The notes under the pieces: model-generated
The model's input: the letters and a program-made list of their open reading frames with translations, nothing else
What the model was told of the DNA's origin: nothing
Database searches by the model: none
Origin: Chloropicon primus
Taxonomy: Eukaryota
Length of the DNA stretch: 64,000 bases
Reading direction: 5' to 3'
NCBI GenBank assembly: GCA_023205875.1
Contig: CP060762.1
Span: 124,001 to 188,000, forward strand
Position numbers and translations under genes: made by a program
Shown here: one piece after another, positions 1-64,000 of the stretch
Layout of the letters: each line of letters starts with the position of its first letter
How positions within the stretch are numbered: position 1 is the stretch's first letter

Positions 1-76
1 TTGGTTTTTGAGGAGACAACAAGAGGGAAGGGTCTTGCGTTTGGTGAGCATTGGAGGGGCGACGCCTGGCGTGTGG

Positions 77-610
77 ATGACATTGGCGTGCAGCAGACAG
101 GGCACTACTTTGGTCTCGCGACGTTTTACGTCATTCAGTCCAAGGCGAGTTTGGGTTTGCCCTCGAGGGAGCAAGGGAGGAGTAACGAGGATTGTGAGGA
201 TGAGTGGAGGGGAGGCGAAGCACACGATTGATGCGGAGGGGCTGCCCTACGCCCCCGAGAAGCTGGAGAGGAAAAAGGACGTCAGTTGGAAGGATTTCAG
301 CGGGGTCGACCTGCGGGCAGGGAGGATCTTGCGGGTGGAAGACTTTCCCCAAATGCGGAAGCCGAGCTACAAGCTCGAGGTGGACTTCGGTCCGGTGGTG
401 GGGAAGCTCTGGACGAGCGCCCAAGTCACGAACTACTCCAAAGAGGAGCTCCTCGGCCGAATGGTCGTGGGGACGATCAACTTGGGGAAGAAGAAACTTC
501 CAACAGGTTTCATCTCCGAGTTCCTCGTGATGGGAGCCCTGAATCCGGACGGCACGGTGAAGCTGCTGCAGCTCCCGGGCGACACCTTGGAAGGGAGCTG
601 CGTGATGTGA
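77..610 (+). CDS. csaA: CsaA/Trbp111-like tRNA-binding OB-fold chaperone with a probable organelle transit peptide
   Basis: DFSGVDLRAGRILRVEDFP..RKPSYKLEVDFGP..SAQVTNY..GFISEFLVMG is the CsaA signature. First ATG at 77 gives an R/S/T-rich leader lacking acidic residues. Confidence 0.85.
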   Translation: MTLACSRQGTTLVSRRFTSFSPRRVWVCPRGSKGGVTRIVRMSGGEAKHTIDAEGLPYAPEKLERKKDVSWKDFSGVDLRAGRILRVEDFPQMRKPSYKLEVDFGPVVGKLWTSAQVTNYSKEELLGRMVVGTINLGKKKLPTGFISEFLVMGALNPDGTVKLLQLPGDTLEGSCVM

Positions 611-835
611 GAAACGCAAGGTGGAGGAGAGCTGAAGGGCTTCTGTGTTTCGACTACGCAAGTGGCTTCAAACCAAACAAGACCTAAGATTCCCTAGGCA
701 CATTGATATTCATTGATTCATTCCAGGATTTCTCTAGACACAACAACACAAGAGAGAGAGAGAGAAGGAGATCGGCGCTGAGGCGGGCGACCGACCAACC
801 AATCGAACCAAAGAGCCTTATCAATTCTCGGTAGG

Positions 836-1239
836 ATGTCACTCCAGGACTTCCAGGACTACGTCAATGAAGCGAGAAAGAGCATGCAGGGGAGGAAGGG
901 TGAGCGTCTTCCCCTACTGGAGTTTCACCTCGAAGAAGCGGAAGCGGAACTGGGTCTGAGCAAGAAGAAGGTGTGTTGATTTCGGTCCCCTTCCTCGTAG
1001 CGCATCGCACGGACTGCTAAGGCGTTTCTCTCCCTGTCTCTCTGCCTTCCCCACCAATTCCTATTTTGTTTCAGATGAAGGAATACGCCCGAGCGACCGG
1101 ACTCTGTCTCTCAAACTTCGTCCTCTATGGGTCGCCAGGGAAACTCCGTCGCTTCCTTCGCGATCATCCTTCCCAGATCATCAGCAGAGAGAAAGCTAAA
1201 GAGCACAAGCTCGTGAAGTTCTTCCTGGTTCGCTTATAG
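836..1239 (+). CDS. Small spliced hypothetical protein (99 aa; exons 836-970, 1075-1239)
   Basis: ATG 836, GT donor 971, GCTAA branch-like motif, pyrimidine tract and CAG acceptor at 1074, in-frame second exon ending TAG 1239. Absent from the ORF track. Confidence 0.6.
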
Positions 1240-1361
1240 CTTTGAACCACAGCAAGGGCAGCTGATAAAATTTTCCTTGGCACCAAACGCCAGCTCGGGT
1301 TCCTATGCTCGAAAGCAGCTGTGCATTAGCTTGAATGAAAAATACATTTACAGGAAGCGTC

Positions 1362-2696
1362 TTAGGACGACGAGGACTTCTTTCTCTGCACGTTCGCGTC
1401 TTGCGTTTCCCTTCTCTTCCTCTTCAGGTTGGCGGCCTGCTTCTTTTTGTTGTCCATCTCGGCCACTTCGGCCTCCGTCTTGCTCACGTAAGCGTGGTAG
1501 AGGACCTTCCCCTCGCAGACCCCCTCTTCAATCTTCACCAGGCTAAGCTCCAGCCTTGGTCCTATCTCCCGAAGCTTCACCACATTCTTCTTCACCCCTC
1601 CACCGCCCCTGACCTTTGCGACTGCAGCCACGCCATCGCTGCCCCCGGCCTCCGCGTCCACGGTGTTCTCCTCCTTCTCTTCCGGGTCCGAGTCCTCTGA
1701 GCCGCTTGAGTCCTCGTCGCCGCCATTCAGATCGTCCTGGAGGTACTGGCTTATATCTTGCAGGTGGCCGAGCTCCGGAAGGTCCCTCTTCAGGATGTTC
1801 CTCACGCTTTTCGAGATCCCCGCAGGCTGCTGTGAGATGTTGTAGTGCCTGAATTGGAACTTGTTCTCCTCGCTCGAGTAGTGGACCATCACGACGCGCT
1901 GACAGTTTGCTATCTTGAGGGAGTTCACCTCCATCGTCGGAAACATGTTCTGGGGCAACCAACCACGGGTTTCGTTTCGTTTCGTTCAGCAGAGAGAGAG
2001 AGAGAGCGTGTGTGTGTGTGTGTGTGTGTTGAGATTGAGATTGAGTGAGATCCATCGTTCCGCGCGTCGTCCAGCGTGAGAAGAGAAGGGAAGGGAAGGA
2101 GTGAAGCAGGCAGGAGTCAGCCAGACGGTCCAAGGCACGCCCGACAGTCCAAGGCACGCAGGTGCAGCGAAAACAAGAACGGTTTGGTTGCTGCCACTCC
2201 AACTTACCTGAAAGAGAGAAGCGCAGAGCTTCCCGTGCCTGTCCGAATTCTTGAAGCCGGAGAGGACCAGGAGGGGCGGGTACTTGAAGGCCCCGACGGG
2301 AGAAGTGTAATGCTTCATGGCCGCCGCGAAGTCGGCACAGCTCGACCACTGCTCGATCCTAAACGTCGCCGTCGGGCCCTGGGGCGTCTTCGCCACCTTG
2401 AGGTACTGGCACCTCTCCGTCGCGCTGAGAATGAGGAAGTGCGATATCCCAAGAGGTCCAACGACGTTCAAGAAGTCCTTCATGACGTTCCCCTTCTTCT
2501 GCTTCAGCTTGTCCGCAGTATGCGGCCGCATGCAAAGCTTCAAGTCCTTCTCCAACTTCTTCACGACCTTGGTGTGTTTCCCCGTCCGAAGCACGAGGGC
2601 GCGCGGCACCTTCTTCTTGCTCGGGTCGAGGGACCCCACCACGTTCTCATCCGGCGCATGCGTCCTCCTCTTCCTCTTCCTCTGCGGCTTTCCCAT
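1362..2696 (-). CDS. PPAN: Peter Pan/Ssf1 Brix-domain ribosome biogenesis protein (exons 2696-2208, 1949-1362)
   Basis: MRPHTADKLK, PQGPTATFRI, PPLLVLSGF, spliced LFQ|NMFP, LREIGPRLELSLVKIEEG. GTAAGT donor and CAG acceptor. Confidence 0.92.
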
Positions 2697-3103
2697 CCTC
2701 TCACCAACCCACACAAAGTACGTCCCTCCCCCGCTCGAGCTCGACTTCACTCGACTGCGCCCGCCGGCAGAGATGGACCTCCAGACTTTTCACTTTTCAG
2801 AGGTGAGGTGAGGGAGGAGGAGGAGGAGGTGCCCGAAGAGACAATGCCTTGGCTTGGCTTGGCTTGGCTTAGCCCTGAATGAATCCCTCTCTCTCTTTCG
2901 TTCTCGTGCTCGTGCTCTGGCTGTCTCAGGAGACAAGGAGGTAACTGTGTTTGCTCTATGTAATAGTAGGATGTCAATAAATAGGAGCGCCTTGGGACCT
3001 GCCGTGTGAGCACTCTTTCTTTTTTAGGTCTGTTTTGAATTGGAAAAAATGTCGTCGGCGAGCCAGTGGACCGCCGCGGCGTTCGCCGCGCACTGTGACC
3101 TGC

Positions 3104-4222
3104 CTAGTAGGAACCCGCAGACTCCAAAATGGGGATGAGCCACTCCGAGAGGGGTGGGACGTCCACCGGGCAGGTGGGGTCGGTGACGAACTGGATGCCA
3201 AGGAAGATTGGGCCGCCGAAGGTGTTGCAGTACCACAACTCCAAGATTCTGTAGGCCTCTCCGATCCCGTAGCACGCGGCGAGCTCGACATAAAGTCCTC
3301 CCAAGTACGTCAAGAACCCCCTGGCAGGTCCTGGGATCCTGGATCCGAGCCTCCCGGTAATTCTACGCACGAAAGAGGCGGCCATGGCTCCGGCCTGCTG
3401 GTCGGCCACGTCCAGGGTCTCCCCCACGGCCATCTCGTCCAGGACGCCCTCCACGCTGTTCTCGTCGGGGACGTAGCAGAGCTGCAGGGTCCACTCCATC
3501 TCCGGGGCCTTGTCCTCCCCCGGGACGTGGGCCTCGAGGGTCCACCTGCCGAAGGTGCCGCCCTCCGCGGCGTTCACGCCGTCCCCAGCCCTGGCGATGC
3601 TCAGGGGCTGGACTGGCTTGTACTCCCCGGTGAAGGGGGCCTCGTTCTCGTCCTGGGGGAAGGACTCGACGGACTCGTCGGAGAACATCACGCCGGTCAT
3701 GTCCTCGCCGAAGTGGTCGCAGTGGGCCTCGGTGGTCCCGCAGGGGTCCTTGAGCACCAAGTGGGGCCTGTCGGTCGGGGAGTTCCCGAAGTAAAGCTCG
3801 ACTCCAGCGGAGCCGGCCTTGGGGTGGGTCAGGTTCATCTCGACCGAGGCCGACAGCAGCTTTCCGGTCACGGGGACCATGACGGAGGACACGGTGTCCG
3901 CGACGTCCGAGGGCGAGTCGAACATCGGGATGGCCCTGGCGTGGAACCTCCTGCACCTTCCGCCCTGGGCCTCCGCCTTGGCGACCTCGGCCTTCAAGGC
4001 GGTCCCCTCCTCCAGGCTCTGAGAGTGGAGGGCATGCCCCTGAATCGGCTCGAAGTCCATGCTCACGTCTCCCACGTAGTTCCCCTCCTCGTCCAGCACC
4101 TGGACAGCGCCGCTGTACTGCTGCAACTGTCGGGACACGTCCGCGTAACACTGCGTCACGGACGCGGCCACCACCAGGGCGCACACCACCGCATGAGACA
4201 CACGACACACCGTCCTCTTCAT
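3104..4222 (-). CDS. Secreted protein with a proprotein-convertase P-domain-like module
   Basis: Signal peptide (AVVCALVVAASVTQCYA); MNLTHP..FSDE..PFTGEYKPVQPLS..GRWTL resembles a P-domain; Cys-containing C-terminus. Confidence 0.6.
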   Translation of the reverse strand: MKRTVCRVSHAVVCALVVAASVTQCYADVSRQLQQYSGAVQVLDEEGNYVGDVSMDFEPIQGHALHSQSLEEGTALKAEVAKAEAQGGRCRRFHARAIPMFDSPSDVADTVSSVMVPVTGKLLSASVEMNLTHPKAGSAGVELYFGNSPTDRPHLVLKDPCGTTEAHCDHFGEDMTGVMFSDESVESFPQDENEAPFTGEYKPVQPLSIARAGDGVNAAEGGTFGRWTLEAHVPGEDKAPEMEWTLQLCYVPDENSVEGVLDEMAVGETLDVADQQAGAMAASFVRRITGRLGSRIPGPARGFLTYLGGLYVELAACYGIGEAYRILELWYCNTFGGPIFLGIQFVTDPTCPVDVPPLSEWLIPILESAGSY

Positions 4223-4584
4223 CCTCTCCTCGGAACTGGAACTCCCTCCTTTTTGGGGGTTAAACAAAAAAAAGCAACTCGGTCACCCTCGCCAGCCGTT
4301 ACGTTTGAGCCGTTACGCGCGACGCCGATGTCGTACCCTCTGGATTCTGCTTCCCCCGACCGCCCGGTTTCGTCGATGGTGTTCGTGTTCGTGTGTGACC
4401 CTCCATGGTTTCTCCTCGTTTTCCTCGCCAGCAGGCGTTACCTTCGAGGGGATCCGAATTCCAAAAAAATAGGAAAAAAAGTAAAGATCCGTGACAGACA
4501 GAAAGTTCCGTGAGGGGTACGCGAACCAAGACAAAGGGAGGAAAGGATCGGGACCGGGATCGATTCCTTCCTCCGCTACGACCG

Positions 4585-6203
4585 ATGGATATGGATCCAA
4601 CATCCAACACCTCGACCTCGACAGGTTGTTCCTTTCGTTTGGTTCCAAAACGAAAAAGAAAACGAAACGATGCCTTGTCCTGCCTCAGGAGGTGTGGACT
4701 CATCGTGGGGGTGGTGGTCGCTCTCGCTCTCGTCCTCGTCCTCAGGGTCGGTGCTGACGACGGCCAGGACTCGTCCTCGTCGTCGTCGTCGTCGTCGTCG
4801 TCGTGCAACACCCGCCGGTACAGCGACCAGGCCAGGGTTCCTCGGCAGCTCTGCGTTACCAGGTTCGCCTCCGAGGGGCTGCACCGTCCCCGGGGGCTCC
4901 TCAGCAGCCCGAGGACGGGTGGGGACGTCCTGGTGGCGGACATCGGTCCGGGAACCGGGTTCTTCACCACGGGGGGAGAGGGGGGGAGAGTCATCGCGCT
5001 CCGGGACCGGGACGGCAGCGGAAAGATAGAGGAAGGGGAGTGGGTCGTCCTGGCGAGGAAATCCGGGCTGAACCACGGGCTCGCCGTCCACGGCGGGTAC
5101 CTCTTCGCCTCGACCTCGGACGAGGTCTGGCGGTGGCCGTACTCCCCAGGTGAGTGGCGGGACCTCGGAGAGGGCGAGCTGGTGTTGACTGGGATGGACC
5201 AGACCGGGCCGCCGGGGCCCGGTGGGCCGCTCTCGAGCCCCTTGGGACACAACACGCGCACGATCATCTTCGATGAGAGTGGGAGGCTCTACGTCTCGGT
5301 GGGCTCCGTGGCCAACGTGGACGGGGACTCGTACAGGTCAAGGATCAGGAGGTTTCAGAACTTGACGGAGCCGAACTTGGCGGCGGGGGTGGTGGACTTC
5401 GCGGACGGAGAAGTTTTCGCGGATGGCCTGCGCAACGAGGTGGGCCTCGCGTGGGGGGACGAGAGGCAGGAGGTGCTCTACGGCGTGGAGAACGGCATGG
5501 ACAATTTGGCGAGGTCAGACCTCGGCGGAGACATCCACGAGGACAATCCCGCGGAGGAGCTCAACGCCTTCCCGGTCTCCTCGCCGGGGCGTTACTACGG
5601 GTACCCGAGGTGCTTCACCGAGTTCAAGCTCGACCACGAGAGGGCCGAAGGGAAGGGCGCTCAGTGGGGGCTCTCCGAGTCGGACGACCCTTACTGCAAG
5701 AGCGAGGAGAACGTCGTGCGGCCCATTCATTCCATGCAGGCCCACAGCGCTCCGTTGGGCCTGGCTTTCTACGGCCAGGATTGGAAGCAAGTGTCGGATT
5801 GCTGCGTCCGTAAGAACGCTTCCGCGTGCGAGGAGATCTCCGAGGGGCTGCCTTGCGAGTACCACGGAGATCTTTTCGTCGGGTTTCACGGCAGCTGGAA
5901 CAGGAAGGGTGAGTAACGGTCACGAATGAACCCCCGTTTTTTTGTTTTTGCTGACTTTTGCGCGCGTCCCTCTCTCGCTCAGAGCCAACGGGGCACAAGG
6001 TCGTGAGGCTGGTGGTGAGCAGGGACGAAGGCGGCAGAGTGGTCTCGGTCGAGGAGGAGGAGGATTTCGTTTGGGCCGACCCCGGCCCGGAGTGGAGCAC
6101 GGGGTTCAGGCCCGTCGACATCGCCTTTGGCAAGCAGGGTGCCCTGTTCGTCTCCAGCTACAAGTCCGGAGAGATTCTCGTCGTGCATTCGCCTTCGCCT
6201 TGA
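4585..6203 (+). CDS. PQQ-dependent glucose/sorbosone dehydrogenase-like beta-propeller (AA12-like), N-terminal membrane anchor; intron 5909-5982
   Basis: LNHGLA, GHNTRT, VSVGSVANVD, GLRNEVG, ENGMD..DIHEDNPAEELN, QAHSAPLGL, FHGSWNRK|EPTGHKVV, FRPVDI. The intron has GTGAGT, CTGAC and CAG signals. Confidence 0.85.
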
Positions 6204-6278
6204 CTACTTTGCTTTTGCTTGTTTTGTTTACATTGTATAAAATAGAGTTCGCGTGCGATATGACATGAGGCATCGTCG

Positions 6279-7139
6279 TTAGGCCTCCTTCCCACTGCGC
6301 GACGTTCCAGCGAGGGCTCCGGTCACGACGTTCATCGCCCCCCTTGCGGCGTTGAGGACGAGCGGAGGGGACTCCCGGTACACGACCTTGTTGTGGCCAA
6401 AGGCCTCGTGCGCGGCTTTCACGGCCGCTTCCCTCGCCCCGCACGACAAGTCATCCCCCGCCCTGTTCAGACCCAAATAAATCGTTTCTATGTACTCCCT
6501 CCTGGACAACTCGCCGAGATCGAACACGTAGTGCCTTGGCGAGGCGGGGAGCCCCAGTGCAAGCTGTGTGGGCCTGCCGAGCAACTGCCCCCCGAACAAG
6601 TCCGCCAAGTACCGCGTGTACAGGTGCCCGAGCAAACCCGCCCCCTCGTGCTCCCTGCCACACCGCCGGATCGCGTCGACGTAGCCCCTCGTCCCCTTCG
6701 AAAGGTGCTCAAAGCCCACGTCCACCCCCATGCCCTGCACATCCTCAAGGTCTCGCTTAAGGGAAGGGGCACGCCTGAGTATTGTTTCATGCTCTCTCCA
6801 CAACTTGGCCACGGCGCCGTCGCCCCCGTCGTCGTCGTCCACCACCCTGTCCAGCTGCGTCTCCATCTCGGTGTACACGTGGTGCATGGCGACGGTGAAG
6901 TTGGCGTACGTCACGAGGCTCGCCATCGCAGCCGCGGTGCCCAACCCAAACACCGTCATGTCGTGGCCATCCTTGAGGGTCTTGTCGAGCTCAAGACTCA
7001 AACTGTTTGGTATCTTATTCGCTGCACTCGTTTTGAGAATGTTGGACGACTCCGTCTCGAGACTCTTGGCGGCCCATTGACCCAACCGCTTCGCCAGCGT
7101 CCCCATCCTCTCTGCAGACAGAAGACAGAAGCAGCTCAT
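6279..7139 (-). CDS. Heme oxygenase-like protein
   Basis: HVYTEME, GHLYTRYLADLFGGQ and EAF.HN heme oxygenase motifs. Start may instead be 7106. Confidence 0.8.
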   Translation of the reverse strand: MSCFCLLSAERMGTLAKRLGQWAAKSLETESSNILKTSAANKIPNSLSLELDKTLKDGHDMTVFGLGTAAAMASLVTYANFTVAMHHVYTEMETQLDRVVDDDDGGDGAVAKLWREHETILRRAPSLKRDLEDVQGMGVDVGFEHLSKGTRGYVDAIRRCGREHEGAGLLGHLYTRYLADLFGGQLLGRPTQLALGLPASPRHYVFDLGELSRREYIETIYLGLNRAGDDLSCGAREAAVKAAHEAFGHNKVVYRESPPLVLNAARGAMNVVTGALAGTSRSGKEA

Positions 7140-7511
7140 GTCAGCCACGAACGACGAAGCCGAGGAGATCTAGACTGCTGATCTGGCAGATCAGGTTGGC
7201 CTTGGCGTGTTGGTCTGAGCGAAAGAAAGAGTGGTGCACGAGGGAGGACGAGAGAGGACGAGGGGTTGTCCAATCGAAGGAAGGTCTCGAGGGCTTCCGA
7301 TGGATGTCTTGGTTGCGTCATAATCTGATCAGGTTTCTGGATTGTCCAGGAGGGAGTTGTGGTCGCCTGGAGTTGTGCAATCGCGAGAGATGATTCTTTT
7401 ATCTTTTCTATTAAAAACTATATTCATATAAATAACATGTTGCGTCTCCTCCTCGGACCCTCCTCCTCCCATTATGAATTATGTACACACACCCTACGCC
7501 TGCGCCTGCGC

Positions 7512-9794
7512 CTACGCAATCGCCTTGAGAAGTCTGGTGCCTTCCGGGCCGGCGGTGTCGCTGTTCATCGCCCTCTTCTTCGACAGGAGCATGAGGAAGT
7601 ACGTTGCCGTGGTGTGGTTGCACTCGCCCTGGACGAGGTACTCCATTGTTCGGGCCCTGTCGAAGCCCTGGAGCTCCATCTGCTGCAAGATGTCCTCCTC
7701 CATCTCCACGACGCCCAGGACCGGGTCGACCTTGACCGCGAGTCCGTAGCTCGGGATCTCCTGCCTCCTCACGAACTGGACCCACTTGTGTCTCCAGATC
7801 TGCTCGCTGGTGGCCCTCTTGCTGGGCTCCACCGTGAGCATCATGCTGAGCAGGTCCCTGGCCTCCTTCGAGATGAAGTCCGGGGAGCTGTAGGACCCCC
7901 TCAAGATCTTCTTGCTAAGCTCCGCCTTGTTGCCCTTGCCGGCGTGGAAGGGCAAGTACCCGCTGATCATGGCGAAGAGGACCACCCCCAGGCTCCAGAT
8001 GTCCGCGGGGGGGCCGCAGTAGTGCCTCCTGGCCACGATCTCAGGCGCCGCATACGAGGGCGAGCCGCAGTACACCTTGAGCTTCTTGTGGTGGCTGGCG
8101 ATGGCGGACAGACCGAAGTCGATGATCTTGATGTTGTTCCTGTCGTCCAACAGGAGGTTCTCGAGTTTGATGTCCCTGTGAATCACCTTGCTGTGGTGGC
8201 AGTAATCCATCCCGGACAAGATCTGCTGGAAGAGCAGGCAGGCCTCCCTCTCGCCCAACCGCCTCTTGCTCTTCACGTAGTCCAAAAGCGACCCGTTGTT
8301 GGCGTGCTCCATGACCACGAATATCTTGCTCTCCGTCTCTATCGCCTCGAACATGTGAATGATGTTGCAGTGGTTCAGCCGCTTCAGCACCCTGATCTCC
8401 CGGTCCACCCTCTTCCTGTCCTCCGTGCTGTTCAGCCTAAACTTATCGATGACCTTCACGGCGACCTTCTCCTTGGTCAGCTTTTGGATCCCCAGCCGGA
8501 CCTGGCAGAACCCCCCCTTTCCTATCACGTGCCCAAGGTTGTACCCAGGAAGCGCTTCCCTCTTCTCGTTCAGGAGCCTGGACTTGTCCATGGCCCTGTC
8601 GTGCTTGTGCATCGGCACAGCCGCCGAAGTCCAACGCCCTTTCGTCCTTTCCTTCCTTCCGGGTATCTTCACAACAGCGGCGGACACGGTACTAGGTCTC
8701 TCGACGTTCCTGTACTTGTGGACCTCGCCGCTCACGGCGCTGGAGGCAGTCGAGGGCCGCTTCTGCTGCTGGTCCTCGTGGCTGTGGCCGCTGTAATTCT
8801 TGTTGCTGGCCTTGCCCTGGGAGCTTGATCCCGAGGTGGACTGTACCTCGACCCTCAAGGTGTCCGTGATTCCATTCAAAGCTTCTTCCAAGTTTTGGTT
8901 CTTGCTGTTCCCGGCGCCGGCAATGTAGTTGTTCTCCTGCACCTGCGGCGGCGCTGCAGCCGACCCGCTCTTTGGCTTTGCTCCCTGCCTCGCGGACATC
9001 GGCCTCTTTTGGGGCGACGAAGACCCGGGCCTCTTCTGTGCGGAGACCGGCCTCTGGTGGCCCGCCGACGAAGGCCTCTGGCCAGCGTTGTGGCTGGCGT
9101 GAGACTGCGATTCCTTTGCGTCCGCAGGGCTGTCCCCCTCCTTCCCCTGGGAGCTCCTCGCCGACAGTGGACGCCTCGTCGGCACCTGCTTCATCGCGTA
9201 AAGCCTGTGGTGGTTGTAGGTCCTCCTCGTGATGGCGAAGCCGTTCTCGACGCCGGTGCTGTTCGTCGTCGTGTTGGTCGTCATGTAGTTGTCCACCCTG
9301 CTCTTCGGAATCATCTTTTGGGCGGAAAGGATCCGCACCCTCGGGGACATTAGGACTGGAGTGACGGCCCTCTGCCTTTGAACCTCCTGCACCCGCTTCT
9401 CCTTCGCTTGCCTGGCCGATGCGCTCCTCGCTGCCTGCTGCCTCCTCTTTTCTGCTCGGGCCTCCGTGGCCAAGCCAATCGAAAACGCGCTCGCTGGCCT
9501 TTGCTTGCTCGCCGGCTTCCCCTCAACGATGCGCCTGCCCTTGGACCTTTCGTACATGGTGCCGCCCTTCACGCCGCTCGCGCTCGTGCTGCTCTTTGGC
9601 CGCGTCTTTGGGGCACTCGGGGGCCGGGGAGCGTTCTTCTGCATCGGCAGAGGAATCTTGTGAGGCTTCTGGGGCGGCTGCGGGATCAAGTGCAGGGTGC
9701 TCTCCGCCTGGCCGTTCGCTCCGTTCATCGTTGCGCTCCCTCCCCTTTGTACGAACCTGTGAGAGGAATCGTATTTCGTTCTGTCTGCTGTCAT
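7512..9794 (-). CDS. SNF1/AMPK/MARK-family Ser/Thr kinase with long basic N-terminus and UBA-like C-terminus
   Basis: GKGGF, VAVK, HRDIKLEN, DFG, CGSPSYAAPE, DIWSLG; N-terminus has repeated RPxSA motifs. Confidence 0.92.
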   Translation of the reverse strand: MTADRTKYDSSHRFVQRGGSATMNGANGQAESTLHLIPQPPQKPHKIPLPMQKNAPRPPSAPKTRPKSSTSASGVKGGTMYERSKGRRIVEGKPASKQRPASAFSIGLATEARAEKRRQQAARSASARQAKEKRVQEVQRQRAVTPVLMSPRVRILSAQKMIPKSRVDNYMTTNTTTNSTGVENGFAITRRTYNHHRLYAMKQVPTRRPLSARSSQGKEGDSPADAKESQSHASHNAGQRPSSAGHQRPVSAQKRPGSSSPQKRPMSARQGAKPKSGSAAAPPQVQENNYIAGAGNSKNQNLEEALNGITDTLRVEVQSTSGSSSQGKASNKNYSGHSHEDQQQKRPSTASSAVSGEVHKYRNVERPSTVSAAVVKIPGRKERTKGRWTSAAVPMHKHDRAMDKSRLLNEKREALPGYNLGHVIGKGGFCQVRLGIQKLTKEKVAVKVIDKFRLNSTEDRKRVDREIRVLKRLNHCNIIHMFEAIETESKIFVVMEHANNGSLLDYVKSKRRLGEREACLLFQQILSGMDYCHHSKVIHRDIKLENLLLDDRNNIKIIDFGLSAIASHHKKLKVYCGSPSYAAPEIVARRHYCGPPADIWSLGVVLFAMISGYLPFHAGKGNKAELSKKILRGSYSSPDFISKEARDLLSMMLTVEPSKRATSEQIWRHKWVQFVRRQEIPSYGLAVKVDPVLGVVEMEEDILQQMELQGFDRARTMEYLVQGECNHTTATYFLMLLSKKRAMNSDTAGPEGTRLLKAIA

Positions 9795-11040
9795 GGCAAG
9801 TCCGTCCGTGGTTCAGGTCATAGTACTCCTCCCCTTTCAAGTGCTCGCAAACACCCTCCTCTCTCTCAACTAGTCCGGCCGAGGCTTCGACGCTCTGTCT
9901 CCTTCAGTCCTGTCGCCTGCGGCTACTCCATCCTCGCTCTTTCGACCCACTCCTCCCTCTGTCGAGCAGAGCAGTGCCCTATCCAGTCCACAAAGGCCTC
10001 GTTGCTCTAGTGTATGGTGTATGGGGTTCCACCCAACCTCGGGCTCGTCCCAAGCCAAGGCCTTCTCGAGCTCCGTCCGTCTCTGTCCGTCCGTCTGTTT
10101 CTTTTTTGGGGTCGGTTCGGGTCAACCTCAACCTCTTCCCCTTGGCCTCACCAAAGCTCGTGTCTTGGACGGGTTCTCGTCCACAAAGGCGGTATCTTGG
10201 CAAGATTAGTAGTACTCTCTCCCCGTCCCCCCTTGGCCCCTCTCTCGCCCTCCGCACCCCAAACTCAAAACTCAACTTTTCCGAAACTCGTATTTGCTCG
10301 ACCGCGAACCTCCTCAAGACGGTTTCACTGTTAAAACCCTAAAAACCAGAGCGTATTTCAAATTTCAAGTCCGAGGAACGTTTCCAAGCCCAGAGTCCGT
10401 CCTTCTGCACCAAGATCTGGCCTTTCCCTTGCCCTGTAGTGTTTCCGTCTTGGGCCACCGCATTTGTTGAAGGGAAGGAGTCGTTGAAGGTTTTCCATTC
10501 CATTTGTTCGTGAGAGACGTTTCCATTTCTTCGCGAATTTGCGCACCACGAGTCTCGGGATGGTCTGGTCCCACGTGGTAAATCCGTGTTACGCCTCCGC
10601 CCGTGGGACCCGGTTTTGCTCTTCTTCCCTCCTCGTGTGAAACGTGTCTCCTAGAATTGACTGACCCAGCCCAGGAGGAGGGAGGAGAACGAGGCTTCAG
10701 CTTCAAGGTCAAGCGAGGACACAAGTCCACACAAGTCCAAGTGACGAGAGCAAGACGAGAGCAAGACTCACAAAAGGAGACAGGTCGTTGCACATTGCAT
10801 TGCTGGAGACGCCAGAGGACCACCCAAGGACTTGCTGGCGAGCACCGTGACCTTGGTAGACAGGAGAAGGAGAAAGACACTTCACTTGGTTCGAGAACCG
10901 AGGAACAGACTTGGGAAGGAGTCCAGTCCCGCTTGCTTGATTGTCGAGAGGGGACAGAGGGGAGGAGGGGGACCTTGGTCAAGAATTGAGGTTGCTCGTT
11001 GTTTCGGATTGTTCAGGGATTCCTTTCGTGTTGGACCGAC

Positions 11041-12656
11041 ATGGCTTTGGGTATCTCAGGAAGCAAGCCACCAACTGCCTCGTCCCGAGGAGGGAGCAGG
11101 AGTGGAACGAGTGGTGCAGTCAGGGTAAGGAAAACGTTTTTTTTGTTCTCTCTCTCTCCTCTCTCTCTCTCTCTCTTGCTCTCGGGAGTTCTCTCGCCCC
11201 CCCACTCCCTCTCAAGCTTGAGTGCTGACACACCACCTCGCCTCTGCCTCTCTCGGAACACACAACACACAGGAAACGGAAGCGAGTGTGTTGCAAGACT
11301 TGCAAGGGAAGCTCAATGGCAAAATGCGACAAAAGTTTGCGGTAAGTGGTGTCCTCCTCGAGGTGTTCTCCCCCGCCACCCCCAATCACCCCGTGGTGTA
11401 GCTCAAGCTTATCTGACGCCTCGGTTCGCTACCTTTGACTCCTCCTCCCTCGCCAGGCCGTTGCCACTGAGTTGCCAGCGCAAGAGATCATCGCCAAGGA
11501 GGTGAGCAAATTCCTTAATAGCGGAAGGAAGATATCCGTGAGCGCTCTGGATTCCCTGGAGAAGTCCATCAAGCTCGCACTGACCGGAGAGAAGCCAGCC
11601 AAGGCTGTCAAGTCCGGCCGCGTCAAGTCCATGACGGACGAGTGGAGCGAAATCATGAAGAAGGACCAAGAACTTTACCTCGAGCAGGAGAAGAAGCTCA
11701 AAGAGGAGCAGTTTAAGAAGACCCTTCAGATGAAGAAGGACCTCGAGTCTCAGATGAAGGAGAAGACCGAGATCCAGACCAAGCTGAAGCGGGAGGACTA
11801 CAAGTACTATGCCGAGGACCAGAAGGCGGTCGAGCAGTGGAAGCTCGAGGAGGAGAAGAAGGAGGTCGTTAGAAAGCAAAAGATGCTAGACATAAAGAAG
11901 CAAAGGGCGCAGCAGATCGACGACAGGATGACTCGAAAGAAGCAAGAGATCAACAAGAAGAAGATCGAGGAGGACGAGCTGAAGAAGAGGATCGAGATCG
12001 AGACCATCAAGGAGATGGAGAAGGAGGAGTCCATCAAGAAGAGAATGAAGGAGGAGATGGAGCAGCTCTTGAAGCACAACGAGAAGAACAAAGCTCTCAG
12101 GGCGGAGGCGAAGCGTGTCGAGGAGGAGATCGAGCTCAAGTACCAGAACGACTACATCAAGTTGCTGGAGCAACAGGAGAAAAAGAGGGCCCAGGCCCTT
12201 CTCGACCTCAAGGCCAAGCAGGACAGGCAGGAAGCCATCGGCAGGGAGATCGGCGAGTACAAGAGGTGGGTCGACCCAAAAATCATAGAGGACAACTTCA
12301 AGAAAAACGAGCAGGCCGAGGCGAAGAAGGAGGCCGAGAAGCAGAAGAAGAGGATCGAGATGAACTACGAGGTGAAGAAGATCCTCGAGCAGCAAATAAA
12401 GGAGAAGAACGAGATCAAGGCGAGAGAGGCCGAGATCGAGAGGAAACACGTGGAGCAGTTCAAGCAGGAGACTTTGGAGTTTGAGACCGAGAAGGAGAGG
12501 AAGAGGAAGGAGAAGCTACTGACGAAAATCAGGCACAAGGAGGCCCTTGAGGAGCAGATGAGAGAAAATGCCAAGAGAAGGGAGGTTACCTCGGCCATGT
12601 CAAGAATAGAAAAGTCGTTGAACAGGAGAAAGCTTGAGCAGCTCAACCTCAATTAA
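11041..12656 (+). CDS. Long coiled-coil protein, trichohyalin-plectin-homology (TPH)/axonemal inner-protein-like (exons 11041-11124, 11273-11341, 11457-12656)
   Basis: Two phase-0 GT-AG introns with CTGAC branch points join in frame. E/K/Q-rich helix with DEW and repeated LxxQ(M/I) motifs. Confidence 0.7.
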
Positions 12657-12894
12657 AATACTGGCGTTACATTCCACGCGTGTAACGTACAAACGGGGAA
12701 TGCAAATGGAAGGGCGACCCCTCTCCTTCCACTTGCAAATGGAGTTTGGCTCCCGGGATTTTTTGGTGTCCCCTATCGAGGGAGCGTTTCTTCGTTCCTT
12801 TTCAGGCCTCAAAAAGCTAGTCGAGTAAATTTAATGAGATAGGTTTGTGTGTAGTTTAGCGCCTTTTTTACTCCTTGTGTCGAAGACCGTGTCT

Positions 12895-14280
12895 TCAAGT
12901 CGACGCTTGTGCCATCTTCATCCGGCTGAAGCGAAAGAAATCCCTCCAAAGAAGCTCGAAAAGGAACTCCTTCTCTTCCCCCCTCTTCACCTCTGCGATG
13001 GACGACGTGCTCTCTCGAGCGCCACCCAAGACCTCCTCACAGGCCCTTTTCACAGAGACGCAGCCGAGGCTGAACCAGGGTGCCAGCTGGTCGGGAAGGC
13101 TCTGAACCCCTTGCCGTTGAAGCTTTCCACGGTTCATGCCGCGAGGCAGCAACCCTCCCTTCACCTTCTTGCTGTGGTGCTTGAGGTATGACAGCGCCCT
13201 GTCCTCCCCTCCCCTCGCTCTGCACCCGTCCTTGGTCTTGATGTGCAAGGCCTTGGAGGCAGGGCTGTCCAGGCCAAGCTCCTGCAAAGTCGGAATGTTC
13301 CCTCTTGGAATTTTGCCCCGGGCGAGGGCTGGCCACTCCTTCAATTTCTTCGGCGTCCGCGCCGGGGGTTTGATCTCTGCGCTCTGAAGCTGCTTGCAGA
13401 ATGCCGAGTAGTTGGTTGGCATGGATTTGAGTTCGAACGGAACGTCGTCGATGTGATGCAAGGTGCTCGACCCCCAGCACCTCTCGAGCCTCCTCTCTTT
13501 CCCCCCCGTCACAGACTTGTTGCTAGACTTGATTGCCTTCTCCACGGCTTCCTCGATCTCCTGATCCCTCTTGGAGACCTCCCCCTGGCAGAACACCAGG
13601 GTTGCCTTCACCTCGTCACAAAGTTCCGGGATGATGTCTTCCGGCTTGCCCACCCTAACAACTAAGTCTGACCCCAGCGACTTGAGCTTCTTGCGAAGGG
13701 CTCGGACAGCTTCCTGCGTGAACGCTGCCTTGTACGGACCAGCCCTGTCAAACCTCCCCTTGTTCTTTTGGGCCGAGCTTCCACCGCTGCCTCCGTACTC
13801 CCTCGTATCAAAGCAGAAGACAGGCAGGATTGATGAGCATCTCTTCATCGCTTCCGATAAGGCTTCGTTGTCGTGGACTCGGAGGTCGTTCCGGAACCAA
13901 AGCACGCCAGCCTCGCCACTTGGCCCTGCGCCACTTGGTGGCGTGGGATCGGTGCTCTGCCCGGCGAGCTCGCAGGCCTCTCTTGGGCCACGTCCCCTGC
14001 GCACCTGGGAGAGCCTGCCAAGGAGGACCTGGAATGGGCTTGTGAGCACCAGGCGCAGCTGCCTCGACCTCTCGAGGAAGCCCTCCCCCCTCAACCTCGT
14101 GGACGCAGGCCCCTGCCCCTGCTCGTGCTCGGCAACCCCCGCCCTCGGCCTGTTGCCGCTAGGCCCGCTCCTCCTCACCCTCTTGCTCCTGTCACCCCTC
14201 CTCACCAGCTGGACCTGGGCTGCACTTGCGAGGCGGGAGGAGTGAGCGAGCGAAAAGCTCGCCAAGCTCGGAGGCATCAT
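12895..14280 (-). CDS. PHR2: Photolyase/cryptochrome-related blue-light protein PHR2 (C-terminally short form)
   Basis: LWFRNDLRVHDNEAL, GGEDRAL, LAPWFSLGCVS, FELLWRDFFRF followed shortly by the stop; transit-like leader. Start uncertain. Confidence 0.85.
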   Translation of the reverse strand: MMPPSLASFSLAHSSRLASAAQVQLVRRGDRSKRVRRSGPSGNRPRAGVAEHEQGQGPASTRLRGEGFLERSRQLRLVLTSPFQVLLGRLSQVRRGRGPREACELAGQSTDPTPPSGAGPSGEAGVLWFRNDLRVHDNEALSEAMKRCSSILPVFCFDTREYGGSGGSSAQKNKGRFDRAGPYKAAFTQEAVRALRKKLKSLGSDLVVRVGKPEDIIPELCDEVKATLVFCQGEVSKRDQEIEEAVEKAIKSSNKSVTGGKERRLERCWGSSTLHHIDDVPFELKSMPTNYSAFCKQLQSAEIKPPARTPKKLKEWPALARGKIPRGNIPTLQELGLDSPASKALHIKTKDGCRARGGEDRALSYLKHHSKKVKGGLLPRGMNRGKLQRQGVQSLPDQLAPWFSLGCVSVKRACEEVLGGARESTSSIAEVKRGEEKEFLFELLWRDFFRFSRMKMAQAST

Positions 14281-14724
14281 CGCTCTCGCCCTTCCTTCGA
14301 GCTTGGACTGCCCCTCGTGCCCGGCAACCTGAGAGTGAGGTTGCTGATGACCACCGCGAGAGGAGGAGGGGGATCTCTCTCGGCACGGAAAGGACCCCAT
14401 GGCCAGCACAACCCGCTCGTTGCGCCGGCACCACTCGCTCACCTCCTGCCAATCGTTCATCCCTTCCGACCGTCTCGCCTCCAACTGCCATGAGATCACA
14501 ATCAACACAAAAAAACGGAGCAGAAGCGTTTAGTTGTCTCCCATCTTCACCACGCCGCCATTCTTGTCAAGCGAGGGCTCTTTCGAAAGCCTGCGACACA
14601 ACGGATCGCCTCCACTTCTTCTCCACCACCTCCGCTTTCCTCCCCGTCGTCCCTCACCTTTCCTCCTTCAACAACGCAGACCAGGCGCAACAACCGAGAG
14701 ATCTGCTGCAGTGGAGTGGAAGGG

Positions 14725-16590
14725 ATGGCGTCCAAGGTGGCGACGGCAGGCGCACTGCTGAGGCAGTGGAAGGGTCTCGGGACCAAGTGCGTCCCTCGTG
14801 GGATCGGTAGGCAGCTTCCGTGGCCTCAGGGGACGTCTGGCGTGAGTCCAGGAGGAGCGAGGGACGCGTTCTGTCGAAGGTATGCCACGGCAGAGGCCAC
14901 AAGAGGGGGAAGGCATGAGGGGAGGGCTTGGGTGAAGGGGTTGTTTGCGGTGGGATCTCTGGGCGTTGGAGGGGGATTGGTGGCGGGGACGACGGTGTAC
15001 AGCAGGGATGCGAAGGGGAAGGGGGTGGAGGTCGAGTCAGGGTCGCAAGTTGTGAGTGGGATAACGAATGGCTTGGCTCGTTCTGCAGTGTTTTACTGGT
15101 ATGCCTTGCCCATCTACACCCAATACAAGTTGACGGAGTGGTGGTTCGATGGCACGCCGTTCGAGGACAGCGAGTACTACTGGGATCTCCTGCACGACAG
15201 GCACTGCGGGACCGTGGAGTACGTGTGCCTGCTCCTGAAGGGTTTCTACCTGAAAGGGGCCCAGGTGGCTTCGACGCGGGATGACTTGCTTCCGCAGCAG
15301 TACCTCGCGTTCTGCAAGAAGTTCCAGGACGAAGTTCCTACAGAACTCGCGGGGCGGGAGGAGCTGGAGAGGACCATCTGCTCCTCTCTTGGGATCAAGG
15401 ACATCCACGAGGTGTTCGAGTGCATTGATTCAACGCCCGTCGGGGCGGCGTCCATCGGGGTGGTCCACAGGGCGAAGCTCAGGGACGGCCGGGTCGTTGC
15501 GGTGAAGGTTCAGTTCCCCGACATCGAGGAGAGGTTTCGAAACGACTTGAAGACGGTGAAGAGGTTCTGCTCCTTTGCTTTGCCGTCCCACATGCCCTTC
15601 CTGGATGAGATAGAAAGGCAGTTTCTGACGGAGTTCGACTACAGGGGGGAAGCCGAGAACCTGGAGAGGATACGGAAAGACGTCTTGCCTGGGTGGAAGC
15701 GGCACGTGTACATCCCGTACGTCGTCAAGGATCTTTGCACCAAGGAGGTGATGGTGATGGAGTACCTCGAGGGCACAAACCTGTTGAAGTCCTTGGTGAA
15801 GCAGTACGAAAGGTACGCGGCCAAGCAGGGCCTGACCCTGAAGGAGCTCGCAGAGAAGAGCGCCGGCGAGGGGAAGGGGAAGGGCGGCGGAAGCAAGGCG
15901 ACCTCTCTCGCTGTGCAGGGCGCCAAGATGTACGTTGCAGAGAAAGTGGCCCAGCTGAGGGACCTTGGGCTGAACCTTCCTCGCTTCCTTTACAACCTCA
16001 CGCTCGGGTGGGTGCCGGGGTGGGCTGTCCCGTACAGGTGGTCTGAGCGGCCCATCAACCTCGCCAGGGTGCTGGACATTCTGATGCAAGTCCACGCCCA
16101 CGAGATATTCCGGCACGGCTTCTTTAACGCTGACCCCCATCCGGGGAACATCATGCTCCTGAAGGACGGCAGGATCGGCCTGATCGATTACGGGCAAGTG
16201 AAGCAGCTCAGCCTGGAGAAGAGGGTCGAGTACGCCAAGCTCGTGGTCTACCTCGCGAAGGACAAGAGGAAATCCGCGGTTTTGCAGGCGACGGAGGGCA
16301 TGGGGCTCGTGACCAAGAACATGAACCACCAGATCATCTACAGGACCCTCGCCTTCTTTCACGACAGGGACACGGACGACGTCACCGGGGGCAAGAACAT
16401 CCAGCAGTTCATGGACTGGTGCAACGCGGAGGATCCCATCCTCGACCTGGACGACGACTACGTTCTGGTCGGGAGGGTCTCCCTGCTTCTCAGGGGTCTT
16501 GGAAACGCCTTCAACTTGAAGTTGAGGGTGACGCAGTACTGGAGGTCCGAGGCGGAGAGGTTGCTGAGGTCCGCCGGGGTGCGGGCGTGA
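14725..16590 (+). CDS. ABC1/UbiB atypical kinase (ADCK family), likely mitochondrial
   Basis: LKGFYLKGAQ, AASIGVVHRA, VAVKVQ, EFDYRGEA, ADPHPGN, IDYG. Confidence 0.92.
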   Translation: MASKVATAGALLRQWKGLGTKCVPRGIGRQLPWPQGTSGVSPGGARDAFCRRYATAEATRGGRHEGRAWVKGLFAVGSLGVGGGLVAGTTVYSRDAKGKGVEVESGSQVVSGITNGLARSAVFYWYALPIYTQYKLTEWWFDGTPFEDSEYYWDLLHDRHCGTVEYVCLLLKGFYLKGAQVASTRDDLLPQQYLAFCKKFQDEVPTELAGREELERTICSSLGIKDIHEVFECIDSTPVGAASIGVVHRAKLRDGRVVAVKVQFPDIEERFRNDLKTVKRFCSFALPSHMPFLDEIERQFLTEFDYRGEAENLERIRKDVLPGWKRHVYIPYVVKDLCTKEVMVMEYLEGTNLLKSLVKQYERYAAKQGLTLKELAEKSAGEGKGKGGGSKATSLAVQGAKMYVAEKVAQLRDLGLNLPRFLYNLTLGWVPGWAVPYRWSERPINLARVLDILMQVHAHEIFRHGFFNADPHPGNIMLLKDGRIGLIDYGQVKQLSLEKRVEYAKLVVYLAKDKRKSAVLQATEGMGLVTKNMNHQIIYRTLAFFHDRDTDDVTGGKNIQQFMDWCNAEDPILDLDDDYVLVGRVSLLLRGLGNAFNLKLRVTQYWRSEAERLLRSAGVRA

Positions 16591-16653
16591 CCGGTTGTAA
16601 CGGCTCTCAAAGTGGTGGTGGTGCGCCACAATAAGAATGAATTGATTGCCAAA

Positions 16654-16698
<45 letters not shown>

Positions 16699-17417
16699 AT
16701 ATAGCTATATCTAATCTCTATCTATCTGAATTCTACAAGGATGTGACTGTGAAGGTAGGCCTAAAGTTCCCTCGCCATGCGGTGCAAGGAAAAGCAATGC
16801 AAGGAGCCCTCCCCTTTGTCCGTCCCTCTCCCCGCTTTCAGTGCAGGACCTCAATCCAAGCGATGCGGGCCTTTTCTGCCCAAGAACTTCTTTTTTCGGC
16901 TCTTCTTCCCCCTCCCTCTGGTCAAAGGAGAACTGTGGTCCCGCGGTGTAAGGCTGCAATGCCGTAGGATTCCATACGGCCTTAGGGTTCTTCTTCCAAG
17001 CCGAACAAGACGACGGCTGGGGCGGAGAGAACAAGGAGACAGGAGAGGATTGTCGAGGCAAGGGAGAGGTCATTGCATTCGCATCCTCTTGCCCTCGACT
17101 TGTCCTCCTGGACGCTGCAGACCTAGGTCGTGTTGTGGAGGCGCGCGCGCAAGTGTGTCTTCGTCATTATTCTATCTGAAAACAAGGATAGACTGGAGAG
17201 GGAGAGACACACCTTCATCTTCATCTTCGTCACTGGAGTGGATTTGGGTTGAGTGGCAGAGCAGAGCTTGAACCATTGGCTGGCCGCGTCCTTGGTGTCC
17301 TAGACTCGCTTGATTATTGTCCAACCATTAGCCAGCAGCCAACAAGAACAAGTCTTTGCCATACCACACATACATACACATACCTCCGAGAGTCTAGTCT
17401 AGTCTAGTGTTGTCAAG

Positions 17418-20400
17418 ATGGCCGAGCGAGCAATCATGGCCCTGCTGGACCCGCGCAGGAACTTCAAGTCGGACTTCGACCAGCAGCTTGTGCAGGAGAC
17501 GGTCGACCCCATCATTGCGGGATACATCCGCAAGAAGGGGTTGAAGCCTGCCTTGCGTTCGATACTTCGCATCACAACCGACCAGAACTTTCGTGAGGTT
17601 TGGGCCAAAGACTTCGAGCACATGCTTCAGAAGGAGGGAGACCTGACAAGGAAGGAGCTGAAGGAGAAGGTGGCGAGTGGGGTCGATCTCGAGCTGCTGC
17701 GCAGCCGGGGAGCGACCGAGCACGAGCTCGAGGTTGCTGGTGTTCCACCGGGAAAGCTGGACGAGGAGAAGATGATCGAGGAGGATAACTACGAGGAGTT
17801 CCTGAAGAACATCTTCTTGCAGGCGGACAAGAGGATGAACGACGTGAACCAGAGGGAAGTCGCGAGTGCTCTGAATGACTTGAACAAACTCACGAATTAC
17901 ATGAACATCTTGGTCAAGGACACGACGGACTACATGTCCAAGACCAACGACCTCATGCAGAACACCGGGGAGGCCGAGAGGTACGCAGGCACGACGAAGG
18001 GAAGCCTGGGAAGTGGCAGAAACGTTCATCAGATCAATCTGAAGGACGTGTCTCCAGACGGAGCCACCATGGACCTCACCGCGAGCAGGCTGGCCAGTCC
18101 CATGGATTCTTATACCTCCCAGAACGACAGGGACAGGAGACTCAGTAACGCGTACGAGCAGAGGAGGCTGAGCAACGCTTACGAACAGAGGAGGCTGAGC
18201 AACGCTTACGAGCAGAGGAGGCTGAGCAACGCGTATGAGAACAGAAGGCTCAGTAATGCCATGGAAGGCAAGACCGTTGCTTCAAGAGGGGTGGGCTCTC
18301 AGATGGAGGGAAATATGAGCACGATCAATATGACTCAGTTCCAACTTCCAGGGATCAACGCGGCGGCGAACAACATCAAGTTCTGCAAGCTTTTGCTTCA
18401 GTCCGGTGTAAAGTGTTTCTGCTTCTCGCGAAAGAATCCTGCCAAGGCGCCAACGGAGTACTGTCTGTACAGGGACGGCGACCAGCTTTTCTGGAAGCTG
18501 AAGAACAAGGGCAAGAAGACTTACCTCAACGTGGTGAGCGCGGCGGAGGGTTTGCCTCTTTGGTTCACGGACGGCGACATCTTGAAGAACTCGTTCATCA
18601 AGGCAAAGTTCTTGGGCAAGAACTTCTTCGAGAGGTGCTCCCTCCAGATCAACATGCAGGACCTGAGGAAGAAGGTCGCGGTGGAGTGCGTGTTGACCTT
18701 CGAGGCGGACGTGATTGCCGAAAAGCTTGCGTTCTACTTGAACACCGACGCCCTCGACGATAGCATGACGAAGATCAGGGGCACCAAGAGGGCCTCCATC
18801 ATCATGCAGACAAGGAGCAGAGCGAAGACGCTTCAGAACCAGTCCCAGCAAGGCAACTTCATCTCCCAGAACGAGGTCAAGAAGCAGGACAAGGCGTCCA
18901 ACGCGTTCTACACCAACACTGCGGCGAGGAAGAAGCAGGAGAAGACGAAGAAGGAGGCAGAGTTCCTTCTCAACGCCATGTCCAAGTGCCCCGTCTTCAA
19001 CGGCATCAGCGACGAGTTGAAGAACGAGGTCGTGCAGGTGGCCAGGAAGACGAACATTGCGGAGGGCATGATCGTGTGCCAGAAAGGAAACTTTGCGAGC
19101 AACTTCTACATTGTGGAAGAAGGCTCTTTGCTGGCTTATCTGAGCGAGATGGTGGACGAGTCCTCTATACCGGACATCGAGTACAAGAAGGAGGATTACT
19201 TTGGAGAGTGCTCCCTGATATTCAAGTCACCAAATCTGCACCACGTGATTGCGGATGGAGACTGTGTTCTGTGGGCCCTGGATCAAGAGACGTTCAAGAA
19301 AGTTGTCTCGGGCAACGCTGACCTTCAGAAGTCCCTTGACACCCTGCTTGAGGTCGCCATCTTCAACGGGCTGGACGATGCAATGTTTGCGAACATTATT
19401 CTGGACTTCGAGGTGCAAAAATTCGGGCCAGACGAAGTCATCGTGGCCATGGACTCCAAAACTCCGCGCTTTTACGTCCTGCAGGGCGGCACCGTGGATG
19501 TTGCTGGCAACTGGTACGGGAAGAGTGAGACGTCCGATAGGGTGGAAAAGAGTCTCAACATACCTGGTCAGTTCTTTGGTGACTTTGAGCTCTGTTTTGA
19601 CTTGAATATGGCGAGGACGTACAAAGCTGGGGCCAAGGGGGCTACATTGCTTACTCTGAGCAGGCAAAGGTTCGGCGAGCTCTCCGACTTCATCGTCGAG
19701 GTCTCTGAGAGCAACTTGAAGAGGCAGGTCCTGCACAGTCTTCCTACATTCGCAACACTTGATGACTTTGAGGTCATGGATGTCATAGACTCGTTTGAGG
19801 TGGAGACGGTTAAGAAGGGAGAGTTGATCATTAAGAAGGGAGATATTGGTGACAAGTTCTACTTCATCAAGACGGGAGAATGCGTCGTGATGGACAAGGA
19901 CAAGGATGGAAACCTGAAGATTTTGACCAAGATCATTGGCCACGCGTCTTTCGGTGAGCTGGCTCTGCTCAGTGACGACCCAAGGAGTGCTTACGTTGCT
20001 GCGGACACGGATGTGGAGCTCTACTCCTTGACGAGGGAGGCCTTCAGGCAGCTTGTGGACACAGCCAACAAGCAGGGCTCGAAGAGCAAGACTCTGAGCA
20101 TCATTTCCAACATTGACCTTCTCAACGCTCTTTCCGAGAACGATTTCAGTGTCCTCACGGATGCCTTGAACGTCGAAAACTTTTCGGAGGGCGACAGGAT
20201 CATCAAGAGCGGGGATATTAACGACAAATTGTTCATCGTTTCCAAGGGAGAGCTCCTGCTGACAAGGGACCAAGAGTCATTCACTGAGAGGGTCCGCTTG
20301 CTTCCCGGTAACCACTTCGGGGAAAGGGCGCTGATGCAGGCGGAGCACTGCTTTTACAACGTCACCGCAACTCGTGTGACGGAGCTCCTGACGCTGTCGA

Positions 20401-21482
20401 GGCACGTCTTCGAGCAGTACTGCGGTTCTCTTGCCGGCCTTCTTCAGACTGAGCTGAAGAAGACTGAGGAGGAGGGCAAGCTGCTCAGGGCTGGCATCGA
20501 CGACTTCATCGACAAGGGAATTATCGGTAGAGGCGCCTTCGGTACGGTGAGACTGGTGAAGAGCAAGGATTCCAACAAATACTATGCCCTCAAGTATCTC
20601 ATCAAGGACAACATCGTCAAGAAGCAGCAGCAGCGTCACTTGAAGCAGGAGATCAGCATTATGTGCATGCTGGAGCACGCCATGATCATCAGCCTGTGGA
20701 AGAAGTGGCAGGACAAGAAGTACATTTACCTGCTGACGGAGATTTGCACGGGTGGAGAGCTCTTCATGGAGATCAAGAAGTCCAAGGGTTTCGCAGAGGA
20801 CCGGGCAAAGTTTTACGCCGCCTGCGTCGCTTCCATTCTCATCGAGTTGAGAAAGAAGGAAGTCGTCTTCCGAGACTTGAAGCCCGAGAACATCCTTATC
20901 TCCGGCGATGGTTACCTCAAACTGATCGATTTCGGCTTTGGAAAGGTCCTGGGCAAGAACAAGAAGACGTTCTCTCTTTGCGGTACCCCCGACTACGTCG
21001 CCCCTGAGATTCTGCTGAATCAGGGATACAACCACTCGGTGGACACCTGGGCTTTGGGTGTCTTGGTTTACGAGATGGTTGCCAACGAGACCCCGTTCAA
21101 GAGCTCGGGCGGGGCCAAGGGAATTCTCAAGAACATTCTGAACAAGAAGCTTCAGTTCCCCAAGGACAAGTTTTCCGGTGTTTCCAAGGAGTGCATTTCC
21201 TTCATGTCGGAGTGCTTGAAGAAGGAGCCCATGCACCGCCTGGGTTACAAGGATGCCAGGGAACTCAAGTCCCATCCGTGGTTCCAGGAGTACGGAAAGC
21301 ACGGCTGGAACGCCCTGGAGAGGAAGCTCATCCGGCCGCCGTACGTGCCAAACGACGTGAACCCCGAGAAGATCCCAACGAAGGAGCCCAAGGAGGGCGA
21401 GCTCGAACCACCTCCAGACGTTCATGATTATGAGATCGATTCCATTTTCGCAGACTTCACTGCGATGAACGAGGTGGCCTGA
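17418..21482 (+). CDS. Cyclic-nucleotide-dependent (PKG-like) kinase: N-terminal extension, four cNMP-binding domains, AGC kinase domain
   Basis: FGE/FGD cNMP motifs x4, GRGAFG, FRDLKPEN, DFG, CGTPDYVAPE, PPYVP AGC tail. Confidence 0.92.
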   Translation: MAERAIMALLDPRRNFKSDFDQQLVQETVDPIIAGYIRKKGLKPALRSILRITTDQNFREVWAKDFEHMLQKEGDLTRKELKEKVASGVDLELLRSRGATEHELEVAGVPPGKLDEEKMIEEDNYEEFLKNIFLQADKRMNDVNQREVASALNDLNKLTNYMNILVKDTTDYMSKTNDLMQNTGEAERYAGTTKGSLGSGRNVHQINLKDVSPDGATMDLTASRLASPMDSYTSQNDRDRRLSNAYEQRRLSNAYEQRRLSNAYEQRRLSNAYENRRLSNAMEGKTVASRGVGSQMEGNMSTINMTQFQLPGINAAANNIKFCKLLLQSGVKCFCFSRKNPAKAPTEYCLYRDGDQLFWKLKNKGKKTYLNVVSAAEGLPLWFTDGDILKNSFIKAKFLGKNFFERCSLQINMQDLRKKVAVECVLTFEADVIAEKLAFYLNTDALDDSMTKIRGTKRASIIMQTRSRAKTLQNQSQQGNFISQNEVKKQDKASNAFYTNTAARKKQEKTKKEAEFLLNAMSKCPVFNGISDELKNEVVQVARKTNIAEGMIVCQKGNFASNFYIVEEGSLLAYLSEMVDESSIPDIEYKKEDYFGECSLIFKSPNLHHVIADGDCVLWALDQETFKKVVSGNADLQKSLDTLLEVAIFNGLDDAMFANIILDFEVQKFGPDEVIVAMDSKTPRFYVLQGGTVDVAGNWYGKSETSDRVEKSLNIPGQFFGDFELCFDLNMARTYKAGAKGATLLTLSRQRFGELSDFIVEVSESNLKRQVLHSLPTFATLDDFEVMDVIDSFEVETVKKGELIIKKGDIGDKFYFIKTGECVVMDKDKDGNLKILTKIIGHASFGELALLSDDPRSAYVAADTDVELYSLTREAFRQLVDTANKQGSKSKTLSIISNIDLLNALSENDFSVLTDALNVENFSEGDRIIKSGDINDKLFIVSKGELLLTRDQESFTERVRLLPGNHFGERALMQAEHCFYNVTATRVTELLTLSRHVFEQYCGSLAGLLQTELKKTEEEGKLLRAGIDDFIDKGIIGRGAFGTVRLVKSKDSNKYYALKYLIKDNIVKKQQQRHLKQEISIMCMLEHAMIISLWKKWQDKKYIYLLTEICTGGELFMEIKKSKGFAEDRAKFYAACVASILIELRKKEVVFRDLKPENILISGDGYLKLIDFGFGKVLGKNKKTFSLCGTPDYVAPEILLNQGYNHSVDTWALGVLVYEMVANETPFKSSGGAKGILKNILNKKLQFPKDKFSGVSKECISFMSECLKKEPMHRLGYKDARELKSHPWFQEYGKHGWNALERKLIRPPYVPNDVNPEKIPTKEPKEGELEPPPDVHDYEIDSIFADFTAMNEVA
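18135..18260 (+). repeat. Coding 27-nt tandem repeat, 5x RRLSNA(YEQ)
   Basis: Directly visible in DNA and translation. Confidence 0.95.
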
Positions 21483-22046
21483 TTCGCGGCGCAACTCTCA
21501 GATTTTATTAAACACCTTCTTACACTTCAAATTGTAATTACAAACCTTCCTATCAACGACTCCCAATCCCACCCACTCGGTCTTCCCCTCCTCCTTCCTT
21601 CAGAGCAGTCGACGAGAGTGCTCTCTCTGTCTCTCTTTCCTCGAGGGGACATGGGATCCTTGGGTAGAAAAGCGGTGGCAGTGAGATCACAACCTTTCTC
21701 TCAAACCCGTCCCCCCCCTTCTCCCCACCCTCCTTTCCCTCCATTGCAGCCCCCCCCATGTCCCCCTCCCTTGGCCTGCCTGATCAGTGATGATCCATGA
21801 CCTTCTTTCCCGGTTACCCCATCAAGCGCGAGTTCTTTGGAAAGAGGGAGAGGAGCACGAATTCATTGTCCTTCGACCTCCCACCGTCCCTCTCCTTCCC
21901 CGCCATCATCATCATCATCATCATCACCATCATCATCACCATCTTCATCACCTCCCTCCATTAATCGAGCGAGCATTAGCAATCAGCGGTTTCGCCTGAG
22001 ATTAGCGCAGCGGAGGCGGAGGAGAGGGAAGGCGAAGGCGAAGGCG

Positions 22047-24014
22047 ATGGCGTCTTCCACGCCGTCCTCGTCCAAGTATGAATACATGCCGGTCGTTCCG
22101 AAGGATCTCGACGAATCGAGGACGTCCTTTTACGGCAGCGAGGTTGTGGGTTACCTGAACCAAGACCTGAGAGAATTGCTGGAGCAGAGTGACTCGGTGT
22201 TTTGGGAAATGTGCAAGGAGAACGAGTCCCTGCACGTTGCTTTGGACTCGTACTTGAGGTACGCGAGGAGGCCACACGACCTGGAGGGAGAGCAGAGGGG
22301 GAACGACGAGGAAGCGGAAGCGGCTCTGTCGAGGAGGGTGTTCATGTGCTACTATCGCATGACTCTGCCCTCCCTCTGTACCACACCAGACTCAGATTCC
22401 AAGCAGAACGAGCAAGGGGACGCTCTCTACCGTCGGTGGATGGTCGACATACCCAAGCTGTTTGATCTCTGCGCGATTTATGGGCCGAGCAACTCCAGGT
22501 TGGTGCAGGAGCTCGTCAAGAACATGTTCACAGTGCAGCCCCGGTACAGAAGCGACCTGGCCTCGTGCCTGCAGACCGTGGTGCTGAACATGACTCAGGT
22601 CATCCAGACCGTGTTGGCCTCGGAAGAGGACTTTGGGGATCTCATGGATCACTTGCTTTACTTGGTGGATGGGTTCTCAAGCCTCTGCTGCTTTCTGACT
22701 TCGTATGGGGACTACTCTTTGATGTGGGTGCCCAAGGAAGGGGAAGACGCCGCAGGCGGTTCGCCGGGCTCGGAGGCGAGCGAGCTGCTGCACTTCCTGG
22801 TGCACAGCCACGTGGTGAGCCTGCCGAAGGTCGCTCTGGTGCTCGACATGGATGGGACAGAGGTGTTTGAGCAGTTCAGACAGGTTGGGAGAAAGATCGA
22901 GTCGGTCATTTTTGACGCCGTGAAGCACTGTCTTGGGGGACGGAAGCACGGCGAGGAGGAGGGCGGCGGCAGGACCTTGGTCAGGGCTTTCCGTGGCATG
23001 AGAACCTTGGAGGAGGAGAAAAACGCTACAAGTTTGCTGAACAGTCTGGAGGCGAATCACAGCTTGAGCGAGGAACTCCTGCGGGCGGTGAAGGAGAACA
23101 GGTTAAGCCTCTCCAAGGGTCAGGCCACGGACCTGGACAAAATTTTAGGACCCATTCTCGAGTCCAAGGACCTCTTCGTGAATTGCCTGTACCCGGAGGA
23201 GAAGGGCGGGGTCAAGGCCGAGAAGCCATTGGCTGATGCGCTCCTCGACCGCCAGGTGGACACAATCAGATCGATCCTGCCGGAATACGGTCGAGGCTTC
23301 ATCAAACGGGTGTTGAAGCATTACGAGTTCAACCTGGACAACTGTGTGAGCCACATGATGGAGGGTTCGCTTCCATACGAGTTGGCGACTTTGGATAGTA
23401 AATTAGAAGAGGAGCAAGAGGCGGTCTCGGGGGGGGAGACTACTCGGGATGAACAACCTGCGGCCAACCGAGTCGTCGATAGCCAAGGGAATGACGGAGG
23501 AAGTGAAGCTGGTTTCACTTACTACAAGAAGAGAGCTGCGCCAGAAGAAGACAGTGACTTTCTTGACAGGGACATGGTCGTGCGTGACAAGATCATGGAG
23601 CTCTCTTTGTACGACGATGATTACGACGATTCGATCGATTTTGCGGACAAGTCAATGCAGCACGAGCTCGAGGACCTTGAAGGCATGAATGGCGACGGTT
23701 CAGGGAACCAAAACAAGCCACAAGAGAAAACGAGAGAGTTCTGGGTGCATGACAACAAGGTGTATAACTATTCGAAACCGGGGGCTACCAAAGTCATGGC
23801 GCCAAGCGCACCCGTAGCCATCGTGATGGCGAGGCAAGTCGAGGCAGACGAAGACAAGGCTGCCCGCAAGAAAGCCAGGGAGGACAGGCTGATTAAGGAG
23901 CCAAGGAAGCAACAGCAGCGCAGCGCGAATTCGTACAAGAGGAAGGAGAAAAACAAAGCGAAAGTGGGGAATCACAACAGGAAGCAGAGGGCGCTCAAGA
24001 AGCAGGGGATGTGA
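22047..24014 (+). CDS. ASCC2: ASCC2-like CUE-domain protein (ribosome quality control / ASCC complex)
   Basis: LDSYLRY, DIPKLFDLCAIYG, CUE (ILPEYGRGFI..LP..L), YDDDYDD, NHNRK..A.KK C-terminus. Confidence 0.85.
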   Translation: MASSTPSSSKYEYMPVVPKDLDESRTSFYGSEVVGYLNQDLRELLEQSDSVFWEMCKENESLHVALDSYLRYARRPHDLEGEQRGNDEEAEAALSRRVFMCYYRMTLPSLCTTPDSDSKQNEQGDALYRRWMVDIPKLFDLCAIYGPSNSRLVQELVKNMFTVQPRYRSDLASCLQTVVLNMTQVIQTVLASEEDFGDLMDHLLYLVDGFSSLCCFLTSYGDYSLMWVPKEGEDAAGGSPGSEASELLHFLVHSHVVSLPKVALVLDMDGTEVFEQFRQVGRKIESVIFDAVKHCLGGRKHGEEEGGGRTLVRAFRGMRTLEEEKNATSLLNSLEANHSLSEELLRAVKENRLSLSKGQATDLDKILGPILESKDLFVNCLYPEEKGGVKAEKPLADALLDRQVDTIRSILPEYGRGFIKRVLKHYEFNLDNCVSHMMEGSLPYELATLDSKLEEEQEAVSGGETTRDEQPAANRVVDSQGNDGGSEAGFTYYKKRAAPEEDSDFLDRDMVVRDKIMELSLYDDDYDDSIDFADKSMQHELEDLEGMNGDGSGNQNKPQEKTREFWVHDNKVYNYSKPGATKVMAPSAPVAIVMARQVEADEDKAARKKAREDRLIKEPRKQQQRSANSYKRKEKNKAKVGNHNRKQRALKKQGM

Positions 24015-24061
24015 TTTCATTCTCTTCGCAAGAGCAGTTTTGTTATTTATATGGGTCTCCT

Positions 24062-24958
24062 TCATTGCGGCACATGGGCATAAATTTTCCCCAGGCGCTG
24101 TACGAACTGTTCTTCGTGCACCACCCCCTCCACGTGCTCGTTATTGATCAGGAAGTGCGGCGTCCCGATGACTCCCATCTCCCTCGAGAGCCTCGATATC
24201 CTGTGCACTTCCTCCACGTAGCGCTGGCTGTAGAAACACGTCGAGAAAGCCTTCAGCTCCAGGCCTGCAAGGTTGGCCAGCCTTCTCAGAAGCGCGGCGT
24301 TGAACACCGACTTTGCCCTGTCCGGTTTCGAGGACAAATCAACCTGGTAAAGCAGGTCTCTAATCTCCCAGTACTTGTGCTGCTCTTGCGCGCACAGCGC
24401 TGCTGCTGCTGCCCTCAAGCTGTCGTCGTCAAGGAAGGCTACAGGGTTGCTCTCAAACCTGAGCTTCCCGGTAGGCACATACTTTTTCATTATGGTGTCT
24501 CTGACGACGTCGTGAGCCTCCTGGCAGTGATGGCAGAGGAAATCTGTGAACTCCACCACGTGGATCGGCGAGTCTGCCTTGCCCAGCGCTCTCCCCTCTG
24601 GTTCCAGCACTCCCGGAGTGAAGTGGTAGCCCGCCTTGGGCCTCGAAGCGACCGACTTGGATGGCAGCTCCGCGTCAGGGGGCTCGAAGAGCTGCTTTGG
24701 CTCAGGCAGACCGCTCTCGAAGAGGAGATAAAAGGGAAGCACCAGGAAGCAGACCATCGATAGGCCGAACAGGTAATACGGCAGGTCCTCCAAGGTTGGG
24801 CAGATTCTAGCACTGACCTTTTTCTGCACAGCTCTTTGGCTCTTCGAGAAGGTTTTTCTGGTTGACTTGACGAACCCGCTTGCCCTGGACCGTGGACCCA
24901 ATTCCAGGTGTGCCAGCCTCGCCCTCAGCTGCCTCAAGTGGGTGTCGCTATCTGCCAT
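24062..24958 (-). CDS. Membrane-anchored DsbA-like thiol-disulfide oxidoreductase
   Basis: LG..D.PI.VVEFTDFLCHHC (CxxC), AAAAALCAQEQ.KYWE, GVIGTPHFLIN; one TM helix. Confidence 0.85.
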   Translation of the reverse strand: MADSDTHLRQLRARLAHLELGPRSRASGFVKSTRKTFSKSQRAVQKKVSARICPTLEDLPYYLFGLSMVCFLVLPFYLLFESGLPEPKQLFEPPDAELPSKSVASRPKAGYHFTPGVLEPEGRALGKADSPIHVVEFTDFLCHHCQEAHDVVRDTIMKKYVPTGKLRFESNPVAFLDDDSLRAAAAALCAQEQHKYWEIRDLLYQVDLSSKPDRAKSVFNAALLRRLANLAGLELKAFSTCFYSQRYVEEVHRISRLSREMGVIGTPHFLINNEHVEGVVHEEQFVQRLGKIYAHVPQ

Positions 24959-25465
24959 CTTTCCCTCTCTCTCTCTCTCTCCCTCACCGATGCTTCATCG
25001 CTGCAAACTGTCCAACAAACAAACACAATCCTCAGTCAAAACATCCTCACCAGGGCGCCATTTGTTTCGATTAAAGGCTCTTTCGAAAGACAAAGAGTCA
25101 ATCTCGACATCTACAACGACTTTGACCTCTCCACTCCTTGCCCTTGTCGTCCACTGATCCCTCAAAGCTCACCTTGTGTGCCTTTCCAGACCCCAGACCA
25201 AGGCTCTTCTTGTCCTTAGGATGAATGCACCAGTTGCAGGAGGAGGAGGAGGAGGGTGAAGTTGTCGTAAGGAAGGCGGTCAAGGAGGCAGTGAGGGAGG
25301 CTAGAGTGAGAATTCACTTGAAGAATCGAGCATCGGAGTCACGAATAACATCTCCACACCTTTTTTTCCCTCGTTCAAAGCCACAGGGGGTACCAAATTG
25401 CTGAATCAGGTGGAGGAGAACAGCGAGAGAGCCAAGGGGAGGGCGTTGCATAGAGGTGTTCGGGG

Positions 25466-28400
25466 ATGTCTGGCGGGGAGAGGGGGCGTGGGAGGGGGCG
25501 AGGAAGGGGGAGGGGTCGTGGACGAGGGAGGGGAAGGGGCAGAGGGATTGAAGAGGGTTCACACGGAGCTCCAGGGGATACCGGCGGGAGCCAGGGCCAG
25601 ATCAAGGGGAAGTCACTGAACGCTTCTGCGGCCGTTTTCGTTCCCGGATCGGCAAGCCTTCCGGTTGGAAAGGGGACCGATGCTCCCGGAAGGGTGAAGG
25701 ATGACGGACAGAAGGAGAAGAGGCAGAGGAAATCGCGTGGTGGGAAGAATGAGGGAAGAGGCGAGCTTCTGAAGGCTCCTCAGCCTCCTGGCTTGGGAAC
25801 TAGGACTGAAAAGGGCAACGGGTCCAAGAAGCAGCCGCAGAAGCACAAGGGGGACAGGGCGGAGAGCAAGGGGGGCGGCAAGCCATCCGGGGGGCAGCAG
25901 CAGAAGCATAAGGGGGACAGGTCGGAGAGCAAGGGGGGCGGCAAGCCCAACCGGTCCGAGAAGCCCAATCGTCCAGGCAAGACCAAGAGCAACGAAGGCA
26001 AGCCAAATGCTGCAAGGGCGGAAGATCCCAAGAAGAAGCCACGGGGTTCGGAAAAACTCAATGGCGCTGACCCGGTCGTGGACAAGCTGGCAGACCTTCA
26101 AGTCAGCGACGCGTCCTCGTCTTACGTTCGATTTCAGAAGCAGTTGGCGAACTTTTCCCTCTCCAAGGTCGCGAAGGGCATCCCTGAAAACGCAACGGTG
26201 CTCTGCGTGGCCGAGAAGCCCTCGCTGGCCCAGTCTATCGCGATATTTCTCGCGGGGGGCAAGGGGAGAGTGAACTCCAGGAAGTCGTTCCAAGACGTCC
26301 ACGAGTTCACGGCCAACTTCCTTGGGAAGCAAGCAAAGTTCAAAGTGACTTCAGTGATTGGCCACGTTTATGGCTTGGATTTCAAGCTCCCGCGTCACAA
26401 GAGCTGGGACGTGGACCCGGCCGAGCTCTTTGACGCCCCAACGGAGAGGGCGGAGGCCAACCCAAAGGCGAACATCTGCAAGCACCTCAAGCAGGAGGCA
26501 AAGAATTGCCAATTCCTCCTCCTGTGGCTGGACTGTGATCGGGAGGGGGAGAACATCTGCTTCGAGGTCATCGAGAACACCAAGCCCTACATGAAGTCCA
26601 GCGGCATCCAGTTTCCGATTCTGAGAGCCAAGTTCTCAGCAATCACGGAGAGCGCAATCCGGAGCGCGATGCAGAACCTGACCCTGCCGAATGAGAATGA
26701 AGCCATGGCAGTTGACGCCAGGCAGGAGCTGGACCTCAAAGTTGGCGTCACGTTCACGAGATTTCAAACGCGGTACTTTCAGGGCAAGTACAGCAATCTG
26801 GATGCGTCCGTTGTTTCGTATGGCCCGTGCCAAACTCCCACTTTGGGCTTTTGCGTGGAGAGGCACATTGAGAGGGTTCAGCATGTGCCAAAGCCATTCT
26901 GGACGCTGTCTGTGGAGGCCAAGAAGAGCGGCGAGATCTTCTCGCTTAACCCGAACTCAGGGAGAATGTTCGACAAGAAGAAGGCGGAGCGACTGAAGAA
27001 TTCGCTCTTGTCCATTGGTAGTGCCACTGTTGTGAGTGTGGAGGAGAAGAAGGGCTCGTCCCAGAGGCCAACGGGCTTGAACACAGTGAACATGCTCAAG
27101 ATGGCGAGTACTGTGCTTGGCATGGGCCCTCACCACGCCATGCAGGTGGCAGAGAGGCTCTACATGCAAGGCTTCCTGTCCTATCCTCGAACAGAATCGA
27201 CGGGGTATCCCAAGGGCTTTGACATGAGTGGGACGCTGGGGCTCCAACAAAACAACCGGTACTGGGGTGCCTACGTGAGAAGCTTGTTGGAGTTGGGGTA
27301 CAAGGAACCCAGGCCTGGCAAGGACATGGGCGACCATCCCCCGCTCACCCCGACTCAGAGCGCGACAGAGAATGATATCGGCGGAGGGGACGCCTGGAGG
27401 CTTTACGATTTGGTGGCTAGACACTTCATAGCGTCCGTTTCGCCTGACGCGACCCACCAGACAACAAAGATCGTTTTGCAGTGCGGGGAGGAGAGGCTGA
27501 GTGCAACGGGGAAACGGCCAATCTCGCCAGGATTCACAGCAGTCCTCCACCACTCGTCCATAGAGTCGTCCAGCGTGCCGGCCCTGGCCAAGGGCGACGT
27601 TGTGCCTTTGGCAGACGTTTTCATTGGCCAAGGGGAAACGGAACCGAAAGGCCACCTGAGCGAGTCCGAGCTCATCGAGAGGATGGAGAAGAACGGCATA
27701 GGCACGGACGCATCGATTCCCACGCACATCAACAACATTTGCGTGAGGCGCTACTGTAACACGTCGGAGAGCAGGCACATGGTGCCCACGGGCCTTGGCA
27801 TCGTGCTGGTACAAGGCTACAAGCTAATCGACAAGGAGCTGGTGGAGCCCACGGTCAGGAGTTTCATAGAGAAGCAAATCGACGAGGTCGCTCAGGGCAG
27901 GGTCAGCCTGCAAGCGGTGTTGAGGAAATCCATACATACGTTCAGGGAAAAGTTCAAGTCCTTCGTTTCCGAAATCGAAAAGATGGATGCGCTTTTCGAG
28001 GCCAGCTTCACCAGTGCGGAGAGCTCCAAGATTTACACGAGGTGCGGAAAGACTATGCGATACCTGAAAATCATAAACTCGCGTCCGCCTCGGCTTTACA
28101 ATCCTTTGACGGAGGACATTTACATCATGCCCCTCGGCGGGACCGTCAAGCAGTACAAGGCCCTCGCTTGCCCTCTGTGCAACTTTGAGCTCAGCTTGTA
28201 CTCGCTCGGGCACAAGAACTTTCCCTTATGCCCAAACTGTTATTGCAATCCCCCGGAAGGAATGATGGAGCCCGAGAAAGGCGTTTGCACAACGTGCCCC
28301 ATGGACGACGACCACCCTGTCATCCAAAAATTGACGGTCTGCGATTGTCCTGAGAGCGACGGCGTTCTCATGGTGGATCCCGTGGGCGGTCCAAACTGGA

Positions 28401-28732
28401 AACTCATATCCACGAGGAGTCCGCTGATCGCGGCATTTCCAAAGGGAATCAACAAGGTGACCGTCCTGCCCGAAGTGGACGAGAACGGGTGCCACATGCT
28501 CGAGATCGACTTCAACGAGAGGAAGAACACCGTCGCGGTTCCCGGTGGCGGGCTCAAGTACATCGGCTCCCTCAGCGACCCCTTTGTGGAAGGATTGATA
28601 GAGTACAAACACGGAAGGGACCGGGCTCAAATCGGCAGGAAGAGGAACTTCAAGGGCAAGCGGCGTGGCAGGGGCAGAGGAAGGGGAAGAGTCAACCAGC
28701 ACGATCTCAAAATGTCATTCTATGGTTTCTAA
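25466..28732 (+). CDS. TOP3B: DNA/RNA topoisomerase III beta with N-terminal RG/PAM2 extension
   Basis: VAEKPS, LWLDCDREGENICFE, SYGPCQTPTL, SYPRTES, GIGTDAS, C-terminal zinc ribbons and RG tail. Confidence 0.93.
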   Translation: MSGGERGRGRGRGRGRGRGRGRGRGRGIEEGSHGAPGDTGGSQGQIKGKSLNASAAVFVPGSASLPVGKGTDAPGRVKDDGQKEKRQRKSRGGKNEGRGELLKAPQPPGLGTRTEKGNGSKKQPQKHKGDRAESKGGGKPSGGQQQKHKGDRSESKGGGKPNRSEKPNRPGKTKSNEGKPNAARAEDPKKKPRGSEKLNGADPVVDKLADLQVSDASSSYVRFQKQLANFSLSKVAKGIPENATVLCVAEKPSLAQSIAIFLAGGKGRVNSRKSFQDVHEFTANFLGKQAKFKVTSVIGHVYGLDFKLPRHKSWDVDPAELFDAPTERAEANPKANICKHLKQEAKNCQFLLLWLDCDREGENICFEVIENTKPYMKSSGIQFPILRAKFSAITESAIRSAMQNLTLPNENEAMAVDARQELDLKVGVTFTRFQTRYFQGKYSNLDASVVSYGPCQTPTLGFCVERHIERVQHVPKPFWTLSVEAKKSGEIFSLNPNSGRMFDKKKAERLKNSLLSIGSATVVSVEEKKGSSQRPTGLNTVNMLKMASTVLGMGPHHAMQVAERLYMQGFLSYPRTESTGYPKGFDMSGTLGLQQNNRYWGAYVRSLLELGYKEPRPGKDMGDHPPLTPTQSATENDIGGGDAWRLYDLVARHFIASVSPDATHQTTKIVLQCGEERLSATGKRPISPGFTAVLHHSSIESSSVPALAKGDVVPLADVFIGQGETEPKGHLSESELIERMEKNGIGTDASIPTHINNICVRRYCNTSESRHMVPTGLGIVLVQGYKLIDKELVEPTVRSFIEKQIDEVAQGRVSLQAVLRKSIHTFREKFKSFVSEIEKMDALFEASFTSAESSKIYTRCGKTMRYLKIINSRPPRLYNPLTEDIYIMPLGGTVKQYKALACPLCNFELSLYSLGHKNFPLCPNCYCNPPEGMMEPEKGVCTTCPMDDDHPVIQKLTVCDCPESDGVLMVDPVGGPNWKLISTRSPLIAAFPKGINKVTVLPEVDENGCHMLEIDFNERKNTVAVPGGGLKYIGSLSDPFVEGLIEYKHGRDRAQIGRKRNFKGKRRGRGRGRGRVNQHDLKMSFYGF

Positions 28733-29074
28733 ACTCTGTTAAAACTTTAGTTCATTGCTTAGCGATATCTTCAACTGTTGCGACTCCACTATCAGTTCCT
28801 GATGATAGAACTACATCTGTTCTTGTTGGAGTTACCGCCGAACCACCACCATGGGCTGCTAGGGCCAGAAAACCAAAACCAGCAAAGAGCTTCATTTTTT
28901 CGCGCCATCATAGATCTCCTAGAGAGAGAGAGAGAGAGGCGAGGAGGATGCGAAGGAGGATGCTGCGAAGGAGGCTGGCGTGGTTTCGGTGGCGGTGACT
29001 GACCCGGTTGCCTGTTCTGATTCGTCCTGAGAGGAGGCTGGCGAGGTCGCGGTCTCGTTGTCGTTGCCGGAAGC

Positions 29075-31387
29075 ATGGCGGGAAACCTTCCTGATGGCGG
29101 GAAACCGGAGCCTGTCGATGAGGCCCTGGACCTCCTTATGCAGGATCTCCCCGAGGAGGACGAGCTGGACGTGGACTTTGACTTCCAAGGATTCCTGGAG
29201 AGCGAATCGCTGGGCCTCAAGGGCGCGAGCGCTGGGGACGTCGACGCGGAGCCCTCCACTTCCCAAGGCAGCGATGAGGAGGAAGGGGATGAGGATGAGG
29301 ATGAGGATGAGGATGAGGAGGGGACCGAGGCCCCGGAGACTCCCGGTGGGGCGTTGGGGGAGCCCGATGGCGATGGGATCTTCAAGCGGACTCGAACGCA
29401 CGTCGCGCTCAAGGACGTGGAGCTGGCTGACCTCGAGCGCCCTCTGCGCGTTGCACTGACAGGCAACGAGGGGGACTGGGAGGAAGGCGGTCGCGAATAC
29501 ATGTCTTACGTGAACTTCCTGGAGACGCTGAACAATGATGAGGACGAGTCGCTCGAGGACGGGTCCGAGGAGGAGGAGGAGGAGTACAATGGCTTCGACG
29601 CCTCGATCTTTGGCCGGAGGCACCAGACGCGGCAGGCCACAAAGGAGTGGGCCAAGCGAGTGGGCCTGGAGTTCCAGCCCGTCGAGCTGCCTAATCGGAA
29701 CGATGCCGGGCACGAGGAGGAGGAGGAAGTGGACGACGAAGCGGATGACGAGATCGTGAGACTCTTCGCCCGAGTAGATTTATCTGATTCTGATCGTCTG
29801 GAGGCGCCCACGACGAGCCAGGCAGGAGAAGCATTCACGGGCGAGCAGCTAAGGCAGCTCTACTTCCAGCTGCATTCCCACACGCAGCTCCTGCTGCAGA
29901 CTTTGGATCACAGGTACGACCCGAATGCGCACGCCGTGGTTGAGACGGAGGCCGTGCCCGACGCGGACGGGTCTGCGTCAACTGACTTGCAGAGGCTGAG
30001 CGGAGACCCGACGCCGAGCCAGGAGATGTTGCAAGATGTTTTGAGGCAGGAGCAAAGGGCGTGCCACCTCAACCGCGCAGGGATTCCATTCAGGATTTGG
30101 GAGGACAGGAAGGACGTTGAAAAGCTCAGCGACTCTTTGACGGAGCTCCACCTCGATTACTTGAGTGAAGAGGAACCCCTGAGTATCTGGAGCAACAGTC
30201 TCGTCGCCGAAATTCCCACCATTGTCTACAGCTGCAGTAGGGACTGCCTCATCGCTGAAGGCTCTGGGGATCCGATCATGGAGGAACTGGGCGAGTACCT
30301 GAACCTCAAGGCTTGGGAAGAGCAAGAGGCTGAGAAGGGAGAATTGAGGAGGAGGAAGAAGATGGCGGAAAGGAGCTTGAAGCGACATAATAAAAAACAG
30401 CAGAACGATTCCGGGACTGAGAATTGGGATTACATGAACCAGGCCCTCTTCTCCCCCGCGGAGGACGAGCTCCTCGCCCGGGGGGTGGAGATGCACAGTC
30501 TGCGCTACGATTTGATTCACCAGAACTACGTCATCAAGACGCCCAAGCAGATCAGGCAGAGGATCAACAACTTGATGAATCGGTGCAAGGGCAACGCGGT
30601 CGAGGTGATGGTGAAGCACATGAGGGAGAAGCCACTCGATGAGTCTGAGGTCCGGATGATCAAGAGCGGGATGGAGAAACACGGGCCCACGGGGTTCAGA
30701 GGGATTCACGGGGATCATCCTCGCTTGGGGAGGGAGGTGGGTTACCTCAAGAGGTTGTGGGAGAACCACATCGAGTCGAATGAGCAGGACAGACTCTTTA
30801 TGCAACGCTTGGTGGCCAAAGCCGAGGAGGAGGAAAGAGCGAGAGACGCTGCCAAAGAGGAGGAAAAGAGGAGAAAGAGGGAGGCCAAGGAGAAGGAGAG
30901 GCTGGAGGCCAAGCTACAGAGGCAAAGAGAAAGGGAGGAGAAGAGAAAGGTAAAGGAGCAGCAGGAATTACATCTGAAGAAGGTTAGGGAAGAAAAGAAG
31001 AGGGCCAGGGAGGAAAAGAAGAGGCAAGACCTGGCGAGCAAGCTCGCGAGGCCGAAGGGAAGCAAGCAAGTCGCCGTGGAGCAAGGACCCCCTCTGGGCA
31101 CCTCTCAGGATTATCACTTGGCCGGGGATTTGGGGGCTCGGTATTGGTGTGGAGAAAATGATGAGAGAGCCGAGCCTGCTTCGTTTTCAGGAGGATGGTC
31201 GAAGGAGCTCGACAGGATCATACTGCTGTCCGTGAAGACCCACGGGGAGTCCGACACGGCATTCCATTCCGCTTGGAATCAGATGGGAGGAGAGGTGGCC
31301 TCGCCGTTCTCGATAGAAGAAGTCACGCAGAGGTGGCACTGGCTCTGCGCAAAGTTCATGGAGGGAGAGCTCACCACAGCTTCCTGA
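29075..31387 (+). CDS. GON4L/DUO3-like protein with Myb/SANT-like domains
   Basis: IFKRTR..L....LE, FT..QL..L..Q...H.QLL.Q, FSPAEDELLA.G, C-terminal WSKELDRIIL..EVTQRW..L. Confidence 0.7.
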   Translation: MAGNLPDGGKPEPVDEALDLLMQDLPEEDELDVDFDFQGFLESESLGLKGASAGDVDAEPSTSQGSDEEEGDEDEDEDEDEEGTEAPETPGGALGEPDGDGIFKRTRTHVALKDVELADLERPLRVALTGNEGDWEEGGREYMSYVNFLETLNNDEDESLEDGSEEEEEEYNGFDASIFGRRHQTRQATKEWAKRVGLEFQPVELPNRNDAGHEEEEEVDDEADDEIVRLFARVDLSDSDRLEAPTTSQAGEAFTGEQLRQLYFQLHSHTQLLLQTLDHRYDPNAHAVVETEAVPDADGSASTDLQRLSGDPTPSQEMLQDVLRQEQRACHLNRAGIPFRIWEDRKDVEKLSDSLTELHLDYLSEEEPLSIWSNSLVAEIPTIVYSCSRDCLIAEGSGDPIMEELGEYLNLKAWEEQEAEKGELRRRKKMAERSLKRHNKKQQNDSGTENWDYMNQALFSPAEDELLARGVEMHSLRYDLIHQNYVIKTPKQIRQRINNLMNRCKGNAVEVMVKHMREKPLDESEVRMIKSGMEKHGPTGFRGIHGDHPRLGREVGYLKRLWENHIESNEQDRLFMQRLVAKAEEEERARDAAKEEEKRRKREAKEKERLEAKLQRQREREEKRKVKEQQELHLKKVREEKKRAREEKKRQDLASKLARPKGSKQVAVEQGPPLGTSQDYHLAGDLGARYWCGENDERAEPASFSGGWSKELDRIILLSVKTHGESDTAFHSAWNQMGGEVASPFSIEEVTQRWHWLCAKFMEGELTTAS

Positions 31388-31506
31388 GAGGGAGACGTTG
31401 GCAGAGGTGCCAAGCACCTCTATTTTGTATATCTAAAAGCATTCCCAAGTGGGCCTTCACAGTGAAACAAAACGTTAGCACTTGTACATCGACAGGCAGA
31501 AGCGTC

Positions 31507-31797
31507 TCAAGACGACTTCTCTTCCCGCTGCGTCAGCGATGCGATCTTCCTGATGGCCTTGACAATCTTGTTCTGCTTCTTCTTATCTTGGAAGGCGCTC
31601 TCTTCGGGAATGTACCAGGACCCCAGCCCCACTCCCGCCCCGAAACCAAGGCCGAGGCCCACACCACAACCTCCCCCCATGCTTGCACCCAGTATCCCAA
31701 GAGGTGCACCCCCGAACCCCCATCCGATCCCAAAGCCGCATCCCAGGCCGACACCCACACCCACCCCTGCTCCTTGCCCCCTCTTCAAGTTCCCCAT
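31507..31797 (-). CDS. TGD5: TGD5-like glycine-rich plastid envelope lipid-trafficking protein
   Basis: [20 protein letters not shown]...[13 protein letters not shown] matches the TGD5 pattern. An in-frame TAG at 31813 makes ATG 31797 the likely start. Confidence 0.7.
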
Positions 31798-32319
31798 CCA
31801 CTCCACCTCCCTCTACCCCTTTGCCTTTGTGTCCTGTTGATGTTGTTGCTGCTGCTGCTGCTGCTGCAGATGTTTGCAGAAGATGATGTCTCCCAACGAG
31901 GCTTCCCCCTTCGAGACACCAAAGCTCCGATACAGATGCGATGCAGTGACGAGGCCAACGGATGAATGGATGAACTCCTTGGTCTCTACCCCTCTTCCCC
32001 TCTCTACCCTCTGTCCTTGTTGTTGTTGAAGCTGATGCAGATGCTGGCTGTTAGAGGAAAGAAGAAGAAGATGATGATGTTGAAGAAGACTCAAGTAAGG
32101 AGAGCAGCGAACGCAAGGCTTCCTCCTCCGAGCTCCGATACAGATTGCGATGGATGGACTCGTCCTTGGCCCCAATGGATGAATGCGATGGATGGACTCG
32201 TCCTTGTCGTCGTCCAAGCCAATCGCTCCTCCTCTTCTCTCTCTCTCTCTGACTCGACGGGTTCAAAAACTTTTTGGACGAGGGCGTACGGCTTTGGCTT
32301 TGGGTTGGAGGGGAGGACG

Positions 32320-33787
32320 ATGGCAAGGTTCGTCCGAGGAGGGGGAGAGCTGGTGCGGCAGCTGAGGGCTTCGGTTGGTCCGCTCCCTTGCTCTCTGTCG
32401 CGACGAAGGCAGCCTTTGGTAACCGTAGTAGCGAAGAGAACAAAGTTTGAGACGAGCCATTGGACAAAACCTTTTTCTCCATTCAAAGGTAAGTCCAGTC
32501 GTTGCCTTTTGGCGGATGACAGGAGGGGTTGTGGCGCGTGTCCAGTGGCGGTCACTTGGAGTGGATCCTCTTCTTCTCTTGTGGCTTGGCTTGGCGTGAC
32601 GCAATCAAGGAATCAAGGAATCAAAGGAACCAGCAAGTGATTCACTGACAAGTTGAACTCCTTTTTGTGTGGTTTGGTTCCATTCCCAAGGACAAGCAGG
32701 TGAGAGCGGTCCTGTGATGTGGAGGACAGTGGAGGGGTCTCCGCTGCAGAGCGCAATGCAGGGACGTCACCTGATACGGCAGTGGACGCGGCAGTACTCT
32801 GACTCGAGCAAGGGCTGGGGGTATGGCGCGATACTCGAGCGTGGAAGGAACCTGCTGAGCAAGGGTGAGGGTGGTGGCACAGGCTTGGGCGCGAAGCTGC
32901 CGAGGCCCAGGTTGATCCCCCTGTCGGAGCTGAGGGGGAACGTGAAAGAGAATTTTGCCAGGGTAGTGACCGAGAGGATGCGTGGGTTTTGGCAGCGCAA
33001 CAAGCACATTGTTTTGGGCGTGTCCGCTTCTTTTGCTGTCTACTACATATGGCGCACGACGTACGGGGTAGCGAGCATGTTCATCGACTTGACAGAAACC
33101 TTTGCGGAGATGGGTTTCCTGGCTCTCTCCGTCGCTATGACGGGCGCTTTCTATTTGTATATAAGGGAAAGGTCGAGGATCAACCCCAACAAACTGTTTC
33201 GGATGGCGATGACGAGGCTCAACACCTCTCCCGCCGTTCTGGAGGTGATGGGGGCGCCCCTGACAGGCTCGCACCTGCAGGCCTCAGTCTTGTCGGGGGG
33301 CGGACTGCGGGTGAAGGGGTACCTCGGCTCCGAGGGCGTCAAAATTCGATCCACGAGGCTTCACATGATCTTCCCAGTTGCAGGTCCGGAGGCCCGAGGG
33401 GTGGTGAGCATCGAAGCGAAGAAGAAGAGGGGGAAGCACCAGTTCAAGCTCTTGGCGGTGGACGTGGTGACGAAGAGTGGGCTGGAAGAAAGGATATTTT
33501 TGGACGGGGACGAGAGCTACTACAGGCGCGGCGGTATCCTGAGCGAGCTCAGAGACCCGTTCTTGAAAGTCGCCGCGGCGCAGACGATGTACGAGATAGA
33601 AGACGACGAGGAGGAGCGTGCCGCCATTGCCGCCAACGTGGCGGCGAAGAGTGAGCGGGCGAGTTCAGCCGGTGAGACCGGCCAGGAGAAGAAACAAATT
33701 TACTTTTACGAGTGGGGTTGGGAGTACTTGAAGGCGCAGCTGTCGAGCGTGCCACAGAAACTGGCTCAGAAACCAGTCCAGAGTTAG
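32320..33787 (+). CDS. Mitochondrial TIM21-like inner-membrane protein of the green lineage (exon 32320-32488, intron, exon from about 32691)
   Basis: Arg-rich presequence exon, GTAAGT donor, CTGAC branch point; INP..FR.AM..LN....LEVMGAPL.G, IFPV.G....G.VS.E.KK..G....KLLAVD. Confidence 0.7.
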
Positions 33788-33872
33788 CAACCTCGGGCCA
33801 AAACCTTGATGTTTTCTTTTTGTATTATTTTGTTTGATATATAGAACCCGTGATTCACCATTATGTAGTGGC

Positions 33873-34916
33873 CTACCAAACCGATGGCTCGGCCACCTCG
33901 ATTTTGAGGAAGGTGTAACCACTTTCGTCGCACCGCTTCCCCAGCGCCGCTGCTTGGTCTTCCCCCTCAAAACAGTAAACGACGATGGCGCCGCCCGACC
34001 CAGTGAACTTGGCTGCAGCTCCCTGCGACTCAGCCAGGTTCACCATGTCCAGGTTGGCCTTCCCCAGGACCTGATCGCCGAAGAGCGACCTCCTGAGCTT
34101 GAAGTTTGCTCTCATGATCTCCGCGAACGGTTTTCCTGGCTCCCCCTCCCCCCTCAAAAGGACCTCTCTCCCCTCTTCCGCCAGCCTTGCGAACGTTCTC
34201 ATGGCCTCCCGCGCCTCCTCGTCGCCGTCCAGCCACCTCTGCCTGACGTTGGAATGGATCTTGCCGGACTCCCCCCCACCCTCGTCGCTCCCGGCCTCCG
34301 CCTTTGGCCTTGGAAACATCAGGTAAAGGTGCTCGGGGAGGACCTTGGGATCGAGCTCCTCGTACGCCCCGTGCCCCTTGGCCTCGAACACCTCCTTGGC
34401 GAAGTCCATGAACACCGCACCGCCGTAGACCTGTATCACCCGGTCCATGTAACCCGCGACGATGCCCAGTGCGTTCTCGGCGGCGAGAACCAGGTTGGGC
34501 AAGACGGCCTTGTCAATGCGGTCCCCGACATTGTAGTACCGCACCAGGCAGCGCAATGCCGCGCAGATGATGGCACTAGATCCGCTCAGACCCGCCTGAA
34601 AGGGTATGCTCGACTCGTACGACAGGGAGAACCCAAGCTTGTTCTCCTCCCGGACGTCTTCAAGTCCTGGGTGTTGGTAGAACAACTTCAAGAGGGACTC
34701 CAGGAGTCGCACCCCTCCCTTCCCTCCGTTCGCATCCCTCTCGCCCGGAACGACCGCGATGGCCTCGTCGCCACCACTCTCGTTGGCCTTCAGGGTCACG
34801 CTCGCCCTGAAGTTCGACACCGACAAGGCAATCACCTTGCCGTGGTAGATGTCACTCGGATTGCCCAGGAGCCCCACCCTGGCGTGAGCGTGTTCCTTTA
34901 TCACCGCCACCTCCAT
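33873..34916 (-). CDS. Glucuronokinase (GHMP kinase family)
   Basis: ARVGLLGNPSD, IP.QAGLSGSSA, AG..DRVIQVYGG, SGKIHS.VR.RW, AAKFTGSGGA. Confidence 0.9.
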   Translation of the reverse strand: MEVAVIKEHAHARVGLLGNPSDIYHGKVIALSVSNFRASVTLKANESGGDEAIAVVPGERDANGGKGGVRLLESLLKLFYQHPGLEDVREENKLGFSLSYESSIPFQAGLSGSSAIICAALRCLVRYYNVGDRIDKAVLPNLVLAAENALGIVAGYMDRVIQVYGGAVFMDFAKEVFEAKGHGAYEELDPKVLPEHLYLMFPRPKAEAGSDEGGGESGKIHSNVRQRWLDGDEEAREAMRTFARLAEEGREVLLRGEGEPGKPFAEIMRANFKLRRSLFGDQVLGKANLDMVNLAESQGAAAKFTGSGGAIVVYCFEGEDQAAALGKRCDESGYTFLKIEVAEPSVW

Positions 34917-35889
34917 GCTTTACTCCCTCCGCGACGACCACAAGAAACACCAACGCTGCTGCTGCTGCTGTCGGTGGTGGTGGTGGTGGTGGTACCGATG
35001 GTGGCGGAGAAAATGAATGGCACGACTCCCTCCCCCTCCTCCGCCGGGACACACTCAATGCCGCTGGTAGGATGCCCAATCCTCCTCCGACGGGACTCTC
35101 TCTCTCTCTCTGGAAACGAAGCCGAAACCGAAACCGAAACCGAAACGGAACGGCGAAGTGTTTCCACGAAGGCGTTGTTCATCGAAAGCTCCTGGCTTCC
35201 CAACCGGAGCGTTCGACGGACCGGCTGGAGCCAATGGCCTTTCCTCTCCTCTCCTCTCTCTCCTGGCTCCTGCTCCTGGAGAGGAAGAAGCACAAGTTCT
35301 GGAAGGAAAGAGGAAAGAGGAAGAGGAAGAGGAAGAGGAAGAGGAAGAGGATCCTGGACTGGATCCGATCGGGGGGTTGACTTGACGCTTGATGCCCTCG
35401 TGCAGCACGTGCTTGTCCTAGGTCAAGTATTTAGTTTGGTTATTCTCTTTGGACGACGAATGATTCCCTTGAGAGAGCCAGCTAATCAAAAGGATCAAGA
35501 GCGGATCGTCGTGGATGCCTTGGTCCACCTCCCGTTTCATTAAAGCAATGCCATGGGCCACGTTGCAGACCTCCTTGGCTCTGCTTCCTTCCGTTCCCAC
35601 GAGAGATTCCTCTCGTCTCGTCCAAGCGTCCAAGCGTCCAAGCATCTTTGATACTTTGCCTACACTTTGCGTTTGCCTCCAAGCGTCCAAGCAAGCGACC
35701 AAGTGGACAACGTAAGCGTAAGCCTTCTTTGTCTTTGTCACAAGAGCAAGCGGTCGTATCGAGGGGAACCGATCCCGGCAATCCATTCGTATCAACCAAG
35801 GCAAGGAATGCAAGATAAGACCTGAGGAAGACGAGACGGTTGGTGTGTTGTTGAGTTGACTCTGGGTTGGGTACGAACCTGTCGTGTGA

Positions 35890-37194
35890 ATGGGAAAGAA
35901 GATGAACAAGAAAGGGAAGGATGCGAGTAGCAAGCCCAAGGGCGGAGAGACCAAAGCGCGCATCCAGAAGACCGAGGGAAAGAAAGTAAGTGTTTGTGAC
36001 GATCCGTGGGGTCTCACGTGAGCAAGACCTTGACCTTTTCGACGAGGGGGAGGGAAAGAAACGCTCCAGCCCATCAAGGTTGCGCTTCCACCACCACACG
36101 ATAACAAGGGACATCACAAGCCATGCTTCCCTCTTCCATCTTGCGTTGCCTGACACAATCTCCTCTCGCATGGATACTCTCGTTCAAAGGGTCGGCCCAA
36201 GTATGTGATCGATCGGGAAACGCTTAGCCAAGTGTTTCACTTGCCGTTCGAGAAAGCATGTGAGCAGCTTGGGATAGGATCGACGACGCTGAAGAGGATC
36301 TGCAGGGAGCAAGAGATCGGCAGGTGGCCCTACAGGCGGCTCATGTGTGCGGACACCGGGAAGAGGAAGGGGGGAAGCAGCACCGGGGACAAGAAGGCTG
36401 CCTCGGGGAAGAAGAAGGCCCAGAGCAACGGTACCGCATCGAACAATGGGAGCAGCAGAAACGGCGGGCAGACCTCGGGTGCTTGGTCGAATTTGAACAA
36501 CATCCAAGAAGCTCGGGAGAGCTTGAAGAAGGACGGTCCCAAGGGTCCCATCAAGAGGAACAGGTCTTTCCTCATCTATCAGACGGGCAACGTGTGGCAC
36601 GAGCAGCCCTTGAACCTGCCGGAGAACCTTCCCCTGGCGAGCTTCTTCCGCGAGGACTTCTTGAACGGGGACGCCAACATGCCGGAGTGCAGCGGGCAGG
36701 ACGACGGCAAAGGCGGCCGCAGGAGGGTCAAGAGGTCGAGGTCTCTGTTGCTTCAAATCATGGGAGAGGGGAACTCGGTGACGTTGTCTCCGACGATGGC
36801 TTATGACATCCCAATGGAAAGCTTTGAGACCACGGAGGACCTGCTCAAGGTGTTTGAGAATCCAACGAGCCTGCAGAGCGCCTTGCAGCACAAACCCCCC
36901 CAGCTGCCTCTGCTCGTGAGCCCCGGCGTGCCAAGCAATTCCAATCTGAACCTGAACGGAGTGAAGAAGAACTCGTCCTTCATCGGTGCGAATGGGCTCA
37001 ACAGCAGCTCCTGGCGCTCGGAGAACAACAAGAACGCGCAAAATAGCCAGTCCACCGCGTCATCCTTCCAGGGCGCGACGGCGGGCGCCACCACGGATCG
37101 GATCAGCCAAGGCCAACTGAGTCCGAAAACGATTGCCAGTAAGCAAGTGAATAAGGGGGAGAACATCGAGGAGCTGTTAAAGTATTTCGACTGA
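35890..37194 (+). CDS. RWP-RK transcription factor (exons 35890-35985, 36190-37194)
   Basis: FHLPFEKACEQLGIGSTTLKRICREQEIGRWPYRRL; upstream exon joins in frame via GTAAGT..CTGAC..AAG; TGTAA polyA-like signal at about 37376. Confidence 0.88.
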
Positions 37195-37509
37195 TCTGGG
37201 CAAGGGATGCGTGCCTGCCTGGCTGGCCTGGTGCGCTGAGTTGACCCCCGCCGCACACACCACTCCAGTGGTGAAGACCCCGCGATCAGGAGAAGCCCCT
37301 GACTCCGTCGCCGTGTTGTCACCATAAGAAAAGAAAGAGTAACGTAACGATAGATGGGGACACATACCGTTCTTGTGTAATCTATGGAGTTCATATATAT
37401 ATATGGAGGTTCTCTCCATCTCCTGCTCCTCTGCTCCCTCGCTGCCTCTCTCTCTCTCTCTGTCTGTCTGTCTGTCTGTCTGATGGAGGCATTGAGCCAT
37501 TGATCCAAG

Positions 37510-37542
<33 letters not shown>

Positions 37543-37828
37543 CACGGGACAATGCAATGCCGCTCACTGTCCTCCACCTCCATCCATCCATCCATCCAGA
37601 CTTCCCCTTCTTCGCCATCAGCTAATTTTTGGCGCGAACGAGAAGGAGGAGAGGGAGAGGGGGGACTACAGCCGTGGACTGGACGGCACGGTGTGCCTCT
37701 CCGCTTCTTCGCGGACCCACGCGCCTAGACCTTTGATTCGCTTCGTTTCGTTTCGTTTCGGTCCACAAACGAAGGAAGGAAGCGACTGTTTGATTGATTA
37801 ATTGAACGACCATCGCCATCGTCGGAGG

Positions 37829-38554
37829 ATGAGGATGAGGATGTTGTCCCTCGAAGCTTTGGATGTTCGCGGTGTTCACTGCGTGCAGTGCGGGGGAGGA
37901 GGGGGGAGGGATAGGGCCTCTTCTCGAAGAGTGTGGTCATCGTCTGCCAAGGGGAGTGCCGCCGTCCTTGGCGCTGGTGGTGGAACTTTGAGAGAAAACG
38001 TCAAGGCGTCGTCGTTTTGCCGAAGAAACATCTCCTGCAAGAGTGCGAGCTCCTCGGGGCGAGACTTGGCCCTCTCCGTGACTCGGACCTTCGACACGCT
38101 GCAAAACCCAGCGGTTCACAACGTGACGTACTCTGGGGCGCTCAATGAGTTCGTCCGGGCTGCGATCCTGGCATACGAGTGTGGATGCTCCCACGAAGTG
38201 TTGAGGCAAGCCTTTGCTGTTGAAGGTGGGAAGCTGGAAGGGGGCGGGGAGGGGGGCTTCGAAGGGTACACGGAAGTGGGGCTCGTTTGGCTCTCCATCC
38301 GGCTGTCTAGGGTCCCGGACAAGAGGTGGTCCACTGGCGGGGCTGTCGACAAAGAGTTCGAGAAACGTTGGCTCGGCTTCGTGAAACTCATCGCTAACGC
38401 TTATTTCGGCAAGCGCATGGCGTGGTACCCCATAGACAAGCTCCAATTGGAGCAAGTAGTGTCCTGCGAGAAGGTTGATCCGCCAGATATCGTCGCAGAG
38501 AGAGCGAGACTCGTGTTCACGACGCTGCGGTTTATGAATTTCCAAGGTTATTGA
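37829..38554 (+). CDS. Hypothetical protein with a plastid-transit-like leader
   Basis: S/R/G-rich leader followed by a globular-looking domain with coding-type codon bias; no family recognised. Confidence 0.7.
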   Translation: MRMRMLSLEALDVRGVHCVQCGGGGGRDRASSRRVWSSSAKGSAAVLGAGGGTLRENVKASSFCRRNISCKSASSSGRDLALSVTRTFDTLQNPAVHNVTYSGALNEFVRAAILAYECGCSHEVLRQAFAVEGGKLEGGGEGGFEGYTEVGLVWLSIRLSRVPDKRWSTGGAVDKEFEKRWLGFVKLIANAYFGKRMAWYPIDKLQLEQVVSCEKVDPPDIVAERARLVFTTLRFMNFQGY

Positions 38555-39135
38555 GGAGCACAGACGCGGGGAAAGAAGGGTGCTTGGGGATCGCGTTCCA
38601 CGGGGAGCCTCGCCAACAAACTTGTTGTTCTATCCTGTCATGCACACCACAAAGGACCCCGCCCCTTCACTTGTTTTTGCTCTGTCCTACCCCTCCCCCA
38701 CGCTTGCGGACGAGGCAGAACACCCTCTCACCAGGCCTCCTCCATCATGGGAGGGAGGATGGGATCAACCGAAAGAGGGTGACGCTCTTCATCACGCAGT
38801 CGCCCTGGATCAAGCCTACCTCCCCGTCCTCCCCCCCCCCGTCCTCCACGCATTCATCCAATCGCTTGCTTTGTCTCTGGGAAAGCCAAAGCCTCTCTCT
38901 CTCTCCATCGGTTCAAACCAAGAGCAACAGACAGAGCAGCGAGGCGACAGAGGCTGGCTCCTCTCACTGGTCTTCGACAGGAAAGCGAGGGCGAGGGCGA
39001 AGGCGAAAGGGGCAGACGAGTTGACCGGTCGAGAGGTTCCCAAGATTCGTGCCCTCGTTAGAAGTTTTGAAGCCCGAGAAGGCTTTCTTTGCAGTGACGA
39101 AGCGAAGGGAAAGGTAGATCCAAGAGGTTGGCGTC

Positions 39136-40011
39136 ATGGGCCTTCTTACTGTGATTAAGAAAGTGAAGGCGAAGGAGAAAGAGATACGACTTCTTATGGT
39201 GTAAGTGAATCTCCGGCACGACATCCTCAACCTTTCCGCCTCGACACTCCTCGCTCCCTCCCTCTCTCTCTCCGGAGCTGGACCAAAGCTAAACGAGGAC
39301 GATGATGACCTTGACAATCCTGGCGACGCACAGGGGACTCGATAATGCGGGGAAGACTACGATCGTGAAGAAGCTCTGCGGAGAGGACGTCTCGAAGACG
39401 AGTCCGACCCTCGGCTTCGAGATAAAAACTTTGGCGCACAACGGGTAAGTGAGGACGAGGGGGGAACTCGGGTCCAAACCCGAACCAGACCTTGGTCTTG
39501 GCCTTGGTGGTGGTGGTGGTGGTGGTTCCCGAGCGCCTGGCTTGACTTTGCCCCTCTCTTGGGGTGGCGACGGCAAGCGAAGTGAGGGGTTTTGCTCACG
39601 AATGGACGGGTTCTTCGTCTGGGCTGCAGGTACAAGCTGAATATTTGGGACGTCGGAGGACAGACTACGCTACGCTCGTATTGGAGGAACTACTACGAGC
39701 AGACTGAGGGTTTGATTTGGGTTATAGACAGCACTGACGTGAGGCGGCTGAAGGACTGCAAGGAGGAGCTCCACAAGCTTCTCGTGGAGGAGAGGCTTGC
39801 TGGTGCGACTCTGCTCATCTTTGCGAACAAGCAGGACATTTCGGGTGCCCAAAGCAGCAAAGAACTTCTCAAGGCACTGGAGCTGGACAAGATGGGCGAA
39901 AGGCACTGGAAGATCGTCTCTTGCAGCGGGATCACGGGGGACGGGGTGCGCAAAGGGCTCAACTGGGTGGTGGAAGACATAGCAGCTAGAATTTACATGT
40001 TTAATTCGTGA
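39136..40011 (+). CDS. ARL2: ADP-ribosylation factor-like GTPase 2 (exons 39136-39200, 39334-39444, 39630-40011)
   Basis: [37 protein letters not shown]..|[28 protein letters not shown]. Confidence 0.93.
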
Positions 40012-40212
40012 CGCGCGATTGATGTGGTGGCGGGGCGCTGCTCCCCACAAGGGAGGGGCCGCACCAGCACCCGCGCGCCAGCTGTTTCTCATTTATTTTC
40101 TGTTTCGTGATTCATAAACTTCCCCTCGCCCGGGAAAATACGTGGCGTATCCATGATGGGTCGACCCCTTGCGCCGCACTCAAGATACCCCCGCTTGGAC
40201 CTTGGTCCGAGC

Positions 40213-40908
40213 TCACTTCTTCGCGTAGGACACCCTCATGGAGTTCTCTTTCGTGATTTGGAAACCCTGAAGCCCGCTGAGAGCGACACTGGACTCCATC
40301 TCGTTCCCGAACTCCACGAAGGCGATGCCTGGCCTCGTCTCGACCATCCTCACCTCCTTAAAACCAGGAAACTGCTCGAACAGCATAGCTATCATGGCCT
40401 GGCTTGTCGCCGGAGGAAGGTTCTGTACAAAGAGAATGTTGTGCGGCGGCTCTTCCGAGTCGAGGGTCCCCGCCAATGCCGCACCTGCAGCGAAAGGCGC
40501 CTGCTGGTCGGGCCGGCTCCCGCCCTTCCTCATCGCTGCCCTCTTCTGCAGGGCCTCCCTCTTCTCCTTGTTAACCCTCGCCGTCTCCGCCTTGTCGCGC
40601 GACACGTACGTTCCATCAAGCTTCGCCACCGCATCCGACTTGGTCTTCGCGTAAGCGATCTTCATCGGCTTGTCGTAGAACGGGAAGCCCTGCATCAACC
40701 GCAATGCGTTCGTCGCGCTCGTGATGTCCTCAAACACCACCCAAGCCTGCCCCCTCAACCTGTAGTTCTTCATGCACACGATGTCCAGTATCTTGCCAAA
40801 TTGCGAGAACACCGCGTGAAGCGACTTGCGCAGCTCATCCTTGCTCAGCTTCTCGTACAAGTTGCTCACGTACACCGTCTGGTTCGGCAAACTCCCGTCT
40901 ATGCTCAT
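40213..40908 (-). CDS. U1A/U2B'' snRNP protein (two RRMs)
   Basis: PNQTVYVSNL.EK...ELRKSL..FSQFG.ILD..RGQAWVVF; PP.NILFVQNLP..FPGFKEVRM. Confidence 0.93.
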   Translation of the reverse strand: MSIDGSLPNQTVYVSNLYEKLSKDELRKSLHAVFSQFGKILDIVCMKNYRLRGQAWVVFEDITSATNALRLMQGFPFYDKPMKIAYAKTKSDAVAKLDGTYVSRDKAETARVNKEKREALQKRAAMRKGGSRPDQQAPFAAGAALAGTLDSEEPPHNILFVQNLPPATSQAMIAMLFEQFPGFKEVRMVETRPGIAFVEFGNEMESSVALSGLQGFQITKENSMRVSYAKK

Positions 40909-41009
40909 CTTCCAGCCACCCACGCACGCACGCACGCACGCACGCTTGCTTCAAAAGAGGAATCGCCAATCAGACACACAACACACACACACACACACAC
41001 ACTTCCTCG

Positions 41010-41230
41010 CTTCTCCTTCCGCACCGATCAACCTCACGAACGAACAAAGGAAGGAAAGACACCAACCTCCTCGTCGTCTTCGGTGGTCGAAACGAAGCAA
41101 ATCAAATCAAATCAAATCAAATCAAATCAAATCAAATCAAAGGTTTTCGCTGCACGATCGGTCCACTTCTCCTTCCGCACCCACCCACCCACCTCACGAA
41201 CGAAGAAAGGAAAGACACTACCACCTCCTC

Positions 41231-41275
<45 letters not shown>

Positions 41276-41309
41276 TTCGGTGGTCGAAACGAAGCAAAGG
41301 TTTCGCTGC
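41010..41309. repeat. Roughly 150-bp tandem duplication with (AAATC)n in copy 1 and (GTC)n in copy 2
   Basis: CTTCTCCTTCCGCACC..ACCTCACGAACGAA..GTCGTCTTCGGTGGTCGAAACGAAGCAAA..TTTCGCTGC occurs at 41010-41153 and 41166-41309. Confidence 0.85.
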
Positions 41310-41573
41310 CCTCACTCTGTTTTGTCTTCGTCTTCGTGTTTCGTTTTTTTTTTTTTTTTTTTTTCTTGGGGGGTAACGTGTTTTATTAAAAGTATCCAAA
41401 TGCATGGTATTTCTTGACCCCCCCTTCCCCGCCGCCGCCTTTTTAAGATGAGATTTGTACACGATCCCCCCCACGGTGGAGGGCCCAAAGGCGAGAGGTT
41501 CCCACCGAGCAGAAAGCGGCGAAACCTTTGGCGCACGAGCAGGACGCGACGGAGTGAAGACAGAGGAGAGAAC

Positions 41574-42349
41574 ATGTCGAAGAGAGGTAGAGGAGGTGGA
41601 GCTGGAGGTAACAAGTACAGGGTTACCCTCGGTCTTCCTGTCGGTGCGCTCATCAACTGCGCCGACAACACGGGTGCGAAGAACATCTACATTATTGCTG
41701 TCAAGGTGAGGACGAGGACAAAGACGAGGGAGGAAGACTTGAGGACGACCACGACGACCACGACGACCACGAGGAGGAGAAGGAGGAGGAGGAGATCATG
41801 TGGGTGTGTCTCTCCCCCCCTTTTCTCTCTGTGTGTCTCTCTGCGTCTGTCTCTTGCGTTGGTTTTCTCTCTCCTCTCGAGCAGGCGTCGCCCTCGCGGC
41901 GTGGTGCTTGGTTGATCCCGAGGAGCAGCGGGGACTCTGGTCTCTCAAGGGGGATCTCGCCTTGATCGAAGACAAACGCTGGAGCTTTTTTCTGACACGG
42001 AAGAACCAACTTTTTTTCTTCTTGTTCTTGTTCTTGTTCTTGTTCTTGTTTTTAGGGATGGGGTGCTCGCTTGAACCGTCTTCCTAGCGCTTGCAGTGGG
42101 GATATGGTCATGGCCACCGTGAAGAAGGGAAAGCCTGACTTGAGAAAGAAGGTGCATCCGGCTGTCGTGGTGAGGCAGAGGAAGGCGTTCAGGAGAAAGG
42201 AAGGAACTTGGATCTATTTCGAAGACAACGCCGGGGTGATTGTCAACCCCAAGGGAGAGATGAAGGGTTCCGCCATCACCGGACCTGTTGCCAAGGAGTG
42301 CGCCGACTTGTGGCCACGTATTGCCTCCGCTGCCAACTGCATCGTTTGA
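41574..42349 (+). CDS. RPL23: 60S ribosomal protein L23 (uL14); intron 41706-42055
   Basis: [58 protein letters not shown]. Confidence 0.97.
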
Positions 42350-42794
42350 GTGAAGCGCGAGGGAACCAAACGCCGTTTTGTTTCACGGACGACAACAATA
42401 GATGAAAATTATGGACCAGCCGAAGGGTCGTGTCCTGAAATTTATAAAACAAAACCTTACCATAGAAAGACCCCCGCCTGGCTTGCTCCGCCAGCCCCTC
42501 CTTCCCGTTCCCCCTCCCTCGAACACTGCACACGCAGACAGACAGAGAGTGAGTGAGAGAGAGACCGGTCCCGCTCGAGGAGGTAAACCTGCAAATGGAT
42601 GTGACAATGAGAGGGGGGCACAGAGAGAGAGAGAGAGAGTGTGTGTGTGTGTGTGGAGTGAAGTGCCTCTCTCTCCTTCTCCTCCCTCCCTCCCACCCCC
42701 CCTCCCCCCCTCCCTCCCTCCATCATGATCATGGCCAAGTCTCCCTCGTCCCTCCGATCAGTCGAACCGTGGATTGGACAGAAGAGCATCGAGG

Positions 42795-43713
42795 ATGGAG
42801 ACGAAGGCAGCAGCGAGGGCGGAGGGTTCGTGGAGGGCAGGAGGGCGAGGGTGGAGGACAGGGAGGTGGGAAGGAACGCAGTGGACGAGACCACACCTCG
42901 CCTCGTCCAAAGCGTCGCCTTTCTGCCCTTTCGCGTACGGGACTTGTTGTGCGAAGAGGTTTGGGCTCGCGATGTCGTCACGCGGTTGGACCAGAGCGAG
43001 GTCGACCGCGGGGGAGGAGCAAGCGGGTAAGGGGGACGCCAGAGACCTTCGAGGGAGCGTTTTCCCTTTTCCTTTGTTTTTTTTTCGTGTGGAGGGTGGC
43101 TCGCTGACTCCGCGGCTTCTTTCTGTTTCTCCTCGTTCTTCTTCTTCTTCACAGGTCATCTAGCTCCGTGCATCACTCTGACCGACGACGCCCTTGCTCA
43201 CCTGAAGCAGCTCAAGGAGCAGAAGAAGAGTCTTTTGGACCAGGGGCTCCAGCTCTTGCTGAGGATTGGTGTCAAGCAGGGTGGCTGTTCTGGCATGTCT
43301 TACTTCATGGATTTCGAGACACCAGATAAAGTGGTGGGCGACGACGCGGTGATGGATTTGGAAGGGGACATGAAACTTGGTAAGGGGAATGAGGCCCTTG
43401 TCCTCCCAGCGCCCACGTATTCTTCTCGTTTCCTTTCTCTCCGGCGAGTCCAGCCAAAGGTGGAAGGATGCCCGAAGGGAAGCGTCGTGGTGCTCGAGAG
43501 AGAAGTGTGGAGATCTCTCCTTTCCAACTTTTTTCTTCGTCCGAACTGACAACCAAGCCCCCCTGCTCGTTCTCAGTGTGTGATCCAAAGTCTTTGCTGT
43601 ACCTTTTCGGGATGGAGCTGGACTACAGCCACGAGCTTATCGGCGGTGGCTTCAAGTTCACCAACCCGAACGCCGAGAGCACTTGCGGTTGCGGCAAGTC
43701 GTTCTCTGTCTGA
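42795..43713 (+). CDS. Plastid A-type Fe-S carrier IscA/SufA (exons 42795-43026, 43155-43379, 43577-43713)
   Basis: [58 protein letters not shown]. Confidence 0.9.
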
Positions 43714-43963
43714 GGGGAAGGGCGAGCGACGAAGCGTGGGGAGGAGAGCGGGAGGAAGAGGGCAATTTTGAACGAAGAGTAACACTGCAATTTTGGGTTA
43801 GCCTTGGGGGAAGAGAAGGCACGTTTTGGCGCAGTGGTGTCGAGGAACCAGTAACGAAAAAACTAATAAAAATGATGTAGTTAGGTAGAGAGACTAGTGA
43901 ATTATCGAACCCCCTGGACGTTTCTCCCTGGCTCCTTGTGCACGTGATGGACTCTGCCACCCT

Positions 43964-44905
43964 TTATTTTTCTGGGACCACGCCCACTTCAGCTGGCCTG
44001 ATGACTCTATCGTGGAGGGTGTACCCAACCTTTGTTACAACAACAACGGTTCCGGGCTCTTTGTCGGGCACAGGAACCTCGAACCTCGCCTCGTGGAGGT
44101 TGGGATCGAATGGCTGGCCCGTGGGGTCGAAACGCTCCACGCCGTTCTTCTTCAAAACGGAGAGCATTTGCTTTTCGGTCATCTCGATGCCCTCGTGCAG
44201 GGATTTCAGGAATCCAAAAGCCTTCCCCTCGGCCTTGGCCTCGGCCTCGCCCTCTCCTCCTGACTTGAGGTAATCCACGTCCACCGCGGCGAGTGCTCGC
44301 TCGAAGTTGTCGGAGACGTCGAGGAGGTCCTTCACAAAGCCCTGGACCGCAAACTTTTGAGAGTTCTCTACCTGGCGAGCGGTCCTTTCTCTCAGGTTTT
44401 CCATGTCGGCCAAGGTCCTGATGAGCTTGTCCTTGTAGTCCGCGTTCTCCCCGCCCATCTTGGCCACGGTGGCCTCCAGGGCTTCGCACTTGGACCTCAG
44501 ATCGCTCAACTCCTCCTCCGCACAGGGTGCTCCTCCCTCCTCCTCCTCCTTGGGCTCCTCCTCCTGGCCCTCTCCCTCCTCCTGGGGCTTCTCCTCGGCC
44601 CCTGCTGCTGCCTTCTCCTCCGCCTTCTCCTCCTCGCTGCTCTTCGTCGAGAAGCTGAACAGCGGACGAGACGAGTGCGAGCACGTCGAAGGGGGCAGTC
44701 CACCCAACTCCCTGTGGACGCCCGCTACTGACGTGGCCGGCCGCCACCACTTCACACCATGGGGAGCAGAAGCTCTCGTGGCCACACTCTCCGGAAACGC
44801 ACCGCCTTCCGCTTCCAGGACGCCACACACGAGCCTCGCCGTCGTGGAGGAGCAAGTGCAACCCAACCTGCTCTGATGCCTCAACACTGCACGAAACATC
44901 ATCAT
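43964..44905 (-). CDS. grpE: Mitochondrial GrpE nucleotide exchange factor (Mge1-like)
   Basis: LADMENLRER, F.KDLLDVSDN, FDPNLHEA, GYTLHDRVIRPAEVGV; mitochondrial-type presequence. Confidence 0.93.
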   Translation of the reverse strand: MMMFRAVLRHQSRLGCTCSSTTARLVCGVLEAEGGAFPESVATRASAPHGVKWWRPATSVAGVHRELGGLPPSTCSHSSRPLFSFSTKSSEEEKAEEKAAAGAEEKPQEEGEGQEEEPKEEEEGGAPCAEEELSDLRSKCEALEATVAKMGGENADYKDKLIRTLADMENLRERTARQVENSQKFAVQGFVKDLLDVSDNFERALAAVDVDYLKSGGEGEAEAKAEGKAFGFLKSLHEGIEMTEKQMLSVLKKNGVERFDPTGQPFDPNLHEARFEVPVPDKEPGTVVVVTKVGYTLHDRVIRPAEVGVVPEK

Positions 44906-45347
44906 CAACAACACCAAAACCAAAACCAAAACCACCAGTTTGCAATGACAATGCAAACTCCAGGACCAAAAAAACGAATCCCTTCCACTCGGAACCGTTT
45001 CCTCTTCTCGCTGCGTTCGAATGAGCCAAGTCCCTGGACACGAAGGTCACTCCCTTACTAAGGTCGCGCTCCTCGGTACTCGGTCTCTCTCTCTCTCTCT
45101 CTTCTGATCGCCTTCGTCTGCAAAGCGCCGAGCGATCGATCTTCTGATCACCTGAGGGCATTGATCGCCGATCGATCGGCACACGAGGAGAGGAGAGGAA
45201 GGGGAGGAGAGGGGCGGAATAGGAGGCGATCGAGGAGGCTGGGCCGCGTGGGAAGGCGACAGATCGATAGAGTGTCTGTTTTTCTTTCGTTCGAGTGTTC
45301 TCTGGAAGGAAACGACGATCTGGTGAGGAAGTTGGGCATCGGCAAGG

Positions 45348-46643
45348 ATGAACATAATCCAGGCCACGAACCTTCGTCCTCGTCCTCCTGGGTCGGGCAT
45401 CGGTCCTGGTTCGCGGCCATCGACTTCGAAGCGTTGGTCGCAATCTCGTCCACGGGCACTGCCTGGCTTTGAGTTCACTTCAGGGAAGATTGTGTTCGGG
45501 AGGAACGCGTTCGAGAAAGTGCCTTCACTCGTCCAGGGATATCAACAACAACTGGAGGAAGACTGCGGCGTGTTCATTGTTTGCGGAAGCGCGGATAGGT
45601 TGAGCCGACCCCTGGCGGGTGCTTTGGGGTCGGCGGGCGTGGACAATATCAAAGTCTTCCACGTGGCCAAGGAGCCGACGGTGGAGCTGGTGCAGGAGGC
45701 TACCCGCGAGGCCAAAGGGTGCGGTGTCGTGGTCGCAGTCGGGGGGGGGGCAGCGATTGACACCGCCAAAGCGGTGTCGGTGATGTTGACGAACGGTGGA
45801 GCCGATCCCGACCCGCTTGACTTTCTTGAGGTGGTCGGGCGAGGGCTGCCGATAGAAAAGCCCGGGGTTCCATTCATCGCGTGCCCTTCGACGGCGGGAG
45901 TAGGCAGCGAGGTGACGAAGAACGCGGTCCTGGGAGCCGGACCCCAGAAGGTATCCATGAGATCCCCGTTTCTCGTCCCAAGCGTAGCTGTGGTTGACCC
46001 CGTCCTCACGGTGAGCTGCCCAAAAACGACTACGGCGTACACTGGCTTGGACGCCCTCGTTCAGTGCATCGAGCCGTACTGCACACACCTAGCGACCCCG
46101 CTGAGCGATCTGTACGCGAGGCAGGGAATCGTTTACGGAGCGAGGAGTTTGAGGTTGGCCTTCGACGAGCCTCAAAACCTCGATGCGAGGGAAGACATGT
46201 CTCTTTGCGGCCTCTTCAGTGGGGTGGCCCTGGCCAACAGCAAACTGGGCAGCGTTCACGGCTTCGCGGGGGTTTTGGGAGGAATGTTTCCCACCGCGCC
46301 GCACGGGGCCGTCTGTGGCCGGCTCCTCCCGCCTTGCTGGAAATCGAATTACGAGGCCTGCCAGTCGGAAGGAAGCGAGCAGAGCTCCAAAGCCCTCAAG
46401 AGGATGGAAGAGGTGGCCTCTCTGCTCTTGGACCGCCAAAATGCCAGTGTCGAGGAAGCGCACGCGTGGATGCGCTCGCTTGTGGAGCATCTGCAGGTTC
46501 CAGGCTTGCGATCGTGGGGCATGGGGGAGAAGGACATTCCAATGGCCGTGGAAAAATCGGCTGGAAGCTCGAGTATGCAAGGCAACCCCGTAAAGCTCAG
46601 CCACGGCGTCCTCGCTGACATTCTCGCAGAAGCCCTCGATTAG
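45348..46643 (+). CDS. Iron-containing alcohol dehydrogenase (bacterial-like family)
   Basis: EPTV, GGGAAIDTAKA, P.TAG.GSEVTKNAV, GLDAL.Q.IE, LG.VHG.A, PHG..C. Confidence 0.9.
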   Translation: MNIIQATNLRPRPPGSGIGPGSRPSTSKRWSQSRPRALPGFEFTSGKIVFGRNAFEKVPSLVQGYQQQLEEDCGVFIVCGSADRLSRPLAGALGSAGVDNIKVFHVAKEPTVELVQEATREAKGCGVVVAVGGGAAIDTAKAVSVMLTNGGADPDPLDFLEVVGRGLPIEKPGVPFIACPSTAGVGSEVTKNAVLGAGPQKVSMRSPFLVPSVAVVDPVLTVSCPKTTTAYTGLDALVQCIEPYCTHLATPLSDLYARQGIVYGARSLRLAFDEPQNLDAREDMSLCGLFSGVALANSKLGSVHGFAGVLGGMFPTAPHGAVCGRLLPPCWKSNYEACQSEGSEQSSKALKRMEEVASLLLDRQNASVEEAHAWMRSLVEHLQVPGLRSWGMGEKDIPMAVEKSAGSSSMQGNPVKLSHGVLADILAEALD

Positions 46644-46812
46644 GCTTGGCGCGACCACGTTGTGGGAAGAAAATTGGTAGGACAAGAGCGTCAGGGGAAT
46701 CAGAATTCAGAGGCCAAACAACTGCGGGTGAGCTTAATGAGTGACGATGTACTACAACTGCATTTCTTATTCCAAGAAAAAGTGCGCGGGGAAACGACGG
46801 CGCCATGAGAGA

Positions 46813-48685
46813 TCACACCCTGGCGTTGGTGAACTTCTTCCAACAGGCCTGGTCGATTCTCTTGACCATGGCCTTGATCTGCTGCCCCGGTCCCAGCTCG
46901 TGCAGACTTGTCTTTCCGTTGGAGATGAGGGCCTTGACCAAGGACTCCCACTGAACGGGCTCGACGAGCTGCCTCATGAGGAGCTTCTTGATCTCTTGTT
47001 CCTCCTCGGGGAAGGGAGCGGCGGTCACGTTGGAGTAAACAGGGATCCTTGGCTTGCTCAGGGAGATCGTGGAGAGGACCTTCTCCAGGTTGTCGGAAGC
47101 AGACTGCATGAGGGGCGTGTGGAATGCTCCAGAGACGGCAACCTTCTGCGCTTTCAAGGCGCCCTTCGAGGTGGCGAGCTTGGCAAGGTGGTCGAGAGCC
47201 TTGTTGTGGCCACTCACCACACGGCCCTGAGGGAAGAGGTAATTTGCCATCTGGCAAACCACTTTGTCGTCCCCGGCCTTTTTGAAGTGGTCGACCGTCT
47301 GCTTGCAAATGTCGGAGACGTCCTTGTCGCTCAATCCGACGATGGAGAGCATTCCGTGCGGGTCTCCCATCGCCGCGGCCTCTGCCATGCTCTCGCCTCT
47401 CACCTTTACGACCTTGAGCGCATCCTTGAAGCTCATCACGCCCGCGAAGACGAGCGCGGTGTACTCCCCGAGGGAGAGCCCAGCCGTGCAGCTGCACTGC
47501 TTCACCGTCTTGTCGTTGTCTTGCTTGAACATCTCGACCGCGGCCATGGAGCAAACGAAGAGAGCGGGCTGGGCGTAGACCGTGTTGTCGAGCTTGCTCT
47601 TGGGGCCGTTCAGGCAGACGTCGAGGAGATCGTACCCCAGGACTTCCTTGGCCTCGTCGAACATCTCCTTCACGCGAGGGATGCCAAGCGTGTCCTTGAC
47701 CATCCCGACGGCCTGAGACCCCTGGCCAGGGAAAAGGAAGGCGATTGGCGTGTTCAGGCTAGCGGATGGCTGCATGGAGGCCGCTAAGGCAGGGTTCGCG
47801 GCGATCTGAGCCTGCTTCTCCTTTCTCAGCTTCTTCTCCTTCTTCCTGTCCTCCTCGTCCTTCTGCCTCTTCACCTCCTCGGGGTACTCTGGCTTGTAGC
47901 TCTTCTTCCACTGCTTGACGGTGTCCAAGCCGTAGTCGTACAGGGCCCACCAGTCGCCGATGTCCGGGTGGGGCTCAGGGCTCTTATCGGTGCCCTTGTA
48001 CTTCTTCTCCAAGGCCTTGATCTTGCCTCGGATGACCTCGTCGTCCACGGCGACCTCGATGGGGAGCTTCTTGCCTTTTTTTGTTGTTGGTCGGTTTGGC
48101 GGTGGGGGTGAAGATGAAGCAAAGAAAGAAGGGAAAAGGGGCGTCAGCGCCATGCTTTCTCTCAACGTCACGCCACGAACAAGCCGCGGGGGACGGGAAG
48201 GTTGGAACAAAACGCTCGAAAGAAAGAAAAACCACTCGGGTTGGCTGGCAAAGGAAACGCATAATGTCCCCCGCCGCGTCCCGGCTTGTCGTCGGAGGCT
48301 TACCTGGGTTGAGGTAGGGGTCGTAGTCCTCGCTCCTGATGCTGGGGTCCGCCCCGCGGCTCAGGAGGTACTCGTAGATCTCCAAGTAGCCCTCGAAGTG
48401 GGCGAGGTACGCCGCGCGATGAAGAGCCGTGAAACCCTTCGCGTCACGCTGGTTCACCACCCCACCGTTGTTTAGAATATGGTGAAGCATGTCGAGCTGC
48501 TTGTACGTCGTCGCGAAGTGGATCGGCGCACCCGCACCATTGTCCTGCGTCCAAAAGTAAGGGTCCTTCTCCATAATCTTCGCCAGCTGCTCAGGGTCCC
48601 CCAGCCTTATCGTGCTGTAGAACGCGAATGGAGGGTACTTGGGTGAAGGGGGGTACCTCCCCGTTCCTGTCATGTCTCTCGGCAT
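46813..48685 (-). CDS. Ankyrin-repeat + malonyl-CoA:ACP transacylase fusion (exons 48685-48304, 48074-46813)
   Basis: Exon 1 ankyrin motifs (APIHFA, GFTALHRAA..LLSRGADP) join NPG|KKLP through a phase-1 intron to FPGQGSQ, AQPALF, GLSLGE, SGAFHT, PVQW, ELGPG. Confidence 0.85.
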
Positions 48686-49031
48686 CTTATCTTCTCACAC
48701 CACCAAAGGCTTTGGCCCTCTCTCCCTCGCTCGTCGTCCTCGTCCTCGTGTTCGCCGAGTCCTCGCTCCTTTCTGAAAAACGAAACAACACGAAACAACG
48801 AAACGAAACGAAACGAAACGCTTGAGGGAGCGTTTCAAAAAAAGAATGTCGTGGACCGAAAAGAAAACGGCCAAGATGGAGGAAGCGAGGCATGGAGGAT
48901 TGCGATGGGATGGGGAGGTGGGAGTAAAGAAAAGAAAATGCCCATGATCACCAGACTAAGATGTGGGGTGCCGATGGATGGGGGGCGAAGAGGACGGGGG
49001 CACGACTCGAAATTGTATAAATACATCATCA

Positions 49032-50691
49032 TCAAAGGTTGTGGTGGTGATCCTCCCTGATCATGGCTTCCCGTCCGGCATCCATGAAAGGCCTCTCCTC
49101 CGGCAAGACCAGGTCTCGGTACTGGTTGGGGTGCTTGGCCTTCTTGGCGCGGTTCAGCTCGTACAGCTGGATCTTCCAGTCCTCCAGCTTCTCGCAGCCC
49201 TCCACTTGGGACGTGATGCGTTCGAGGTAGTCCCACTGGATCCCGTCCATGCAGTGCGTCATGTCGATCCTGGCGCCCTCTCTGTCGATCGACTCGTAGA
49301 AGCTCAGAGCCCTCCTCAGCATCTCCTGCTTGGTCGGGAGCTCGCAGCCGCCGGCGAGGCACTTGGCCACCCACTTGGCCTGGATCTCGAAGAACGGGAA
49401 AGGGAGGATCCTGAAGCCCAAGCCAATGAACGAGAGACGGGCCCCGAAGCTGGGGTGGAACAGGTGCTCGTACAGGGGCTCGATCCTGCCGTTCCGCGTC
49501 TCCACGACGTCCCCGGTCAAGAACGGGACGCTGTAGTGGTAGCCCGTGCACCAGAGGATGGTGTCCACTTCCGCCGGCTCGTCCTCCCCCTTCTCAAAGT
49601 GCGCCATCCCCCCCTCCACTCTCACCACGTTGGAGCACAAGCGAACCTTCGGGGGGAGGGAATCCCTGAAGCTCGCCATCTTGTCGGCGTCAAATCGATC
49701 GAACCCTGGTGGGGACACACACACACACACACACACACGAGGGAGAGGGAGAGGGAGAGAGAGAACCAACCGCGAGCGAATCAGCAAGGTGAATCAGCAA
49801 GGAAGAAGGCCGTCACTTTTCGGCTGCTTACCCCTCCCACTCCAGTGCACCGCGCTCGCGACTTGGGCAACCTCCCTGGACAAGTCGTCCCCAGAGGGGC
49901 CGGCGCCGACGACGAGGACCCTCTTGCCAATAAATTCCTCCACGTCCGCCCTCTTGTAGTCCCTGCTGTGCACCTGGGCCCCCACGAATCCCTTGTCCAC
50001 GCCCTGAGGGAGCTTCGGTGACTCAAAGTGGCCATTGCAAACGACAAGGGCGTCAAACACCCTCTCCTCGCTCTCCTCGCTTCCCTTCGGCCTCACCCGG
50101 AGGCGCCACTTGTCTTCCGACGTCGCCTCCGCTTGCTCCACGAGCGTGTCCTTCTCGATGAACCTTGGTGGGAACACAACCCAAACGAAAGTCAGACCCA
50201 AGCTGGGACGAAGAACAAGTGCATCGCGACTTTTCCGGAGCTTCTCGCGTCACATAATACTTTGGTCAAGCGGCGATGGCTTACCTGTCTATACCGAAGA
50301 AGGAAGCAAAGTCCTGCAGGTACTGGTGCACCTCCAGATGCTTGCAGTACCTCATTCCGGTCCTGTCCACGAAAGGAAAGTCCGAGTAACCCATGATCTC
50401 CTTGGGCAAGTTGACGCGGAGGCTCTTGTACAAGCTGCTGTGGATGTGGTACGCCGACTTATCGCCGGCTGCCTCCTCGTTGTACACCCAGGTGCCACCC
50501 ACCTCCGATCCCCTCTCGAACAAGGTGACGTGTAGATTCTCTCGCGCGAGCTCCCTCGCGGCAACGAGGCCGGCCGCGCCAGCACCGACGACCGCGACGG
50601 AGGAGTAAGGCCTTCCGCAGGAGGCTGACCCGGACGCCGAGGCCTGGGTTCCTCGAAGCATTCTCCTCGTCCCCCTCAGCAGCTTCGCCAT
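49032..50691 (-). CDS. Flavin-containing monooxygenase (FMO GS-OX-like; exons 50691-50285, 50163-49832, 49705-49032)
   Basis: GAGAAG, GGTW, SSLY..LR.NLP, VCNGH, HS.DY, GAGPSG.D, CTGY, PLYEH. Confidence 0.9.
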
Positions 50692-50793
50692 CCTCAGCAG
50701 CAGCTGGACGGGGGGGAATGGAATTCAATCAATTCGTTTCCTTGAGGATGCAGGGGCAAGAGAGACGCGTTCAAGGATGATGGCTGGACAAGC

Positions 50794-50849
50794 CTCACCA
50801 GGACAGGAGAAAACCTCTCCTGTTGAGAATCTTCTCCTGTCCTGGTGGG
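50794..50849. repeat. Inverted repeat / hairpin with a 16-bp perfect stem
   Basis: CACCAGGACAGGAGAA (50796-50811) is the exact reverse complement of TTCTCCTGTCCTGGTG (50832-50847). Confidence 0.9.
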
Positions 50850-50920
50850 ACTAAAACCTAAAGGAACATCGGGGAGGGCAATCCTAATATCATATCATAT
50901 CATTATCATATCATACAAGA

Positions 50921-52387
50921 TCATCCTTGTTGTTGTTTGTTTGATGACTTCGTTGAAAGGGAGAACACAGACCTGTTGATGTCCGGCAGGAAGGCTTCGA
51001 CCAGGGTACAGGCCGCTGGCTTGTTCTGCTTCCTGAGCTTGCTCATCCTCTTGCGGTGAGCTCTGCTGTTGCGGTGGCTCTCCCACTCCAAAGGTCCTCG
51101 GAAGACTCTGCCGTTACAGACGCTGCACTGGTACGTCCGCCAATTGGTCTCCTCCCCGGCCTCCGCTGGTGCAGTCTCGCCCTCTGTCGCCGCTGAGCGC
51201 TTGGTGAGGAACGACTCGACTCTAGGGAGGACCCTGTCCATGACCTCCTCCTTCCATATCGCTTGTCTTGACCTCCCGGCGTCCTCGTTCCCGCTGCTGG
51301 CTTCCAGCTTGCTTCGGATGACCCCTGTCATGTCAACCGTGGAGCAACCAATGGCCTGATCGGAGACCCAGCGCTGGACCCTTCTCCTCTGCCTCTTGGC
51401 GAGCCTGATGGTGTTCTTCTTCATCTCCTCGACCCCCTCCTCGATCATTTCCCCGGAACCACGATCTTCGCGCCCCGCCTCCTCGGCCTGGCCAGGGCTG
51501 AAAACGTGCCTGAACTCCTTCACACCGATGGCTTGGAAGATTCCTCGCTCGGTATCCGGGTGGCACCTCGCGTACAAGTCCGTGAGCTCTTCCTCCATCC
51601 CCCTCTCGATCATCGCGCCCACCCTGGCACGCAGGTGGGGAGCGAGAACAGAGTCATCGGCATCCAAGAAGAAGACGCAACAATGGTACAGCAGGGTGCT
51701 CCCCTTGGTCTTCGACGCCACCCTCTGCCTCTTGAACAGCTCGCTCGCGGGCACCCCAGTAGTCTCGTAAATGTCCAAGTACCTTCGTATCCTCCTCGTG
51801 TTGTTCGGATGCAGCCACGCCGCGCTGATCGGGTCCACCTCCTGAAGCTGCTTGTACTTGTCCTCCAAGTCCGCGCCGTCCGCATCAGGCCTTGAGGGCG
51901 GCGCTTCGTTCGATTCGAGGGCATCGTCGTCCTCGTCTTCGCCACCACCGCCACCATCTCCTGGTGCTGTTCCTGGTGCCGTCGTCACTTGAGAGAGGTC
52001 GAAGTGTCTGCTCAGGAGGGCCTTGGCGTAGTAGTCGGACCCACCACAAAGGATGGGCAACACGTTTCGTTTACGCAAGTCTTCCAGGACCCCCTGGGCC
52101 TCAATTCTGTACTCCTGGGTCGTGAAGTCCTTGCGAGGATCAGCGAACCCGATGAGATGGTGCCTCACCCCCCTCTGCTCCTCTGGGGTTGCCTTGTTGG
52201 TCACGATGGGAGATCCAGAGTAACACTGGAGAACGTCGCAGTTGATCACTTCGCAGGAGATTCCGTGCCTGTCACGCAGAGCCTGCGCGACCTCAATGGC
52301 AACCTTCGTCTTCCCCGTACCAGTTGCCCCCAGGATCACGAGCACCTTGCCCCCCGCTTCCCACTTCTTCGATGTCTCCATCATCAT
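50921..52387 (-). CDS. tRNA isopentenyltransferase (TRIT1/Mod5/IPT2-type) with C-terminal zinc finger
   Basis: GATGTGKT, INCD..QCY, TNK, HHL, GGSDYY, HPNNTRRIRR.L, FQAIGVKEF, C..C..WE.H..S..H. Confidence 0.93.
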   Translation of the reverse strand: MMMETSKKWEAGGKVLVILGATGTGKTKVAIEVAQALRDRHGISCEVINCDVLQCYSGSPIVTNKATPEEQRGVRHHLIGFADPRKDFTTQEYRIEAQGVLEDLRKRNVLPILCGGSDYYAKALLSRHFDLSQVTTAPGTAPGDGGGGGEDEDDDALESNEAPPSRPDADGADLEDKYKQLQEVDPISAAWLHPNNTRRIRRYLDIYETTGVPASELFKRQRVASKTKGSTLLYHCCVFFLDADDSVLAPHLRARVGAMIERGMEEELTDLYARCHPDTERGIFQAIGVKEFRHVFSPGQAEEAGREDRGSGEMIEEGVEEMKKNTIRLAKRQRRRVQRWVSDQAIGCSTVDMTGVIRSKLEASSGNEDAGRSRQAIWKEEVMDRVLPRVESFLTKRSAATEGETAPAEAGEETNWRTYQCSVCNGRVFRGPLEWESHRNSRAHRKRMSKLRKQNKPAACTLVEAFLPDINRSVFSLSTKSSNKQQQG

Positions 52388-52392
52388 CCTCT

Positions 52393-52863
52393 TCACGTCT
52401 CGCGAAGGTGATGCCTCACGAGTTTGTGCGTGTTCTCAAAGTAAAAGTCGCCCTCGAACTCCTTGCCCGCCAACAGCAGCGGGTACCAGTACTCATCGTC
52501 CGCCCACATCTTCTGGTACGGGATATCCTCCACAGCAAACCACTGTGGCTTCATCTCTTCCGTCTCCTTGGGCTCCTTGGGCTCCAAGTTCAGGCCAGTC
52601 GTGAACACGTGGACTTCCCAAGGCACAGGCTTGTCGTCAAAGTGAAACCGAAGCAGCCCCTTCCTCACACACTCCTTGGCAGTCACACCGGCCTCCTCCT
52701 CCAGCTCCCTCCTCGCGGCTGCCTCCACTGATTCGTCGCTTGGCTCCACCTTTCCACCGAAGCCGTTGTAGTACCCTTCCCCGAAGCCTCGCTTCTTCAA
52801 CCCGAGCAGCACTCGCTTCCCATCCGTGGGGATCAAGAGCGTCAGCACCTTGGCCTTGGCCAT
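52393..52863 (-). CDS. NUDT1: Nudix hydrolase MTH1/NUDT1 (oxidised purine nucleotide triphosphatase)
   Basis: LLGLKKRGFG.G..NGFGGKVE..A.REL.EE.G, ETEEM.P.WF..IPY..MW.DD.YW.P. Confidence 0.92.
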   Translation of the reverse strand: MAKAKVLTLLIPTDGKRVLLGLKKRGFGEGYYNGFGGKVEPSDESVEAAARRELEEEAGVTAKECVRKGLLRFHFDDKPVPWEVHVFTTGLNLEPKEPKETEEMKPQWFAVEDIPYQKMWADDEYWYPLLLAGKEFEGDFYFENTHKLVRHHLRET

Positions 52864-53265
52864 CAACTCACCACTGACGTCTCAATCGCGTTCCCGTGCG
52901 ATGTTCCTAGGTCAAGTGAGGTATCAATCGAAAGCCCGCGAGACGTACTTTCGTTTGATCGACTCGTCCTTCCCTCTCTCGCCTCGACCTGTTCGTCAGA
53001 AAGGTAAAGCGACCTCCCCCTCGATCGGTCCCACAGCGCGCCCGAGACGAAGAGAAGACATCCCCGTGATCGCTGCCGCTGCGGAGAAGTCGAGGGGAGG
53101 GGACGGAAAACCGCAAGGAGAGGGCGAGAAGGGAGGAGAGGGCGAGGATAGGGTCGACCATCAGAAGCGTCTTGTCGCCAGCTTTCGAAAGAGCCCTCGC
53201 TCGAAAGGAGTAACGCTCTGGCGAGGATTTCAGACAGTGAGAGAGAGAGAGAGAGAGAGAGGAGC

Positions 53266-54930
53266 ATGAGCATGAGCGTGGAGGAGGGAGAGGGGAGGGA
53301 AGCTTCTTCTTCTTCTTCTTCTTTGGTGTCGGAGGAAGGGAGGGAGGGCGCGAGCGGAGTTAGGCTGGTGATAAAGAACCCTGCGAACGCGACGGACTTC
53401 GAGGTGTTCTGTCCGTGGAACTGCACGGTGGGAGGCCTGAAGGACAAGTTGAGCGAGGAGTACGAAGGGCGTCCACCGTCCAGCAAGCAGACGCTGATAT
53501 TCGCTGGCAAGGTGCTGAGGAACGACCAGGTGTTGGGTGATACGATAAAGACGCCGAAGAAGCAAGCGCAGTGTTGCGGGGAGGTCAGCTGTGGTAGCGA
53601 GAGCGACGGGGAGGAGGAGAACTTTTTGGCAAAGCTCCACCTCGTTGTTCAGTCTGCGCCCAGTCCAGCGGTCAGGTCTCGCAGCGGGAGCGGAGCGAAA
53701 GCTCCGGAAGCGAGGAGGCCGGAGGCCGGCGAGGGAACGCTCCCCGCGGCGGCAGAGGCGAGCACGAGCGGAACAAACGAAGAGGTTTCTTTGTCAGAAC
53801 AGAGTGATGCCACGACTGGCGGTCTGGCAGGGCTGGGAGGGGTGGATGATGGTCAGGTGACCCTCCCTACACCCAGTTTTACGACGCCAAGCCCTTCGGA
53901 GCCCCTTGGATCGCCCCAAGGGGAGAGGCAGGATCTTCCTCCCAGCAGCGCGGGAGCAGAAAGCTCCGGCGCGCAGCCGCCCCCTCAAACTCCAAGTCAA
54001 TGTGCCCAGCCCAGCACCCCGCAGACTGCGACGCCACCTATGAGCCCAGCAATGTCGGCTGCGTATGACGCTGCGCTGAGGGCCGTGATGAGCTCGCCCG
54101 CGGTGACTCCGGGGCAGCAGCACCACCCGCAAGGTTTTCACTACGACCCGAGGACTCCCGTGATGGCGCCTTATCCCGGGTATATGTACGCCCCTAGCCC
54201 TTACAGCCCCTATCCCATGGCCATGAGTCCGTGGGGGCCGTTCTTTCCACCCCCTCCGCCCACGGCAGCGGGGTTCCCTGGATACGACCCGGCTCTGCTC
54301 TTTGCCAATCAGGCAAACTTGATGCGAGCTCACCAGGCTCAGTTTGCGCCGATGGGTCAAAACAGGCTGGCGGACAGGATGGCGCACATGCAGCAAGGAC
54401 CTGCTCGGACAGCAGAGGAGGCCAGAGGGCCAGGGCAGCCGGGAAGGCAGGGGAACGCTCCCAGGGTCGATGCCGCGGCTGGCAACCGGAACAACAACAA
54501 CGCGAATGCGAACGGAAACCGAAACGGGAACAACCGGAACAACGGGTTCTGGGATTATCTGAACTTGCAGCTCACTCTGAAGCTCTTTGTTCTCGGGATC
54601 ATCATAAATCACGACGGGTCCGTGGGTCGGTTGCTGCTCACTGCGTTCATCTTCATGTTTGTTTACATGCAGCAGATGGGCATTTTCTCGTCCAACGGGA
54701 CCCTGATTCAGAAGTTCAGCGCCTGGTACTCCTCAACCTTTCGAAGGCTGGACGGCGCGAACGCCAACTCACCTGATGCGCCACCGGCGCCCCCCGTGAA
54801 CCCTCTGGTCAGGCTCTTCATTGAGGTGCAGTGGTTCTTCATGGCGTTGCTGGCGTCTCTTCTCCCCTCCTTCTCTGCGGAATCCTTTATGGAGCAGGCC
54901 GCAGCCCAAGTGAGGCCGCACCAAGACTGA
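53266..54930 (+). CDS. HERP-like ER membrane protein with N-terminal ubiquitin-like domain
   Basis: TVG.LK..L...Y...P....Q.LIFAGKVL; Pro-rich linker; C-terminal TM segments ending FF.ALL.SLLP. Confidence 0.78.
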   Translation: MSMSVEEGEGREASSSSSSLVSEEGREGASGVRLVIKNPANATDFEVFCPWNCTVGGLKDKLSEEYEGRPPSSKQTLIFAGKVLRNDQVLGDTIKTPKKQAQCCGEVSCGSESDGEEENFLAKLHLVVQSAPSPAVRSRSGSGAKAPEARRPEAGEGTLPAAAEASTSGTNEEVSLSEQSDATTGGLAGLGGVDDGQVTLPTPSFTTPSPSEPLGSPQGERQDLPPSSAGAESSGAQPPPQTPSQCAQPSTPQTATPPMSPAMSAAYDAALRAVMSSPAVTPGQQHHPQGFHYDPRTPVMAPYPGYMYAPSPYSPYPMAMSPWGPFFPPPPPTAAGFPGYDPALLFANQANLMRAHQAQFAPMGQNRLADRMAHMQQGPARTAEEARGPGQPGRQGNAPRVDAAAGNRNNNNANANGNRNGNNRNNGFWDYLNLQLTLKLFVLGIIINHDGSVGRLLLTAFIFMFVYMQQMGIFSSNGTLIQKFSAWYSSTFRRLDGANANSPDAPPAPPVNPLVRLFIEVQWFFMALLASLLPSFSAESFMEQAAAQVRPHQD

Positions 54931-55023
54931 TCGCGATTAGATGGGCTATTTTGTGTTTGCTTCATAAAATGCTTTCGTTTTTAGAAAAATTCTTATATTA
55001 TTTTGGCTTTGCATTTACCTTCC

Positions 55024-56979
55024 TCACTTCCCCTTGTTCCCCAGCTCCGTGAGTTGCTGCAAGAACTCGCAAGGTGCTAGCATCTCCGTCGCACCATACA
55101 CTACATTACACTTTGGCTGGACCCTTTGCGACATCTCTTGCAGGGAGTGGTACTCCAGGTAGTTCCCCCCACCGATGATGCACACCATGACGTCTCTGTA
55201 GGCGGCAGACTTGGAGCTTGCTGGACTCGTGCCCCTGGGCAACTTTGGATCAAAGTAGAGATATTTCTCCTGCTCTTCGCCACTTCCCTTGGACTCGACA
55301 AGAGCTTGGACAGCCCTCGTGACGGCAAAGGTCTGGCCCTGGCTCATCAAGTTCTTCATGCCTTTGGCCATGACGTCCAGGCCCTTGGACACGAATTTGT
55401 CCGCGAAATCCAGAATGTTTCCCTGCGCCCCAGAAGAACCCGCGCTGCCCGGCATGGCAAAGCTCCTCTGAGCTCCCGTCAGGCTCAAGTTTCTGAGCCT
55501 CTTCAGGTAATTCAGGGCCTCGAGATCCGCTCCAGCTCCCTTGAGGCACTGGTCGATTTCCTCAAAGTCTGCCGCAGAGGGCAAGGTCTCGCACGTAAGC
55601 AGCCAGGTGGCCACCAACCTGAGCTTGTCGGAAAGAAGTCCTTTTGGAGTTGTGATGACCTTGAGGACCGCGCTCTTGTCCGCTTTCCCAGCGAAGAGCT
55701 CCTCTTCCACAGCAACGAAGTTGTCGATTTGCCTGTCTTTGATCTCCTTCAGAAGAGCAGTGGCAATGTTCGTGTGCTTGTCTATCACCCTCTTCCTCTC
55801 GGTGAGCTCCGGCAGTGAGCTCACGGCATTCATCAAGTTCTTCGTGTTTGCTTGGAGGTTGTCGTCCTCGTCCTCTCCCGCCCCAGAGGTGTGCGTATTA
55901 ATGGCAGCCATGTCCTTCTTGTATTTATTGAGTTGCTCTTCCACCTCCTCTGCAACTTTGGGGAACGGCCTGCCTCCATTCTCCTCCCAGAAAAAGTCTC
56001 CCGGGCCGACATCATAACTCTTCTTGGATCCAGTCGACCCACCGCTCGCAGGGTTCTCGCTCGCCACGGCGGTCCGGCCAAGCTTGAGGCCCAGGACGTC
56101 GTGAACCATCGCGTGATACGTCCAGCAGTGTTGGATCTGAGGCGTCAGATCAAAATTTCTGTCGAACAGGACCAAGAGCGGTCTCTGGAAGCTGCCGCCC
56201 TTCATGGTCGACGAGCTAAATGCGTTGCTCCTCTGCTCAAGGTGCTTTCGGATGTACCCGTCCAGAGCCCGAGCCACGTGCTCTGCCGCCCCACCCCGTT
56301 GGCACCTGATAATAGGAACTGAGCCCCAGGTCGCTATCGCACAAAAGAGGCCGTCTATGATGTCCCCTATCGCTTTCTCGATCTCCACGTCCTTGGCCGA
56401 GGGGTCATTCAGGGCAACATAGGCTTTCGGGATCATCAGGGAGAACAGGTCCTTCTCGAGAGCAACGAACGCCAAGTTCTGGTCAAACAGCTTGGCAACC
56501 CTTCCCAAACAGCGTTGCTTCGTCAGTCCTGACGCCAAGTCTTGCAGCGACTTGTCCGAAAGCGGGGCGCAGAAATTGAGGTGGGCCACATCGTACGTCC
56601 CAACGGCGAGGTCTTGCGTCACCCTGCTCACGTTGACGTCCGTAGCCCTCACAAAGTAAACGGCCGGCACGTCAGGCACGTTTTGCCTCTCGCTGTCGAT
56701 CAAAAGGTACAGCGTCACGCCGCACTTTCTTAGGTCGTTCAACCTCAGCAGGGGCGTGATCACGTCCCTCGTGAAGCTGTCCAGGACCAGCACCTTGTAC
56801 GACGAACCGCTCTGCCCGCCTCCCTGCCCCCCGGAGCTCGCCCCTCCTCTCCCCTTCCCCTTCCCAGGTGATGCCAAACCCAATGGAGTCGACGAAGGTC
56901 CGCCGCTTTCGTTGAACGACAAAAGGCGGACAAGGGCGTCGATCTGCCGCTTCCGGAGCGACGTCCCTGACGACGCCAT
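55024..56979 (-). CDS. SLY1: Sec1/Munc18-family protein SLY1
   Basis: YKVLVLD..LR..GVTL..I..RQ..PDVPAVYF, RPLLVLFDRNFD, LPEL.ERKR.ID.HTNIA, IGGGNY.EY. Confidence 0.93.
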   Translation of the reverse strand: MASSGTSLRKRQIDALVRLLSFNESGGPSSTPLGLASPGKGKGRGGASSGGQGGGQSGSSYKVLVLDSFTRDVITPLLRLNDLRKCGVTLYLLIDSERQNVPDVPAVYFVRATDVNVSRVTQDLAVGTYDVAHLNFCAPLSDKSLQDLASGLTKQRCLGRVAKLFDQNLAFVALEKDLFSLMIPKAYVALNDPSAKDVEIEKAIGDIIDGLFCAIATWGSVPIIRCQRGGAAEHVARALDGYIRKHLEQRSNAFSSSTMKGGSFQRPLLVLFDRNFDLTPQIQHCWTYHAMVHDVLGLKLGRTAVASENPASGGSTGSKKSYDVGPGDFFWEENGGRPFPKVAEEVEEQLNKYKKDMAAINTHTSGAGEDEDDNLQANTKNLMNAVSSLPELTERKRVIDKHTNIATALLKEIKDRQIDNFVAVEEELFAGKADKSAVLKVITTPKGLLSDKLRLVATWLLTCETLPSAADFEEIDQCLKGAGADLEALNYLKRLRNLSLTGAQRSFAMPGSAGSSGAQGNILDFADKFVSKGLDVMAKGMKNLMSQGQTFAVTRAVQALVESKGSGEEQEKYLYFDPKLPRGTSPASSKSAAYRDVMVCIIGGGNYLEYHSLQEMSQRVQPKCNVVYGATEMLAPCEFLQQLTELGNKGK

Positions 56980-57072
56980 GGCCTCCCTCACCGCCTCACT
57001 CTCCCTCTCCCTTCGCGCCGCTAAAACCCTTTCCTTTCCAGAGCCCTCGCTCCCCCGCCACGCGCTCCTGTC

Positions 57073-57415
57073 ATGGACTGGCTCAGGAGAGGAGGAGGAG
57101 GAGGCGCAAAGGATGATGGACATCGATGGCGATTGAGGACGGATGGCAAGCTTGCCAGGAGAAAGGATGTTGCTGGTGCAAAGATCGTCTCTTCACCTTT
57201 CGAAAGAGGTCCCGCATTGGAGACTGGGACTCACTCTGTCAATGGACTGGCTCTGCAGGAGGAGAGAAGGAGGAGAGGAGGAGGAGGCGCAAAGGATGGT
57301 GGACATCGATGGCGATTGAGGACGGATGGCAAGCTTGCCAGGAGAAAGGATGTTGCTGGTGCAAAGATCGTCTCTTCACCTTTCGAAAGAGGTCCCGCAT
57401 TGGAGACTGGGACTC
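57073..57415. repeat. Direct tandem duplication (core about 140 bp, offset 183, one visible mismatch)
   Basis: GGAGGCGCAAAGGATG(A/G)TGGACATCG...GAGACTGGGACTC ends at 57232 and again at 57415. Confidence 0.95.
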
Positions 57416-57487
57416 TTCTAGCTTTTCTTTTCTGTGGAGGATCGATCGCGGCGTCCGGCAAGTTCTCGAGAACGCAGAAGCAATGTA

Positions 57488-58705
57488 CTACAAGAACTGG
57501 GAAATCCACTGCGAGACGTGCGTGTGGCCGTTCTTGTCCGCGCAGAACGCGCACGTGTACTTGTCCCAAGGGCACCCTGCCCTCGTTGTCCATTGCAACA
57601 ACTCAAGGTGGCCGTACTGTCGTCGAACAAGAGTGGAGGGAGAGAGAGAGAGAGAGAGAGAGAGTCAGCAACTCGTCCAGCTCAAGTCCTGACAGAGGGT
57701 TCAACTTACCATCGCAGCATACTCTGCAGTATCCTCGTCCCAGGGACAAGGCGGATCCTGGCTTCGAAGCCACTGCAGCACGTCAAGGTGGCCCCCTTTG
57801 GCTGCGCAAAACGAAGTTCTAGTGTTGAGGATCTCCAACTCGGGCATATCAACCCAGAGATTCGCCCTGTGCTCCTCCTCCAGGTGCGACACTAGCCACT
57901 TCAGTGTTTCCAGGTGTCCTCCTTCAGCGGCATAGCTGCAGACCTTCCTGTCCGTCCAAGGGCACCCATTCTCCCTGGCCCACTTCAAGCACTTGAGGTG
58001 TCCGCCACGTGCAGCCCGGTGGCAAACTCTCTCTCCCCAAGGGCACCCATTCTCCCTGGCCCACTTGAGGACCTCCAGGCGACCCTCCGCAGCTGCACCA
58101 GCGCAAGTGTACTCGTCCCAAGCGCAGCCAGCCTTACTCCTCAGCCATTTCAGCACCTCGATGTGGCCGCCCTTGGCGGCGTTCGCACACGCCCATGGCT
58201 CCCACACTCTACTTCTGACGCTGGCTCTGCCGTACAACGATCCATAGAGGTCCTTGGACCTCTGCTCCCAAAGCTGGAGGATCGAGAGGTAGCCACGGCT
58301 GGCCGAACCGTTGATGAGCAAGCTCCTCACTTTCAGCTCCCTCTTCACGTCCTCCTCCTCCTCCTCCTCGTCGTCGTCCTCACAATCGTCGTGAACGTCC
58401 ATCTCCATGCCCTCCATCAAGCGTTTCAGGCTCGAGGTGTGCCAGGCAGTGTGCCACGCGAACCAGTCCTCCGACAGGGTGTCGACCGAGTTGTGGAGGT
58501 AAACTTTCATTCTCGTTCTCAGCGGTCTTTTGGATTGGGCTTGAACGCTTCTGAATCTCTTGCAAGCCATTGAAAACGCCAACACGTCGTTCCCGTGGAC
58601 ATCATCCAGTATCCTCCCCCAAACGTGGGTCGGCAAGTCCACCAAGGTTCCCCTCCCTCCCTCCTCCTCCCTTCCTCCTTCACTCCCTCGCCTTCTCTTC
58701 GTCAT
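57488..58705 (-). CDS. F-box-like + ankyrin-like repeat protein (exons 58705-57710, 57616-57488)
   Basis: LVDLPTHVWGRIL..D..AFSMACK.F N-terminus; CPW..C..AA.GGHL..L.W repeats. GTAAGT donor and CAG acceptor add a terminal exon YGHLELLQW..GCPWDKYTC..QFL*. Confidence 0.88.
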
Positions 58706-58766
58706 CCTCCTGGACGGGAGGAGGGAGGGAAGGTCGACCAAGTGGAGAGAATGCCGAGTCCTCAAG

Positions 58767-58941
58767 CCACTTGTACGACTGTGACCTGATGCACCTCGCC
58801 GCTTTCCAGGGCAGCAATCAGGTGCTGCAGTGGTTGCGAAGCCAGGACCCGCCTTGCCCTTGGATCCCAAACAGGTGCAGAATTGTGGCGAAGCACCGCA
58901 ATCACCAGCACGCCGTCGATTGGATCAATGCCAATATTTAA
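58767..58941 (+). pseudogene. 5'-truncated remnant of the ankyrin-like gene family
   Basis: HLYDCDLMHLAAFQGS..VLQWLRSQDPPCPW..WINANI* matches the 59478-60293 gene but lacks its start, the F-box-like region and the internal repeats. Confidence 0.8.
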
Positions 58942-60620
58942 CCAAGAACAATGTCTCACGACGAACCTGTCATCGACCTTCGCTTTCCTTCCTGGTTCCT
59001 CCTCCTTCCTCTTTCTCCTCTCCTCCTCTCTTTGTTTCTTTCTCTCGGTGGATTTTCTCCCTTCCGCTGAACCATCATAACGGCCCGAGGCCACGAGGGG
59101 CCGAACGAGGAGCACGAGAGAGAAACGGAGAGGACGGGAGAGCGCGGAGGAGGAAGAGAGAGAAGAGGCGGACAGGAAAGAAGGAAGCGTCGTCTCGTGC
59201 TCTTTCGAACGAGCTCTCGCGCGAAAGAAACGACCCAGTGGTGAGGATCTGGCGACGACACGAAACGAGAGAGAGAGGAAACGAAAGGACGATCAAGGCG
59301 TAGATCACCGAGGAGGGGAGGCGACGACGAGGGCGGGAGTTTGTGCCGGAGGGTTTTCGAGTGATAGACGAGCGGAAGGAGTGTCTTTTCCTCATTCGAA
59401 CGAGCCCTCGCGCGCCACAAGAAGGACCCGGTGGTGGGGATCATCTGAGGAGCACGGGCACACGGACGGACGTGATCATGATGGAGGAGACGAGGGAGAG
59501 CAGAAGGCAGAGGAGGAAGGGCAGGGACGCGTTGGATGTGCTGCCGGAGTGGGCGTGGCTCCTGGTCTTGAAGCAGCTGGATGAGTACGACCACCTCGCT
59601 TTTGGTTTGACCTGCAGGGCGTTCCTCGTCGTGGGGAGGATTACGGCGAGGGCGATGGCGAACCCTTCTGACCACCCTCAGAAGGAAACGCAGAAGGGTC
59701 TTCCTCTGAGGACGAACTTGGCACACGAAACGTTGTTCAAGCAGATGCCTCGCTTCAGTTTGAGTTGGTTCCAGTGGGTGTCTCGGTCGTTCAAAAGGAG
59801 GAAGGGAGCACCGAAAGAGTTGAGATATGGCGAGTACTACGACCACTTGTACGACTGTGACCTGATGTACCTCGCCGCTTTCCAGGGCAGCAAGAAGGTG
59901 ATGGAGTGGTTGGCGAGCCAAGGGATCTCTTTTGGTATCGAGCGCTATTATCATGGAGTGGTAGCAGTAGCAACTGGAGGAGCCGCTGCAGGAGGTCATA
60001 TTGAGATATTGGAATGGCTGGGGAGCGAGGGGTGCGAGTTTGATAACTTGACTTGTTCTTCTGCAGCTCTTGGAGGTCACCTTGACGTTCTGAAGTGGCT
60101 CCGAAGCCAGGATCCGCCTTGCCCTTGGGACTGGAGGACTTGTGAATATGCAGCTGAAGGAGGTCACCTTGAGGTTCTGCAGTGGGCTCGAAGCCAGGAC
60201 CCGCCTTGCCGTTGGGACCCAATTGAATGCATGGTGTGGGCGGAGAGCAGGAAAGACCAGCACGCCATCGAATGGATCAATGCCAATATTTAACCAAGAA
60301 CAATGTCTCACGACGAACCTGTCATCGACCTTCGCTTTCCTTCCTGGTTCCTCCTCCTTCCTCTTTCTCCTCTCCTCCTCTCTTTGTTTCTTTCTCTCGG
60401 TGGATTTTCTCCCTTCCGCTGAACCATCATAACGGCCCGAGGCCACGAGGGGCCGAACGAGGAGCACGAGAGAGAAACGGAGAGGACGGGAGAGCGCGGA
60501 GGAGGAAGAGAGAGAAGAGGCGGACAGGAAAGAAGGAAGCGTCGTCTCGTGCTCTTTCGAACGAGCTCTCGCGCGAAAGAAACGACCCAGTGGTGAGGAT
60601 CTGGCGACACGAAACACGAA
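58904..60620 (+). repeat. Recent tandem segmental duplication (about 58904-59270 vs 60256-60620, offset 1352)
   Basis: Near-identical gene end plus intergenic sequence; similarity continues into the paralogous coding regions. Confidence 0.95.
59478..60293 (+). CDS. F-box-like + ankyrin-like repeat protein (short, 2 RSQDPP repeats)
   Basis: LDVLPEWAW..VL..L..YD..AFGLTCR.F; AA.GGHL.VL.W.RSQDPPC.W. Confidence 0.88.
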   Translation: MMEETRESRRQRRKGRDALDVLPEWAWLLVLKQLDEYDHLAFGLTCRAFLVVGRITARAMANPSDHPQKETQKGLPLRTNLAHETLFKQMPRFSLSWFQWVSRSFKRRKGAPKELRYGEYYDHLYDCDLMYLAAFQGSKKVMEWLASQGISFGIERYYHGVVAVATGGAAAGGHIEILEWLGSEGCEFDNLTCSSAALGGHLDVLKWLRSQDPPCPWDWRTCEYAAEGGHLEVLQWARSQDPPCRWDPIECMVWAESRKDQHAIEWINANI

Positions 60621-60812
60621 AAAGAAAGGCAGAAAGAAATCGAGGAGTAGATCACCGAGGAAGGGAGGCGACGACGAGGGCGGGATTTTGTGCCGGAGGT
60701 TTCTCTCGAGTGATAGACGAGCGGAAGGAGTGTCTCTTGCTCTTTCGAGCGAGCCCTCGCGCGACAAGAACGACCCATTGGTGAGGATCATCTGAGGTGC
60801 ACGGACGTGAAG

Positions 60813-62402
60813 ATGGAGGAGACGATGGAGAGCAAGAGGCAGAGGAGGGAGGGCAGGGATGCACTGGACGTGCTGCCGGGGGTACTGTGGAGCGTCATTG
60901 GCACGCATGTGGCCGACTACGACCGGGTCGCTTTCGGGTTGACCTGCAGGACGTTCCTCGAGGCGGTGACAATGGCGACGACGGCGACGGCGACGGCGGC
61001 GAACCCTGAGCAGAAGAAGGTTGCTCTGAAGACGGACCTGTCGCAAGAGAAGTTGTTCAAGGAGATGCCTTGCTTCAGCATGGATTGGTTCCAGTGGGTG
61101 CTTCGGTCGTTCGAAAGGAGGAAGGGAGCATCGGCAGAAGAGGATGATAGATGTCGAGGGTACGACGACCCCTTGTACGATTCTGACCTGCTGCACCTCG
61201 CCGCTTTCCAGGGCAGCAAGAAGGTGATCAAGTGGTTGGTGAGCCAAGGGATCCCTTTGGAGATCAAGGGCTGGTGGTCTGGAGCAGCTGCTACAGAAGC
61301 TGCTACAGGAGCTGCTGGAGGAGGTCACCTTGAGTTGCTGGAATGGTTGAGGAGCGAGGGGCACGGGTTTAATGTGTGGACCTGTTCTTATGCAGCTCGG
61401 GGAGGTCACCTTGACGTTCTGAAGTGGCTCCGAAGCCAGGATCCGCCTTGCCCTTGGAACAAGAGGACTTGTGAATATGCAGCTCGAGGAGGCCACCTTC
61501 ACGTTCTGCAGTGGGCTCGAAGCCAGGACCCGCCTTGCCCTTGGGACGAGGTGACTTGTTTGGGGGCAGCTGAAGGAGCTCACCTTGATGTTCTGCAGTG
61601 GGCTCGAAGCCAGGACCCGCCTTGCCCTTGGAACAAGTGGACGTGTAGGATGGCAGCTCTTGGAGGTCACCTTGAGGTTCTGCAGTGGGCTCGAAGCCAG
61701 GACCCGCCTTGTGTTTGGGACGAGTGGACTTGTTATGAGGCAGCTCGAAGAGGTCACCTTGACATGCTGCAGTGGCTTCGAAGCCAGGACCCACCTTGCC
61801 CTTGGGACCGGAAGACTTGTTCTAATGCAGCTGGAGGAGGTCACCTTGAGGTTCTGCAGTGGGCTCGAAGCCAGGACCCACCTTGTGATTGGGACGAGAT
61901 GACTTGTGGATGGGCAGCTGAAGGAGGTCACCTTGACGTTCTGCAGTGGGCTCGAAGCCAGGACCCACCTTGTGATTGGGACTTGTGGACTTGTAAATGG
62001 GCAGCTCGAGGAGGGCACCTTCACGTTCTGCAGTGGCTTCGAAGCCAGGACCCGCCTTGCCCTTGGAACAAGGCGACTTGTGATTGGGCAGCTCGAGGAG
62101 GTCACCTTGATGTTCTGCAGTGGGCTCGAAGCCAGGACCCGCCTTGTGATTGGGGCGAGATGACTTGTGGATGGGCAGCTCAAGGAGGTTGGCTTGATAT
62201 TCTCATGTGGCTCCGAAGCCAGGACCCGCCTTGCCCTTGGGACCCTGAGGAGATTTATGACACGGCAGATGAAGAAGGCCACCTTCACATCTTGCAGTGG
62301 CTTCAGCTGGAGTTGCGTTTCGAACCGAGTTTAAGCGACGTGAGCTCCGGACGAAGCAGCGTGGAGGAGGACGAGGACGACGACTACACTGATGACGTCT
62401 GA
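60813..62402 (+). CDS. F-box-like + ankyrin-like repeat protein (long, 10 RSQDPP repeats of 29 aa)
   Basis: Paralog of 59478-60293; exact 87-nt period from 61431 to 62214; acidic C-terminal tail. Confidence 0.9.
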   Translation: MEETMESKRQRREGRDALDVLPGVLWSVIGTHVADYDRVAFGLTCRTFLEAVTMATTATATAANPEQKKVALKTDLSQEKLFKEMPCFSMDWFQWVLRSFERRKGASAEEDDRCRGYDDPLYDSDLLHLAAFQGSKKVIKWLVSQGIPLEIKGWWSGAAATEAATGAAGGGHLELLEWLRSEGHGFNVWTCSYAARGGHLDVLKWLRSQDPPCPWNKRTCEYAARGGHLHVLQWARSQDPPCPWDEVTCLGAAEGAHLDVLQWARSQDPPCPWNKWTCRMAALGGHLEVLQWARSQDPPCVWDEWTCYEAARRGHLDMLQWLRSQDPPCPWDRKTCSNAAGGGHLEVLQWARSQDPPCDWDEMTCGWAAEGGHLDVLQWARSQDPPCDWDLWTCKWAARGGHLHVLQWLRSQDPPCPWNKATCDWAARGGHLDVLQWARSQDPPCDWGEMTCGWAAQGGWLDILMWLRSQDPPCPWDPEEIYDTADEEGHLHILQWLQLELRFEPSLSDVSSGRSSVEEDEDDDYTDDV

Positions 62403-62523
62403 TGTAATAAAGGAATCATCATCTCTCTTTGGCTTTGGCCTTGGCTGGGTGGGTTTCTTCGCGAGCGCTCGCGAGGAGATGGATGGATTGCGGGGCGCGA
62501 GAGTCGATCCGGGCTCTGGAGAT

Positions 62524-62533
62524 AAAAAAAAAA
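62524..62533 (-). terminator. Pol III oligo-T terminator of the 5S gene
   Basis: T-run on the minus strand a few nt after the 5S 3' end. Confidence 0.85.
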
Positions 62534-62538
62534 GAAGA

Positions 62539-62657
62539 ACATACGCCACGAGAGATTCCCGTGTTGTCACCAACCACAGTACTGATCTCGCCCACACGCG
62601 CTTGACTTCCGAGTTCTGATGGGATCGGGTATTTTCACGTAGGTATGAACGTATGAT
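62539..62657 (-). rRNA. 5S rRNA (solitary copy)
   Basis: 119 nt: AUCAUACGUUCAUACC..CCCGAUCCCAUCAGAACUCGGAAGUCAAGC..UGGGC..AGUACU..GGGAA..CGUAUGU, with complementary ends. Confidence 0.95.
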
Positions 62658-62679
62658 AAAGGAAGGTGCGAATTTCGCG

Positions 62680-62687
62680 TATATATA
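62680..62687 (-). promoter_or_regulatory. TATA-like element about 25-30 nt upstream of the 5S gene
   Basis: TATATATA-like tract at the position typical for plant and algal 5S genes. Confidence 0.6.
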
Positions 62688-62763
62688 CCCACCTTGTTCC
62701 CCCTTCTCGCTGGCGGGGCGGGGGGGAAGAGCGCGCGCGGGAGAGACAGAGGGTCTGGGGTGG

Positions 62764-63138
62764 ATGGCGCACAGTGCGGGTTCGGAGTACTTGAAGGGCG
62801 TGCTGGAGGATGGCGAGGCGGTGGTGAGGTTCGGTGAGGTGACCAAGAGGAAGGCTGGGATCGCGACTGGGGCGTTTACTTGCCAGAAGCGTCTTTTGGT
62901 TCTCACGAGCAAGCCGAGACTGCTTTACTTCTGCGTCGATTCCAAGGTTTTCAAGGGAGAGCTTGACGAGGTCGTGACGTGCTACAAGAAGACCGAGACC
63001 AAGTTCGTGGTGAAGACGACGAAGAAGGAGAGGATCTTCGAGACGGGGGAGGACACCGGGGATCAGTCCGCCGATGCTTGGTGCACGCAGATAAGGTTCG
63101 ACTTTGCTGGAACGGAGCACTACGGGAGCCGCTATTGA
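62764..63138 (+). CDS. Small stand-alone PH-domain protein (PDK1-type PH)
   Basis: L..GE.VV..G.V.KRK.G...KR.LVLT.KPRLLY....KGE..F.V.T..R.F..A..WC..I. Confidence 0.78.
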   Translation: MAHSAGSEYLKGVLEDGEAVVRFGEVTKRKAGIATGAFTCQKRLLVLTSKPRLLYFCVDSKVFKGELDEVVTCYKKTETKFVVKTTKKERIFETGEDTGDQSADAWCTQIRFDFAGTEHYGSRY

Positions 63139-63184
63139 CCGATTTGCGGGACCTCTTCTTGCATCTTTTGTTGTTGTGTGTTTG

Positions 63185-63799
63185 ATGATGACGCCGACGA
63201 CGGAGTTCTCGGACGGGGAGGAGGGGTTCATGAGGCTCGCGCTGGCGGAGGCGACCAAGGCGTTCGGGGAGGGGGAGATTCCGGTGGGGTGCGTCCTGGT
63301 TAGGGGGGGGGAGGTCGTCGGCAGGGGGGGGAACAAGACGAACGAGAGCAGGAACGGGAGCCGGCACTGCGAGATGGAAGCGATCGACGAGGTCCTGGGG
63401 AAGTTCGAGGCCGGATCGTTGGAGGTGGGTTCCGACTGCGCCATGTCCAAGTTCTGGTCGGAGGTCGACCTTTACGTGACCTGCGAGCCTTGCATCATGT
63501 GCGCCGGGGCGATCTCCCTCATGGGAATCAAGAACGTTTACTACGGTTGCTCCAACGACAAGTTCGGGGGCTGCGGGTCCGTGCACCCCGTGTCCGACCA
63601 AGGCTGCGGGACCTGCGGCGGGGGGGAGGAGCGCTTCGGCGCGGAGAACGTGAGGAGCTTCAGGTGCAGGAAAGGCCTTTTCGCGGAGGAAGCCATCGCG
63701 ATGCTGCAAGACTTTTACCTCAGGGGGAACGCGAGGGCGCCGAAGCCTCACAGGAAGGTCCTGTGGATGGATCGCAGGGAACAGCAGCAGGAGCACTGA
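63185..63799 (+). CDS. ADAT2: tRNA adenosine(34) deaminase catalytic subunit TAD2/ADAT2
   Basis: FM..AL.EA..A...GEIPVGCV, HCE, LYVTCEPCIMC, N.KFGGCGS, FY.RGN..AP.P. Confidence 0.92.
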   Translation: MMTPTTEFSDGEEGFMRLALAEATKAFGEGEIPVGCVLVRGGEVVGRGGNKTNESRNGSRHCEMEAIDEVLGKFEAGSLEVGSDCAMSKFWSEVDLYVTCEPCIMCAGAISLMGIKNVYYGCSNDKFGGCGSVHPVSDQGCGTCGGGEERFGAENVRSFRCRKGLFAEEAIAMLQDFYLRGNARAPKPHRKVLWMDRREQQQEH

Positions 63800-63906
63800 C
63801 CAGCGGTCGAGTGCGTGTGCATCTTTTGTTTTTGGGGTGAAATCTATTTATTTTGAGGAAGAGTCTCTCTCTCTCCCTAAGGTCGACGGACTGTCTTCTT
63901 CTCTGC

Positions 63907-63947
<41 letters not shown>

Positions 63948-64000
63948 TGCGTGTCGATGCGTGCGATAGTCGATCTATCTAAAGCCTAGTAGTTTTCAAG

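Follow-up and report, generated by a model that had tools for sequence, protein, structure and literature searches.

A closely spaced NUDT1 and tRNA isopentenyltransferase gene pair as a candidate bicistronic nuclear locus of Chloropicon primus

Introduction

How is a nuclear gene expressed when its start codon lies only 5 nt behind the stop codon of another gene? This question is raised by a locus of the green alga Chloropicon primus, on the minus strand of a 64-kb stretch of contig CP060762.1 (positions 124,001 to 188,000; this whole stretch, which is what we analyzed, is called the window, and coordinates refer to it). There, an intronless ORF of 156 aa encoding an MTH1-type enzyme, NUDT1 (52393-52863), is immediately followed by an ORF of 488 aa encoding a tRNA isopentenyltransferase, IPT (50921-52387). 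A sequence-only reading of the locus had proposed a bicistronic gene, recalling that polycistronic nuclear transcripts occur in green algae and typically carry a short upstream ORF, a background that published work bears out (PMC7896298, PMC11291117).

Results

Profile searches matched NUDT1 to PF00293 (E 6.5e-17) and IPT to PF01715 (E 8.7e-54). NUDT1 aligned over its full length with solved MTH1 chains (PDB 5otn/1iry, E ~1e-39) and was 64% identical to C. roscoffensis WZN66384.1, the nearest named relative among the top matches. With this full-length homology, a Nudix box and an MWADD segment, the predicted protein is an oxidised-purine nucleoside triphosphatase of the MTH1/NUDT1 type, although, unlike the solved MTH1, it carries a one-residue insertion in the Nudix box. 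The insertion (52735-52757, minus strand) gives EPSDES where 15 of 15 aligned homologues, C. roscoffensis included, have EPG-ES. IPT is likewise predicted to be a eukaryote-type tRNA isopentenyltransferase, of the class that we take to be Mod5/TRIT1-like: it combines a P-loop IPPT domain with a C-terminal Cys/His zinc-finger-like segment, and the full-length alignment with its best solved match (3eph, "tRNA isopentenyltransferase") runs through the C-terminal C..C..H..H segment. Each protein is whole, as it aligns end to end with stand-alone homologues.

The coordinates and letters of both ORFs and of their junction are as the sequence-only reading described them. On the minus strand the junction reads TGA-AGAGG-ATGATGATG, where the NUDT1 stop is followed by the 5-nt spacer AGAGG (52388-52392) and then by three tandem ATGs (52379-52387), each with an A at -3, which open IPT in the -1 frame with respect to that of NUDT1. 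This stop-to-ATG gap of 5 nt compares with 229-827 nt at the seven other same-strand gaps measured, a control that is small because it was drawn from the 64-kb window alone; gaps of 578 and 76 nt were left out because the 224-aa ORF that they flank (31966-32640) looks like a putative exon. The minus strand carries here two complete, separate ORFs whose spacing is far tighter than that of ordinary collinear genes. The further remark that no room is left for a promoter or a poly(A) signal between the ORFs is true of the 5-nt spacer, but either may lie within coding sequence. The GC content of the window is ~53-62% per 2-kb bin, and reported genome values are 57.5% (C. primus) and 60.4% (C. roscoffensis; PMC12301720). 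A scan of the window against Rfam returned a sole match, a full-length 5S rRNA gene located amid protein genes (62538-62656, minus strand).

We also looked for the pair in relatives. NUDT1 was located just 5' of IPT in two of 80 metagenome loci, L001 and L002, which come from the same species. The NUDT1 of these loci shares ~97% identity with the C. roscoffensis protein; identity with the window is 66% for NUDT1 and 48% for IPT. In L001, NUDT1 occupies 377-982 and IPT 1031-2434, and a single intron of 131-132 nt, without counterpart in the window gene, is predicted for NUDT1 of both loci. In this C. roscoffensis-like relative the spacer is 48 nt long, in frame and stop-free, and it leads to a single IPT ATG. 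The window and the relative share the 7-nt sequence GAAGAGG directly 5' of the IPT ATG, a sequence that precedes just 2 of 1,380 ATGs of the window. Both ends of the junction, ACG-TGA and AGAGG-ATG, are common to the two, as if 43 nt had been gained or lost in the middle of the spacer.

In a third lineage the two genes probably lie together on the same contigs, considering that five of the six members of a NUDT1 cluster equal IPT members of another cluster in longest-contig size, a comparison in which the spacer is not visible. When the longest contigs of the remaining IPT and NUDT1 clusters were matched by size, no additional pair emerged. Among the other 78 metagenome loci, 27 were classified, with best matches to fungal- or animal-like proteins, and viral contigs and prokaryote genomes, which were also scanned, contained nothing relevant. 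The genes flanking the pair in the window (UBL, FMO, acyltransferase and Sec1) had no match in the 3.3-kb contigs of L001 and L002. The pairing in related algae, proposed as a check by the sequence-only reading, is kept, directly in L001/L002 and indirectly in the third lineage, and the alignments point to a conserved collinear pair within Chloropicon-like sequences. Since genes of C. primus and C. roscoffensis are mostly collinear (PMC12301720), adjacency alone is weak evidence, and the tightness of the pair weighs more. As for annotation, none of the 40 members examined (of 76) of the L001-type IPT cluster is named, though its NUDT1 is annotated in NCBI.

RNA-like sequences of six runs (X1, X2, X3, X4, X5 and X8) were aligned to the window; X5-X7 carry just 5-8% of the words. 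Introns near the pair are spliced out, a 229-nt intron at 48073/48303 in 4 of 4 runs and a 121-nt FMO intron in 3 of 4, and therefore the runs contain mRNA-derived sequence. The 229-nt intron joins an ankyrin-repeat exon to an acyltransferase-domain exon, and 46813-48685 (minus strand) is apparently one ankyrin-acyltransferase gene.

Results showed that the NUDT1-IPT junction is bridged in two of the six runs, which come from two studies, by one contig each, an X1 contig (50283-52990) with one substitution and an X2 contig (51164-53042) with zero differences, both gapless and free of any joint; these are assembled contigs, which cannot tell one molecule. In the pieces listed for X3, X4, X5 and X8 the junction was not crossed. 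Overlapping X2 contigs jointly cover 50871-53042. The X1 contig also continues unbroken from IPT across the 229-nt gap 50692-50920 (minus strand) into FMO exon 1, which may represent read-through or overlapping UTRs, and a contig over two genes therefore does not show a single transcript. A bicistronic NUDT1-IPT mRNA is likely, given the tight spacing, the kept pair and the contigs across the junction, but it is not proven by these contigs. Elsewhere in the window, the UBL (plus strand) and Sec1-family (minus strand) genes at 53266-57123 are convergent; their ends are separated by 93 nt and a single X2 contig joins the two genes, which suggests that their 3' UTRs overlap.

The contigs also delimit the putative unit. 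They reach 52990 in X1 and 53042 in X2, and the leader suggested by these ends (52864-53042) contains no ATG and has an apparent length of 127-179 nt, with the limit that contigs cannot mark the true start. At the other side, two X2 contigs extend down to 50871-50872, pointing to an IPT 3' UTR at 50871-50920. X2 is uncovered at 50758-50870, in the IPT-FMO interval, and at 53043-53062, and such gaps in cover were not counted as evidence. In X3, cover thins going from the IPT 3' end toward NUDT1.

The contigs speak directly to the concern, raised by the sequence-only reading, that one fused ORF is masked by a sequencing indel. Because the X1 and X2 contigs are gapless over the junction, the latter is not a sequencing or assembly error, and in the relative, too, a stop separates the ORFs; we give a sequencing or assembly indel practically no chance.

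A programmed NUDT1-IPT fusion, made by a -1 frameshift in the window or by stop read-through in the relative, is compatible with the open frames on both sides, as no stop interrupts the window IPT frame over the 16 codons 5' of its first ATG and the 48-nt spacer of the relative has neither stop nor frame change. However, each species would require a recoding event of a different kind, and both proteins are complete. Frameshift signals follow a slippery-heptamer pattern, and no such heptamer was found in the last 73 nt before the window IPT ATG. Moreover, the IPPT domain was present in 0 of 35 longer NUDT1 homologues and NUDIX in 0 of 40 IPT homologues (268-854 aa), meaning that neither protein search returned a NUDIX-IPPT fusion. 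The frameshift fusion that the sequence-only reading had considered is argued against by all this, and we regard a programmed fusion as very improbable; the comparison with the relative favors two separate proteins, with no conserved frame or read-through. The same reading had pointed to a GTG in the IPT frame overlapping the NUDT1 TGA. This GTG is present in the window, but the 48-nt in-frame spacer of the relative, whose GTG is out of frame with IPT, argues against a functional start. A 491-aa database entry starting at the overlapping GTG was rejected as evidence, being a gene-caller's choice.

Another way to obtain a one-ORF IPT mRNA would be alternative splicing from the splice-donor-like hexamer GTGAGT located 2 nt 5' of the NUDT1 ATG (52866-52871, minus strand), removing the whole NUDT1 ORF. 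The hexamer at 52871 is a perfect donor, and the real intron of the relative's NUDT1 opens with the same letters. On the contrary, such a joint was not seen in the contigs of the six runs, which drop rare forms, and CTRAY, the branch consensus, was not found near the NUDT1 3' end. In addition, L001 has no GTRAG donor 5' of its NUDT1 ATG, and TGGTGAG, which is part of a recurrent 5' element, occurs 25 times in the window. We consider the splicing-out of NUDT1 highly unlikely.

The two genes could also be expressed by overlapping ordinary mRNAs, with IPT transcribed from a start of its own within the final ~100 nt of NUDT1, past the last internal ATG, and the NUDT1 mRNA running through IPT as a long 3' region. 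This would explain at no cost that NUDT1 is not depleted in ATGs, as detailed below, and the stretch from the last NUDT1 internal ATG to the IPT ATG, 109 nt in the window and 161 nt in L001, is ATG-free and offers room for a normal leader. The genome is, moreover, very compact, and contigs look alike for one mRNA or two.

We looked for transcription signals that such mRNAs might use. No canonical poly(A) signal was found after NUDT1 in the window or the relative: TGTAA is absent for 1,275 nt 3' of the NUDT1 stop in the window, and L001, counted from the NUDT1 start, has a single TGTAA, 33 nt past the IPT stop. As TGTAA occurs within 200 nt in just 7 of 25 window genes, the window IPT not among these, it is a weak marker here. 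Concerning promoters, the last third of NUDT1 has 18 of 33 codons synonymously conserved vs 18 of 39 and 12 of 24 in the other thirds, and neither extra synonymous conservation nor a GC3 shift hints at a promoter buried in this 3' third, which argues against overlapping mRNAs. A GA-repeat, a motif chosen post hoc, is absent from the 250 nt 5' of the window IPT ATG vs present in 19 of 27 other upstream regions, while L001 has one 65 nt 5' of its IPT ATG.

The recurrent 5' element is ~60 nt long; its core is the palindromic CTTTCGAAAG, and one end reads TGGTGAGG. Copies are at 14600-14542 and 25099-25042 on the minus strand and at 53172-53229, 60731-60789, 59192-59249, 60544-60601 and 59382-59442 on the plus strand; diverged copies are at 45279-45329 (plus strand) and, before NUDT1, at 52944-52896 (minus strand; nhmmer E 2.2e-4). 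Six copies, those for which the downstream gene was examined, lie in sense orientation ~20-140 nt 5' of unrelated genes, and similar stretches occur in other RNA contigs. The element has no Rfam match and is absent from L001 and L002; it could be a core-promoter/leader module or a small mobile element. Near the Sec1 gene, the sequence 5' of its ATG (57117-57400) contains a direct duplication within 230 nt, with element matches at 57187 and 57370. No copy of the element was found inside NUDT1 or before IPT, which counts against a separate IPT mRNA, but since most window genes are without the element, its absence before IPT tells little. In other green algae, tight same-strand pairs are polycistronic by long reads in the loci that have been reported (PMC7896298), which also weighs against overlapping mRNAs, and we hold these to be rather unlikely, albeit a serious possibility. 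Combining the weak hints from the poly(A) signal, the 5' element and the synonymous sites and GC3 with this precedent, we find it reasonably probable that NUDT1 and IPT share one mRNA as the source of IPT.

On a shared mRNA, IPT could be reached by leaky scanning, by which some ribosomes skip the NUDT1 start. A purine at -3 is a general principle of start context. NUDT1 has T at this position in the window and C in L001, while IPT has A in both; a purine is found in 16 of 23 other window starts, which were taken as first ATGs and are possibly wrong in some cases. This pattern at -3 agrees with leaky scanning. On a 23-start window matrix, a small training set, NUDT1 scored 2.3 vs 3.7 for IPT in the window, and -1.7 vs 3.0 in L001. 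The window NUDT1 start is mid-range on this matrix, and it is the internal ATG at 52554 that tops the unit (4.5).

NUDT1 contains four internal ATGs (52494-52823, minus strand), of which 52554 and 52509 are in frame, whereas 52823 and 52496 are out of frame and open ORFs of 8 aa and 26 aa; along the gene, the ORFs opened by the four are 8, 53, 38 and 26 codons long. The last three ATGs coincide with conserved codons and are also present in the relative. The sequence-only reading had cautioned that internal ATGs make leaky scanning less obvious, rightly so: they are real, and with 4 observed vs 5.4 expected (P=0.37) they are not depleted. Control tiles had ≤4 ATGs in 27 of 66 cases, and synonymous-codon nulls gave P=0.54 for the window and 0.40 for L001. 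The ATG depletion 5' of ORF2 that marks leaky-scanning bicistrons is not observed here. Two internal Met are the minimum among 104 NUDT1 homologues of ≤190 aa (18 have two, none fewer), so that constraint on the protein limits ATG loss. Furthermore, as ATG depletion is a set-level trend in the published bicistrons (PMC11291117) and one locus has low power, we treat leaky scanning as an inferred mechanism and not as a ground for membership among them.

We put close to even, and slightly below, the chance that NUDT1 and IPT sit on a shared mRNA from which IPT is made by leaky scanning. According to this model, one promoter 5' of NUDT1 would drive an mRNA with a single 3' end ~50 nt past the IPT stop. 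Most ribosomes would translate NUDT1, and a minority would skip its start, which has a pyrimidine at -3, and then either bypass the internal ATGs of NUDT1 or translate the short ORFs opened there and scan on. These scanning ribosomes would start IPT at an ATG with A at -3, as a separate protein, and low IPT output could suffice for a tRNA-modifying enzyme. A 10-nt inverted repeat connecting the NUDT1 leader to the stop region was considered as a shunt helix and rejected as a chance match found post hoc: 2 of 300 shuffles reached such a match, its pairing probability in the folded RNA is 0.0, and it has no L001 counterpart.

Alternatively, ribosomes that have translated the full-length NUDT1 might terminate and reinitiate on the same mRNA at the ATG cluster 5 nt further on, as the sequence-only reading had suggested. 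Reinitiation would be indifferent to the internal ATGs, which are undepleted, and the very short gap and three tandem ATGs of the window would suit it. However, neither the 5-nt spacing nor the ATG triplet is conserved, since the relative has a gap of 48 nt with one ATG. In caliciviruses, the TURBS motif is UGGGA, placed before an overlapping or abutting stop-start. The window has TGGGA at just 225 and 427 nt 5' of the NUDT1 stop and L001 has none, and the motif is absent from the 200 nt next to the stop in both species; no UGGGA is located shortly 5' of this stop-start. In the literature, yeast is reported to show 80S reinitiation on bicistrons (PMC11952965), but mutational tests in Auxenochlorella favored leaky scanning over reinitiation (PMC11291117). 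Termination-reinitiation for IPT is left without positive support by the missing TGGGA and the unconserved spacing, and we judge it improbable.

Discussion

The NUDT1-IPT pair resembles in several respects the polycistronic loci that Gallaher et al. reported in 2021 (PMC7896298). In both cases two same-strand ORFs are unusually close and collinear in a relative, the short ORF comes first (471 nt for NUDT1, against reported medians of 444-600 nt), and the products are functionally unrelated, with an unconstrained frame. Those loci rest on long-read, H3K4me3, poly(A) and peptide data, whereas NUDT1-IPT is known from sequence and contigs. The Chloropicophyceae do not figure among the species surveyed in the consulted parts of that article.

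The leaky-scanning bicistrons described by Duenas et al. in Chlamydomonas and Auxenochlorella (PMC11291117 / PMC11892635) share with our pair a short inter-ORF gap, from a few nt up to tens of nt (median 40 in Auxenochlorella), a pyrimidine at -3 of ORF1 and an A at -3 of ORF2. Their ORF1 medians are 291-357 nt, and NUDT1 is longer. Two further differences concern the ATG depletion that is their hallmark, with median observed/expected of 0.43-0.49 (PMC11291117), while NUDT1 is undepleted, and the leader, with medians of 54-83 nt in the same study, while that of the NUDT1-IPT unit looks longer in our contigs.

We also asked whether the pair had already been described. It was not found by name in seven supplementary files of PMC7896298, nor in seven of PMC11892635 (the PNAS version), and rows without gene descriptions could hide it in either set; the one Nudix row in the PMC7896298 supplements is a NUDT5-type gene of C. 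zofingiensis. A full-text search of literature outside subscription papers gave no report of a bicistronic isopentenyltransferase-Nudix pair, and the word "cistronic" is absent from the main text of both Chloropicon genome papers (PMC6731263, PMC12301720). By analogy with the published loci, NUDT1-IPT is a new candidate for the already known green-algal bicistronic nuclear loci.

As ORF1 keeps a normal ATG load, the leaky-scanning model can be usefully stress-tested on this locus. A reading at odds with a leaky-scanning-only model is that of a native green-algal nuclear mRNA on which ribosomes translate a full-length first ORF, ATGs included, and then reinitiate to make the second enzyme. It seems doubtful to us; for this possibility, the 5-nt and 48-nt natural alleles, with their shared GAAGAGG-ATG end, constitute a ready-made test of reinitiation. 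Two recognisable enzymes as products are uncommon for bicistronic loci, as far as the reported set describes them (PMC7896298). The phenomenon of bicistronic nuclear mRNAs is itself already established in other green algae and, if the NUDT1-IPT pair is confirmed, it would extend to the Chloropicophyceae.

Follow-up and report, generated by a model that had tools for sequence, protein, structure and literature searches.

How single-celled algae recognize viruses and other intruders is, to our knowledge, largely an open question. Rapidly evolving F-box families of Caenorhabditis were reportedly described by Thomas in 2006. Published work on fungal NLRs (Podospora HNWD, Pa_3_8560) describes ANK, TPR and WD repeats with high internal conservation (PMC4986451), and that on brown algal ROCO LRR proteins describes repeats that are shuffled and under diversifying selection in proposed algal immune receptors (PMC11378527). 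For the Caenorhabditis F-box families, a published account reports lineage-specific expansion and positive selection in the substrate-binding part, with foreign proteins as the proposed targets (PMC8665587). ANK proteins of chloroviruses and poxviruses bind Skp1, and a link to SCF was shown for the chlorovirus proteins (PMC7019647, PMC5871332). ANK expansions are also known in Bodo saltans virus and Bathycoccus (PMC5871332, PMC3491373, PMC11409870), and the expanded algal ankyrin families either have no assigned function or have been linked to scales or to cold (PMC3491373, PMC11409870).

We analyzed a single stretch of DNA of 64,000 nt, referred to throughout as the window, and focused on an uninterrupted open reading frame of 529 amino acids (60813–62402, + strand). 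Its host, Chloropicon primus, is a marine green alga. Residues 1–190 of the predicted protein are 100% identical to C. primus A3770_09p54450, which represents the same locus and belongs to orthogroup OG0000003. All parts of the gene lie on the + strand. A degenerate F-box-like head with three predicted helices (approximately residues 17–55; 60861–60977) is followed by a family-specific linker with two degenerate leading ankyrin-like units (60978–61367), ten 87-nt (29-aa) ankyrin-like units with hypervariable codons 3, 4, 7, 8 and 11 (61368–62237), and a divergent capping unit (62238–62324) that gives way to an acidic, low-confidence tail (together 62238–62402). Whereas each ROCO LRR repeat is described as an exon (PMC11378527), the focal array occupies one uninterrupted frame and has another fold and output domain.

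Tandem Repeats Finder placed the array at 61392–62243 (period 87, 9.8 copies, 81% matches), and the ten in-frame units preceding the cap have the consensus WDxxTCxxAAxGGHLxVLQWARSQDPPCP. The five hypervariable positions each take 4–8 different residues in nine units, and pairs of units differ at 10–27 of 87 nt. These data confirm the hypervariable array noted at this locus in a preliminary description, down to the nine residue sets quoted there for five radically changing codons, all of which match units 1–9 exactly. The same description had called the scaffold nearly invariant even at silent sites, which requires some tempering: 9 of 13 constant degenerate codons are fully invariant in units 1–9, but the scaffold as a whole is not quite so (pS 0.16, pN 0.10), and positions 2, 16, 21 and 29 also vary, if less than the five hypervariable positions. 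Codon bias was ruled out as the source of silent invariance, since several of the invariant codons are rare in the 16 other window ORFs used for comparison, one of which has wrong bounds and internal stops (CGA 6%, GCA 11%, CTT 12%, ACT 13%). That the units share rare silent codons therefore points to recent common ancestry or conversion among them.

Recurrence of an EMTCGW cassette had been taken to suggest module copying. The cassette does occur in the non-adjacent units 6 and 9, three units apart, but because a 261-nt period also scores 84% in Tandem Repeats Finder, block duplication explains the recurrence as well as cassette copying does. A PHI-like recombination test was weak (p 0.011 with all informative sites, p 0.35 with scaffold sites). 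Near-identical units, repeat-number polymorphism and a proposed concerted evolution are features that the array has in common with the fungal NLR repeats (PMC4986451); its 81% nucleotide matches compare with a criterion of over 85% in that work, a protein-level measure. Unlike those repeats, the focal units are 29 aa long and have no beta-hairpin, and the host is a green alga.

A Pfam scan of six window ORFs found only ankyrin families in the focal protein, including Ank_4 at 100.6 bits against a cut-off of 22.7, and no NACHT or NB-ARC domain. In an AF2 model (mean pLDDT 82), each unit consists of two helices, the first of which (helix A) covers unit positions 3–11. The five variable sites fall within one 140-degree arc of a helical wheel, rank 3 of 126 choices, and their surface exposure rests on this wheel together with homology. 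The earlier expectation of a single contiguous face was thus matched, in the model, by one side of the predicted first helix, and homology to ankyrins suggests that the five residues may form a binding face. A canonical ankyrin repeat is a 33-residue unit with a TPLH motif and a beta-hairpin. The focal array departs from this definition: its 29-aa units carry TCxxAA, the AF2 model contains no beta-hairpin or strands in the array, and whole-chain TM scores by query to canonical ankyrins in Foldseek PDB are at most 0.34. It is instead a shortened variant shared with giant viruses. The best structural matches were ankyrin proteins of Pandoravirus, Cedratvirus and Pithovirus (best TM by query 0.63, 33% identity), which have a similar short ankyrin-like solenoid and some of which are named as F-box plus ankyrin proteins. 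Unlike viral ANK proteins, the focal gene is host-encoded, and its units are homogenized at the DNA level. The AAxxGHL core of DARPins also aligns with the focal unit, and two of the variable positions, 3 and 11, correspond to columns that also differ between the DARPin repeats compared; at positions 4, 7 and 8, in contrast, the focal unit has variable residues where TPLHL has its conserved T, H and L.

The F-box consensus usually has an acidic residue after LP. The focal head lacks one, and no Pfam F-box matched the head or the whole protein (P0001) at E ≤ 0.1. What stands of the earlier claim of an F-box/SCF receptor is family-level F-box homology and a predicted SKP1 interface. F-box-like Pfam matches at E ≤ 0.05 were obtained for 23 of 45 relatives, and a profile of 12 head sequences matched only F-box proteins in the PDB (7/7, best E 0.0033). 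The AF2 model places helices at residues 23–32, 35–44 and 46–61 of the focal head. A predicted complex of focal residues 12–62 with a stand-in SKP1 scored 0.75 against 0.02 for the best of three controls, but since the partner stands in for the SKP1 of the alga itself (it was taken from giant-virus bin locus L136) and the F-box/SKP1 pair is a textbook one, the prediction shows likeness, not binding. Predicted contacts lie mainly at SKP1 residues 99–159, the runs, made without alignments, agree in at least 92% of contacts, and partner pLDDT is at least 74. The score mark was reached by 51/78 solved and 2/108 mismatched microbial pairs, and by 71/105 solved and 2/126 unrelated eukaryote pairs. 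We consider it probable that the focal protein is a working SCF adaptor. The Skp1 motif of the chlorovirus proteins is C-terminal (PMC7019647), whereas the focal F-box-like head is N-terminal.

Thirty-five repeat ORFs, picked from 60, were scanned at E ≤ 0.001. An F-box was found in 9, a RING finger in 5 and neither in 21, so that two distinct ubiquitin-ligase modules have become attached to the repeat. QDPPCPW-type repeats with a C-terminal RING finger occur at L002:2132-3763, L003:1940-3328, L016, L057 and L061, two of them in viral contigs of 28% GC. Separately, SKP1-like sequence is present in seven viral contigs (L134–L140), of which L134 is a short fragment and L138 and L140 appear interrupted, possibly by introns.

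In the window, only two other genes and one remnant carry the focal repeat. Tandem paralogue B (271 aa; 59478–60293, +) has an F-box-like head and two full units, and exact tracts of 57, 50 and 45 nt are common to it and three different focal units. Collapsed remnant A (58767–58941, +) has no head, and its leading motif is fused straight to a last repeat. On the opposite strand, a divergent F-box (Pfam E 0.0016) and ankyrin-like gene (57701–58705, −) has a last unit that resembles the focal scaffold (80–89% over 57–76 nt). An intergenic spacer of approximately 300 nt (58918–59218, +) is 99–100% identical to 60270–60570, and the coding heads downstream of the duplicated spacers are mostly 68–83% identical; these spacers beside divergent heads, together with remnant A, indicate recent exchange at the locus. 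VLR assembly proceeds from an incomplete germline gene that is filled from flanking cassettes. The VLR-like logic proposed in the preliminary description is unsupported as somatic assembly, as the focal gene is a complete ORF with so few repeat-bearing neighbors in the window. Two other repeats were seen there: a 183-nt direct duplication (97% matches; 57085–57415) at the 5' end of a Sec1-family gene, and a 27-nt coding repeat, RRLSNAYEQ (4.3 copies; 18135–18250), in a 1354-aa ORF whose sequence resembles a cyclic-nucleotide-dependent kinase.

The focal gene and its neighbor belong to the first-listed C. primus-specific orthogroup, OG0000003, for which we counted 64 entries, 32 per strain, on 14 chromosomes (PMC12301720 supplement S1, part 1); the accompanying text places ankyrin proteins among the large species-specific families (PMC12301720). 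In supplement S2, the orthogroup with most entries among those specific to C. roscoffensis, OG0000000 (rows 3–136, three strains), opens with a putative ankyrin repeat protein and is likely the sister family of OG0000003. The focal-type repeat is widespread, with 2,540 of 7,985 scored candidate proteins matching at E ≤ 1e-30; named matches include C. roscoffensis, Raphidocelis, Klebsormidium, Seminavis, Cymbomonas and Balamuthia. The exact scaffold pattern had no match in metagenome contigs, and a similarity search found no related loci in viral contigs. Among 133 metagenome loci, the best 15 shown match the focal gene at only ~66–72%, so this comparison takes in no wild C. primus alleles as DNA.

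Paralogue heads form a patchwork of exact 16–57-residue blocks shared with different paralogues, although some of the records are metagenome or transcript assemblies that could be chimeric. Two transcript-derived records, P0150 and P0158, are identical after residue 41, but their heads match two different paralogues, P0005 and (by eye) P0006, which may reflect head swapping or an assembly chimera. With P0021, these are the transcript-derived records among the relatives; none corresponds to the focal gene.

Published long-read data bear on repeat number. In strain CCMP1205, 5 of 22 long reads (17 vs 5) carry a deletion within the focal array at chromosome 9:185687, called as −434 bp (PMC6731263 Supplementary Data 8). 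The published deletion sequence begins at window position 61774 and spans five units, corresponding to 61775–62209 (+). Removal of 435 nt preserves the frame and leaves 384 aa, whereas 434 would break it; the published lengths are noisy, however, since that table gives 89 for an insertion of one unit (87 nt). The deletion's share of reads is under the half expected for a stable heterozygote (p 0.017). A paralogue on chromosome 5 has a +89 bp insertion in 4 of 8 long reads (4 vs 4; PMC6731263 Supplementary Data 8), and its strain alleles, P0011/P0159, differ by exactly 29 residues, matching this insertion. Supplementary Data 8 was searched by motif, as part of 13 of 20 supplementary files covered, and indel sequences were compared over their first 400 characters, so that longer indels could hide further repeat units. 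Most indels in part 1 of 5 of that table look like tandem-repeat changes, and unit gain or loss is therefore not special in itself (PMC6731263).

The annotated strains are 99.91% identical (PMC12301720). Turnover between them is not extreme: seven related proteins show no difference between the strains, and of the 6 pairs that do differ, only 2 have an informative change in the repeats. Between alleles P0141 and P0153 there are 8 residue differences, of which 7 lie in a 10-residue stretch of the cap unit; P0006 and P0141 were rejected as alleles of each other because they are neighboring genes. Of the repeat differences that had been anticipated among long reads and strains, those in unit number are thus present in the two indels and the 29-residue allele gap, but no difference in repeat order separates the window sequence from the annotated protein of CCMP1205. 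That annotated model of the focal gene differs by one residue at a variable site, which may be an error. It also contains an out-of-frame stretch, repairable by a 62-nt GT-AG gap, that we read as a frameshift plus a false intron. The models of P0002, P0004, P0005 and P0011/P0159 are likewise out of frame within the repeat array. P0011/P0159 is out of frame in both strains and annotated as fused to a legumain. Any of these models may reflect an assembly error, a pseudogene or phase variation.

To assess selection, we used explicitly delimited units 1–9 of the focal gene. At the five variable codons pN is 0.593, compared with a scaffold pS of 0.157 and a scaffold pN of 0.103. Silent sites of the interleaved codons 5, 6, 9 and 10 are near-fixed (pS 0.063), which argues for selection over a mutation hotspot, and a regional hotspot was rejected on this basis. 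A tree-free minimum-change count gave 27.5 replacement changes over 12.2 sites against 11.7 silent changes over 19.5 sites, corresponding to an omega of 3.8 for the five variable codons and 0.53 for the scaffold (binomial p 5e-5). We also simulated neutral evolution with free recombination under six settings, each run 1500 times, in which silent divergence was taken as high as 2.5 times the observed value; no setting reached 0.593 in more than 1 of its 1,500 runs (P ≤ 0.0007). Although the variable sites were first chosen on the focal gene, two larger sets served as an independent check of that choice, with the proviso that columns fixed by regular expression are constant by construction. In the 41/139 proteins having at least five matched units, no other columns are as diverse as the five variable ones. 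Of 53 further arrays, taken from metagenome loci, 49 have a higher pN(variable) than pS(scaffold) (median ratio 2.0); these arrays are not independent, as three pairs share units and many come from few samples. The excess of amino-acid change that had been anticipated is supported at the five positions, and the hypervariable pattern is shared across the entire repeat family and is not special to the focal gene.

That recombination and diversifying selection shape these arrays is very probable. On the function of the protein, we lean toward a substrate receptor of an SCF ubiquitin ligase whose variable ankyrin-like units provide the binding surface for probably foreign or selfish targets. The degenerate F-box head would dock on SKP1, and the ten units, varying at five positions, would make one target-binding surface. 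The scaffold would be kept uniform, and the variable heads reshuffled, by gene conversion and unequal crossover acting both inside individual arrays and between the ~32 paralogues, with selection favoring novel residues at contact sites. As targets, viral or other non-self proteins seem to us close to an even bet, if slightly short of one; they are favored because of the analogy with nematode F-box families (PMC8665587) and fungal NLRs.

Instead of viruses, the same SCF adaptors might track fast-evolving endogenous targets, such as the proteins of transposons or of Fanzor/IS605 elements, or self/non-self factors. All of the structural and evolutionary evidence fits this explanation just as well. 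After OG0000003, the largest of the listed orthogroups specific to C. primus are those of IS605-like transposases, with ~30 entries per strain (PMC12301720 supplement S1, part 1), and Fanzors are reported in C. primus. However, the closest structural matches are giant-virus proteins, which suggests host-virus traffic but says nothing of the target. We regard endogenous targets as fairly unlikely.

We also considered that the family is dispensable, possibly virus-derived and minisatellite-like, in neutral turnover, with five surface codons that are merely unconstrained. Remnant A, the out-of-frame models and short members are all signs of birth and death, similar proteins are abundant in Pandoravirus, Cedratvirus and Pithovirus, and pN(variable) is not above pS in 4 of 53 arrays. 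Furthermore, pS would be lowered by any selection acting on silent sites of the scaffold or by biased conversion, both of which lie outside the simulated model. Unconstrained codons, however, should not outpace silent sites, whereas those observed change 3.8-fold faster, and the third base of codons 3 and 4 is G in 9/9 units while scaffold omega is 0.53. Neutral turnover is therefore very unlikely.

A dedicated mutator, whether a deaminase or adenine mutagenesis of the diversity-generating retroelement type, could in principle act on the variable codons, in which as many as four bases occur at positions 1 and 2 but the third base is retained (differences at positions 1/2/3 of 0.67/0.64/0.27). 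A deaminase ORF lies downstream of the array, after a PH-domain ORF (63095–63799). Diversity-generating retroelements act by adenine-specific mutagenesis of a variable region. Such mutagenesis was rejected since codons 9, 12 and 22 have silent adenines that do not change in any of the 9 units; many of the changes are, moreover, transversions, and the deaminase, a cytidine/adenosine deaminase family member, is one we take to be an ordinary tRNA-type enzyme, leaving a dedicated mutator highly improbable. We give equally little credence to a modular PPR- or TALE-like nucleic-acid reader with one unit per base, for although designed and natural PPR proteins are among the Foldseek PDB matches (TM by query 0.20–0.27), the ankyrin Pfam scores are far over cut-off, the array is net acidic (22 K/R vs 33 D/E) and the five positions take 14 different residues, which is no small code.

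The favored explanation, a diversified SCF substrate receptor, draws together features known separately. The five positions parallel the five positively selected positions reported on the binding surface of fungal NLR ANK units (PMC4986451), and repeat-number polymorphism and site-specific positive selection are both present in the focal family. Unlike the fungal NLRs, the focal protein has no NACHT/NB-ARC or cell-death domain, and its output module is the F-box-like head. Like the Caenorhabditis F-box families, the focal family is lineage-specific and expanded, with positive selection in its putative substrate-binding part. The Caenorhabditis binding domains are not described as homogenized tandem arrays in the text available (PMC8665587), whereas focal diversity lies in fixed codons of exchangeable 87-nt units. 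The evolutionary regime is thus already published for fungal NLR repeats and brown algal ROCO LRRs, and the architecture is known from giant viruses. We found no description of algal F-box proteins with hypervariable repeat units in the literature searched, which lay mostly outside subscription journals.

A more far-reaching scenario is that green algae possess a recombining repertoire of ubiquitin-ligase receptors, that mitotic unit loss, gain and conversion among the ~32 genes make new binding surfaces in clonal populations, that the receptors destroy giant-virus proteins, and that the viruses carry the same module as counter-weapons. Clonal diversification would fit the presence of the five-unit deletion in fewer reads than the heterozygote half, but we consider the scenario as a whole quite unlikely. 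Under the SCF receptor model, five named codons are available for swapping, which makes the idea directly testable, and the 29-residue unit is a small, naturally occurring scaffold for binders in which the positions to vary are marked from the outset. Overall, the focal family couples a variable repeat of the fungal NLR style to a putative degradation module.
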